In this document: in pieces, positions 1-64,000 of the stretch | Numbering within the stretch: the stretch's first letter is position 1 | How the letters are laid out: each line of letters opens with the position of its first letter | From: Leucoraja erinacea | Taxonomy: Eukaryota | Direction: 5' to 3' | NCBI RefSeq assembly: GCF_028641065.1 | Contig: NC_073377.1 | Location: 156,550,001 to 156,614,000, forward strand | DNA: 64,000 bases | The notes under the pieces: generated by a model | What the model saw: the letters and a program-made list of their open reading frames with translations, nothing else | What the model was told of the DNA's origin: nothing | Databases searched by the model: none | Position numbers and translations under genes: made by a program

Positions 1-665
1 AGGCAGTGAAGAAAGCGAATGGTATGTTAGCTTTCATAGCAAAAGGATTTGAGTATAGGAGCAGGGAGGTTCTACTGCAGTTGTACAGGGTCTTGGTGAG
101 ACCACACCTGGAGTATTGCGTACAATTTTGGTCGCCAAATCTGAGGAAGGACATTATTGCCATAGAGGGAGTGCAGAGAAGGTTCACCAGACTGATTCCT
201 GGGATGTCAGGACTATCTTATGAAGAAAGACTGGATAGACTTGGTTTATACTCTCTAGAATTTAGGAGATTGAGAGGGGATCTTATAGAAACTTACAAAA
301 TTCTTAAGGGGTTGGACAGGCTAGATGCAGGAAGATTGCTCCCGATGTTGGGGAAGTCCAGGACAAGGGGTCACAGCTTAAGGATAAGGGGGAAATCCTT
401 TAAAACCGAGTTGAGAAGAACTTTTTTCATACAGATAGTGGTGAATCTCTGGAACTCTCTGCCACAGAGGGTAGTCCAGGCCAGTTCATTGGCTATATTT
501 AAGAGGGAGTTAGATGTGGCCCTTGTGGCTAAGGGGATCAGAGGGTATGGAGAGAAGGCAGGTACGGGATACTGAGTTGGATGATCAGCCATGATCATAT
601 TGAATGGTGGTGCAGGCTCGAAGGGCCAAATGGCCTACTCCTGCACCTAATTTCTATGTTTCTAT
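1..665 (+). mobile_element. CR1-clade LINE 3' fragment (HER1-like, C-terminal ORF2 plus 3' tail)
   Basis: ORF 6..575 has CR1 C-terminal motifs (LVRPHLEYCVQFWSP, LEFRRLRGDLIE, TRGH, VNLWNSLP); followed by GATCAGCCATGATCATATTGAATGG...GGCCTACTCCTGCACC and TTTCTATG repeats. Confidence 0.9.
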
Positions 666-669
666 TACA

Positions 670-927
670 AACACCTGTGAAGCCATGTGTCCCAAACATT
701 ATGATGCCCTGAAATGGGAGGGACTATGAATAAACACAGCTGTAACTTCTACATGGTGGAACCAAAATGTATAAAATGGCCTTTATTAAAATCTGACAAT
801 GTGCACTTTAATTGATTTTAATTGATTTTGAATTGTGATTTTTATCCATTACAAATCTCAAATTGTGGAGTAGAGGCAAATAAATAAATGATGGGTCTTT
901 GTCCCAAACATTATGGAAGGCACTGTA
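670..927. mobile_element. Tc1/mariner terminal fragment
   Basis: Ends ...GTCCCAAACATTATGGAAGGCACTG|TA (reverse complement TA|CAGTGCC..., a typical Tc1 terminus); GTCCCAAACATTATG is repeated near 689 and 901. Confidence 0.6.
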
Positions 928-1138
928 TGTATTTCAGGTTCCAGCATTCATCTTTTTTGATATATCTATGTTCTAATATTCTGGATATAGAAGACAAAAC
1001 TATAATTATCTTTTGACACATCATACAACTCATTGAGAATTAAACAGAGACCTAGATATTGCGGGATTTTGTTGTTGTTTGCTAATACTCTAGAATGTTG
1101 TACTATGACGTAATTACTTCTGAATTATGAAAGCTTAC

Positions 1139-1221
1139 CTCAGTCTTTAAAGAGAGCCCACTGTTGAAAAATATCGTTGAAACAGCAACATAAGTTATCG
1201 TGATTTCTGGTTTCAATGGTC
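1139..1221 (-). CDS. SLC10A7: SLC10A7 coding exon 2 (83 nt)
   Basis: Encodes (G)[27 protein letters not shown], matching vertebrate SLC10A7; acceptor ttttaacAG and donor GTAAG; phase fits exon 1 (100+83 nt = 61 codons). Confidence 0.95.
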
Positions 1222-2799
1222 CTGTTAAAAGTAAAATAGCAATTTTATAGCCTTTCCACATTTGTGGCATATGTAGATAAACATCAAGCCCAAACATATC
1301 TTTAAAATAAAACAAAAATCAGACCTCAAATGAAAAAGAGCTATTTATTGAAGCGTTACAATTTCCAGGAAAATTATATATATTTTGGTTTTAAATGTCA
1401 TTGTTTGCCTATCGATAACTTAAAAGGACGAGGTTTACAAGACAATCTTTTTTTAATATTGAAATACTATAAAACACAGAATATTTAAGCAAAATATTGA
1501 AATGAAACATTAGATATATTCAAAAGTAAAAATGCTTAATTTGGTTATTTTGTTTGGCTTTATTATTGTTATCTGTTGTTCAGTGTTCTTAGCTTAAATT
1601 AGGTAAATTTCAATCAATAATTGCAAAAGTTTGCAAAGTATTTAATAATAATTTGTTTATAATATATTATAGACATAATATTTATGCTTATAATACATAA
1701 ACATAAAAGTTTATAATTTATAATATAATATGTGTTCCTAATAATGTTGTTTGAAGAAGGCATTGGCCAAGATACTTTTATTTTACAATAGTGCTATGAA
1801 CATACAAACAAACAGGTGGTTAGGCCGCAGTTTAATGGTATCAAAGAGCTAGTGCGTTTTGACTTCATTTATAACGTAATAAATTATTCACTAGTTGTCA
1901 AGGTGTATACTCAAAATTCTGAAAGGCGCAAGTATAGAAATTGTAAAGGATTAAGAGTGATTAGAGCTGGTCGGTTTGTTGAGATATAATTCCAAAAGGC
2001 CAACATCTGATCAACACACCAGGAAGCCCATTGTTACATTATTCTGGCCAACATGTTTAAACAAGGAAAGGTACCCAAAGTAAAAATATATCAATCATGA
2101 TAATCAACAGCACATATTTCCCCAATAAGCTGGAAGAAGAACATTCTAACATTAATTATAAAATCAATACAAGTATATAGTCAAATAAAATCAACATCAA
2201 GACAATAACCCCATTAAAAAAAAAACAGGATGAACAGCATGTAATAAAAAAATGTTTTTTAAAGTTTCAGTCATTTTAAGCTCATTGGTTAGTCAGTTTC
2301 AGTCAGGTTTAAGCTAATTCAGGAGTCGTTCCTATTGGCATTCCTACTGGCATGAGCGACATTCTCCAAGTTGGATAGTTGCATATACAAATTACACTTC
2401 AGAGATTTGACACAAAATTTAAAAATTGTCATTCTAATATTACTGAGAGAGAACTGCCACTTAAACCAGACATTTAATCCATCAGTTATTTCAGACCTTT
2501 GCCACCACTTCAAAGGACGAGAAAAATAATTATCCCCAAACTAACACTTCTAAAAAATGGATATTGACATTGGGGAGAATTGGCTGACACGTCAACAGCA
2601 AGTACATTCCAACGCACATAAATTGGCATAACGTGGTTTGGGGTGTCCACAGAAAAGTACTATATAAATACAGTTCACGATTGTTGAGAATATTCAGATT
2701 ATATTTCAAGGTAAACTTCATTCCTTGTAAGAATAAAACATAGTATCAACGCCATGATGGATGGGCACACTGTGATTAGAGATCCTTTTAAGAATCATG

Positions 2800-3660
2800 T
2801 TTTAACGCGCCGTGTATTCCGCGTTTGCGCTCTGTGATGTGTACAATGCGCACACACAGAGTCAAATCAAGCAATCTGCCGGCTATTGAGAGCAGACCGG
2901 GCTTGTATGCGAGAGCAAGTCAGTCCCTGAATGATGTTCATACACAAGGAAGGGCCTGTGCCGGCCGGTTCACCTTCTCTGCCTTGGACAGCTCAGCAAC
3001 CAGCTGCCTGCCTCTACTCCCGCCTGACACAGCCCAGCCACCGAGACTCACTCACCTCCATGCATGCCTACTGATGGCTGCAGTTTGGCCCCGGTGATCA
3101 CCAGCACGATGCCTATCAGGAACCACTGCCTCCTCACAAGCTCCAACAGCCCCATCTCCGGGCGAGAGAGCGGTCGCCTCGACGTGTGCACGTTTCCCTG
3201 CGCCTCCACACCGCGATCCCGCGGCTTCACAGCCGGATGGGACCGACGGCGGCAGCGTCAGCAGGCGGGACCGGGGCGGAGCGACAGCGAAGGGGAGGGA
3301 GGAGATAAACATCGTTTAAAGGATGGCTGCTGCTTCCGTCTGCAGCAACAGTCTGGCGTAAAGATCCTATAGGGTCTTTGGTTTGGCGTTACATGCGAGG
3401 TAGGAGACGCGATGCGACGCTGGCCCTGGATCCCTTTTTGAACGAAGGATCCAACGGCCGCGACCCGCGGTTGGGCCCAGAACGCGCGAGAGCCGGGCCC
3501 AGGACTGTGTGCACCGAGAGACTGCAGGAAAACTATAATCACTTCACTACAAACTAATTAATGTTGCTTCTAAATGTGTTTGTTCATTTCTTTTTTTTAA
3601 ATCGAACCATGCAATCTAAACAGCCGCCGAGCGTGGGCGCAATGAATGCGTTGGAGTCCT
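2800..3660 (-). promoter_or_regulatory. CpG island / promoter and 5' UTR of SLC10A7
   Basis: Sharp rise in GC and CpG against an AT-rich background, spanning exon 1; GC-box-like GGGGCGGA near 3273; TSS cannot be placed from sequence. Confidence 0.75.
3056..3155 (-). CDS. SLC10A7: SLC10A7 coding exon 1 (100 coding nt)
   Basis: ATG at 3155; [33 protein letters not shown](G) resembles the SLC10A7 N-terminus; donor GTGAGT at 3055, phase 1. Confidence 0.95.
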
Positions 3661-3997
3661 ATTTTCAATGTAGACCCAAACAAGATATTTCTCCTGTTCT
3701 GCTTCAACGCATATTGTGTAGAATTATATTCGAGTTACTTATTGATAACATGTTTAAAATGGTTTTTAGTAGTGTATACTGTCACAAAATAGTTTTCGAA
3801 CTTAAAAAAACAGATAATATAAAGAGAGGAATTAATTAATATCGAGGTAGAGGCTGGTTAATTTCTCAACTAATGTGTCTTCCAGCCCGAACAAGTGAAT
3901 GGAAAGTCTCCTCCGTAATTGCAAACTATGTGTTTGAAATTATGCCTCTTGGACTAGTTAAGCCCCGTATCTCGAAATACCCAACAATCCATTTTGA

Positions 3998-4090
3998 AGT
4001 CTGAAGAAGGGTTTCGGCCCGAAACGTTGCCTATTTCCTTCGCTCTATAGATGCTGCTGCACCCGCTGAGTGTCTCCAGCATTTTTGTGT
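3998..4090 (+). mobile_element. Penelope-like element (PLE) 3' end with minimal hammerhead motif
   Basis: CTGAAGA-AGGGTTTCGGCCC-GAAACGTT; 14-bp direct repeat ACAATCCATTTTGA at 3984-3997 and 4091-4104; same tail follows the GIY-YIG ORF at 55887. Confidence 0.85.
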
Positions 4091-4336
4091 ACAATCCATT
4101 TTGACAGTCTCGCTAATATTGGATGAATGGTTTAGGAAATGCCACAGAAGAGAATAGGGAGGTTTCACGGCAGTCGGGTCACGACCCATGACCTGTACTG
4201 TTGCTACGCTGCTCCAAATGGATTACACGCGATGAACTGCAGGTAGGCACTTACCATTGTTTCCAACGTAGCGGGCCCGTTAAAACCCGCCGAAAATGTC
4301 AATTATTGCGCTGCAAATAATTATGGAAATCGGGAT

Positions 4337-4472
4337 CTTCTTCTTTCGTGTGGCGTGCACAGCCTAAAGTTGTTGGACAACTTGTTCTATTTGATCTTCC
4401 GTTTGTGCACGTCGAGTTGATTGCATTAGTCGAAACGGGGCGGACCACGTGAAGGTTGCAATCTTCCACCCC
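4337..4472 (-). mobile_element. Short retroposon headed by an HDV-like ribozyme, copy 1
   Basis: 11-bp TSD GA(A/T)ATCGGGAT at 4326-4336 and 4473-4483; 3' GAAAGAAGAAG tail; homologous to 10377-10518. Confidence 0.85.
4419..4472 (-). ncRNA. Minimal HDV/CPEB3-like self-cleaving ribozyme (predicted)
   Basis: GGGGUGG-AA-GAUUGCA-ACC-UUCACGU-GGU-CCGCCCC-GUUUCGA-CUAA-UGCAAUC parses as P1/J1-2/P2/P3/L3/P3'/P1'/mini-P4/J4-2 (catalytic C at 4429)/P2'. Confidence 0.85.
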
Positions 4473-4857
4473 GATATCGGGATAAGCGTGAGAGACATTT
4501 AGCCTACTTCAGAATTCCAAAAGTGAGGAGAAATGACGGTAGATAGAAGTGAGAGCTGAAGGGACAACAACAGATAGAGTGCTTGCCGAACATTGGCCGT
4601 TTGCTCACTGCATTTCATCAACTAAGGCATTATTTGTGTTTTTTCTTGAATTCTTTTGCATCTAAAAAGTTTCAGAAGTGATAAATCTGGCTGTAATTTT
4701 TTTTAATCGCCCATGGTTCTCAAGTGGGTTTTTACGTACAAAATGAAAACGCATCTGAAGAAAAATTTACAGCCAAATTTATCACCTGAGACTTTTTAGA
4801 TACCAAAGGAATCACGAAAAAACACAAATAATGCCTTAGTTGATGAAATGCAGTGAG

Positions 4858-5215
4858 TTCAGCACTTCAACTTCCCCCTCCCACTCCGAATCAGACCTCT
4901 CTGTCCTGGGTCTCCTCCATGGCCAGAGCGAGCAACACCGGAGATTGGAGGAACAGCACCTTATATTCCGCTTAGCCCTTGCTGTCTCCTCCCCTTCCTT
5001 AGCCCTCGGGCTGTCTTCCCCCCCCCCTCCCAGCCCTCGGGCTCCTCCTTCTCCCTTTTCCCTCCTTCTCCCCGCCACCCCCTATCAGTCTGAAGAAGGG
5101 TTTCGGCCCAAAACATTGCCTATTTCCTTCGCTCCATAGATGCTGCTGCACCCGCTGAGTTTCTCCAGCTTTTTTGTGTACCTTCGATTTTCCAGCATCT
5201 GCAGTTCCTTCTTGA
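4858..5215 (+). mobile_element. PLE 3' fragment (GIY-YIG C-terminus plus tail)
   Basis: Encodes ...SPSHSESDLSVLGLLHGQSEQHRRLEEQHLIFRL; hammerhead motif at 5090 with GAAA changed to AAAA. Confidence 0.85.
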
Positions 5216-6224
5216 ACAAATAATGCCTTACTGTGATGAAATGCAGTGAGCAAACGCGATAATTCCGATATTTTCAATTACGATATCTGCATGGCCAATG
5301 TTTACCAAGCACTTTAGCTGCTGTTGTCCCTTCAGCTCTCGCTTCTCTTTACCTTCATTTCGCTTCACGTTTGGAATTCTAAAGTTGGGTTCATGTCTCT
5401 CACACTTACCCCGACTTCCACAATTTTTTTCAGCGCAAAAATTCAACATTTTGGCATTTTTTAATGGGTAGGAAAGTACGCGTTTCTTGCATTTATAACA
5501 TATACCGGAAGTGACGGATGTCTTCCAGATGGATTGATCGGCTCCGTGCGTCAAGCCCTATGACCCAGTGACGTTATGTGCAACCCCCCTATATTTTTTT
5601 CTGAGACTTGGACTGAGGCACACAATGGAAGTAAAATTTGCATTTCAATGTGTAACGGTTTATTTGAAAATATCTGATGTCGACGCGAGGCTGCAATATT
5701 AACTCGCGTTTCTTATTGCCAATTCCATTCGGCTTCTCATTTTAAATTAAACCAAATAATATTGGGGGGGGGAGTATAAGGCTACATTATTCTGTGAATG
5801 CTTCAATAAAAATATTGCCAGTTCTCAATGCCGTAGGACCTTTTTATTTATTGAAAAAGAGTATTTGCCTCTATTGCATGAAGTAAGTTCAGCGTAAAAT
5901 CTCTTCACCAAAGGATTGATTAAAAATAGTGCAATTACTTTTATTGCTGGGAGAAATTTCAAGGGACACATGATTGGGTATTTAAAGTGAGAAATGCAAA
6001 CCGGGTATTTAAACTAAGGTTATGGAAATAACAATCTTAGGTAAACAATCAGGTCCATTCAAGAAAAGACATATTAAGAATTTCCCTTCGGATAAGGCAC
6101 ATATGGATCTCCCACAGTTAACGCTTGGTTGGTAAATGCTTAAAAAAAGTTTTTTATCAATATCCATTTAAAATTATGTTTGGAAAATTATAAGGATTTA
6201 GATAAGAGCTACATAGGGCTCTTA

Positions 6225-6358
6225 AAGATAGCGGAATCAGAGGATATTGCGAAAAGGCAGGAACGGGGTACTGATTGGGGACGATCAGCCATGATCACAT
6301 TGAATGGTGGTGATGGCTCGAAGGGCCGAATGGCCTACTCCTGCACCTATTGTCTATT
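6225..6358 (+). mobile_element. CR1/HER1-type 3' tail
   Basis: Same tail as 540-660 (GATCAGCCATGATCACATTGAATGG...CCTATTGTCTATT). Confidence 0.8.
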
Positions 6359-9300
6359 AGGCAAAATGAGCAAATGCTTATAAATATGGATTACAGCTTG
6401 ATGGGAGATTATGGAAATATATTTAAAAGTAGATCATTGCTTTTGATCAGTCAATATTCCAGAAAAAGCTATGTTTATTATCGGCATTGCTGTGAAAAAT
6501 TTGTGAGACTTAACATGTTGCTCAACTGTAAAACATGTGTTTTCGTAGAAGGTCAAAGCTCAAGTACAAATGCACTGAAGCCAGACCAGATCAAATTGTA
6601 TGTTTACATAAGCTGGGCCAGGAAACTACCGGATTGTCTGCAAAACAATGGGTTCATGGATGTTATTCAAAGCTAGAAATCTATCAATGTTACCTGGACT
6701 TCATGTAACTCCAACATGGTTAATTCTTAATTTTCCTCTAAAATAGCCCAGGAAGTCATTCAGTTGTATCAAATCACTACATTAAAGCAGAAAAAGGATA
6801 AAATGGAACGGGCTACCTACCATTGCCTGAAGAACCAAATACAGACACCAATAAGCCTGCAAAGCTCACCCCATGAACTGAGGTGCAAATGGGGTAAACT
6901 GTCTCACAAACTAATCAAGTCGTTACTCAAGATACTCAAACAACCACACCTTCCAGACAATGTGCGAGAGTCATTTGTGAAGTTTCCTGAGTACATCCTC
7001 TCCATAGTAGTACAAAGCACCAAATATGTAGGTTATATCTAGGAATAGCACTGGGAGCTCTCAGCATTGACTCCAAGGTCCATGAAGACTCAAGGCATAA
7101 GGTTAAACATGGACATTCTGATTACAACCTACCATTTTCCTGCAGCTGATGAAACATTGTTATTCATTACTGAATATAACAAATCACTGCAAGTGGCAGT
7201 ACTACAGAATGAACTTCATTTGCCATGACCAAGAAAAGAACACAACTGTCAAAGGCTGACTGCAGCAGGTGGTGAATGAACAAAGGCAAGGAGGAAAACT
7301 GATTTGACCTTGTCGATTACTATCCACCGTTTGCAGATTCATCAATCCATCAAAATGTCAAGAGGAACGAACATCACAGAGTTCTCATGGGGACAAATTT
7401 AATTTAACACAAAAGCTACCCTCTATAATTATCATCACACTAAATAGATTAGACTCAGAACATATCAAAGACTGCATAACATGGAGATATTGTGAGCCAT
7501 CAGAAACAAAGAAATGCATTCCAGCACAATCTGCCGCTCCATGGTCCAGCATATCTTCCATTCGACTCTGATAATCAATCCAGGAGGAGGTGGGTCTAAA
7601 TCCTTAAAATCAATATCTTCCACAGAAGGATTATAGCTGACCAAGAGGGCAAAACTCCAGCAGCAATAAATGTTGGTCTTGCCAGCAACACTCACATCCC
7701 AAAAATTGAATAATTTACGAAAGACTGTTAACAAAAGACTCAGTTAAATAAATATTTTGTTGTTAGATTTAACAGACTTGGAGGCATCCAAAGAGCATTG
7801 ACATTGGATTTTCTGTGTAACAGATATATTTTTCAGTCTGTTCTCACAGATTGTTAGTACTGCAGATGGCAAGTCAACGGTTAAAATCATTGTCTAATCT
7901 GTTTGCTCCTATCAAATTACTGGGCCAGTTAGATCTATCAGAATAATTTGTGCTAAATTGTGACAGTGGTTCAACAACTTTTTTTAAATAGTTGAGTATC
8001 CAAGATTGGGAGCTGACTTAAATAAGGTTTCTAAAAAAATGTTTTATGGGCTAGTAATGAAGAAACTCTTTCCTCTGTTTGATCAATCAAAAAGAATGGG
8101 GATTTAACTTTAAAATTAGAATTGAGGCATTCAGGAGTACATCGAGTACCCACTTTCTCACAAACCAAACAAAATAAATTTGAAATTCTCTTCTTCAAAA
8201 ACAGAATTTTAACTTTCAAAACTGAGGTAGATTGATTTTTGTTAATCAAAAAGTGTCGTTGAAATGCTGTACCATTCTATTTTCTCAGTGTCTTGTCTGG
8301 CAGAATTGTACAGGTAGCAGCTGCTGATGACAATTTAAAATTGTTATCACCAGCACTCTTCGAATGCTGCCTACAAAGGGATCTTTCCTTCAGTATTCCA
8401 GTGGTACATTCTATACTAACTCTGATGATGGTATGAGCCCCATTATATCCACCTTAGTCTAATATGAGGATATTTCTAAAAGGCACGATCATCCTAACCA
8501 AAATAATGTAACGGCTAGTTCTGTTCCATCCATCCATCCATTCAGTCAAATATCATATACTGAAGCTGAAGATTGAGCATGATAATTGCTCCCAGGATAA
8601 TGGCAATAATATGTGAGATCATCTATTTGTGGTTTAAAACCACCTACACAATCAACAGTATGCTTTTTTTTATATGTATCTTCATATTGATTGATGTGGA
8701 CTTCTAATAATCTTAAGTATAACATCTAAAAGTACTGAATTTTTAAAAAGACTGCTACGCAGCAATGGTTCTGTGTTTTTTCCTATTGGTTTTCTGCTAG
8801 AAATGTGATTAAAGAGGTAAACACATCTGGCAAACACTGTATCGGTCATTTGATTTATAGTGAAATGAACTGCAGATTGGCTTCACTGTCAGATGGAACC
8901 GGAGAATTGTCTAGGATCTTTTGCATAAAAGTTTAATGTCAGAATGGGTTTCTGATTCAGATCAGATTTAGAGCCACAGTAGGAGCAATGTAAATCCTTG
9001 GAGGTGTATAAATAAGCCTGCAGCAGGTTGTATAGCCCTGTCACCACTTCAGCAGTGAAGAAAGATCTCCTGTGACGTACCCAGGTAAGTGTGACATGGA
9101 ATTGAAACATCACTTTCGATATTGATCACAGCAAACGTGATCTCTCTTATCATTACATCAGTAACTGCTAAAACCCAAGCAAAAGGTCTCTCAATAAGCT
9201 GAATAGCTTTAGCAAAGATGCTTGATCCACATGGAGTGAAATACTGATATAAAAACTACTGAATTCAGCATTCAGTCAATATGAGGAACAATGCCTTAAT

Positions 9301-10376
9301 AGACACTGAAACAGACCATGGTCATTTTGCTAATGTACAACAATTGTATATGGGGGAATTGCATATGTGGGTGATTGTTGAAATATATCAGTATACATGG
9401 GAACAATACCTTTTATTCTAAAATTGATTTCTTGTTCTACAAACGCAACAATTCTGTATATTTTGCTAGAATTTGGGCAATTACTGCTGCAATAACTCTT
9501 AAGTTACAGACACAACAATGAATAAGTAAGGCCTATAGGGCCATTAAGGAATAGATAGGAAACCACCACAGGTAATTATAGGAAGGAGGAAGAAATATTA
9601 AATCATTCCATTTTACCATTTAACAAGGAATTAATTGACATTACTTTGGGTGATGATATGAGGAACAATGATGACGAGGAAGGTGAGATGATGAATGCAT
9701 TTAAAATTGAAGAAGGATATAGATTAAGTAGTTGATCAATATCAAAGGGAATAAAACTAATCCAATGGATTCCTTTGCACATTTTAAAATACTCTAGTGA
9801 AGAGATATCAGAGGCATTACTACACATACTTAATAATTCATTAAAAACCTGTAGTATCTATGGGCTGGCAGTTAGTTAACAAATTACCTATATTTAAAAA
9901 GGCAGTACAAGAAGTTCAGGGAATTATACCCTAGTCAGCTTAACATGGGTGCCAGGAACATAAAGGAAACCATATTAATGGAGACAATAAAGAATATTTA
10001 GAAATGAAAAGTAAATCGGGAAAGCCTGGATATCATAGTGGAAAGTACTGTTTGCCACTGTTATTGAGTTTTTTGAGTTGGAAGCAGAGAATATGGACAG
10101 CGATTACATGGTAGATGTAATTTATTTAGGTTTTCAAAAGGTCTTCTATAAGGTACCCCTTAAGGACAAGTGACTAAGGTCAGAAAAAGCAGAGTCAGGA
10201 GAATAGATTTATAGCTGACCAGAATACAGAACATTAGTGAAACATGTCTATTCACAGTTGAAGAAAGTGGGTTGTGATCTGATTTAGGCACTGGAATCAA
10301 AAACTAAATCTAAATTTACATATAAAGCCAAATTTCAAGGGATGGTCAAATATGATGATTCCAACAACTCACAGCA

Positions 10377-10428
10377 GGTGGGGGATTGCAACCTTCACGT
10401 GGTCTGCCCTGTTTCGACAAATGCAATC
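10377..10428 (+). ncRNA. Minimal HDV/CPEB3-like ribozyme, 5' end clipped by about 2 nt (predicted)
   Basis: GGUGG-GG-GAUUGCA-ACC-UUCACGU-GGU-CUGCCCU-GUUUCGA-CAAA-UGCAAUC; catalytic C at 10418. Confidence 0.8.
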
Positions 10429-10518
10429 AACCTGGTGTGCACAATCAAATAAGATCAAATAGAACAAGTTGTCCTACAACTTTAGGCTGTGCACGCCATA
10501 TGCAAGAAGAAGAAGAAG
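10377..10518 (+). mobile_element. Short retroposon headed by an HDV-like ribozyme, copy 2
   Basis: 8-bp TSD ACAGCAGG at 10371-10378 and 10519-10526 (GG shared with the element start); (AAG)5 tail; homologous to the reverse complement of 4337-4472. Confidence 0.85.
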
Positions 10519-10704
10519 ACAGCAGGCATAAACAACTATCAATAGATGAATAATTGGCAGTTCAGCACATAAGCGTTGAAGTAGGAAGAACAGAAAGGTA
10601 ATTTATTACTTGAAATGGATATGTCTAGGTGGAGTAGAGGATCTCAGAGTTCAAAGATTGAAAGTGGCACACAAATTAGTCAAATTATTAAATTGCAAAT
10701 TGGG

Positions 10705-11108
10705 CATTTGACCTCAGTGAAAGATGCTCTTTGGTATGCCCGAAACTTGGTGGCCTCCCAGCAGAGCGAGATGTCCATCAGGAAATGTTGCCAAGTTGTC
10801 CATTCTAAACTGTAGGAGTACGTGCTAAGAGATGTGTTGAAACGCTGCAAGCAATCCCAAAGCTCTTCGGGGAGGTCCGCAGTCTAGGGTCTTTCCACTG
10901 CAGGAGTTCAGTGGGATAGCCATCAAATATTGGAAGGAATATCACCTTAGAGGCCACAAGATTAGCCAAGGGTGCTTGGTTTATGGACAGTTGCAAACAC
11001 TGCTGAGTATGACACTAATTAATATACAGACGCTGAGAATGTCAGAAGAGATTTTGCACTGTTCTTGTTTTTATTTTTATAAAGTTAATTTTTGGAAATA
11101 AAAAAAAG
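10705..11108 (+). mobile_element. Tx1-like LINE 3' fragment
   Basis: SVKDALWYARNL...CCQVVHSKL-like C-terminus followed by a 3' UTR ending ATAAAGTTAATTTTTGGAAATAAAAAAAA. Confidence 0.6.
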
Positions 11109-11948
11109 ATTTATTTCTGGAAGGAACAATGCAAAATTTGTATTGTACATTGGTTAAATCACATTTCGAGTAACGTGTATGGTCCGGTCACCATATTATA
11201 AAAAGGGTGTAGAAGCAGAGAAGATTTACCAGCGCAATATGGTCTACCCCATGGAAGTGTATTGATACTTTGGCTCTATACTTTTCACATGGAGTACAAC
11301 TAATTCATTTAAGGGCACCTAGCTTTATCCATACAATGGGAACAGCACAAGCAGTGAAATTGACCAGATTGAGCATTCATACTACTACGTAGGCTGAAAG
11401 ATTACAATGTTGCTAATCAATTAAGAAAATCATAAATCAGTTTCTTCCACCTGCAAATAAAGAATTAAACATTAATTAGAACAGTGTCCACTCACTGAAC
11501 AAATCCATTTGAACCTTACAGTAACCCTGGACTGCATATTCCAGAAGGGGCCACATTGAGAAGTTGAAAAGTAGTCAGTGGACAAAGCAATAACATCCAT
11601 ATGCTTTCAAGTTTGAAAAGAAGGCACACCTAACCATAACTGGAATCTTAATATTTTAGATTAGTGCTGAGAATGTGTGTCTGGTGTGGAAATGGTGTAA
11701 AACAAAAGACCCCTTTTGAAAGACATTGGCATCTTTAAGCCAATTAATATCAAAAGTTAGTGCATCCTCACTAGAAAAAAACCAAGAGTGATGTGGTCTG
11801 CCAAGGAGAAAGAAAGCAACAAAGATGCCAGACATCTTCAACATTATAATGCTGCTGCAGAAAAAAAATGCAAGCTTCATCAGCACAACAGCATATGATA
11901 GCACACATAGCCAGTACTTCCACTGTAACCACCCAACAGCATGAGCAT

Positions 11949-12073
11949 CTGAAGAAGGGTTTCAACCCGAAACGTTGCCTATTTCCTTCGCTCCATAGAT
12001 GCTGCCTCACCCGCTGAGTTTTTCCAGCATTTTTGTCTACCTTCGATTTTCCAGCAACTGCAGTTCCTTCTTA
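11949..12073 (+). mobile_element. PLE 3' end with hammerhead motif
   Basis: Begins at CTGAAGAAGGGTTTCAACCCGAAACGTT; 14-bp TSD AACAGCATGAGCAT at 11935-11948 and 12074-12087. Confidence 0.85.
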
Positions 12074-12336
12074 AACAGCATGAGCATTATGGTGACCAAC
12101 CAACTTACTGAGGATAAAGGAGAAATAAATCAACTAGATTGTTCTAAACTACCTCTACACATAAGCTGACCTGTCAAGAATCAACATGTTAAAACAGGAT
12201 AACATACAACACCTGAGTTTTGTAACTGAGTCATATTTTAGTCTGTTTACTGCTGAAAGACAGTCGATGAAAGATTCAGAATCTTGCCAAGGTGAACATG
12301 GGTTTTGTTCTATTCATGTCAAAGAAGTTATCCTGC

Positions 12337-12572
12337 AGGCATGAACATTGAATTCTCCCAATTTTGTAAGCCCTTGCTGTCTCCTCCCCTTCCTCAGCCC
12401 TTGGGCTGTCTCCTCCCATCCCTCAGCCCTCAGGCTCCTCCTCTTTTTTCCTTTCTTCTCCCCGCCACCCCCCCATCAGTCTGAAGAAGGGTTTCGGCCG
12501 GAAACGTTGCCTACTTCCTTCACTCCATAGATGCTGCTGCACCCGCTGAGTTTCTCCAGCATTTTTGTGTAC
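12337..12572 (+). mobile_element. PLE 3' fragment
   Basis: GMNIEFSQFC* end of the GIY-YIG ORF, pyrimidine-rich UTR, hammerhead motif at 12481. Confidence 0.8.
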
Positions 12573-15354
12573 CATGTGAAAATATTTCTTGGAGCTCTGG
12601 GGATCTAGGGTTGAGCCATCATTGTCCATGAACTCCCACACTCTTCGTACAGGCACATCACCCTGACATCTCCAAACTTAGTTATTTAATGATGGTCTAA
12701 ATAAAGTTATATAAGCTTATTTTTATTGAAAGGAAAATAAAAGTTATTACATTTTCATCCAAAAACAAAGAACCCCACAAAGCAATTTAATATCGCAAGC
12801 CCATTGTATTGTAACATCACAGGGTCTGACACTCAGTTGATCCAGCTGAATGGATAGCCCTGGGAAATCTCACAAATTTTCCCAGTATTTTAAGTATTTG
12901 TCCATTATTTCTGAGCAACCATTCATCCTCGAGGATATTTAGTCATTGGCAATTAACTTTTCATGTTTTAAGATTTTTATTGTATATCATGCAAAGCTAT
13001 TAAATATTGAACAAATTGAAAGTACATTCTGTTACAAACCTTACACAAACCACTACAAGGCAAAATAAGCACTTTCTTCCCCTTGTCAATGAATTCCTAA
13101 TTCCAAAACATCACATCCATAAATTCTGTACATGCCAACATTTCATGATCCATTCAATTTACAGTGTAAGCTATGGTTACACTCTTTGCAGCAAGTCTCT
13201 GCTCCAGCTAAGTACTTTGACATTTATAGCTTTTGAGCCACATCAGTTTAGTAAGGATACGGCTATCAGGGAAGATTCACCAGGCTCGGTAAAAGGGAAG
13301 ACTGAAAGGAGATCTGCATATATTTTGTATTATGCCTATATTACAGGTACATGATGTGATAAAAAGCACATCTCTGTTGTGGAAATTGCATTAAGCTGCA
13401 AATGATTTGGAGAGAAAACCAGATTCTCTCAACATTAACTGCATAAAGTACAGTTTCTTCTTATGGTACCTCAGATGTCTGGACTGAGCCAATTTTTAAG
13501 GAATCCTGGTATATTATCTGCTGTGCTGAGGAGGTAGTGTGGAGCTAAGTCTTCAAGTCCTCTCTTCTTGGACAGTTTACACGCATGGACTCAAAAAACT
13601 TAGAAACATATTTAAATGTCCTTTGGAATCGTAGGAATTAACAGCCTACCATGTTTATGCCTGCCATCCCAGTCCTGTTTCTCAGCTCTTGTTGTGCAAC
13701 CTGTTGGATATAGTGCATGAAGAATCATTCAAGAACTTTTTTAATGCATTGAGCATTTCCTCCTCTCACTGTTTTCAGTCAATGAATTCTAGGCCCCTAC
13801 CATTCACCACATGAAAATAATACAGATGAACTAAGTCTGTGAGTCTGTAGTGTTATTTGCTTATTATTAAATTAATTGCATGGATATTATGCTTTGTATT
13901 GGTTTAATCTCATGAAGGTAAGGATCATCCTTGAGATTGTGATCTCCAATGATGTGGAAAGACGTTAATGTCAGAATCCTCAGTGACTCATTTTTCCTTG
14001 GGAAAGTCTTCACTGCTAACCAAATAAAATATTTGATGCCTGATAATGTGCTCAGGAAAGTGTAAAGGTAAGCAGGGTAGTTACTAATTTTAACCACCAA
14101 AACTTATTTTTCTTTAACAAGATCTATCCTTATTTTTTAATAAATTGTATTATATTCAAGTTTTAACCAAATAAAAAACAAACATATATCCATCAAAAAC
14201 AATATAAATAAAATATGGGAATACCATGATCCAGCTTTTTCATGAGGTTAAATAAGAGACTGGGAATTAAATATCAACCTGTATTATCCTGAACAACTGG
14301 TCTGAACACATCTCTCCTATTGTCACGTTACATGCTCTGGGAATTTAATTTTCTCAATCTAAGATCTCGATCAAACATTCAGAAAACAGCAATCTTCCAG
14401 ACATATCTTTATCAGTAATAAAACCTATGTCATTGGGTATCATGTTAGATACCATCTATGGGAAAGCCAAATAAATACTTGCAATGTTTGTTAAAATATA
14501 GATTCAGGCTAAAATAGCTTCTTAAAATATGATGTATTTTCTCAGACTAAAACAAGATGCATGTCCTTCATATTTATCATGGTGACATCCAATGATAGTT
14601 TTTAAGGAAGTCAATGGAAATGGTAAATTATCCATAGCTACATAACTCTTTGAAGAAATTGCTAATATATTCTTTATGGAGATTGTTAATATTTCTTGAA
14701 TGATTATGGAGAGTGTCTACAATTTCCTCCACATCTTCAGGCTTTAATATCAATTAGGCTGTGGCACTGAGTACATGAACTGCTATTTCAAACTGCATAA
14801 AAGAGGAAATTGAACAGATGAAATTCATCATGTAACCTTCATAACTTGGCAATCTTAACTCATTCTTTTGAGAAGGTGGAAGTTACTTCAAAAAAGACAT
14901 GGAAAGGACCAACTCTGATACAAAGAGAAAAAGTGAGTTAGCTGAAGTTGGATAATTCAATATTGTGTCTGAAAGGCTACAACAGAGCCTGGCGGAGACA
15001 TGGCCTAAAATGCCATGGCTGAATCATGTCTAGATATGTTGAACCTCAACCCTGTGCTGGGCCTTATTGTAACAGTGCAGGATGCCATGGAGTGAGAGTA
15101 GGATAGAGAATCAAAGTGCCGTTTGACATACAACTCAAATGTCATGAGTCTGGTAGAATAAATTTAATTTGTTGAGTTGATACAGCTCCAACACTGAGGA
15201 AGCCAAACAACATCAAGGAAACGTCTGTGTATTATTGGATAATGTGTCCACCACCGTCCTAAACATTCATTCGTTCCACCATTGATGCATTGTGACAATA
15301 GTGTGCATCATCTACAATGTGCAGTGCACATGCTTTAGTTGCAGCAACATTCTT

Positions 15355-15822
15355 GATATTGAGGAAGTGCAGCGTAGGTTCACCAGGTTAATTCCCAGGG
15401 ATGGCGGGACTGACATATGATGAAAGAATGGGTCAACTGGGCTTATATTCACTGAAATTTAGAAGGTTGAGGGGACATCTTATAGAAACATATACAATCC
15501 TTAAGAAATTAGACAGGCTAGATGCAGGAAAGATGTTTCCAATGTTGGAGGAGTCCAGAACCAGGGGGCACAGTTTAAGAATAAAGGGTAGGCCATTTAG
15601 GACTGAGCTGAGTTGTGAATCTGTAGAATTTTCTGCCACAAAGGGCAGTGGATGGCAATTCACTACATGCTTTCAATAGAGAGTTAGATATAGGTCTTAG
15701 GGCTAATGGAATCAAGGGATATGGGGAGAAAGCAGGAACGGGGTACTGATTTTGGATGATCAGCCATGATCATATTGAATGGTGGTGCTGGCTCGATGTA
15801 CCCACTCCTGCACCTATTTTCT
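15355..15822 (+). mobile_element. CR1 3' fragment
   Basis: QRRFTRLIPGM...LGLYSL.FRRLRG.LIETY...TRGHSL and HER1-type tail. Confidence 0.85.
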
Positions 15823-16299
15823 ATCCAAAATGCCCCCTCTACCACCATGAAAGATAAAGAAGAATGGAGGCACAATCACCTGCAGATTTTTTCATCACTA
15901 TTCATGATCATAGCCAGGGCCTACGAGAGGGGGGTGCAGGGAATACATCGTACCCGGGCCCGGGGTCCAAATGGGGGCCCGGCAGCCAACGGAGGGGGGG
16001 CCAGGAATTTCCTGAAATCTCAGAAAATGTTTGCATATATTTTGTGAAGACTAGCATTCACATTTTGTGTGAGCCTATATAGTTGTATATACCGTAATTC
16101 GTAGAAATTATGATCCATAATAAAGCAGGGAATTTTAACTAACGGGTGTGTGGTCGGGGTAACCTGATTAAAAGAGGGGGAAGCAGTTTCCCCCACCCCA
16201 CACATAAAAAACAACACTATTTTAACATACTAAAAATAAAAACAAGTGAAAAGACGGACAGCTGCAGGCAGGGCAGCCATACCCAACAGGACGGTGCCC

Positions 16300-16455
16300 C
16301 TATGGTTAGGGCTCTTAGTGATAGTGGAGTCAGGGAATATGGGGAGAAGGCAGGAATGGGATACTGATTGAGGATGATCAGCCATGATCACATTGAATGG
16401 CGGTGCGGGCTCGAAGGGCCGAATGGCCTACTCCTGCATCCATTGTCTATTGTCT
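16300..16455 (+). mobile_element. CR1/HER1-type 3' tail
   Basis: GATCAGCCATGATCACATTGAATGGCGG...CATTGTCTATTGTC. Confidence 0.8.
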
Positions 16456-16745
16456 TTCTCCTTATCCGTATTGTAGCATAAACAAAGTTCAAAACAAATG
16501 TGCTTTCTTTTCTCTGATCCTTTTATTTTATTTATATTTATCATGGAGAGAGTAGAGTATAGGAGTATAAGGCCTCAAATGTAGAAAATCAACAGAGCGT
16601 TCCATTCCACCCCGCTCTCATCTTCCATACCCTTTTTGGCTACAGCTCGTGGCATAAAACCATAGTGGATGACTAATGGAGAAGGGAAGGACCCCGAAAG
16701 AAACTTTGTACCCACTGATAAAATTCCTCTCAGGGGCCCTAATCA

Positions 16746-17438
16746 TCGATATAATTAAAACTCAAATCTTGACCACTTCCTGTTTGCACTGCATATTGAT
16801 TTTAGAAAAAACGCTACCACATACGGCTGTGATTTTGGGCCATCTTACTCAGAGTCCCCCTCCGCTGCGCAGGACAAGCGGATTTTTCCCATCGATGAAA
16901 AATAAAAGACTTATTAATGTTTTAAAAATGTTGAGATTCTCTCTCCTATCAATCACGCCATGAAAGCTACACCCCTTCCGGTGGGAGGGGGAGGGACTAT
17001 AAAACCCAGAAGTGTGGGTGTGCCTCAGTTTCTGCAAATGGGGGAGCAAGAGGTCATGACTCACAATCTGAACTGTGAATAACACTGAACACATGTCTAC
17101 TAAACGGAGTGTGGTTTTACTGACCTGTGAGTGCCCTTAATGTGGTTTGAAAATGTAGTTTGAAAATGCATTTTGTTTTAGTTTGAAAATACAAAAGTGG
17201 TTTTGGTTTGAAAATACAAAAGTGGTTTTGGTTTGAAAATGAAAAAGTGATGTTGGTTTGAAAATGCAAAAGTGGTGTTGGTTTGAAAATTCAAAAGTGG
17301 CGTTGGTTGAAAATGCAAAAATGGTGATGGTTTTGCCTTATTGAAAAATGGTGTTGGTTTTGCCTTATTGAAAAGCGGTGTTGGTGTTGCCTTATTGAAA
17401 AGTGGTGTTGCCTTATTGAAAAATAGTGTTGGTTCTAG
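16746..17438 (+). mobile_element. Helitron-like non-autonomous fragment with internal minisatellite
   Basis: A|TCGATATAATTAAAAC start resembles the A|TCTATATTACTAAAAG end at 21435; 16765-17065 is an inverted homolog of 18595-18895; GGTTTGAAAAT and CCTTATTGAAAA repeats at 17140-17430; 3' end uncertain. Confidence 0.55.
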
Positions 17439-17979
17439 GCTGTGGGCTGAGGAGCTTTTTTGTGCAGTTTCGTGACCCAACTCACAGAATTACATGAAAG
17501 TTTCACATATTGTGTAAAAATATTATATAAATCATCCCTGAAACTCATCAAGAACAAAACGTGCACATTTTTAGTCCAATCAAAGCACGTTTAACATTGA
17601 GTCGGATGCCAGTTGGCCAATCACGCGCTTTGTTTCAGGCTAGCTAGGCAGGGAGCCCACATCATGGTTGAGAGTGCTTCCACTGATGCCTGTTTTACTG
17701 GAGTTTCCGATGAAGGTTCTTTGTTGTTCTGTGGAATACATGTCGTCGAAACTTGCAGCAGGGTAATTGAATTTGGTGAGAAAAGCATTAAGAAATCTGA
17801 AGAATGTGCAGCTAAGTGTATAGAAGTGGAACAAAGCCTTGAAACCAAAGTCGCTGCTGAGGTGCTGCAAAACAAAGACAGCCAAATTGTGAAACCATTG
17901 AAACATTGTGAATTAACTGGAACTGAAAGGGAAGATCTAAAGTCTGGATTTATGAATCCATACACTGAAATCCTCTTGT

Positions 17980-18163
17980 AATGAAGGCCAACATTCCATT
18001 AGCTTTCTTCACTGCCTGCTATACCTGCACGCCAACTTTCAGTGACCGGTGTACAAGGACGCCCAGGTCTCGCGGTACCTCCCCCTAACCTAACCCCATT
18101 GAGATAATAATCTGCCCCTTTGTTTTTGCCGCCAAAGTGGATAACCTCACATTTATCTATATT
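17980..18163 (-). mobile_element. CR1 internal fragment
   Basis: Reverse strand reads ...DKCEVIHFGGKN...RDLGVLVHRSLKVGVQV*QAVKKANGMLAF. Confidence 0.75.
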
Positions 18164-18894
18164 ACTAGACTAAGTGGGACTCGTTGGGCCCTAGCATCAC
18201 ACAGGAGGGCTGGTCATCCAGCGCAATATTCCACCTCTCCACCAATTCTAATATTGGTGGCCAGTTGGGGGTGGGGGGGGGGGGGCTTTCTGGAGCGCTA
18301 GTATGGGTATTGTGGGCTGAAGGGACTGGTTTCCAGAGGGCTAGTATGCAAATTGTGCGCCAAATGGATTATTGGGCTGGCGTCTCAGTCAATCAAGCCT
18401 GTTGTGCTGGCAACTCACTCACCACTGGTGGGCTGGTAGTTGACTCATGGCGAATCCTTGAAATTCTATTTCAAGCAAGGTATAAGGCCACCAAATTCAA
18501 GTGCAGTTTCTTACCACTTCTAGCAGGGTGCAAGGCCACCAAATTCAAGTGCAGTTTCATACCATTTGAAGTAGGGTGCAAAGCCACTAAAGACAGCGAG
18601 TCGTGACCTCTCCCTCCTCCATCTTGCAGAGACTGAGCCACACCCACATTTCCGGGTTTTATAACCCCTCCCCCCCCACCACTGGAAAGGTGTGGCTTTC
18701 ATGGAGTGATTGACAGGAGAGAGATTCTCAACATTTAAAAAAAAACTAATAACACTTTTATTTTTCATTGATGGGAAGAATTCTCTGCACCTGCTCAGCG
18801 GAGGGGGACTGAGTAAGATGGCCAAAAATCACAGCCGTAAGTGGTAGCGTTTTATCTAAAATCAATATACAGTGCAAACAGGAAGTAAGTGCAT

Positions 18895-20530
18895 TTACAG
18901 TAGTGCCTTTTAACTTCAAGCCAAAGCACCCAAGCCACCATTTGCAGTAAGTAGTGCATTTCAACTTCATGCCACCATTTGCAGTAAGTGGTGCCTTTCA
19001 ACTTCAAGCCAATGCACCCAGGCCACCATTTGCAGTAAGTAATGCCTTTTAACTTCAAGCCATGGCATCAAAGCTACCATTTGCAGTAAGTGGTGTCTTT
19101 CAACTTCAAACCACACCCAAGCCATCGTTTGCAGTAAGTAGTGCCTTTCAGCTTCAAGCCAAAGCAACCAATCCACCATTTGCAGTAAGTAGTGCCTTTC
19201 AACTTCATGCCACCATTTGCAGTTAGTAGTGCCTTTCAACTTCAAGCCAATGCACTCACGCCCCCATTCACAGTAATAGTGCCTTTCAACTTCAAGCCAA
19301 AGCTCCCAAGCCTCCATTTGCAGTAAGTAGTGCCTTTCAACTTCATGCCACCATTTGCAGTAAGTGGTGTCTTTCAACTTCAAGCCCACACCCAAGCCAC
19401 CATTTGCAGTAAGTAGTGCCTTTCAATTTCAAAGCTCCCAAGCCACCATTTGTAGTAAGTGGTATCTTTCAACTTCATGCCACACCCAAGCCACCATTTG
19501 CAGTATGTAGTGTCTTTCAATTTCATGCCACACCCAAGCCACCATCTGCAGTAAGTAGTGCCTTTCAACTTCAAACCAAAGCAACCAAGCCACCACTTGC
19601 AGTAATAGTGCCTTTCAACTTCAAACCAAAGCTCCCAAGCCACCATTTGCAGCAAGTAGTGCCTTTCAACTTCAAGCCAATGCACCCACGCCCCCCATTT
19701 GCAGTAAGTAGTGCCTTTCAACTTCAAGCCACACCCAAGCCACAATTTGCAGTAAGTAGTGCCTTTCAATTTCATGCCACCATTTGCAGTAAGTAGTGCC
19801 TTTCAACTTCAAGCCACAATTTGCAGTGTGGTGCCTTTCAACTTCAAGCCAAAGCACCCACGCCCCCCATTTTCTGTAAGTATTGCCTTTCAACTTCATG
19901 CCACCATTTGCAGTGAGTAGTGCCTTTCAACATCATGCCACCATTTGCAGTAAGTGGTGTCTTTCAACTTCAACCCACACCCAAGCCATTATTTGCAGTA
20001 AGTGGTGTCTTTCAACTTCATGCCACACCCAAGCCACCATTTGCAGCAAGTAGTGCCTTTCAGCTTCAAGTCAATCATTTGCAGCAAGTAGTGCCTTTCA
20101 ATTTCATGCCACCATTTGCAGTAAGTAGTGCCTTTCAACTTCAAGCCACAATTTGCAGTGTGGTGCCTTTCAACATCAAACCAATGCACCCACGCCCCCA
20201 TTTTCAGTAAGTATTGCCTTTCAACTTCATGCCACCATTTGCAGTAAGTAGTGCCTTTCAACTTCATGCCACCATTTGCAGTAATAGTGCCTTTCAACTT
20301 CAAACCAAAGCTCCCAAGCCACCATTTGCAGTAAGTAGTGCCTTTCAAGCCAAAGCAACCAATCCATCATTTGCAGTAAGTAGTACCTTTCAACTTCATG
20401 CCACCATTTGCAGTAAGTGGTGTATTTCAACTTCAAGCCACACCCAAGCCACCATTTGCAGTAAGTAGTGCCTTTCAACTACAAGCCAAAGCAACCAAGC
20501 CACCATTTGCAGTAAGTAGTGCCTTTCAAA
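18895..20530. repeat. Compound minisatellite (about 27-45 bp variant units)
   Basis: Core GCCACCATTTGCAGTAAGTAGTGCCTTTCAACTTCA with optional AGCCAAAGCACCCAA or AGCCACACCCAA extensions. Confidence 0.95.
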
Positions 20531-20544
20531 TATGAACCATTTTT

Positions 20545-20860
20545 GAACCAATAGACAATTTTTTTGCAAGCTTTAGAACCAATAGACATTTTTGAAAGCT
20601 TTAGAACCAACAGACATTTTTTTGCAAGCTTTAGAACCAATAGACATTTTTTTGCCAGCTTTAGAACCAATAGACACTTTTTTGCAAGCTTTAGAACCAA
20701 TAGATATTTTTTGCAAGCTTTAGAACCAATAGAGACACTTTTTGCAAGCTTTAGAACCAATAGAGACACTTTTTGCTAGCTTTAGAACCAATAGACATTT
20801 TTTTTGCAAGCTTTAGAACCAATAAACACTTTTTTTGCAAGCTTTAGAACCAATAGACAC
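20545..20860. repeat. ~29-30 bp tandem repeat
   Basis: About ten units of TTTTTTGCAAGCTTTAGAACCAATAGACA. Confidence 0.95.
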
Positions 20861-22407
20861 ATTCTGCAAGCATTTTAGAACCACTAAGGGCACTTACATT
20901 TGAGTAGACATGTGTTCAGTGTTATTCACAGCTCAGAGAAACGTGACCCTCTGCCTTCCTCCATCTTGAAGAGACTGTGTGGCACACCACTTCCTGGTTT
21001 TATAGTCCCTCCCCCCTGCCGCCAGCGGGGGCAGCAGAGAGAATGGGGAATTTTGTAAAAACATTAATATCTCTGTCATTTTTAATCAACGGGAAAAATC
21101 CTCGGCACACATGCGGCGGAGGGGGGCTCTGAGCAAGGTGGCCAAAAATGACGGCCGTAGGTGGCGGCGTTCTCTCGGAAATCGCAGCACAGATGGCCAA
21201 AACCGGTCAAGAACAGACTTTTAGTAATATTGATAGGCACATTCTGCAAGCATTTTAGAACCACTAAGGGCACTTACATTTGAGTAGACATGTGTTCAGT
21301 GTTATTCACAGCTCAGAGAAACATGACCCTCTGCCTTCCTCCATCTTGAAGAGACTGTGTGGCACACCACCTCCTGGTTTTATAGTCCCACCCCCCTGCC
21401 GCCAGCCGTCAAGAACAGACTTTTAGTAATATAGATAATATGGAGGACATGTTGTCTTTTCAATAAAGACATTAAGATGGCAGCCTAATAACATGTGCTT
21501 CATTTCAAGGTCATAAAGAAGCCAAGATTGAAAAAAATTGCTGATGCTCCAGATATAAGTAATAAGTTGTTATTGGATGAGCTTGATATGGACCCAGCTT
21601 TCCTATATTCTGAAAAGCTGCAGAATCTTTCAGTCATGCCATATTCAGACTTGGTAGGAGTTTGTGCTCATGGTAGATCTTGCCGCCCGTCAGACGAATC
21701 ATTTAAAGATTGCCATGGTTTACCTTTAACAGTTTTTGTTGCTATCTGCATTTTAAGAAACGAACTTTGACAACTGGATGACCACAGTATGTTAGGCTAC
21801 AGAACGGTGTCTCGGGCATGATAGTGAGCAACATAGGGGCACCATGGAATGGTACTCTCTCCCTTCCTCCCCCCCCCCCCCCCCCCCCCCCCACACACTC
21901 CCAATCTTTGCACATCCCCAATCCTTTCCACTCGTCATGTTAATTTCATGTTTCATGTATTTTGTGTTTTATGACTTTTGCAGATCAATTTTCCTCCTGG
22001 GGTAAATAAAGATCTACGGTATTGTATTGTAAAGTTGTGATAGTCCCTGCCTCAACTACCTCCTCTGGCAGCTTCTTCCATACACCCACCACCCTTTCTG
22101 AGGAAGAAGATAAGGGTTGAAGTTAATGACCTTTCATTAAAACTAAGAAAAATTAGAAACAGTATGTGTTTAAAGTTGCAGAAAAGGAGAACAGAGGAAA
22201 GAACAAAGGAAATATCTGTGATAAGGTGGATATCAGGAGAGATGGAATGACATTGGTTTATGGTGCTGTCTGAGAGAGGGTGATGATGGGTTGTTTATCA
22301 CACCTGATCAATCTGGGAAAGATGCAAATAGAGGGAGATAAATGATGGCAGAAATGAGAGGGGAAAAAACAAAAAAGAAGGATCATTCAAAATATTGGTT
22401 GGATGTG

Positions 22408-22505
22408 AGTAGAAACATAGAAAATAGGTGCAGGAGGAGGCCATTCGGCCCTTCGAGCCTGCACCGCCATTCAATATGATCATGGCTGATCATCCAACTC
22501 ATCCA
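22408..22505 (-). mobile_element. CR1/HER1-type 3' tail
   Basis: Reverse complement of the tail at 575-660. Confidence 0.8.
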
Positions 22506-23174
22506 ACTGAACAGTACCCTGTTCATACCTCTCCTTTGTGACATGGAGCAAACATAAATATCCTGAAGACTCTCGACTTGATTTTAATATTCTCTCTGAC
22601 TTGTTCAGGATTTTAGCACTGCTTCAACATGTTTATAATTATTTAATAAGGAAACCGGGTGTCCTGTTTTAATTTTTTTGCATATTTTACCACAGTTGAA
22701 TCAGAGTATTTTCAGGTCTCTGTTTATTAATTAAATAAACTTTGCATTCTTAATTCCTTAAAGTAAAGGTCCTGTGTCAACGGCCTAGTAATTGGCATTT
22801 ATCTGCCATATCCTATTTTGAAGGTCACAAATAATCTGCAATTTGCTGGAGTAGAAACCTCTGGAGTACATACAAATGTACCTCTCGTGATATATGTGAC
22901 ACCCTGGACTTTTGGGAAGTCTTAGGAATCTAACAGAATTTGACGACAGAAAGAGCTTTTATTTGCCAGGGTTATCCCTGTCTCAGGGATATTAACAATT
23001 TATGTTAAACTAAAATTGTAAAGAGGTTATTAATACATTGCTCATCGGGCCATGACATGGAGAAGCAAGAATTTTTACTTGACAGGTGCATGGATAGGAA
23101 ATGTTTAAAGGGCGAAATACGGGCATATAAGACTAGCTTGGATCGGGCATCTTGGTTAACAGGGATGAGGGGCT

Positions 23175-23262
23175 CTTCCCTCTTCTTCCTCTGCTTCTCC
23201 TCCTCCTCTTCCTCGTCTTCCTCCTCCTCTTCCTCCTCTTCCTCTTCTTCACTTCCCTTCTT
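23175..23262. repeat. (CCT/CTT)n low-complexity tract running into an assembly gap
   Basis: Seen directly. Confidence 0.9.
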
Positions 23263-23447
23263 NNNNNNNNNNNNNNNNNNNNNNNNNNNNNNNNNNNNNN
23301 NNNNNNNNNNNNNNNNNNNNNNNNNNNNNNNNNNNNNNNNNNNNNNNNNNNNNNNNNNNNNNNNNNNNNNNNNNNNNNNNNNNNNNNNNNNNNNNNNNNN
23401 NNNNNNNNNNNNNNNNNNNNNNNNNNNNNNNNNNNNNNNNNNNNNNN
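23263..23447. other. Assembly gap (N run)
   Basis: Run of n. Confidence 1.
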
Positions 23448-26400
23448 GTGTAGGAGTGGGGCGCCATTGTGTATGGCTGCTCTGCCTGCAGTCCGTCTTT
23501 TCACCATTTTTAGTGTTTAAAAAACATTTTATTTTGGAGGTCTAGTCTTTTTATGTGGGGGGGAGGGGGAAACTGTATTTTCTCAGTCCCTACTTGGTCA
23601 GAGATGCGATTGTTGTGATGTAACATACCAGTATGCAATCATAGAACAATCTTAGTTTACTAGTAATGCTTTTGAGTAGGTCTCGGCATGTTGAGGTTCA
23701 CTCACATAGGCTCCTTCACTGTTTTCTGCTCCACTGGCACTTTCTGCACTCCATCAAAATCACCCCAACCCCAAAAATACTGTATTAACTCCTCACTCCT
23801 ACCCACCAATCTCACTCCTTCCTCCCCAATCATTCACATCCATCGCTGGTCCTGCTCCAATGTCTAACTCCATCTCTGGTTGCTGAGCAGTCTTTCCCTT
23901 GTGCCCAAAGTCCTGGCCTGCATCTTGACTTTCCTGATACTTTCCCATACATTCCACAAAAAGGAAACAACAAAAGAGGCTACCAGATTTTGCTGCAGCA
24001 ACCCCATAATTAAAATGATTGTTGATGCACTATGCAATAACTCATTAGCATGCCTCGTCTTATATCCGTGATTTTCTCAACCACAATCACTTAACTCTAG
24101 ATTTATTTAATTAACAGAATTTATAACTCCAGAGCAGCCAAGGAAAGATTCAAACTCGTGACTCTAAATGATTAGTTCAGGCCCCTGGATATCAGTCTAG
24201 TAAATTAACTGCCTTCTCATAGTAAAATTGATAATTATTCTATCCAGTTGTAATGCCAACTTTCATAACCATTTACAGACTTTAATCATTTTTATAAAAT
24301 AAATGTTGAAGAATGAATAGTTAATAGATTTCTGAATGACAGAACAAAATATATATCCAATAACTACAGAAGGCAGTTTGGTAAATGAAACTTAACATGC
24401 AATAAATTTAAATGCAGTTTTGAAGTAACATTGAAGAGGAACATACATTTTATGAGTGTATATTGCAAAGCATTGCACCTCCTGTGAATAATTTTATGTA
24501 GTTAACATTGTTTGGTGTTAACATGATTATTCTATTATTATTGTATCCAAATCTATTTTTCTTTTTCATTTAATTTTTTTGCTTTGAAGTATGGTGGGTG
24601 AATTTCTCTACTCAGCAGTGCCAAATAGGATATTTTAAATGTGAGACATCTGTTTTTGGAGTAAGGATGGAGTAATATTCATCTTATTTTACATGAAGAA
24701 CTTACAGTTTACAATTAGAAAATATGATTACATTTCAAATCTACACTATAGAGGAAAAAAGAAGGCTACAAAGAGACATGTAGCTTGCATGAGTGGGCAA
24801 AGATCTGATGAATGGGAGACAGTCGGAAAATATAACATTATCCATTTAAGGAAAAACAATGAAAAAAGAAATACATTATTGAAATGGTGCAAGATTGCAA
24901 AAGACTAGAATAGGGATGCAGCAAAATTAATAAAATATTAGCATTCATTGGAAGAGGAACTGAAGAGAACAATACGGTGGTACCAGTTATTTAAAGCTTG
25001 ATGTGATGATATAGTACCTGGAAACAATACATGGTACTGGCCTGAGAGGCATTGAGCGGCCTAAATCTGCTCCTAATTTATACATGTGTCATAAAACATA
25101 TTGAAGATATAGTATATGACACATGCAGCAAAAAATTAACTTTTGGGGAATTCAAATCCCACATCGATGTCATTTATATTCAAAAAATAAGGTTTACTTA
25201 CATTGTAGAATCAATCTTTTACTTCCACCAAAATCTAGAGAGAGATGCAGTTTGCATGCAAGCTTTACCTAACTAACTATACACTGTTAATTTTGGCTCT
25301 GTCATGTCCAATGATATCTGAAATTGGGGGAAAGAATGAGAACTATTTGGCTAAATGAAAGAAAAAAACATAAATGTTCCATTCCCACCTACCAAGTTCC
25401 AAATGTACATTAGGTTTCATGAAGGAGGATAAAGAAAATGACTAAGCTATAACATTGAATATGTTTGGATTCTATAATGGTAGGTTTGATACTGCGATAT
25501 ACAATGCCTGTCTTCTTAAAGATTGTAGCAAGGGGGTCATTTAAAGTAGACAAGAAATAAAGAAAAGACAATATATCTCAATTTCTCCTGCTTCACATTC
25601 TACAACTGCTGCAAAACACTCTAACAGCAGATGACACATCAGACAGGATTCCCTGCAGTTAAAGGCTTGTTTTCTTGCTGTACAGTCAGCATAAGTGAAT
25701 TCAAAATGTGTTTGATTGTTTTCACTGAGATTTTTTTTGTATAAATATCCAAGAATGCCCAGAAGATATGTTGTTGCAAGCTGAAACACAAAGAAGCATA
25801 TTTTTTGCTTTCTTTTCCAGCACATAAATAACCCAAAAACCTTTGGGATAGCTTTATAAGTGCAAAATGTTCTAACTGGAAGGCTGCAAATAAGAGATTT
25901 GTTTTCTATTCCTTTTACTCGGAAGAAATGTCATAATAATATAATTCTTCGTAACTTACTAAGGGGTTTATTTAGGGTGAGGGTCAGCAGGGGAAAACAA
26001 AGATAAACATTGAATGTATTTTTTTAGTTTGACATCTTTGTTGTCAACAATGGCCTGATGTCCTAACTTAAATATTGGTGATTTGGTTTGTTGCGGCAGG
26101 TTGTTTTATTTCAACAGATCATTGCAACTACCCATGTCCTATCTTTCACTTTTATCGAGGCTTCACACAGTTTTCTGCATTTCCTTTGTGCTCGCAGTAT
26201 GCAAGAGATACATTCATGAAGAGAATGACAAAGACCTCAAATGTTGGAAATCTGAAATAAATACAGAAAATGCTGGGAACATTCAGTGACTTGGGCAATA
26301 TCAATGAATTAAGAAACAAAGTTAACATTTAGGGCATCTGACTGAGAAGTCAGAGGGGTCACCCTTTGTGTGTTGCTTATAGCAGGACTGTGGGATATTC

Positions 26401-26667
26401 TCAGCAGGTTGGGCTGTTCTAACAGAGAGAGAGAAAGCTAAGTGAAAATTGCAGGTAAAACTACGAGAAATGGCCCATCTCCCCAGCCTACGTGCACCTG
26501 AAGATTCGTGACTATCATGCCAATGTCTTATTTTGGTTAATTAAAATAATTATATATTATGCTCCAAATGTCCAAGTCTTAATTGACAGCGTGTTGAAGT
26601 AGAAATGACAAATCTAGCAATAATGCCTGGAATTATTTCAGCCTCAAAAAGAAAGCCTCAAAAAGTC

Positions 26668-27030
26668 TGGCAGCATCATCAAAGACCCACACCATCCTGG
26701 CCACACACTCATCTCCCTGCTACCTTCAGGTAGAAGGTATAGGAGCCTGAAGACTGCAACAACCAGGTTCAGGAATAGCTACTTCCCCCCAGCCATCAGA
26801 CTTTAAACCTGGCTCGAACAAAACTCTGATTATTAATAACCCATTTTCTGTTATTTGCACTTTATCAGTTTATTTATTCATGTGTGTATATATTTATATT
26901 ATGGTATATGGACACACTTATCTGTTTTGTAGTAAATGCCTACTATGTTCTGTGTGCTAAGCAAAGCACGAATGTTGTTGTCCTATACAGGGACACATGA
27001 CAATAAACTCACTTGAACTTGAACTTGAAA
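26668..27030 (+). mobile_element. Rex1/Babar LINE 3' fragment
   Basis: SIIKDPHHPGHTLISLLPSGRRYRSLKTATTRFRNSYFP; tail CAATAAACTC(ACTTGA)3. Confidence 0.8.
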
Positions 27031-28799
27031 CTTACCATCTAAATAATACCTACCAGGATCAAGTGCTAATGAACCAGTGATGGCCTCAGATTGAAATCCG
27101 AGGCCATTACCCATTTCTTTACTCCATTAATGCTGACAAAGAAGAGGAAACATTTTGAAATACTCAGCAGGTTTTGGCTGGGAAACAGTCAACATTTCAA
27201 AAGATGCTATGTTGACTTTGTTTCTCTGATATGAACTGACCTGCTTCACTTTCTGGTTTTGTTTTAAATGTCCAGCATTTTTGCAGTTTTTTTGTTGGTT
27301 TTCATCATTGTGTGTAGCCAGCAAGAATTCTTCTGCTGCTCTTCCAAAATTACTTCAGGCTGCTGTTGGCCCTGACTCAACTTGGATAGATATCCCAATG
27401 CCACACCCTCAGTTACAGCTTGCTGACATTTCTGAGGCAGAAGAGCAGTTGGGCATTTCCACTCCCCTCTCCAACCAGTGGCTTCTTAGCTTACCTGTCA
27501 TACGGAAATACAACTGCTCCATCCAAATCATACACGCTCATGGTCTACTCTACACTAATGGAATCAAACAATACTAGGCAGCTACCTAAAGTTAAAATCA
27601 TCTCCATTTCCTCCAATGCTATGTTGACTACTCTCAAGACTCCATGCGTGTAGTGCAAGAACCTAAACCCATTTCCGCATATCCTAAATCCAATCCTAGG
27701 CTAATGTTATACACGTATACATATTCTTGTAAAATTTCCTAATCAGAATGAGCAATGATAAGGCTATTAGCTTGTAGGGTGAAATGTAACTAATCCACAA
27801 TGGTTATGCTGATCATTGAGATTGAATGGGTTTGTAATGTGTAGATGAAACTATGTTAATAGGTTCAGTTAAAATATTATCATTATCTGTAATGTAAAAT
27901 TTGTTGAATTATGCAATATGTTCAGAGCATATATGGACTATCTTAAAATTTGTGATGAAATTTATTATTAAATGCTGATAGTAGGTTAACTAATTATTGT
28001 GGAAGAGAAATTAATTATTTATAGTCTGTAATTATGAATTTCAGTGAGCAAGTTAATTCAATTTGGTATGTAATTTAATCATTAAATATAGAGATCAGTG
28101 TTGTGAATTATAACATTCAGTTAATAATTTAATTATAAAAATGAGTGTGTAACTTAATTATAAAATTGACTCAGATTCAGTGGTGGTAAGTTGGACCTCC
28201 AATTTAAGATGACTAGCAGCAGTATTTAAAATAAACGCACTTGTGAAGTAATATTATTTTTTGTAGAATGAAAAAGAGTAACTCAATTATGAAATGGCAT
28301 TAGTAATTTAGTTATAAAATGGAATAAGTTCATGAATGGTGCGATTGCAATTGAACTATTGCTAGATACAGCTTTAGGTTCTCACTAGCAGTTACCACTT
28401 TGGGTTCTGTAGTCAATGTGAGGATCAGTCCTATTGCTGCCCTGAGTTAAAACATACATATGTAAATATTCTCCCGTTTAAAGGCCCAGTAAAACATGAA
28501 TGTAGCCAGAGAGATGGGAGCCAAACATTTGAAAGGACGTGAATATAGATATTTGTAATCTATCTTTAATCGGAATTTATTGGACATTATCTAAACTAAA
28601 CGTTATTTCCTTTATCTGTACACTGTGGATGGCATGATTATAGTCATATATTGTCTTTCCATTGAATGGTGAGCATGCAACAAAAGCTTTCCACTGTACC
28701 TCAGGACACGTGACAATAAACAAAATCAAACTAGGCTAAACAGATTAGTATTAGTGCAGTGCAATTATTCTTAATGGTTGAATCGAGATTGTGAGTTCC

Positions 28800-30908
28800 A
28801 GTCCTATTTGGGTGACTTAAGGTTATAATCTTTGATAAGGTTCGGACTATCAGAGCTGGTATGCCTTTAGATTCTACTGTCCTCTGCTGCCGACCTAGTA
28901 AGGCACAGGCAAAAATGAGCAGTTTCATAAGCATTTCTACCTCAGAACTTTGTAAAATTGTGGCCGAGAGCAAATACACTACCTGCCATCTCGACGCGGC
29001 TCCTACAAAGTTTTTAAAGAATGTTTTTAACAGTTTATCCAGTTTTGTCCTTACAATTATGAACATCTCCCTTGAGACTGGAATTTTCCCAGATGCTTAT
29101 AAAACCGCTGTCGTAAAGCCTCTGTTAAATAAATCAAATTGAGACAGTGGGCAAATATCAAATTTACCCTTTGTCAGCAAGGTACTGGAGAATGTGGCAT
29201 TCTACCAAATACAACACTTTCTGAATCAAAATTACATTATAGAGAAATTTCAACCTGGTTTCAGAGCAAATTACAGCACTGAGACTGCCCTGATAAAAAT
29301 AGTCAGTGACCTTAGAGTTAGCATTGACGTCTGAGTCTCAGTACTGATCCTCTTAGACCTCACTGCAGCTTTTGACACCACAGTATTCTTATATCTCGCC
29401 TAGAAAACTGGGTCGGCCTGTCAGATCAGGTACTAAGTTGGTTCCAATCATATATAAGTGGAAGGAAGTACTTTATTAGCCTTGGGGACTACGTGTCACA
29501 GCTGCATGATACACCCTTTGGTGCAGCACAAGGTAACTGCCTTGGTCCGCTACTCTTTTCCTTGTATATGCTGCCGCTAGGAGGAGTTATCAGACAGCAT
29601 TAATGTAAAATTTCTAAGTTATGCCGATGACACAGTTATACCTCTCTGTCGAACCCACTGATGCGAATGCCTTTAGTTCTTTGACCTCCTGCCTATTTTC
29701 CATTAAAAAAAATGGGTGAATGTTAACTTTTTTAAACTCAACGATGACAAGACTGAAATGTTATTACTTGGATCAGAACCCAAGAGAGAGATGTTACTTG
29801 GTAAACTGGGAAATTTGACTGCCTATGTCAAACAAGAAGTCATAAGCCTGGGGGTAAAAATTGACAATGATGTTAATTTTAAATCTCCCATAAATAAGGT
29901 AACAACGTGTGCTTTCTATCACCTCAGAAATATTGCTAAAGTATGGCCTTTCTTAACTCAACATGACTGTAAAAAACTGATATATGCTGTCATATCAAAC
30001 AGACTTGATTACTGAAATGCCTTATTTACCCGTCTGCCTTCAAAATCCTCCAACGTCACAGCTCATTCAAAATGCCGCGGCCCAGCTTTTAACAAATACC
30101 AAGAAAAGGGAACATATCACCCCAGAGGGAACATATCACTCCTTTCATTGGCTCCCAGTGAGATCCAGGATAGACCATAAAGTCCTCCTTCTTGTCTATA
30201 AAGCCCGAAATGGCTTAGGAGCATCATATTTTACAGTCCCTCCTTCTCTATGCCCCTACTCGAGCACTCAGGTCTTCTGATGCTGGCTTGTTAGCCTCTC
30301 AATGCCGCAGCAATAAGAACATTAGTGAAGCAGTCTTTTTCAATTATGCACTCAAGCTGTGGAATACCCTACCCAGGGCTATGAGAAACGGCCACTTAGT
30401 TGACATTTTTAAACGGCAGCTAAAAACATATCTTTTCAATCAAGCTTTTAACTGACTTTATTTCTTCTGATGACTGTAAAAATCACCTGTATTCTCTTGT
30501 ATTTATCTCAGCATAGCCTTCAGCAGCTTGTGTGCTCATATAGTATATGGGACTCTGTATTTGACCTCAGTATTTTTGTTTTTGGTCCTTCTGCACTCTC
30601 AATTTTTTATTTTATATTTTTATATAAAACTGTGCTATTAATTGTCCTTACAGTTTTAAATTGTGTAAGAAAAAACTGCAGATGCTGGAAATTCGAAGGT
30701 AGTCAAAAATTCTGGAGAAATGCAGTGGGTGAGGCAGCATCTATGGAGCGAAGGAATAGGTGACCTTTCGGGTCGAGACCCTTCTTCAGACTGATTTTAT
30801 TACTGTTTTAAATTGTATTTTTGTTTAGACCTGTGTTTTTGTGGAAAGTATTCAATTCTATAAAAAGTGCTATACAACTAAAGTTATTATTAATATTATT
30901 ATTATAAC
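28800..30908 (+). mobile_element. L2-clade LINE, 5'-truncated and decayed
   Basis: TTCHLDAAPT...SLETGIFP.AYKTAVVKPLL, LDLTAAFDT, YADD, KLNDDKTE, RLDY, HWLPV; tail AAGTGCTATACAACTAAAG(TTA)n. Confidence 0.85.
30665..30795 (-). mobile_element. PLE 3' end inserted in the L2 3' UTR
   Basis: Minus strand CTGAAGAAGGGTCTCGACCCGAAAGGTCACC; flanked by TTAC(A/T)GTTTTAAATTGT at 30648-30664 and 30800-30816. Confidence 0.8.
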
Positions 30909-31231
30909 ACTTCAGTCTGCAAAATTTGAGGAAAGTTTGCACTATATTACTTTTCAGATAATTAATTAAGCTGACTACAGTGCTGGAAGAAACAGTGATT
31001 TGTATGGAAAATAGAAAGATTAAACGAGAACTTACCGTTTGAAGTTTGATCTTTATTTTATGAGAAGTTGAAGTGAGGGATTATGTGAAGAGCCCGCCAG
31101 CCCGTATGCGCGTCAAACTTTAGAGCGGCTGTATGAAACCACAGCATAGTTGCTGACCTAAGCTATAGGAAGATTAACAACCTAAGAACTGCCGAATGAT
31201 CTTTATGAGAAGTAGGGTTGGGAGTGGAGGG

Positions 31232-31341
31232 CACGTAATCCCTCACTTCAACCTCATAAAATAAAGATCAAACTTCAAATGGTAAATTCTCGTTTAATCT
31301 TTCTATTTTATATCAAAGTCACGTGAGTGACTACGTGAAGA
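31232..31341 (-). repeat. DIRS internal complementary region (ICR)
   Basis: 31232-31305 is an inverted copy of 31012-31087; 31306-31341 is an inverted copy of 38640-38675. Confidence 0.9.
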
Positions 31342-31514
31342 CTTGAAAGCTCTGTAGTTTCATGCAGTGAACCAGTTTACATGCAGACACGCTGCCCTAG
31401 TTGACCAGACATGGCTGAAGAAACATACTTCATTGAAACATGATGTTAACTTTAAACATGTCCATGCTTTAATGGAAAAAAAAAGTCCCTTCACATCAGG
31501 GATAAACAATAGAT

Positions 31515-32420
31515 TTAATTAACAGAACTTAAAATTTTGCTGGCAAATAAAACAGGCCTGGTAATTGGTTTATTATTATCAAAATGTTTGAAAAGTTCGC
31601 TCATGTGCCATCCCGCTGTCGCAAGGATGTGATCCAGTGGAACCTCCATATTTCTCGCTGCCGACGTGGCTGCAGCCCTGCTAGAGTGAGATTTAAATAC
31701 ATCAGTGTCCACTCCTGCGAATGCTAATACGCGTCTTAACCATCTAGAAATGGTCTGCACCGTTGCTCTTCTATGTGGTTTTTTATGACTGACGAAGCTG
31801 CCTCGAAGATCTTTTGTAACCTTTATGTATTCTTTAATATATGTAACAACACATAACCTGCGATCTGGTGGATACGCCAAGAGCTCCAACTTAAATCCTA
31901 GCGCACCTGATCTACTTTGCTTAATTAGCTCATCTATATAAAAGGTTACCTTACTATTGGATATAACTGCCTTATCCAGCTTTAATTTATGTAACGACTG
32001 GCCTCGTTGCGCTGAAACGAGCGCCATGAACATGACTAATTTATAGATGAGCTGGGCCAAAGATAATGATGCAGCTGGTGCCCAACTGCGAAGCAACGTT
32101 AATACTATATTAATATTCCATACTTCCCGAAATCTGGGCCTAGGAGGGTTTTTGTTAAAAAATACCCCTCATAAATTTGGATACCAATGGGTGAGAGCTG
32201 ACAGAATGGTGTCCAGATCCCAGCAGCAAATATGACGACAAAGCACTACGAGCAGTGTTAATAGCGCTATAACTCAATTTTTTGACAAAATATAAGGTTG
32301 AAAGAATTCCAACACATCGGCTAAAAGTCTTCCCATTCCCTAATGTATGAGATTACTGCTTCTTAGTGCCGTCCAGCTAAGCTGCAGTGATTACATCCAC
32401 CGTCCGGTCAGATAATCCGA
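31515..32420 (-). pseudogene. DIRS tyrosine recombinase (frameshifted)
   Basis: SYSAINTARSALSS N-terminal part; ALVSAQRGQSL, TISRWL, HSSRAAATS, AGW. Confidence 0.9.
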
Positions 32421-34420
32421 GCCCCAGGAAAGGTCTTCTCAGATTCTGCAAATACACGTTGATTCTGTCATGTAGCGGATGAAGTTCCTGGGAAACTGGC
32501 TGAATAAGCAAATATTTATGTCTATGAACAACCGTGGGTGGTTCCGTTAATACTCCGAGCAGTAAAGGGAACCATGGTTGTGTAGGCCAGTTAGGCACTA
32601 CTAAAATACCCGATGCGAAGTCTTGCATAATTTTTTGCAAGCATCGTCCAACGAGGCAGAATGGAGGGAAACCGTAGAAGAACATTCCCCCCCAGTCTAT
32701 AGAGAATGCATCTATAGCCTCCGCCCCTGGGTCTGGCTCCCATGCTACATATCTTGGTAACCGGTGATTAAGCCTGGAGGCGAACAAATCAATATCAGGT
32801 GTTCCATAACGAGCAATAATGTTGTTAAATACTTTTTGATTTAACATCCACTCAGTGTGATCATTGAATTTACGAGATCTAGTAACTGCCACCGCATTAA
32901 ATCCACCCGGCAAGTAAGCAGCTGAGATCCAAATTCTCCTGTCTATATACCAATTCCAAATGAGATTAACTAAAGTATCACAGGATACTGATTTGTTTCC
33001 ACCCATGTGATTAATATATGCCACAGCCGTAGTGTTATCGATTTGAAGTCTAACATGCACATCATGTAGCTTCGCACAGTAAGCCTTCAAGGCATAAAAT
33101 GCCGCCAGCATTTCCAGGTAATTGATACCATATTTAAGGCTAAATGGTAACTCGTTCATGTTCCATCTGCCACTGCAACTAGAGATGGTGTTAGTAGCTC
33201 CCCATCCCAGTGCACTTGCATCACTCTGCAGCGTTATTATAGGTTTACTAGACAAAAACCCACTGGAGCAATGTTGAATATTGGTCATCCACCATTGTAA
33301 CCGCTTTAGAATTAGGCAACAACTGCATAGATCTGTCAAAATGACGTTTGTGGAACATAACTGCCTGATCCTTTGCACGCTCCAGATTTCGATAATGCAA
33401 AGGCCCAAACTGAGCGGCTGGAAAGGCAGCCACTATTTTGCCTATTACTCTAGCCACCTGGCGAATAGATGGCTCTTCTGTAATCAGAAGATTATAACAA
33501 GCTTCCATTAAATCTATTTTTTTCCCCGTGGGCAGGGTCACAGACATTTCCACTGAGTTGATAGTAAACCCTAAATAGTCAATAGACCTCGTTGGTACCA
33601 ATCTGGATTTGGCTGGATGGATGATAAACCCCAATTTCTCAAGAATGAGCTTGGCAGCTGAAACAGCTAGTTTTGGCAAATGCAGTGTCTCCTGATGATC
33701 AGAATATCATCTATATAGCCCGTAATAATATGCCCTTTAGCTTTAAGTAAGCCGAGCACTGGTCTAAGCAGTTTGGTAAATAACCGAGGGGCTGAGCTTA
33801 ACCCATTAGGCAACACTTTAAACTGCCACAGCTGCCCCATGCAGCTAAACTTCAGATATCTCCAGTGATCCTTGTTAATCAGAATTGAATAATATGCATC
33901 CTTGAGATCGATCCATGCCATAAAGCAACCCTCGGAAATTAGTTGCTTAGCAGTAAGGAAATTCTCCATTTTAAAATGTCTATACTGCACATATGAGTTG
34001 AATTTTGCCAAATCAAGGATGATACGGCATCCACCATCTTTCTTCTCCCTGGAGAATATATTAGAGATGTATTGATCTTTTTCGTAAATTGATCTCTCAA
34101 TAACTTCTTTTATGTGCAATGCGTGTATTTCCGCTTGCATATCCAAAGTCTCTTGTTTGGAGCAAGTATACGACCGACTCGGCGTATCTTGTGTGGGTGG
34201 AAATGAGTTAGGCAAAAACTCAATTTTGAAACCCTTTATACTGTGCAATATAAACGGATCTGAAGTTACCTGACGCCATTCATGCAAGAACAAACTTAAC
34301 CTACCACCGACTTGAAATTCCTCCGCACACCCCGTGTGACTGATAGAACCGGACCCACCTACCTCAAAGGTTACAGGTGGTTTGACACCAGGCCCAGCGG
34401 ATCTTAATTTTGCTTCTGTT
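32377..34420 (-). pseudogene. DIRS pol: RT, RNase H and methyltransferase-like domain (frameshifted)
   Basis: VGGRL, DLKDAYY, LPNGLSSAPRLFTK, GYIDD, YLGF; SDASALGWG, INYLEM, DNTTAVAYIN; DLFASRLN, FPPF, WPTQPW. Confidence 0.92.
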
Positions 34421-34714
34421 TTTTCCCCCTCGCTCGGAAAAGTTGAGCTGTTGGGACGTGAGGCTGCCACATCTTCCAGGATGTGCAGGATGGGCCTTGG
34501 CCTAAAAAAGACCTGTGACCGGGTAGGACAAATCTGGAATTCCCACTGACCACAGAAAACCATTTCTTGCTGGTAGAGGTGTAGGGGTGATGACACTGGA
34601 GGAGGGGAGTCTTGCTCATAAAAGATGCTTTGATCATGCCAGCAGCTTTTAACACCTCATGTAAGTCCTTGACCTGTTTGCTCAAGTCTTCTCCGAAGAG
34701 GAATTTAGGAAGCT

Positions 34715-37523
34715 AGGAATTTAGGATGAGTGAAACGTGGTTGCAGGAGGGCTGTGATTGGAAACTAAATATTCCAGGATTTTGTTGCTTCAGGTGTGAT
34801 AGAATTGGAGGGGCAAGAGGTGGAGGTGTTGCATTGCTAGTCAGGGAAGATATTACAACAGTGCTTTGGCAGGATAGATTGGAGGGCTCATCTAGGGAGG
34901 CTATTTGGGTGGAATTGAGAAGTGGGAAAGATGTAGCAACACTTATAGGGGTGTATTATAGACCGCCAAACGGGGAATGAGAATTGGAAGAGCAAATATG
35001 TAAGGAGATAGCAGATATTAGTAGTAAGCACAAGGTAGTGATTGTGGGAGATTTCAACTTTCCACACATAGACTGGGAAACACATTCTGTAAATGGGCTG
35101 GATGGTTTGGAGTTTGTAAAATGTGTGCAGGATAGTTTTTTGCAGCAATACATAGAGGTACCTACTAAAGGAGGGGCAGTGCTGGACCTCCTGTTAGGAA
35201 ATGAGACGGGACAGGTGGCGGAGGTATGCGTTGGGGAGCACTTCGGGTCCAGTGATCACTATACCATTAGTTTCAATATAATTATGGAGAGAGTCAGAAC
35301 TGGACCTAGGGTTGAGGTTTTTGATTGGAGAAAGGCTAACTTTGATGAGATGCGAGATGATTTAAAAGGAGTGAACTGGGACATTTTGTTTTATGGGAAA
35401 GATGTAGAAGAGAAATGGAGGACATTTAAATGGGAAATTCTAAGAGTACAGAATCTTTATGTTCCTGTTCGGTTGAAAGGAAACAGTAAAAATTGGAAAG
35501 AGCCCTGGTTTTCAAGGGAAATTGGACATCTTGTTCGGAAAAAGAGGGAGATCTACAATAACTATAGGCAGCATGAAGTAAATGAGGTGCTTGAGGAGTA
35601 TAAGGAATGTAAAAAGAATCTTAAGAAATAAATTAGAAAAGCTAAAAGAAGATATGAGGTTGCTTTGGCAAGTAAGGTGAAAGTAAATCCAAAGGGTTTC
35701 TACAGCTATATTAATAGCAAAAGGATAACGAGGGATAAAATTGGTCCATTGGAGAGACAGAGTGGACAGTTATCTGCAGAGCCAAAAGAGATGGGGGAGA
35801 TATTGAACACATTTTTTTTCTTCGGTATTCAAGGAGAAGGATATTGAATTATGTGAGGTAAGGGAAACTAGTAGAGTAGCTATGGATACTATGAGGTTCA
35901 AAGTAAAAGAAGTACTGACACTTTTGAAAAATATAAAAGTGGATAAGTCTCCAGGTCCTGACAGGATATTCCCTAGGACATTGAGGGAAGTTAGTGTAGA
36001 AATAGTCGGGGCTATGACAGAAATATTTCAAATGTCATTAGAAACGGGAATAGTCCCCGAGGATTGGCGTACTGCGCATGTTGTTCCATTGTTTAAAAAG
36101 GGTTCTAAGAGTAAACCTAGCAATTATAGACCTGTTAGTTTGACTTCAGTGGTGGGCAAATTAATGGAAAAGATACTTAGAGATAATATATATAAGCATC
36201 TAGATAAATAGGGTCTGATTAGGAACAGTCAACATGGATTTGTGCCTGGAAGGTCATGTTTGACTAATCTTCTTGAATTTTTTGAAGAGGTTACTAGGGA
36301 AATTGACGAGGGTAAAGCAGTGGGTGTTGTCTATGTGGACTTTAGTAAGGCCTTTGACAAGGTTCCTCATGGAAGGTTGGTTAAGAAGGTTCAACTGTTG
36401 GTTATAAATGCAGGAATAGCAAGATGGATTCAACAGTGGCTGAATGGGAGAAGCCAGAGGGTAATGGTGGATGGCTGTTTATCAGGTTGGAGGCAGGTGG
36501 CTAGTGGGGTGCCTCGGGGATCTGTGTTGGGTCCTTTGTTGTTTGTCATGTACATCAATGATCTGGATGAAGGTGTGGTAAATTGGATTAGTAAGTATGC
36601 AGATGATACCAAGATAGGGGGTGTTGTGGATAATGAAGAGGATTTCCAAAGTCTACAGAGTGATTTAGGCCATTTGGAAAAATGGGCTGAAAGATGGCAG
36701 ATGGAGTTTAATGCTGATAAATGTGAGGTGCTACACTTTGGCAGGACAAATCAAAATAGGACGTACATGGTAAATGGTAGGGAATTGAAGAATACAGTTG
36801 AACAGAGGGATCTGGGTATAACCGTGCATAGTTCCTTGAAGGTGGAATCTCATATAGATAGGGTGGTAAAGAAAGCTTTTGGTATGCTAGCCTTTATAAA
36901 TTAGAGCATTGAGTATAGAAGCTGGGATGTAATGTTAAAATTGTACAAGGCATTGGTGAGACCAAATCTGGAGTCTGGTGTACAATTTTGGTCGCCCAAT
37001 TATAGGAAGGATGTCAACAAAATAGAGAGAGTACAGAGGAGATTTACTAGAATGTTGCCTGGGTTTCAACAACTAAGTTACAGAGATAGGTTGAATAAGT
37101 TAGGTCTTTATTCTCTGGAGTGCAGAAGGTTAAGGGGGGAACTTGATAGAGGTCTTTAAAATGATGAGAGGGATAGACAGAGTTGATGTGGACAAGCTTT
37201 TCCCTTTGAGAATAGGGAAGATTCAAACAAGAGGACATGACTTCAGAATTAAGGGACAGAAGTTTAGGGGCAATATGAGGGGGAACTTCTTTACTCAGAG
37301 AGTGGTAGCGGTGTGGAATGAGCTTCCAGTGGAAGTGGTGGAGGCAGGTTCATTGGTATCATTTAAAAATAAATTGGATAGGCATATGGATGAGAAGGGA
37401 ATGGAGGGTTATGGTATGAGTGCAGGCAGGTGGGACTAAGGGGGGAAAAAATTTGTTCGGCACGGACTTGTAGGGCCGAGATGGCCTGTTTCCGTGCTGT
37501 AATTGTTATATGGTTATATGGTT
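34715..37523 (+). mobile_element. CR1 LINE, nearly complete ORF2, 5'-truncated, inserted in DIRS gag
   Basis: APE motifs SETWL, YRPP, GDFN, SDH; RT motifs KSPGPD, NYRPVSLTS, DFSKAFD, YADD; (TTATATGG)2 tail; TSD AAGCT at 34710-34714 and 37524-37528; several stops and frameshifts. Confidence 0.95.
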
Positions 37524-37528
37524 AAGCT

Positions 37529-38470
37529 GAATATTGCTGGCCTTGCATAGATGTGTGAACTTTGGATTCAGTTCTGGCTTGATGGCGTCTTTCTGGAAGC
37601 AGTTAATTTCAAAATGAGCATTGCACAGCAGTGCCATAGCATCCTGCTGAACTTCGGACAATTGAACGTCATCGATTGACCTAGCAAAGGCCGTGATACC
37701 TGCGTGATACTTGTGTGATAGCCTCACGATCCGTTGAAGCTTCAGTACTTTGGATTTTGTCGTGGCCCCAATATAATGCCAAATAGTGGCGTTAACTAAG
37801 GGCACATTTAAGGTTGCACAATTTTCTGGACTGGGATATTTCGCAGCCTTATCCGCCATAGTCACTTCCTTCAGCTGGTGGGAAGTGAGGTAGCTGATGC
37901 TTCTGGCCAACTCCCCTTGAAGTGGCTTGCCTGTCCCCGAAGGAACAACAAATTTGGATGCAAGAGCGGGCAACTCTTCTTTATGCGAATCACGCACATC
38001 GTGCATTACAGCATGGGCCTCCGACACACATTCATATTCGGAGTCACCTGCATACTGATTTCCGAAACTCCCCTCGACCAAGTGGGAGGAAATAAGCAAC
38101 CCTGAACCAGGAGCTGCAGCAGGCGTTTGAATTGAACTGCCTGAGTATGCCTCCGTAGCACGGAGCATATTGTTTGCTAGCATCTTCTCCATAAGATGCT
38201 CCATCTGGGACAAATGGCCTAACACATCAGACATGGATGTGGGAGCAGTATCCTCCTGGCCTGAATCGTCTGACAGGACTTGCCTCATAGTTTTACCTTT
38301 GGCTTTAGCCCCCTTTGGGGCTGCCAAGCTGCTTCCTATAGGAACCATTTCAGAGGTAGCTGAGCAGACTCTGAGGTAGAAATGGACGGCCGCCGGCTTC
38401 CCGCACTACCGCGGTCTTTTGCTGCCGGCTTTACCGCGGCCCGTCTTGGTTTGGTCCTAGGTTTATCCAT
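37529..38470 (-). pseudogene. DIRS gag-like ORF1, 5' part (continues at 34714-34404 beyond the CR1 insertion)
   Basis: PSPENC..LNVP.VN..IW motif; ...CKASNIQL joins PKFLFGEDLSKQVK in frame once the CR1 and one AAGCT are removed. Confidence 0.8.
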
Positions 38471-40159
38471 AATCAAACTTAGAGATTTGTTGAAAAAATA
38501 AAGTATACCAAACCCACCCAGAGCAAGTTTGCACTTACCTGAGAGGTTTTTAAACTTACCGCTGGAGGAACCGACGTTCCCCCCAGCCAATCCATGCGCC
38601 ATGCGTTTGACGTAATGACGCGCATGTGTACTGGCGGGCTCTTCACGTAGTCACCCACGTGCCTTCAATATAAAATAAGCTTAGAGCAAAATTGCATCCA
38701 CATGGATTCTCTTAGTGCCTTGTGGGACTTTCCACCAACAACTTACCCGATAATGTAACACCCAGTTTTCAAATAGTTCTTGTTTACTCTCATCCAACCA
38801 GCTTTGAATAATGCTATATTGCCTCAGTTTCTACTATTTTTAAAAGTTAACATTTAAAATGTATCCTTCATGCTAAAGTTTTACTATTTACTCCACACTC
38901 TTATCACACTTTGTCCTGCCCTCCCTTATTATTTCAACTACTTTTCTGCGATCACAAATTCCAACATTTCAATTTCTTACACCTCATTTGCTGGAAGGCA
39001 TGGAGGTGGTGCATAAGGTTTGGAGGCATCTTTGCCAACCATACAGCCATGTGAGATGTACAGGAAGGACCATAATAAAGACTTTATTAATCCATAATTT
39101 ACAATAGGGTCAATAGTGCTTTATTTGTCAAATACTCTATGCAACTGCACAGTGATATTCTTTTTACATATAGTGCGCATACAGGCACTACCATGTTCTG
39201 TGCCATTTTTCTAAGTCTGGTCCGCCCACGCACTCAGAGTACTGGAGCAGTTCCCGTAAACCGACATCCCTCTCCTCTCCTGGCCATCTGTGCAACCCGG
39301 GCGCTTCCTGCAGCCAACCATGAAGTCTCTGGAGACATTACCACGTTCAACCTCCTACCGGCCCACTCCTGGCGCCCGGCGTTTCCCAATCCCTCCAGTT
39401 ATGCCGAGCGGCGAGCCTTCAGTTGGGTTACCGGTCTCATTGACCACGGAGCTGAGAAAGTTTAAAAATTTAAAAATGACAAAATGGATTCAGCTGCAGA
39501 ATTAGAAGCAATAAAGAAATGCCTTCACCTTTCTCCTATTACACTAGCAAAGCTTGCAGAAATGCTTTCACCTTTCTCTTATTACATTAGCAAGGCTAAC
39601 AAAGATGTTTTCTCCATTCTTCCATAACACTAGCGAGATAACAGCACAACTTCATGAATGTTTTCCTTTATGATATAAACATTAGAAGAATGTTCAGACA
39701 ACGGTTCTTTCCCTCTGCTCTACTGATTACAATGTACAAACAATAGATCAACAAGGTAAAAAAAACAAATGCTTGATCTGCAGAAAAATAGCTTCTTTAG
39801 CATAACCGTATGTGGGCTAACCTTTCCTCTCTCGGAAGAACCTGTCAATCTTAACAGGCAAGAGGCTGTACAATGCTCTGGAAGATAAAGTATTGCTGAA
39901 TTGCTGATTATTGGGGTATAAATATATCTGATTGAACATTACCTCTGTGTGTGGGGATAGTGTGAACCTATAGTCGGTATATTACATACTGGAAGAGTTT
40001 ACTGCCACACCCGCCTGCCGAAATAAAGATTTTACTACTTGATTACTAATTTTATTGTCTGTTTGAAGTGAAACGTACCTTAATAAAGCCTTTGGGTGAG
40101 AACTGCAGAGAAAATGCAGTTAAAGGGAAAGTATATGAGCCACAATGATGTAGACTAGA

Positions 40160-40500
40160 ATATTACATCTCTAGCATATGAGAGGTCCATTCAAAGGTCA
40201 AAATAGAATGGGGAAGAAGCTGTTCTTGAATCTGATGGCCTGTGCTTTCAACCTTTTGTATCTTCTGCGTGACAGGAAGGGGGAGAAGTGAGAATGACCA
40301 GGATGTAAGTGGTCCTTGAATATGTTGGCTGTCTTCCTTAGGCAGTGAAGTAAAGATGGAGTGGAGGGGTTTAAGGCTGGCTTGTCTAATGGAATGGGTT
40401 TTATTCACAATTCTCTGCCATTTCTTGCAGTTTTGGGCACAGCAGTCATCATACCAAACTGTGATTACCATTCAGATAAGGATGCTTTCTGTGGTGCACC
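40160..40500 (-). mobile_element. Rex1/Babar LINE fragment, decayed
   Basis: ITVWY...QRIVN...SI; H..FS.LP..RR...K..TIRFKNSFFP-like sequence across frames. Confidence 0.65.
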
Positions 40501-41454
40501 CAGACATCCAAAATTAGTGTCGTGAGGGATGATTCTCTGAGTAAACAAATATCCAAATTGTTAGACAGAGCACATAGGCCTAAAACTATGTTTGATATTC
40601 ATTGATAAACTAAGTCTGGCCTGCATGCACGTGGTAGCTGTCTATACTCCATAGAATTACATTATTAAAATACTAAAAGTGCAAACTTTGCACACTGTGC
40701 AAGATCAAAGGAAATGTTTTTCAATCAGAATCTTGTGGCTGTGGACATTTGATATAGGACATATGCAAAATTTCCATTTGTGAGAGGGCTCAAGATTGAT
40801 GGAGCATAGTTTCTGCAAAAGGGATGTGCAGGAGTGGATTACATTTTTGCTACAGGACTTGAAGATGCAGTGTTTGGTGTGCATTCATTACAGTGATTTA
40901 GGACGTCTATTTCTGTTACAGACTATATTTTGTGCACAATAATTGCTGAGGGATAAGTTGGGCTGCAATATTTTGACAGCATAGAGAGCTTCCAATTAGT
41001 GAAGCTGAGAAGTGTTGTCTTTAGCTTTTTTGTTTTAAGAGTTTCAAGCCAGTTGTTGGAAGCACGTGGCTGTGATGACTGAGAGAATTAATACCAAGAA
41101 AAATATCCAGGATTTATGTTTGCAAACAATAAAAGGCACAAACTGCCTTGCAGGGGTAATGAATGTAGGGACAGCATCAACTTTCATTTACTTAGGAAGG
41201 ATCTTGGAGATCATAGAGGGAAGTAATCCTGGGTTGAGGGCTTTTAGCTATGAGGTTAGAAGGAGGAAACTGGGGAAATAAGGAACTGCATCTTTACAAA
41301 AAAAAAGACACAAAGTTCTGGAGTTACTCAGCCAGTCAGATGAACATGGATACGTGACATTTCAGGTTGAGACTTTCTTCAGACTCTGAAAAAACTGGAG
41401 CTTTTTTCTTTGAATAAAGAAGATTGTGAATAGATTTTTTTTTGCAGAGGTGTC

Positions 41455-41618
41455 AAGAGAGAGCTAGGGCTCTTAAAAATAGCGGAGTCAGGGGATATGG
41501 GGAGTAGGCAGGAACGACGTACTGATTGGGGATGATCAGCCATGATCACATTGAATGGCGGTGCTGGCTCGAAGGGCCAAATGGCCTACTCCTGCATCTA
41601 TTGTCTATTGTCTATTGT
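41455..41618 (+). mobile_element. CR1/HER1-type 3' tail
   Basis: Tail motif with (CTATTGT)3. Confidence 0.8.
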
Positions 41619-44600
41619 GTCCTAGATCCCCAAAAACAAAATCCTGCAGATACGGGAAAACTGATGAAAGGCTACCTCCACAATTCTCTGACTCCACTCG
41701 GTATTTTCAGCTTTTTTAAAATTTTTTCTCAGTATGCAAGATCATTATGGGTTTAAATGGAGAGGAACCATTCCCACTAGTCGATGGTTAAAAGAGAGAA
41801 GATCTGAAATCATGAGAAAAAAATACCAGGGAGATGCAAGGAGACTATTTTTATTCATTTTGATGATCATTTTGGATATTCACTTTACAAAATGTGGGGA
41901 AACAGCAGGTGAGTAGGATTAATGGAATTGCTCCAAATGGACACACTCAGAATGATCTACTGCGCTATATTGATTCCATAATTTAATGGTAAGAATTAGA
42001 GGATTTGCATCATCACCACCTGCAGCTCAAATCATGTCTCCCCATTGTGCAAATTCCATTCCTCTAAGCACAACTCAGCAAATGCCCAAAGCAACCTACT
42101 GCCTAACTCTTGTTATCACCACAGTATGCTGTGTTTATCTGCCTTTCCGGTATTTATTGGGTCAATCCTCACACTTGAAGAGTGGATAATTCCTTGCTCC
42201 TTTCGTAGGACAAATCAATGCACAACAGCAACCAACTATGAGCAGTCAAAATTGCAGTGTATGTTCTGGGAAATATTAAGCTTAAATGTTAACCCTGCTT
42301 CTCTCTCCGCAAGTGCTTTGAATGTCTGCAGAATTATCTGTTTCTATTTCACTTTTTCAAGATCTGTAACTTTTTGTTTCACAAGTACGATCTGACACCA
42401 TTTGAAGAGCAAATTCAGAGCTGGGATTTGGAAAAGGTGACAAGAAATTGTGAAGAAGTTGCATCTCTGTATGGGCAGTCCATTCCACCAAGACATCAAA
42501 CAGAGTTCCCACGTGGGGAGTAAAGAATCCACTGAGATGCAAAGTCTTTGAATGTCCTCTGCCTGTATTTTCATGATTAGAAGCTGTCATTCCATATGGC
42601 CCTGTTCTGAGCATCAACAGATGATTTGCTCAAAATGGTGTGGGAGCAGTGTTCATATTTCTAAATATTTGAGCATACCTGTAGTTCTTGAATAGAAGCA
42701 TCTGTTCCTGGAAGAAAATGCTTCAAACAAATAAACCTTTTCATGTCAAAGTTTTGGTACTGTATAATGGAAATAATGTTGCTCATACCACTTGATTTTG
42801 ATTCATATGTCCTAGATTTTTAAGAACAATGCATTTCTTATTCTTCCCACTTTCAAGCTGCCAGAGGAATAGAATTAAATCGATGATCATTTTGAGCAGA
42901 GCAAGATGCTCATTACAAATGCCAACTAGGTTTGACGTATGCAATGACCTGGAATTTCCATGTAATTTTCATCCAGGCAGCAGAGAATAGATGGACTAAT
43001 GGGATAAACCACAGCAAAAGATCACAGCATTTTAAGCGGATTTGTGCAGTTCGCTACTTTACACCCATTTATGAAATATTTTATTCTGGTTTGAAGATCC
43101 TTTACCAAAGCAACCATGTTTACAAAACTGGCCACACCTCAAGACAGCTGCATATGCCATACAGATATGGCCATATATGATTTTATTGCATGCTTAGTTT
43201 GCCATTTTCTTGCTAAGATATTTGCATGACTTCATTGTATTTCCCTATCTGAATCAGAAATAATGACAGCACATATCAACCAATCAAAAGAAAAAAAAGT
43301 TTGAATTAAAATAATGAATGTGGGGAGAATCTTACATAATTGGATTAATGTAAGATTTTGTGTAAATGGGCAGTTGATGGTCAGTGTAAACTCAATAAGT
43401 TAAAGGTTCTGTTTATATGCTGCATCTCTCTATGAGTGATTCTCTGAGGTCGTGACAAAATGAGACGTTTTGTCTAAAGAAGGAATAATTTCATGAAAGG
43501 GATTGATTCATTTGCCAATAGAATTTAGCTATGTGAAGTGAGTCAAAGGCGAGGAGCGAAAGTCCTTATTATTAAGAAAAAGATGTTGGGATGGGAAATT
43601 TAAACTATAGATCTTATAATATATTGGTTAGAGGAGATATGAATTAAGTTCTGTAATTTTGGTGCCTGGAGGTTTATGTTAATAAAAAAACTGCGACAGA
43701 TTTCTTATGCAAAATACTGTAAATCTGTAAGGGCGTTTGCTAATTGGATAAATATCTCTCACGATGCCTGGGAACTTTAGATTCCCATCTAATACACCAA
43801 GAGAGCAACAGGAATTAAGTGTCATTTTTCAGTTTAAAGGGTTTACTCCAACTCTTTACATAGCACTAAAATAGATTTAGCCTTGACAGGTTGGACTCAC
43901 TGCTCAGCTCTTGCTCATTAAAAACATCTTATGATATTTGTGTCAAAAACAAATTCTTATTCAAATATGAAACATGGTGTTATTTGCAACTAGTTCAAGA
44001 GCCCCAGCTTTCACAAGGAATACAAACAAACTGCAACATCACAAATAACGAAACCATTTTATTCCACTTGTGAGAAAGTATAAAAGTCACTTATGCCTTT
44101 GTCACATTCAGATTTTGGAGTCTTCCTCAATTCTGGAAAAAATGAAACCCATTAAGTATCCTCATTGTTCTGAAAGTATGTACTGTGTGTAGTTCTATTG
44201 CTATTGACTATGAAACTATTAGGCACCTTGTCAAAAACTCTCTCAAGGGACCTTAGTGACGGAGACAGTCTTTGAAATGCAAGGAGCTTCTCCTTCAGAA
44301 GCAACAGGAAAAATTGAAGAGACATGAACCTCAGATACAAGTCAAGGAACTGTCTTCAGTAATGAGGTGGTGCTGTTTTATTCTTTTATTATTTTTCTGC
44401 AAGTATATAGTTTTCAGACACATGAAACAAGATCAAATGGATTGCTTATCTCCTAAAGTAGAAATAATACTAACATTCAATCAAACGGCTAACAGAGTTA
44501 AACAGTGGCCCTGATCTTGTGAGATCCTCTCGTGGTGCAAAATATCACTGGAGCAAGATTAAGTGGGGTTTGTGCCTCCACAACTGAAGAATGCAGGACT

Positions 44601-47199
44601 TTTGGCAGCTGTGCTGATGATGAGTGAAAACTTCATTATAAGGAATAAAAAATATTTAAACTCCGACCCAACATTGAATTTCATGCGCTTATTATCAATT
44701 GTGTTGTTCATGCATTTAAGATGAGTATAACAATACATTGATTTCCAGGCATTTATGGGCAGGTATTGAATTTACAATTATTGACTCAAAAGTTACATTT
44801 ATTTTGCTTAGAATATTGTCTTCTCAGCTTTCATACTGATGTAAACAAATAAGGTTTTGCAAGATGTTAAAGTCCAATTATGTTTCTTACAACAGTCTTT
44901 AAAGTATTTTATACTGTTCTATGTTCTTTTACTGTTTTATGTTCTATTACAGGCAGATAAGAGTTGTTCTTGGAATCATGTTCGACACCGTTGGTGTGGG
45001 CCAATTCCTGTGTTGTACTGTTCTATGTTCTAAACAAAACAAACATATTAGGGAACAAGCATCATTTTGAGGTCAAAGATGAAACCAGTCATGATCTTAT
45101 TGGTGATTGTCATCTGCAATGCCATCACCCCCCTCCCATTCTCCGTGTTACCTCCAGCATCAGCTCATGGACACCACCTTCCTCCTGAGGGGTGAACAAG
45201 CAGTTGTGTGTCCTTTCTCACTGGCCATGCTGTGGGATGCTCTGTGACAACTGTTCGGGCTGCATCGAAGTATCATGTATTGTATATTCATTCTTTAGTA
45301 TAAAGACCAACTATATTCACAATATTCCAGATGCAGTCTCACCAAGGATCTATATATCTGAAACAAGATGTCTCTATTCGTATATTCAAATTCTCAATCA
45401 ATAAAGGAAAATATATAATTTGTCTTCCTGATAAGTTGCTGTACTTGCAATATAACTTCAGTGCAATTTTTGGCTGTACGTTATATCATAATTTATTCTT
45501 CCTAAAATCTCTACAAAAAGCAACAAACTTCTTGATTCAAAATACATAATGTCGGGGGAATTCATTTCTGGATGCTGCCTGTGACCTCCAGTTTAAATTC
45601 CATTTGAAATATTTTGGAGGACCAAGAAACCAAGAACCAAGACTACCCGTCTGGCTGAGTTCCTCCAGCACATCATGCTTTGCTCAAGATTCCAGCATCT
45701 GCAATTCTTCCAAGGAATCTGATTTTTTTTAGCTTTAAATCAAATCATGCCTTTCATTAGAAATGAACGGTAAAGTTTAATCAGTCAAAAAATTAAGCAA
45801 TCAAAAATAAAGCAGGCTATCACATGCTTTTTAACCCCACTGGTTACTGGGGTTGTTGAGACTCAGCTGTCAACAATGTTGCTTTAATATCTGCATTCAG
45901 CTAAAGACGAGGGACAAAAGCATTTAGCGAGGAAACTGGTCCAGTTACGTTTGCCTGGTCACTTAATGGGTGTAAACTGTAAGACTAGCTTTGAGAGTGT
46001 AATAATTGTGGGACATTGCAGCGGGTAACAATCAAGTGCTCTAACTTCAGAAGCCCTCTCGTCGTTTCTTTCTATCGTTTACCATTGTTTTAAAATTTGG
46101 ATTTCTGTGAATGGGTGGAAAATGTGTGAATGGGTGGAAAATGACTGGCAGTGTAAATATTCAACAGTGTCCACTAATTTTGAAACACTGAAGTTAGGAA
46201 AGGAACTATTCTTCAGAATGGAAATCGGAGCAAAGATTAATGCAATATTAATGATGGATCCTTAAGCAGAAAGTTGTGGAAATGTTCTTATCACTAGTTT
46301 TTGAAAAATGATCATTCAAGCTGTACTCCTTTCATTGTAAATCTTCAATAGTTGCATATTCCATTTACATATAAAGCAGGGAAATTTCATATCATGCATT
46401 CTTCCCCTCTAATGCCAACAGATATGTATTACACATAATGAGTGCATTGTCACCCATAAATTACACTTCATTTTGCTTTTTGTTTCATTTTTGATGCACA
46501 AGGCAAATCTTAAAACAAGCCAAAGTTCCCTTTTAGTTTTAGCATCGATCTCCATCAGTGCAATCCGGACAGGGTTAAGGACTTGACCTGTCAGCAAAGA
46601 GAATTCCTCTATTGTTGATTCCATTGGCGGGGCAAGATCCCCGGTCATCTTGTGTAATCATATGTCCCATAATGTGGTTCTTACACATGTGATGCAGCAG
46701 TACTGCAGGCATGGAATGGAGACAAGTGCAATTCAAATAACATCAATTGAATTGAATCACTCATGACCAATGAGGTTGAGTGCCAGGGGACTGATGCTGA
46801 CAGCCTGTGCAACAAGGCAGTGGCATGAATGTGGATTTTTCCCCCAAAATAAATTCTGGCAAATAATTTGAAGGGCAGATAATTGGACCCTTAATAATAG
46901 AGGTTTCTCTCTAGCATCAAAACTAAATGCTCTACCTAAACCATTAGAGGAAAGTAATAAATAAAATGTTTGCTTATGTGTATTTAACCACAATGCCCTT
47001 AATCCTTGGGGATTCTCCCAATCACTTTCTGAAACTTCAATGGGAAATCAATGGTGCCTCTAGAGAAATGTCCCAAAACATTATTTATTTTAAAACACCA
47101 CACAGATTCAGTAAAGATACAATGTCAAACCAGGCTATGAATACCAGAACAAACCAAACCCAACCTGCTCTGCTCTGTTCTGTTTGATTGTCTGAAAGA

Positions 47200-47343
47200 A
47201 ATATCTCTATATCACCATCTATATCTCTCGTTTCCCTTTTCCCTGACTTTCAGTCTGAAGAAGAATCTCGACCCAAAACGTCACCCATTCCTTTTCTCCA
47301 CAGATGCTGCCTGACCCGCTGAGTTACTCCAGCTTTTTGTGTA
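47200..47343 (+). mobile_element. PLE 3' end (second subfamily), degenerate hammerhead motif
   Basis: CAGTCTGAAGAAGAATCTCGACCCAAAACGTCACC...GCTGAGTTACTCCAGC. Confidence 0.75.
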
Positions 47344-47744
47344 ATTGTATGTTTATGTAACCCCGTTTCTGATTGAGATCATGAATCATTCCTTATTCAC
47401 AGCAGAGCTTTTGACCTATGCTGTATAATTGGTATCCTCAATATCGCTAACATTTAAAGCTGCCTTTGAACTTAAAGGAATATTGAATTGTTAATCAAAC
47501 TTTTCTTGAAAAATGAGGAAAGGGCTAGAAGAACAGAGCACAGATTTCATAACAATGCCCAAAAAATGTGATGGTTTCTTTGATAGAAACTACATTGATT
47601 CAGAATAAATAAATAGTAGCAAATTTCCTAATATCTGCTTGATGCCATGTTCCCTTTATGATGTAATTTCATGTCAATATATTTTGTGTTGATTGCAACT
47701 TTATCTTCTGTTTGTAAGTTAAATTGCTGCAATTAATTTAAAAA

Positions 47745-50700
47745 AAATGTTTTTATTTATTTTATTAGAAGCAATTGTACAGGGATACGGCAATCGACAT
47801 AACAGTTATACAATTATTGTACAGCTTCATTTTTAACATTGAAACCTAAATATAAAAAAAACATTTTTAAAAATGGGAAAAAAGAGAGAAAATTTGAGTA
47901 TTCGTTTTTTCGCCGTTATTAGGCCGTAATTGAGGAAACGTCTTTGAAATATCGTTAGCTTAGAACAGGCCTCTGACATACCTAATGTGATCAGTTTTAT
48001 ATCTGGTTCCAATTTAATTTTAAGTATTTTGGAGAAGATATCAAATATTCCCCTACAGAAGTTTTGTAACTTTATACAGGAAGCGAAGGAATGGGTGATA
48101 GTCGCTTCTTGGAGGTGACAATTATCACAAATAGGAGAGATGTTTGGGAAGATCTTGTTCAATTTGGTCTTTGAATAGTTGAGTCTATGCAGTATTTTAA
48201 ATTGTTCCAGGGAGTACCTGACATTGAGAGAGCAGTAGTGTATGTATAGAAGGCTTTCCTCCCAGCTAGCCTTTGAAATTAATAAACCCAATTCGTCTTC
48301 CCATGCTCGCCTATGTATCTCAGAAGATGGGATGTGTGCAATTAAGAGAGTGTTGTAAATGTAGAATATTAACTTGCTTGTATCAACATGTCTATTCATA
48401 TATTCATCTAGTATATCTAGACCCATAAAATAACAATCTTGTGCAAATATTTTCACATACTCGGAATTGAAGATATCTAAAAAAATTGCTTGCTTTCAAA
48501 TGATATTTCTCCTGTAGTTCTTGAAACGAGAGGAAAATCCTCTTCTCGTAAAGATCTCCCACAGTTTTAATTCCTGAGCTTTTCCATTGTGCAAACGCCT
48601 TATCTAAAGTAGATGGTTTAAACGAGAGATTGTTAGCGATTGGTAAAAGGAGAGAGAAATTTCTCAATTTGAGACTTAATTTCAACTGTTTCCAAATGCG
48701 TAGGGTATTATCGGATTTTGCTCATACGTTGATTTATTCAGATGTGTTGGAGAAAGAAGGATCGTGCCTATATTAAAAGGCAAACAATCTTCCCTCTCCA
48801 TTTTAAACCAATTTATCTGTTGACATGTATTATCCATCCAGTAGTTTTTAATATTAGTCACCCATCTTATTTAGATTTACATAAATGTCTTTTATGTATT
48901 CTATGGGTTTTATAGTACCAAATGAAATTTGTGATAACAGAGTCAAGTTTTTTTTAAACTTTTGGGGAGATATATCGGTATTGATTAAAATAGGTATAAG
49001 AGTTGTGAAAGGAAAATCAACTTTAGGGCATTTATTCCACCTATAAGGGAAATAGGGAATGTTTTCCACAATTGAATGAGGGCATTTAATTTAGTAATTA
49101 ATGGTGGGAAATTTGTTTGAAATAGAGAGGTGTATTTTCTAGTCACATAGACTCCAAGGTATCTAAATTGTTCAGTAACAATTTTGAAAGGAAATGTTTT
49201 GAGTTGTGAAGGTTCTTGAGCTTTTATTGGCATCATTTCACGTTTATTCCAGTTTATTCTATACCCTGAAAAGGAACCAAATTGCCTATAAGGATAATAT
49301 ATTTGGGATACTGACTTGGGATTTGGTGATGTATAAGAGTACATTGTCTGCATATAACAAAATCTTGTTATTGGTATGTTTAGTATTGTATCTATGAATA
49401 CCCAAATGTACTCTGATGATTTCTGCTAAAGGTTCTATGGCTAAGGTAAATACCATTGGTGAAAGGGCACATCCTTGTCTATTACCCCTGGATAATTGAA
49501 ATTTAGGTGACAGAATTTGATTGGTCAATATTCTGGTTGTCGGATTGTTATATAACCGCTTTACCCGTGAAATAAAATTTTCTCCTAGTTGGAATTTTTC
49601 CAACACTGTAAAGATATAGGCCCATTCTACTTGATCAAATGCTTTTTCTGCATCTAAAGAAATAATTGTTAAATCTTCATTAATCGTTCTGTGTGAATAC
49701 ATTATATTAAAGAGGCATCTCAAATTATGAAACAAATGTCGCTTAGGTATAAACCCAGTTTGGTCTTGATGTATTAATTTACTAATGTACAGACTTAGTC
49801 TTCTTGCCAAAGTCTTGGCTATATTTTCCCCCTCTTTTTTCCCTCTTCTTTCCCCTCTATTTCACCTATCCTTTTAGTTCTATCTAGTTATAAAAAAAAA
49901 ACGAAGAAAAATGTAAAAAAAAAAATATTGGAGACAATGTAATAATAACTGTCAATGTTATCATTTTAAAAATGTAAGAAAGTAATGATGTAATAGACTA
50001 TGTACTTATCTCCTGTATTTAGAAGAGCTATTGCTCCATATGATTCAGGCTCTTCGAGATTTTTGTCTTTTTTAGGTATTAATGTAATGGTTGATTCAGC
50101 AAGGGTTTGTGGTAAGGTCTGTTCTTTAAAAGCATGTATATAAAGGGCTCGTAGGCATGGGGAAATTAAATAATTGAATTTTTTTATAGAATTCATTACT
50201 GAACCCATCTGGACCTGGCGTTTTCCCACTATTCAGTGATTTGATAGTCACTTCAATATCTTTTATCGTAATCTCAGCACTTAATTCTTCTCATTCCTCC
50301 TCATTAAGTGATAGGAGGTTGCAATTGTCAAGAAAGTTTTTGTTCTTTGCAGAGTCGGCTGATGTTTTTGATGCATATAGATTTTGATAGAATTTTTGGA
50401 ATCTTTCATTAATGTCTTTAGGAAGTGTGAGCAGCTCACCTTGTTCTGATCTAATTTTTTGAATAGTGTGATCTTTTTCCATTTTTCTCAGTTAGCGTGC
50501 CAGACGTTCGTGCGGTTTATCACCAAATTCGAAAATGTTTTGCTTAGTGTATTGAAATATCTTAATAACTTTTGCCGAGAGGATCTGATTTAATTTAAAT
50601 TTTAATGCTGCTATCTTATTATGTTTAACAGTAGATGGATCAATCGCATTTTCTGAGTCGATCTGTTTAATCTGTTTTTCTAATTCCAATTGTTCCAACC

Positions 50701-51530
50701 TGTTTTTTTTATTTTGAAAAGCTTGGTACAAAATAATGCAGCCTCTGATAAAGGCCTTGAAAGATTCCCACAATAATGTAGCTGAAATACCAGGTGTGTC
50801 GTTTGTCTCATAGAATAATTCCATCTGCTGCTTCAGGTAGTCACATCAACCTGGCTTAGTTAGTATTAGTTGATTAAATCTCTAGAACGTTTTTTTGTTA
50901 TGCATTCCTTCTAGTTTTAAGGAGAAGGTTAACGGACAATGGTCAGAAATGATATTATTGTGATATTTAGGATTGAATGTAAAATGGATCAGTTTTGAAT
51001 CCACCAGAAAATAATCAATTCGTGTATACGTTTTGTGAACACATGAATAAAAAGAGTATTCTCTTCCGGATGGATTGGCAATCCTCCAGACATCGGTTAT
51101 GTTTGTGTTTTTTATGTAAGTATTTAAAAGTTCGCTGGATTTTGATTTTAAAGTGTTTCTCCTTTGCTGTGAAGATTTATCCAAATATGGATATAATACA
51201 CAATTTAGGTCTCCAATTATCAGATTTTGCTGACAGGGGTCTGAAATTATATTAAATATTTTATTAAAAAATTGTGGGTTATCAAAATTAGGAGCATAGA
51301 TGTTCACCATAGTAAGTGGGGTTGTGTGTAATTCCCCAGATACTATAATGTACCTACCTTCCTTATTGGCTATAGTGGATTTGTGTTTAAATGGTGTACC
51401 TTTACGAATTAGAATTGCAGTACCTCTTGCTTTGGAAAGAAAAGTAGAGTGATATACTTGACCAATCCAGCTAGCCTTCAGCCTGTTTTGAGCTCCATTT
51501 TTGAGATGCGTCTCCTATAAAAAATATTAT
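47745..51530 (-). mobile_element. L1 LINE ORF2, decayed and 5'-truncated
   Basis: EN motifs NIYAPN, GDLN, RIDYFL, SDH; RT motifs DQTGFI, DAEKAFD, RQGCALSP, LYADN, YLGV; C-terminal CxxC...H...C; AATAAA-rich end near 47750. Confidence 0.92.
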
Positions 51531-51844
51531 ATCAGAATTAAATTGCTGCAATTAATGACATGTCAAACTCCCACACATCCAACTGCTGCTTTGTTAAGAA
51601 GGCATTTGTGTTTCAGATCAAGGAAATCTTCGTCCCTATTCCTTATTATCCAAATAGAAACAGAGGTTACAGTATTTCAAAATTCAAACTCTGAAGCTTC
51701 TGAATGATAGAAGTAAAATGTATGCAATAATCAACTCAAGTGATTAACTTTAATATAAACTGCATCATCATCATTAATATCTTTTGATTTTTTACTAGGG
51801 TCTGAATGTCATGTTAAGGTTCGTCTAGAGAAATGGATATTGTT

Positions 51845-52075
51845 GTGGACTGGTAGAGTAGCCTCACAGCTGTAGTGACCTAGGTTCAATCGTGATTTCT
51901 GGTGCTGCCTATGTGGAAAACTTGCACATTATTTTTGTGACTGGGTGGGTGTCCTGTTAGGTTAATAGGCAACTGGTGTGGCGTGGGGAGAATGCATTAC
52001 AGATAAAATTAATGGAGGTATGAGGTTACTCTGTGATCCAGTGTAGACCTGAGGTTTTGAATTGCCTCCTTCTAT
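51845..52075 (+). mobile_element. HE1/V-SINE-like tRNA-derived SINE, decayed
   Basis: TGGTAGAG...GCCTCACAGC...GGTTCAATC B-box, then GGTGCTGCCTATGTGGA...TTGCAC core. Confidence 0.6.
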
Positions 52076-52794
52076 GATGCAGGAATTATGGAAATATTAT
52101 AAATTCTAGGAACTAATGGTATAGAACATTTCTTATACCTTACCCTATTAATTGTTGGTACTTTGCTCAGTGATAGCACTCAGTAAAAATGTGAACAACT
52201 AATTATCGTGCTCCACTTCTTCCTTTAAAATCAATGGTGTGATTGAATTTGCTGTAATTACACACTAGTCATCACAAACAATTACAGAGTGGCTCTGGAA
52301 GGCTTAGAATCACTTACTGTAAGTGTTTAACTGCTCAGTAGGTCTTAGCACAGTTGCACGAAGTTCCGACAAAACAATATTCACAAGGTCTAAATTGTTG
52401 AAGAGTTATACTCAAGTGCAACTATTTGCAACAATCTAATTACATGTCAGGGGAATTTAATTAATTTACCACCAGGATACACAAGTACTTCCTGACACTG
52501 TGGTTTAGAGACATTTCATTTCATTTTAGTCCTTCAGCCAGAAAAGAGATATAAACAATTTGATCAGGTGCATTTAATTCTTGTTACAGATGAAGTTTGT
52601 AAATAATTAAACCCCCAGCATTAGACTAATAAGACATCTGGCACAGTATAACCTGGAGCTAATATAATGTGACAACTTAGCATGGCATTGATTGGAAGTG
52701 AAGTAATGGCCATTGGTTTCTGGGCCACTGCTAAACCAGATAATTATTTTTAGGACTTTCTTGTAGTTAAATAAATTACTTTTGTTTTAGTTTT

Positions 52795-52928
52795 AGTTTT
52801 TAGAGATACAGTGTGGAAACAGGCCTTTCGGCCCACGGACTCCATGCCGAACAGCGATCACCCGAGCAATAGTTCTATCCTACACACTAGGGACAATATA
52901 TAGAAACCAATTAATCTACAAACTCCAA
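52795..52928 (-). mobile_element. HE1-like SINE 3' half
   Basis: (TTTAG)n tail, GGAAACAGGCCTTTCGGCCCAC, CCTACACACTAGGGACAAT. Confidence 0.7.
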
Positions 52929-53549
52929 CAGCTGAGGAGCTGTGGCTGCGGGCGTCCAGCCGCGGGTGGGCTGCGCTGGATTTAAAACACCGCGGAGTCT
53001 GGGTCCGGGGGGTTCGATGCGCTGGGATCCATCTTTCCCGGCAAGAGGAGATAGGCCCGCCAGTGATCACAGGGGGGTTGTGGGGGCTGTTGCGGGGGGT
53101 TGTGGGGTATAGATGTACGGAAACGTGTGTGTGTGGCGGGGGAGGAAGTTGTGGGTGGAGAGGGTTTTGTGTGCGGGGTGATGGGGGGGAATGAGCTCGG
53201 ACAAAAGACGGGGAAGAGCCACGGGGGAGATGGGGGTATCACAGGGTTGGGGAGGAGGAGGAGACAGCGAGGGGCGGACACTTCCAGTAAAGACGCGATA
53301 GTGCAGGAAGGGGCGGACCATCCTGGTGAGTGACAGGGGAAAAGACTACTACTCATGGCGCTGAACGGCAGGAGAAGAGATCGATCTGCACCGGTGAAGA
53401 TTTTTAAACTTCGCTAACTTTTACGACAATCAACCGGATGGAATGAAACTAGGTACAATCGCAGCACAGGAGAATGGTGAGTGAACTGGCGAAAAACTGT
53501 AACGCTATTGCGAACCGTTTTTGCGCAAATAGAAAGACCGCACAAACTG

Positions 53550-53742
53550 NNNNNNNNNNNNNNNNNNNNNNNNNNNNNNNNNNNNNNNNNNNNNNNNNNN
53601 NNNNNNNNNNNNNNNNNNNNNNNNNNNNNNNNNNNNNNNNNNNNNNNNNNNNNNNNNNNNNNNNNNNNNNNNNNNNNNNNNNNNNNNNNNNNNNNNNNNN
53701 NNNNNNNNNNNNNNNNNNNNNNNNNNNNNNNNNNNNNNNNNN
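53550..53742. other. Assembly gap (N run)
   Basis: Run of n. Confidence 1.
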
Positions 53743-53911
53743 TCATTCATCCATATTGTCTGCAGGACAATCCAAAACTTCATCGTCTAAATAAGAGACA
53801 GTTTCTGGACAAGTGTCATAGTATCATACTTCAACTGGACGTGACATCATCACTTCTACAATGTTCAAAATCCATTTTGATGCATTCCAAAACCAACTCT
53901 ATAAAACCAAG

Positions 53912-54113
53912 TGGTGGGTTTTCTCTGGGTCCTCTGGTTTCCTCCCACACTCCAAAGATATACAGATTTGTGGGTTAAGTGGCTTCAGTAAAATTGTAAA
54001 TTGTCCCTAGTGTGTAGGTTTGTTTTAGTACACAAGCCGATCGCTGGTCGGAGTGGACACGATGGGCCGAAGGGCCTGTCCCCACACTGTATGTCTAAAG
54101 TCTATTGTCTAAA
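53912..54113 (+). mobile_element. HE1-like SINE 3' part
   Basis: GGTTTCCTCCCACACTCCAAAGA V-domain-like core, TTGTCCCTAGTGTGTAGG, GATGGGCCGAAGGGCCTG, GTCTAAA tail. Confidence 0.75.
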
Positions 54114-55050
54114 GTTACCTGGGTGGAAATTGTGCACAAATTTGTTCCTGAGTAAAATTGATTTGTTTCTTCTGGAGAAATTGCAATATATTTCCTCAAC
54201 CAATCCGGCCAGCAATGTTGGATTTTTAATAATATTTTTGTCCCCAAATATTTAAAAACACAATCATTGATATATTTAAGTATGGTTCCTTGGATAGGTT
54301 CTGTATATAAAGCTGGAAATTATAATCATTAATGTGCCCAGGGCACCATCTCCGATGTTAAACAACTGAAAATAACTTTAAAAATAAATTCAGGCTTAGA
54401 AGTATGATTGTTTTACAAAGTCAGTTTCTTTGTCAAAGGAAGATTTGTTTAAGATTTGGCAGGCCCACGGTTACTGATTATTGCTTTATAGTCAACTTGA
54501 AGTAATGGAGTAGATGTGTGTATTCTAGGCGGTGTTTCTAGTGAATCAGCATCACCAAGGCAGTTTAATCTTTCCTTGTACTTACCGACCAACACGAGAC
54601 ACAGTGTTTCCATATCGCCAAAGCCCTACACAATGGCACCAAAACTTCCTTGCGCTTCTTATCCAAACTGTACTTTAAACGTAAAATTAGCATTTGCATT
54701 TGGAGATACTTGTGTAATAGATATCTGTGGCTTAGGTACAACAATACCCTCTGAACAGCAACATCCATTAAGATCTTCCCAAAACAGAGATTTTATTCCA
54801 AAATGCACCAATATCCTTGCAATTTGTGCCAGGATTTAGAAGAACCAGATGGGTTTTCCATGGGCTATTTCCATGGGCGTTAAACATGTCATTAGCTTGT
54901 AAAACATAATTGTAGCTACCTTTCATTAATCTTGGCACTCACTGCATCAATTATAACCACATGAAACAACAGGATCGTTATCATTTCCTAGGAATTCCTG
55001 GCTAAGGTCCCAAAAAAATGTAGAAGGAGCATTTGGAAAATCTGAGAAGA

Positions 55051-55478
55051 TGGCACAGTGGCACAGCAAGTAGAATTGTTACTTCACAGCGCTGAAGACT
55101 CAGGTTCCATCCTGACCTCGGCTGATGCCTGTGTGGAGTTTGCACAATCTCCCAGTGACTCCGTGCGTTTCTCCCGGTGGTTTCCTCTCACATCGCAAAG
55201 ACGTGCAGTTTGGTGCATTAATTAGTCATTTTAAGTTGCCTCTAATATGTGGGTGAGGGGTAGAATCTGAGAAGGGTTGATGGGAAAGTGGGGAAAATGA
55301 AAATGCAGGATTAGTGTAGGTGGATGGTTGATGTCAGCAGTGGCGGACTGGGTCTACAAATATTGGTTGCCAGGAGACAAAGGGGGCCCACTTCATCAAG
55401 GGCCCACCTGACACCCTGGCCAGTCCGCCACTGGATGTCAGCATGGAATCAAAAGGTCTGCTTCTGTGCTGTATGACT
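55051..55478 (+). mobile_element. HE1/V-SINE-like SINE (contains a hAT MITE)
   Basis: GGCACAGTGGCACAGC A-box, GGTTCCATCC B-box, TGTGTGGAGTTTGCAC...GGTTTCCTCTCACATCGCAAAGAC core. Confidence 0.75.
55338..55433. mobile_element. 96-bp hAT MITE
   Basis: Perfect 14-bp TIR CAGTGGCGGACTGG; perfect 8-bp TSD GATGTCAG at 55330-55337 and 55434-55441. Confidence 0.92.
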
Positions 55479-55678
55479 CGAACTCCAACCTCGTGTCCAT
55501 TCATTGCCAGTGCTCAGAAGCCCATTGTAAATGGAAGAATGATACATAATCTCACTCCTCACTGATGGCCATTTCATCAGCAAGGACAAGATGCTGTTTA
55601 TAGAACAGCCTCAGTCTCACACACTATCACTAAATGTCAATTGCTTTGAAGGAGGAGGCAAGTTAAAGTTCCCGTAGA

Positions 55679-56160
55679 TTACACAAAAAAGCTGGAGAAA
55701 CTCAGCGGGTGCAGCAGCGTCTATGGAATGAAGGAAATAGGCAACGTTTTGGGCCGAAACCCTTCTTCAGACTGATCGGGGGCGGGGGTGGGCGGGGACA
55801 AGAAAGGAAAAAGGAGGAGGAGCCCGAAGGCTAGGGGATGGTAGGAGACAGCAGGGGGACTGAGGAAGGGGAGGAGACAGCAAAGACTAACAAAATTGGG
55901 AGAATTCGATGTTCATGCCCCCAGGATGCAGACTCCCCAAACGGAATATGAGGTGCTGTTCCTCCAATTTCCGGTGCTGCTCGCTGTGGCCATGGAGGAG
56001 ACCCAGGACAGAGAGGTCGGAGACGGAGTGGGAGGGGGAGTTGAAGTGCTGAGCCACCGGGAGGTCAGCTTGGTTATTGCGGACCGAGCGGAGGTGTTCG
56101 GCGAAACGATCGCCCAACCTCCGCTTGGTCTCACCGATATAGATCTGCTGACATCTAGAC
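55679..56160 (-). mobile_element. PLE 3' fragment with GIY-YIG endonuclease end
   Basis: IYIGETKRRLGDRFAEH...VAQHFN...GMNIEF*; hammerhead motif at 55741-55772; 14-bp TSD AAAGTTCCCGTAGA at 55665-55678 and 56161-56174. Confidence 0.92.
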
Positions 56161-56448
56161 AAAGTTCCCGTAGAAATGTATAGCATTACCCATGATTTTC
56201 TCCGTTTCACCGGGGTTACAAGCATGGGTAACACCAATGAACTGTCCTCTCTAGCCTGGTCAACCTTTGGGAATGGGGGTCTTCCCCTCCTAACTGATGA
56301 AATGGTCGCTGGGTCCCAGGTTATTCTAGAAGGAGTAGGAAGTTCACATCAAGGTGCAACAATTACCTAATTATCACAGTTCACTTCCTGCACTGTGTGT
56401 GATGTGTGGTTGGAACTGTTTGAGTCACAAAATTTTGAGGACGAGTTA

Positions 56449-56674
56449 TGCCCCTGTCCCACTTAGGAAACCCGAACGGAAACCTCTGGAGACTTTGCGT
56501 CCCACCCAAAGTTTCCGTGTGGTTCCCAGAGGTTGTAGGTGGTTGCCGGAGGTTGCAGGTAGTGGAAGCAGGTAGGGAGACTGACAAAAACCTCCGGAAA
56601 CCGCACGGAAACCTTGGGTGGGGCGCAAAGTCTTCAGAGGTTTCCGTTCAGGTTTCCTAAGTGGGACAGGGGCA
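56449..56674. mobile_element. PIF/Harbinger-type palindromic MITE
   Basis: TIR TGCCCCTGTCCCACTTAGGAAACC...; TTA on both sides. Confidence 0.88.
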
Positions 56675-57449
56675 TTAAGCAGCAAACGATATGCTTTCCA
56701 AGGTGGGACACCTGTCTATGTATGTGTGTGTGAGCTGAGCTGTGAAATGTGAGAGTGCTGCCACTGTGGATTGTGTCCATTTCGAGGCTATTTTTTAATG
56801 ATTTTCAATTCTAAGGGTCAGCAGCCACACATTGTTAAAGTGAGTGAGGACATTGCATTTCTTCCTTCACTGTTCCCAGGGTATGGGGCACCCACTTCCA
56901 GTAATTGAAACTTCCATCCTTTTTCATTTCTGTTCTGAAAACCCATCAGACTTCACAAGCACTGGAGTTGGATTTTTTTTTATGTTGTCCTTGTCCAAGG
57001 AACACGAAGATTTGTAATATTGAAAAAGGTGGTGGTGGTTGTTTTTTTTGGGGGGGGGGGGGGTAGGCATGAAGGGGGGGGGGGGGGGCTTGGGGGGGGC
57101 TTCTCTGTTCTTTCTTATATTCCTGTCCTTGCAACCATTTGACGTGCGCCACAGACACTTCCCGCAATTTTCTGGATCAGTGGACAGGTCCTATTTAAAA
57201 GCAACTATTGCAAGCGTGGCTCAGTAGGTGTCCATGTTTAAAGTACCAATCATGTTTAACCATGCACTGCTCAGAAGCATTTAAACATCACGGCTGGATG
57301 TCGAAACCCATTTATTCAGTTAATTCTGTCATTCTCCCTTTTTCTCCCATCTGGAAATGTATCCAGCACTTCAGAGACCATATCATTTTCAAAATGATAT
57401 TTCATCATAGGGTAAAGCTGCTAATAAAATGCTAAATTGGCAGATTTTT

Positions 57450-57960
57450 TATTTGCAGGAGATGGCCAAACTGGTGAGATCAGCAACTAACGCCTATCAC
57501 GAGGAAGTGACAATGACGTGGCCTCTTGAATCGCTGCCTTGTGATCGGAGTATTGCAATCGATTTGTAAGGGGAGACATTTCAGGATGTTCATGATGAGC
57601 AGAATTAGGTTTCATCCTAAAAGAAGTTCTAGCTAGGAGAGTATGCATGATAAACAAAGGAAGTAGCATGCTGTTAAACTGTCCCATGACCAATCAATCA
57701 TATTAAAGCCATGCAACGCTGCCATGATCAAGGGTAGATAGGGGAGGGCTATTAAACTGGAGGTTGGTTAGACGAATATCACTATCCTTAAATATAAATG
57801 AGTTCAAAAGACAAAGTTGGAGCATTTGTCACCACAGTTTAGCGGAAATCCAGATGATTTCCGGTAAACCCTCCACAATGATCACCCTCTGCTTGCGGTA
57901 TCTACCTTCAAACAGCTGGTTCTCAGCGATGTCTATGTACTCCACATGAATTCAAGAAAT
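57450..57960 (-). mobile_element. Highly decayed CR1-superclade LINE remnant
   Basis: RKQRVIIVEG and SPI-like motifs on the minus strand; fragmentary. Confidence 0.35.
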
Positions 57961-58169
57961 CAATGATCGTTGGATATAGAAAAAGCAATGAATAATGGAC
58001 CAACCGCTTCAAGCTTTCCTTGTAAATCAGCCCTTTCATCTCAAGAATCAAGCTTGGGAATCTTTCCTGAACTGCCTCCAACACAAGTATATTCCTTCTC
58101 TCATCCTCTCATTCTCTCATCATCTACTACAAATCCAATCTGGCAGCTGAGTCGAACTCAGCTAACTCA

Positions 58170-58908
58170 AGGGGCTGTCCCACTGCGGCGACCTAATCCG
58201 TGAGTTCAGAAGAGTTTCCCCTCGACTCATACTCACAGCATGGTCGACATGAGGTCCTAGGAGGTCTTTGTAACTCTCCTTCATGCTCGAGAGTAGTCTC
58301 CGCGTACTCGAGGCCTCAACTGGGTCGCAGCGTATTTTTCAACATGCTGAAAAATGCCCGCGAGTAAAAAAAGGTTGCCATGGAAAAAATCGATACTTTT
58401 TTACTCGTAGGTTTAGTCGAGGAAGGTCGTAGTAGGTCGGCATGTTATTCGTAGGTAATCAAAGGCAATCGACGGTAGTCGAAGATAAAGCTCGTTGAGA
58501 AAAAAAAGGAATGTAAACCAACCGGTAATGTTAAATGCCCGCTAAACTTTATTAAAAGTGTCTCCACTCCTTCTCCCCCCTTCTCCCCCCTTCTCTCTCC
58601 TTCTCTTCCCTTCTCTCCCCTTCTCTCTCCTTCTTTCCCCTTCACTCCCCCCTTCTCTCCCCCTCTCTCTAAAGGACTCTCGTAACTGTGCCCCCACCCT
58701 TTCCGCGCTGTGTGCGTGTGTGTGTGTGCGTTGTGTGCGTGTGTCTAAAGGTGTGTACCGTAACTGTGCGTGTGTCGCATTTTACCTTCGTGTTCGTGTC
58801 GTGGGGTGTGAATTTCATGCGTGACAGCGCTCTGTGTGTGTGTGTGTGCGCGTGTGTGCGCGTGTGTGCATGTGCGTGTGCGTTTGCGTGTGCGTTTGTG
58901 TGTGTGTA

Positions 58909-58983
<75 letters not shown>

Positions 58984-59110
58984 AGACGGTCGATACGGCT
59001 CGCGGTTTCATCGTTGACGGTCGATCCAGCTCGAGGTTTTTCAGGCGAATGCCCTCGGGCTTGAAGGTCGAAGACAGTCGCTGAAAAGTCGCGTTAGTGG
59101 GACAGGCCCT
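58170..59110. mobile_element. PIF/Harbinger-type MITE with internal CT-rich and (GT)n tracts
   Basis: TIR AGGG(G/C)CTGTCCCACT; flanks TCA and TTA; TIR related to the element at 56449. Confidence 0.8.
58833..58983. repeat. (GT)n/(GC)n microsatellite
   Basis: Seen directly. Confidence 0.95.
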
Positions 59111-59582
59111 TTAATGGGACACACACGAATAATACAGGGGAATCGATACGTGTATTATGCAAGGCCATAAGAAAATTACAATTGCACATGTTTCTGTCTG
59201 ATTTTTATTCACTTTCGATTGGGGAACACTGACAAGTTCTTGCGAATACGTTGTTAAAAACATTGAAGGAAAAGTAAAACTCAGTGCATCTGGTGCATGT
59301 TTTGCGTTTAGTGTGCGCAGTAGGCGTGAAAGTTCAAATACAAAAGTTTTTCTGCACGGATGTACACTCTCTTAAAGCAGCCGGGTTATTTCCTTTGCAA
59401 ACAAAACTCGTTGTGTCAAAAAACAACGTTTTTAAAACGTGCCCACCTCATAGATGAGAATGAAAATGCTGTCACCCGCGAACAACTGTTTGAAACGCAC
59501 GAGTATGGAGGGGAAAAGAGTTGGTTGCAAGTAAATCATATGAAGTCAATATTCTGGCTACAACAGAAGGGCCAAGGAATTT

Positions 59583-59700
59583 CAATAGACAATAGACAAT
59601 AGGTGCAAGAGTAGGCTATTCGGCCCCTCGAGCCAGCACCGCCATTCAATGTGATCATGGATGATCATCCACAATCAGTAACCCGTTCCTGCCTTCTCAT
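59583..59700 (-). mobile_element. CR1/HER1-type 3' tail
   Basis: (CAATAGA)n then GGTGCAAGAGTAGGCTATTCGGCCCCTCGAGCC... Confidence 0.8.
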
Positions 59701-60811
59701 TTCAATATGAAATGTATCTTCGTCTTGCATTACGCATTGTGTTCGATCCATTTCTACTTATAGTATAAAATATTATAACTACAAAAACATGAGGCTTGCA
59801 AAATGTTGCCTTAATGCATGACCTGTAAGAGGCTAGGTATTTCCAGATCAGTACAACACTTATACTTTAGTGGTCTTTCTAAAACTTTGCTTTTAACTCA
59901 TAAAGCAATATCAAAATTATAAAGTACTATTAGCTCTAATGTGGCCGTGTCACAATGTAAAGTCACACTCCGGCCATAAATTTACCGTCAACTGCGAGTT
60001 TTAGAATTATTTACATGTTGCCAAAGAATTTTAAACATTTATGCTAGATACGCGGCCAAGTGTCACATTAACTCTGAAAGCAAATAGATCTCAAGCGATT
60101 CTGAATCAATCTAGCCAAAAAAGGTGTTACCTGGGCACATTTATTGCATTTATTTTGACATAGATAGAGTGCTGTGTGTAATGTAAGAAATAAAGTACAT
60201 TACATCAACAAATGGGATTTTAAATGAACCCGAATTTCAATCTAGCTCGATAAGTTATGTTTGCCACTACTGTTGGTCGTGATAACGTATTGATCAATAT
60301 CCTTGATTCATCAAATTTCGACTGCAATTTACTACCTATACTTTTCAGAAGATGCTTTCAATCAGATAGTTTCAGGAGTAGTCCTTGGTTCACGACTAAA
60401 CTTGTTGTGGGATTAAAAAAAAGAGGACAAGTAAAATTCCTTACGTTAGAGAAGGGGGTGAGAGGTACCACCCATAAAGTACACACCAGGATTATAAATT
60501 GGGAAGCCAAAACAATGCAAAAGTTCTGTGCCTCTAGCCCAAACTGAAGACGTTTCAGAGTGAGGATGGGACCAGATCAATTTTCAGGGCAGTTTAAAGG
60601 CTCATTTTTAATGCACTTGTAATGGGGAGGGTTTAATGTTGGTGTCAAACCATCAAAATGGCTTCAAGAGTATTATATTGTTCCAATTTCTGAATTAAAA
60701 AAAAAACTCCACACATGTTCATCTGAGCAGTTCAGGAATCCGTAATTTCAATATGAATCACAAGCCTATTGACAGAGCATTTCTGAGATCTGAGGACCGC
60801 TCGTCATCTTT

Positions 60812-60885
60812 GCAGAGATACAGGATGGAAACAGGTCCTTCGGCTCACCGAGTCCACGCCGACCATCGATCACCCGTTCGTACTA
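60812..60885 (-). mobile_element. HE1-like SINE tail fragment
   Basis: AGAGATACAG..TGGAAACAGG.CCTTCGGC.CACCGAGTCCACGCCGACC. Confidence 0.65.
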
Positions 60886-60889
60886 TTGT

Positions 60890-61745
60890 TATGGTTTCTT
60901 GTGGAGGCTCTTAACAGGTCATACCAAGGGTTTGGCATAGAGCAGGGGGTATCTTCATTCCCGAGGAGAAAGAGTTTCATAGTTGTCAGTTCCCTCCAAT
61001 CAGGGCCTATATGGACTATATGACCTCGGTGACCACAACATACAAGAAGGTTATTAGAGAAATTAAATGATAATCTTAAATGGGCTAGATTTAAGATTAA
61101 GCCTCGTAAACCATGTAGTATTTCTTTGGCTAGAGGAAAGGTTGTAGAGAAAAAGTTTCATGTAGAAGAGGATGAATTCCTGTCTATAATGGAAAAGCCA
61201 GTTAAAAACGTGGGTAGATGGTATAACAGGAAGTTGGATGACACTGAACAGGTTCAGCAACTTAGGGAATATGTTATAGCTGAGTTAGAAAGGATAGAGA
61301 AGTTAGAGTCTCTTGACAAGTTGAAGTTGTGAAGGTTGCCATTTGGGCTATTCCCTAGGTTGATATGGCCATTAACGGTATATAAAGTGCCAGTATCTAA
61401 GATGGGAAGGGTTGAGAGATTGGTGAATTCACATTATTAGGAAATGGTTAGTAGTTCTATGATGTCTTAGTAATGTGGCTTTATATGGGAAAGGTATTCT
61501 CCATTTACCATTGTCTAACCTAACAGAGGAATTTAAGTGTGCTAAGATGAGTCGCATTTATCAGGGAGCAAGGATATCTTAGTTAGTAATCTGGTGTTAA
61601 TATTAATGGAGGGCGGAAGTGGAAGTCAAAGTAGGCAGGACAAGCAGCACAAGCAACTCGGAGACATACAAACAATGTTGGTAGAGTGCAGCAAGGGAAA
61701 GGAGGTCTAGGACTTAGCACAAGGAAACCAGAGAGGGGAAAGACA
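60890..61745 (+). mobile_element. HERO-like (restriction-like-endonuclease clade) non-LTR retrotransposon, RT region
   Basis: PPIRAYMDYMT; EKPVKNVGRWYN..L.DTEQV; KL..L.FGLFPRLIWPLTVY.VP; LHLPLSNLTEEFKCAK; GRKWK; GRVQQGKGGLGL. Confidence 0.75.
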
Positions 61746-61749
61746 CAAG

Positions 61750-61954
61750 ATTCGGATTCAGATTCAGATTCAATCTTTAATGTCATTGTGCAGTGTACAG
61801 TACAGAGACAACGAAATGCAGTTAGCTTCTCACCCAGTTGAGAGAACAGAGAATAATGAGCAGTAATATATATATATGTACAAACAGTAGTAGTAGTGCA
61901 ATGTTTCTGGGGGAAGGAGTCGGGGGGGGGGGTGGGGGGGGGGGGGGGGTGGAA

Positions 61955-61992
<38 letters not shown>

Positions 61993-62195
61993 GGGCAATC
62001 ACCAAGGGGGGGGGGGGGGGGTGACTGGCAATCACCAAGGTGCAGAGTTAAGTAGTGTAACAGCTGCAGGGAAGAAGCTGTTCCTGAACCTGCTGGTTCG
62101 GCAACGGAGAGACCTGTAGCGCCTCCCAGATGGTAGGAGGGTAAACAGACTGTGGTTGGGGTGAGAGCAGTCCTTGGCGATGCTGCGCACCCTTC
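61750..62195 (-). mobile_element. Rex1/Babar LINE 3' fragment
   Basis: RSIAKDCSHPNHSLFTLLPSGRRYRSLRCRTSRFRNSFFPAAV; poly-C tract; ATTAAAGA(TTGAATC/TGAATC)n tail. Confidence 0.85.
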
Positions 62196-62202
62196 CCAGC
62201 CT

Positions 62203-62321
62203 GTAGATTTGGCAGCAGAAGTTGAGCAGCAAGGATGGAGAGCAAGAATACATCGGTAGAGGCGGGTTGTAGAGACTTCACTCCCGCAATCGACCACGTC
62301 GCTATTTGGACAGCTAGGAAT
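62203..62321 (+). mobile_element. HERO-like element, endonuclease C-terminal segment (continues at 63941)
   Basis: DLAAEVEQQGWRARIH / VEAGCRDF / LFGQLGI. Confidence 0.7.
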
Positions 62322-63938
62322 AAGCGAGTTCGGTATTCCGATAAACATAAGGAATCATGGGATTTGTCAAAGGTCATTTGGGGAAAAAAAGCAAACGCAG
62401 CGCTGTATAAATTGTGTATAAATTGTTAACTATTCTACCAATTAATTAATCTAGAATTCTGTCGTCAATAGCTTCCTTTCTTGTTCTGATGTTCACAGAC
62501 TACTTACACAGTCCCAGTTCCAGTTCAGTTCATTAATCTGCAATTATGAGATATTCAAAAAGTTAAAGAATTTATTATTTTCATTTAATCCTTAATGTAT
62601 TTGCAATAATGGAATAAGAAAATATTGCTGTGTTTGAAACATTTTCTTATCTTTATTCATAATTTATGTGTAAAAATATATTTAATCTGAGGCATGCAGT
62701 GACTGTATCCGTGTGATGTGGGATGATGCTTTACCTACAGGCGGTGTGAATGTACCGTTAAGGCAGGGGTTAGTCTGTAGCCCAAAATCATCCGGCCCGC
62801 AGGCGTATTTTATTAGTGACTAGAATGTTGTTCTTGCCTTCAGTGGGACCTTGGCTAGAGTTGTCCCAGTGCTCGAGCAAGGCAGTTCTTCAGGACAGTT
62901 TTGACTGGGATCGTTTAACATTGCCTGAGTTATTGACCAGAGTGAACACCCACTCCTGTGGACATGTCTCACTGCAGAGTCTGTCACAGATGGATTTCAC
63001 TGCCTGTTGGTCAATAATTGGATCGATCTCCTGAACCAGCGGCTGCGGATCTACCGGCGTGTGTTCTTTCCAAACTGAATTCACTGTGGAATGAATCCAT
63101 TAACAGAGCCACACTGCTGCCGGATTCTGAGTCCCTGCCTTTCCTCTTGAACCCTCCTCATCCCCATCAGATGCCAAGTTCCCAGAGCCCTGGTTAAACG
63201 CAGCCAGCCACGGTTAAGTCTGTGAAACCGGCCCCATCAGAGACTATGGGCATGATTAACGATAGAAAGAACCATTCCGCCAATTTGTAGTGGGTGGCTG
63301 GTCGTGAGGAGTGAGAGAGAGAGAGAGGAGAGAGAGAGAGTGGAGGAGTTTGGGGCAAGATTTAATTTCCAGTGTCATGTAAATGATGGACCCTACAATG
63401 GCAGTAGCGAGAGTGAGATAAAAAAATTAAGCACAAAGCGACCTCAATGATCACCATACTTACTGCCGATGTCCTACATACTGCCATTGATAAAGTTACA
63501 TTACAATAGCGCAAGGGGTGAACAAATCCAAATCTATCACAGAAAACTGTAACATTTTGTTTGCCAAAGTTCTTACCAGGCACACCAATAACTGCAATGA
63601 GCGTATAACTGTTAGACCAGTGTCTCAAACTAACTGCCATGTTCAGTGGACATAACATTGCTTTAAGCAATATTATGTCTACTGAACATGGCAGTTAGTT
63701 TGTGACACTGGTCTAACAGTTATACGCTCCAAAGCATAAAGCAATAAAATCAACAAATTCATCGTAGTTTTATGAAAATGAACCATGAAAACATCGTTAA
63801 TAGTTTTGAAAACAGTATTTTCTTACCTCGAAGAAGCAAAACTGGAAAATACGGATGAAATGCGGCTCGGCAGGCGAGAATGTTTATCGTGAATGACCTA
63901 TGACCTGGGCATGCGCAGTTGAAATACCGAACTTGCTT
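62322..63938. mobile_element. AT-duplicating DNA transposon derivative (possibly ISL2EU-like)
   Basis: 16-bp TIR AAGC(G/A)AGTTCGGTATT; AT on both sides; excision restores the host frame GGA ATT TGT GGA CAG (G-I-C-G-Q). Confidence 0.8.
63599..63729. repeat. 131-bp near-perfect palindrome
   Basis: 65-bp arms, 3 mismatches, 1-nt centre. Confidence 0.95.
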
Positions 63939-63940
63939 AT

Positions 63941-64000
63941 TTGTGGACAGAGTTTACGTTAGACCATAAAGGAGATGTCAGAAGCAGCCGAGCAAGGCAG
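63941..64000 (+). mobile_element. HERO-like element C-terminus (runs off the window)
   Basis: CGQSLR*TIKEMSEAAEQG. Confidence 0.7.

Follow-up and report, generated by a model that had tools for sequence, protein, structure and literature searches.

What kind of mobile element is the 136-bp unit that lies on the minus strand of a 64,000-nucleotide stretch of the Leucoraja erinacea genome (hereafter the window), and does the RNA fold that can be drawn for its first 54 nucleotides belong to a ribozyme? A first-pass annotation had described a SINE-like retroposon that begins with a minimal HDV/CPEB3-type ribozyme and is copied by the RT of a LINE. The reading that we favor, and regard as quite probable, is that the unit is an internally deleted form of a single-ORF LINE, likely a Vingi element, and that its predicted ribozyme, which lacks the P4 helix, likely cleaves before the first nucleotide (G1), likely fixing the RNA's 5' end. 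The features concerned are located in Table 1.

Table 1. Features of the element, its insertion site and related heads (window positions unless a locus is named)
Feature	Position	Strand	Remarks
Retroposon of the younger subfamily, non-autonomous through internal deletion of a LINE	4337..4472	minus	136 bp
Predicted HDV/CPEB3-type ribozyme, 54 nt, without P4 helix	4419..4472	minus	predicted cut 4473/G1 (4472)
P1, 5' strand	4466..4472	minus	partner strand 4437-4443; 4437 is C here, U in most copies
P2, 5' strand	4457..4463	minus	partner strand 4419-4425
P3 (3 bp) and L3 (7 nt)	4444..4456	minus	descriptor parse; predicted P1.1 is C22 with G37 (4436)
5-nt linker replacing P4	4430..4434	minus	within 4426..4434
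J4/2 with predicted catalytic C at 4429	within 4426..4434	minus	C first in J4/2
Remainder of LINE-derived 5' part (nt 55-72)	4401..4418	minus	match to LINE 5' end
Element-specific junction	4381..4400	minus	23-mer spanning junction: 4,664 exact matches
3' part taken from the LINE: final codons with the stop codon (4366-4364), 3'UTR and (GAA)n	4337..4380	minus	
Target-site duplication, 5' copy	4473..4483	minus	11 bp, adjoining G1
Target-site duplication, 3' copy	4326..4336	minus	1 mismatch
Empty single target copy, opposite arm of palindromic host repeat	5408..5418	plus	arms 4477-4598 / 5293-5414
Second copy, older subfamily	10375..10515	plus	87% alike; first bases altered or lost
LINE 5' ends above Rfam CPEB3 threshold	L229:3617-3690; L354:4183-4256	minus (L354)	

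The unit carries a (GAA)n tail and is of a kind flanked by target-site duplications (TSDs) of 10-14 bp; the 11-bp duplication with one mismatch that had been noticed against G1 is indeed present. Duplications and tail alike bear the hallmarks of target-primed insertion. The insertion occurred in one arm of a palindromic repeat, the other arm of which keeps a single, unoccupied target. This host sequence (4200-5560) is a nested palindromic repeat of MITE-like appearance, with a further pair of arms (4604-4675/4786-4857) besides those in Table 1; Rfam miRNA matches at 4600-4860 fall on it and were rejected as spurious. No tRNA was found in the element by a tRNA search or with Rfam, and a motif scan of its sense strand, based on A- and B-box motifs as we presume them to be, yielded no A box and no full B box, so that a SINE of the tRNA, 7SL or 5S type, with its Pol III head, is rejected. 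Reading frames 2 and 3 contain stops, and frame 1 stays open for 45 codons without a start codon, in keeping with the earlier remark that neither tRNA-like boxes nor an ORF could be seen. Elsewhere in the window lie ORFs that we take to be of DIRS type (recombinase-, RT/RNase H- and gag-like; 31515-34656 and 37506-38405, minus strand), interrupted by a CR1-like RT (34981-36904, plus strand), along with presumed L1/Tx1-like endonuclease and RT fragments (47833-51514, minus strand) and what is presumably the end of a GIY-YIG-like (Penelope-type) ORF (55887-56348, minus strand).

The origin of the element became apparent through a chance match of its tail in locus L117, at the end of an RT ORF; this tail is common to 648 candidates. 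Nucleotides 93-136 correspond to the last codons, stop codon, 3'UTR and (GAA)n of a LINE and are unlike the tails of seven loci from other families that were tried, and nucleotides 1-72 are the start of the full-length LINE copies L182 and L184, reached by walking upstream, of which L184 measures about 2.8 kb and has an 11-bp TSD of its own. Further 5' ends of this LINE present the same head with A32, that is, with U5-A32 instead of U5.G32. Because one 2.8-kb, single-ORF endonuclease/RT LINE is the source of some 72 bases at the start and some 44 at the end, the element is an internally deleted LINE and not a tRNA-type SINE. Judged by its sequence it is a bipartite non-autonomous LINE, a kind already described: both ends come from the same LINE, and the whole was amplified as a unit with TSDs and a simple-repeat tail. 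The element-specific junction (4381..4400) seems to contain a short repeat of a motif from the LINE 5'UTR. Of the earlier description, then, the mobile unit and its copying by a LINE RT are upheld, the latter by the discovery of the partner, and the independent SINE head is not, the head being the unchanged 5' end of that LINE.

A domain search of the partner LINE returned an endonuclease, an RT and a weak zf-RVT, and no RNase H. Among the best 120 of its 518 homologues are many single ORFs of ~1,000 aa on contigs of 3-3.5 kb, the closest being 72% identical. All of the partner copies examined are broken and 87-94% alike, none with an intact ORF, and both the LINE and the element family look like decaying relics in this genome. 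A compact single ORF with APE and RT domains and no RNase H is the architecture by which the Vingi clade, the sister clade of Ingi, is defined (PMC13708176). An RT tree of 32 rows, which excluded two unalignable RTE rows and contained no reference Vingi or Ingi protein, placed the partner, the other families of the same genome and most of the metagenome relatives, including L229, in one clade (95/99) that is separate from RTE, CR1 and L1; warnings of long branches concerned the outgroups. The head of L229 agrees by eye with the published Vingi-2_Gav at 34 of 36 bases. On the strength of the architecture, of this match and of motifs that we take to be those of Vingi, the partner most likely belongs to the Vingi clade. 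An RTE-clade family with DUF6451 (L091-L120; 717 candidates) also ends in (GAA)n; it was rejected as the partner, having a different tail and falling outside the RT clade.

Of 26 LINE pieces that include the head (29 rows minus three copies of the short element), eight or more, and three others by eye, have it inverted relative to the downstream part of the LINE, a pattern that we assume to be like that of twin priming. During such inversions copying would stop at or slightly inside G1. The inverted heads at 5' junctions occur in L141, L145, L149, L154, L165, L173, L175, L183, L187, L195 and L205, several of which end near nt 80, and contigs of other sequencing runs also break at window position 4401; there may be a favored position for second priming directly after the ribozyme.

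The element is abundant in the 2.19-Gb genome. Searches with the window sequence and with the older subfamily returned 1,188 and 3,446 candidates, the 29-nt tail has 551 exact matches and the 23-nt junction 4,664 (none for the reversed control). The exact junction matches set the copy number at 4,664 or more, and the total is probably near 10^4, as we infer from the 3-8% divergence of copies; loci totaling 526 kb, some of which overlap, happened to contain four full copies. Six of 30 copies selected by the junction belong to the young subfamily and 24 to the old. Young copies differ from their own majority by a mean of 3.4%, as counted in 26 of 30 tail-selected copies, the four with an ungapped start beyond nt 10 being left out.

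These copies also define where the element begins. The first-pass annotation had placed the 5' end of the family at G1, expecting numerous copies with ends stacked there, and had named shared sequence upstream of G1 as contrary evidence. The start is exactly at nt 1 in 43 of 60 copies chosen irrespective of their heads (20/30 middle-selected and 23/30 tail-selected). TSDs were recognized in 49 of 57 copies (60 loci minus two duplicates and one without an exact tail); 45 of the 49 measure 10-14 bp and 45 touch G1, as counted without a chance control. No base is conserved in the 12 positions upstream of G1 among 51 copies, where a T at -1 (23/51) is not significant across the positions examined. 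The element occurs in 20 of the 23 sequencing runs listed, with seven coded organisms among them and ten rows marked as potential sources, and in seven of eight runs between 27 and 201 contigs diverge at 4472 into unrelated flanks (the eighth run had six records); all of these runs consist of assembled contigs, mostly guessed to derive from RNA, so that the loose ends piled up at G1 are contig ends and not RNA ends. These comparisons support the boundary at G1. Many loose ends in run X11 fall at 4393-4396, which suggests a lineage-specific variant of the middle of the element. Contig joints that skip the element may be paralogues of the host repeat and so were not accepted as evidence of polymorphism.

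Every part proposed for the head (P1, P2, P3, L3, J4/2 and the C at 4429) is found in its place between 4472 and 4419. P1 (7 bp, one of them U.G) is followed by a 2-nt J1/2, a 7-bp P2, a 3-bp P3 with L3 UUCACGU, J1/4 GU, a 5-nt linker and J4/2 CUAA, with the 3' strand of P2 ending at 4419, so that the HDV-like nested order P1-P2-P3-L3-P3'-P1'-(P4)-J4/2-P2' is fully paired. A strict HDV descriptor has a single match on both strands of the window and none in 50 of 50 dimer-block shuffles, a test that is partly circular because the descriptor was written with the element already known. The proposed comparison with Rfam gave a single ribozyme match, on exactly 4419-4472 (minus), to HDV-F-prausnitzii (RF02682), but at 18.5 bits (E 1.9) it stayed below the curated gathering score of 44; RF00622 matched in none of five loci of the element's family, and both models contain P4. 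The nested-only folding energy is no better than that of shuffles (z -0.6 to -0.7), as expected because the pseudoknot cannot be scored.

The P1.1 pair we take, after the structure of the CPEB3 ribozyme, to be C22-G37. Of 30 copies, 29 keep G37 and 26 keep C22; C44 is retained by 28 of 30 young copies and by 28 of 29 old ones. Since 28 of 30 tail-selected copies have U at nt 36, the pair typical of the family is G1.U36, and the C at this position is the sole difference of the window copy from the family majority. The majorities of the young, old and LINE lineages differ within nt 1-54 at nt 8 (in J1/2), 32 (U-A to U.G) and 45 (the second base of J4/2), a further difference at nt 2 being an effect of truncated LINE copies; G1, L3, G37 and the predicted catalytic C are retained in all three. 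All pairs and key bases are intact in 23 of 60 copies not chosen by the head, as would be expected of neutral decay after insertion. A GU-UUCG-AC hairpin that might mask the catalytic C was rejected as unstable (+1.8 kcal/mol). Minimal HDV-like ribozymes without P4 are active in vitro and have their catalytic C as the first base of J4/2 (PMC10879173).

Further evidence for the fold comes from related LINEs. The strict descriptor matched once in 80 metagenome loci, directly upstream of L229's ORF, and had no match in 10 shuffles; a looser descriptor found convincing heads in three of the 23 metagenome loci whose sequence extends upstream of the ORF (L229, L278 and L294) and, in 30 loci of the same genome, in two more LINE families (L342/L340 and L354). 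A fourth family of this genome (L346, L367) has by eye a P1/P3-like head with no C at the expected place. The heads of L229 and L354 exceed the Rfam CPEB3 gathering score (55.6 and 56 versus 35), and three other hits stay below it (26, 25.2 and 20.6 bits); nine metagenome loci had no Rfam match. Neither these scores nor the fact that each head sits at the 5' end of a LINE depends on our own descriptor. When pairs were counted on the descriptor parses, because MAFFT misaligned P4-less against P4-bearing heads, 83 of 85 cells in five LINE families could pair, with both sides changed in 12 of 17 pairs; shuffles average 61.8 cells and none of 10,000 reached 83, a score that is inflated by the families having been chosen because the descriptor found them. 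The heads have little sequence in common beyond the fold, and a P4 region of 23-25 nt is kept by all the other families found, being absent only in the partner LINE and its short derivative. No relative was seen among the viral contigs searched, and 45 related loci in genome contigs are mostly 3' fragments. This genome also contains three or more additional families of that clade that have decayed less (L340, L342, L343 and L344; L346, L354, L355, L364 and L367). Long open frames persist in some of them, two have HDV-like heads that include P4, and the head of one lacks the expected C. A match resembling the histone 3' stem-loop at L221:551-596, which at 26.7 bits does not reach the threshold, lies immediately upstream of the ORF of a related LINE.

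The HDV/CPEB3-type fold first read from a single copy is accordingly supported by compensatory changes, and that it is real and not due to chance appears well supported by these sequence comparisons. The opposite notion, of a chance fold in an ordinary SINE or repeat fragment, can appeal to the weak Rfam score and the unremarkable nested folding energy of the element itself; it is largely refuted by the covariation, by the CPEB3-level scores of relatives, by G1 falling exactly where the element begins and by the LINE origin of the head, and we give it almost no credence.

If the predicted ribozyme is functional, a source copy would be transcribed, most likely within a longer host transcript, and the upstream RNA would be removed by self-cleavage before G1. 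The LINE protein would then bind the shared 3' end in trans, nick the DNA and reverse-transcribe up to G1, and the compact fold may additionally shield the 5'-OH end. An internal promoter is a possible alternative source of the transcript, and a sharp 5' end is not exclusive to a ribozyme since such a promoter would produce one too. The first ~77 bases might unite a ribozyme, which only trims, with an internal Pol II promoter, a possibility that we consider rather doubtful. It is modeled on L1Tc/NARTc, whose first 77 nt (Pr77) are both (PMC3383444, PMC4035085), and the relationship of Vingi to Ingi as sister clades (PMC13708176), the ~18 LINE bases that the element retained past the ribozyme and its high copy number would agree with it; the heads of related families, however, have little in common apart from their fold. 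This possibility is compatible with the explanation preferred here in everything except the source of transcription.

Alternatively, what maintains the P4-less fold might be RT binding, protection of the 5' end or priming of the second strand, efficient cleavage having been lost. P4 was lost here while all other families found retain it, HDV-like folds protect the 5' ends of R2 templates (PMC13708176), the frequent inversion of the head at LINE 5' junctions hints at a protein-binding role, and in 7 of 21 copies P1 has a competitor in the upstream flank. Yet G1, L3, G37 and the catalytic C persist in the young, old and LINE lineages, P4-less ribozymes do cleave in vitro (PMC10879173), and in the window copy a nested-only model favors P1 (0.93), a misfold with an upstream Alt-P1 (0.07) having been set aside as minor. 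We judge it improbable that efficient cleavage has been given up, and self-cleavage before G1 is the reading retained in what follows.

Several known systems resemble the element in one respect or another. NARTc and RIME, non-autonomous trypanosome derivatives of L1Tc and ingi, likewise combine a LINE 5' end bearing an HDV-like ribozyme with a LINE 3' end and are mobilized in trans (PMC3383444); the element is half as long as NARTc (136 versus 263 nt) and differs in its (GAA)n tail, its animal host, its ribozyme without P4 and its partner without RNase H. The R2 SIDEs of Drosophila also arose by internal deletion that joined a 5' ribozyme to a LINE 3' end (PMC3414825), but they are rare and rDNA-specific, whereas the element is dispersed in at least 4,664 copies and has a partner of APE type. 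Vingi-1_EE and the Vingi parts of SINE2-1_ACar and SINE2-1_AMi are reported bipartite products of internal deletion, like the element (PMC5786205). The minimal HDV-like ribozymes (drz-Mtgn-1, theta) share the nested double pseudoknot without P4 and the C first in J4/2; nearly 99% of these forms are from phages, many beside tRNAs (PMC10879173), in contrast to the head of a retroposon in a large animal genome. With the mammalian CPEB3 ribozyme (RF00622) the family has L3, J1/4 GU and G1.U36 in common, and C36 of the window copy mirrors the human CPEB3 U36C SNP (PMC8233481); the element differs in its P1-P3 sequences, its missing P4 and its score below threshold, and it is much less similar to CPEB3 than are other LINE families of its clade. 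Reviews state that some SINEs use HDV-like ribozymes (PMC6765202) and list lamprey, lancelet and sea urchin examples (PMC8256844). The literature searched contains no description of the element, of a Vingi ribozyme or of a link between Vingi and CPEB3, the sole text match for CPEB3 with Vingi being the word Tvingi, and part of this may be covered by Ruminski 2011, Webb 2009, Kojima 2011, Repbase, Dfam or patents. The lancelet and sea-urchin ribozymes that have been tested may, we presume, be Vingi heads.

The likeness to CPEB3 raises the question of where the mammalian ribozyme came from. L229 has the Rfam CPEB3 consensus base at 35 of 37 positions from P1 to J1/4, and the published 5' end of Vingi-2_Gav agrees with that consensus by eye at 38 of 40 bases on one side of the P4 interior and at 14 of 14 on the other. 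Structure alone does not impose such identity, since the core is all that other heads with this fold have in common. The supplement of PMC5786205 provides the 5' ends of Vingi-2_Gav, Vingi-4_Crp and Vingi-1_BF, a stretch from inside Vingi-2_SPur and the middle of the alligator SINE2-1_AMi, and the ribozyme passages of that paper do not name these Vingi sequences as ribozymes. Outside mammals the CPEB3 ribozyme is said not to be known (PMC8233481), the idea that ribozymes were domesticated from mobile elements has been put forward in a general way (PMC7761336), and an old Vingi trace is present in the human genome (PMC5753468). Two LINE heads that pass the CPEB3 threshold, and Vingi 5' ends that match almost base for base, suggest that the CPEB3 ribozyme of mammals was exapted from a Vingi 5' end. 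We lean toward the wider proposition, itself drawn from sequence likeness, that the Vingi clade starts with an HDV-like ribozyme, that the element would be its smallest, P4-less and mass-amplified carrier and that the mammalian CPEB3 ribozyme would be a domesticated ancient Vingi 5' end. If so, the related LINE heads would be the outgroup said to be missing for the CPEB3 ribozyme (PMC8233481), and its origin would become directly testable. The Vingi-derived middle of the alligator tRNA-SINE SINE2-1_AMi (61-127; PMC5786205 supplement) resembles a CPEB3-type ribozyme in which L3 and the region of G1 are altered; perhaps it was inactivated to keep the tRNA head from being cut off.

What is new here, and well supported, is a high-copy derivative of a likely Vingi LINE that is very short and headed by a predicted ribozyme without P4. 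The clade to which it likely belongs now serves RNA-only gene insertion, with templates that carry both a 5' and a 3' UTR (PMC13708176). If our reading is correct, 136 nt, consisting of a 5' ribozyme and a 44-nt tail, would represent a natural minimum for the cis requirements of a non-LTR RT. A P4-less HDV-like ribozyme of a type known almost only from phages would then reside at thousands of sites in an animal genome, and intronic copies in the sense orientation could cut host pre-mRNAs.
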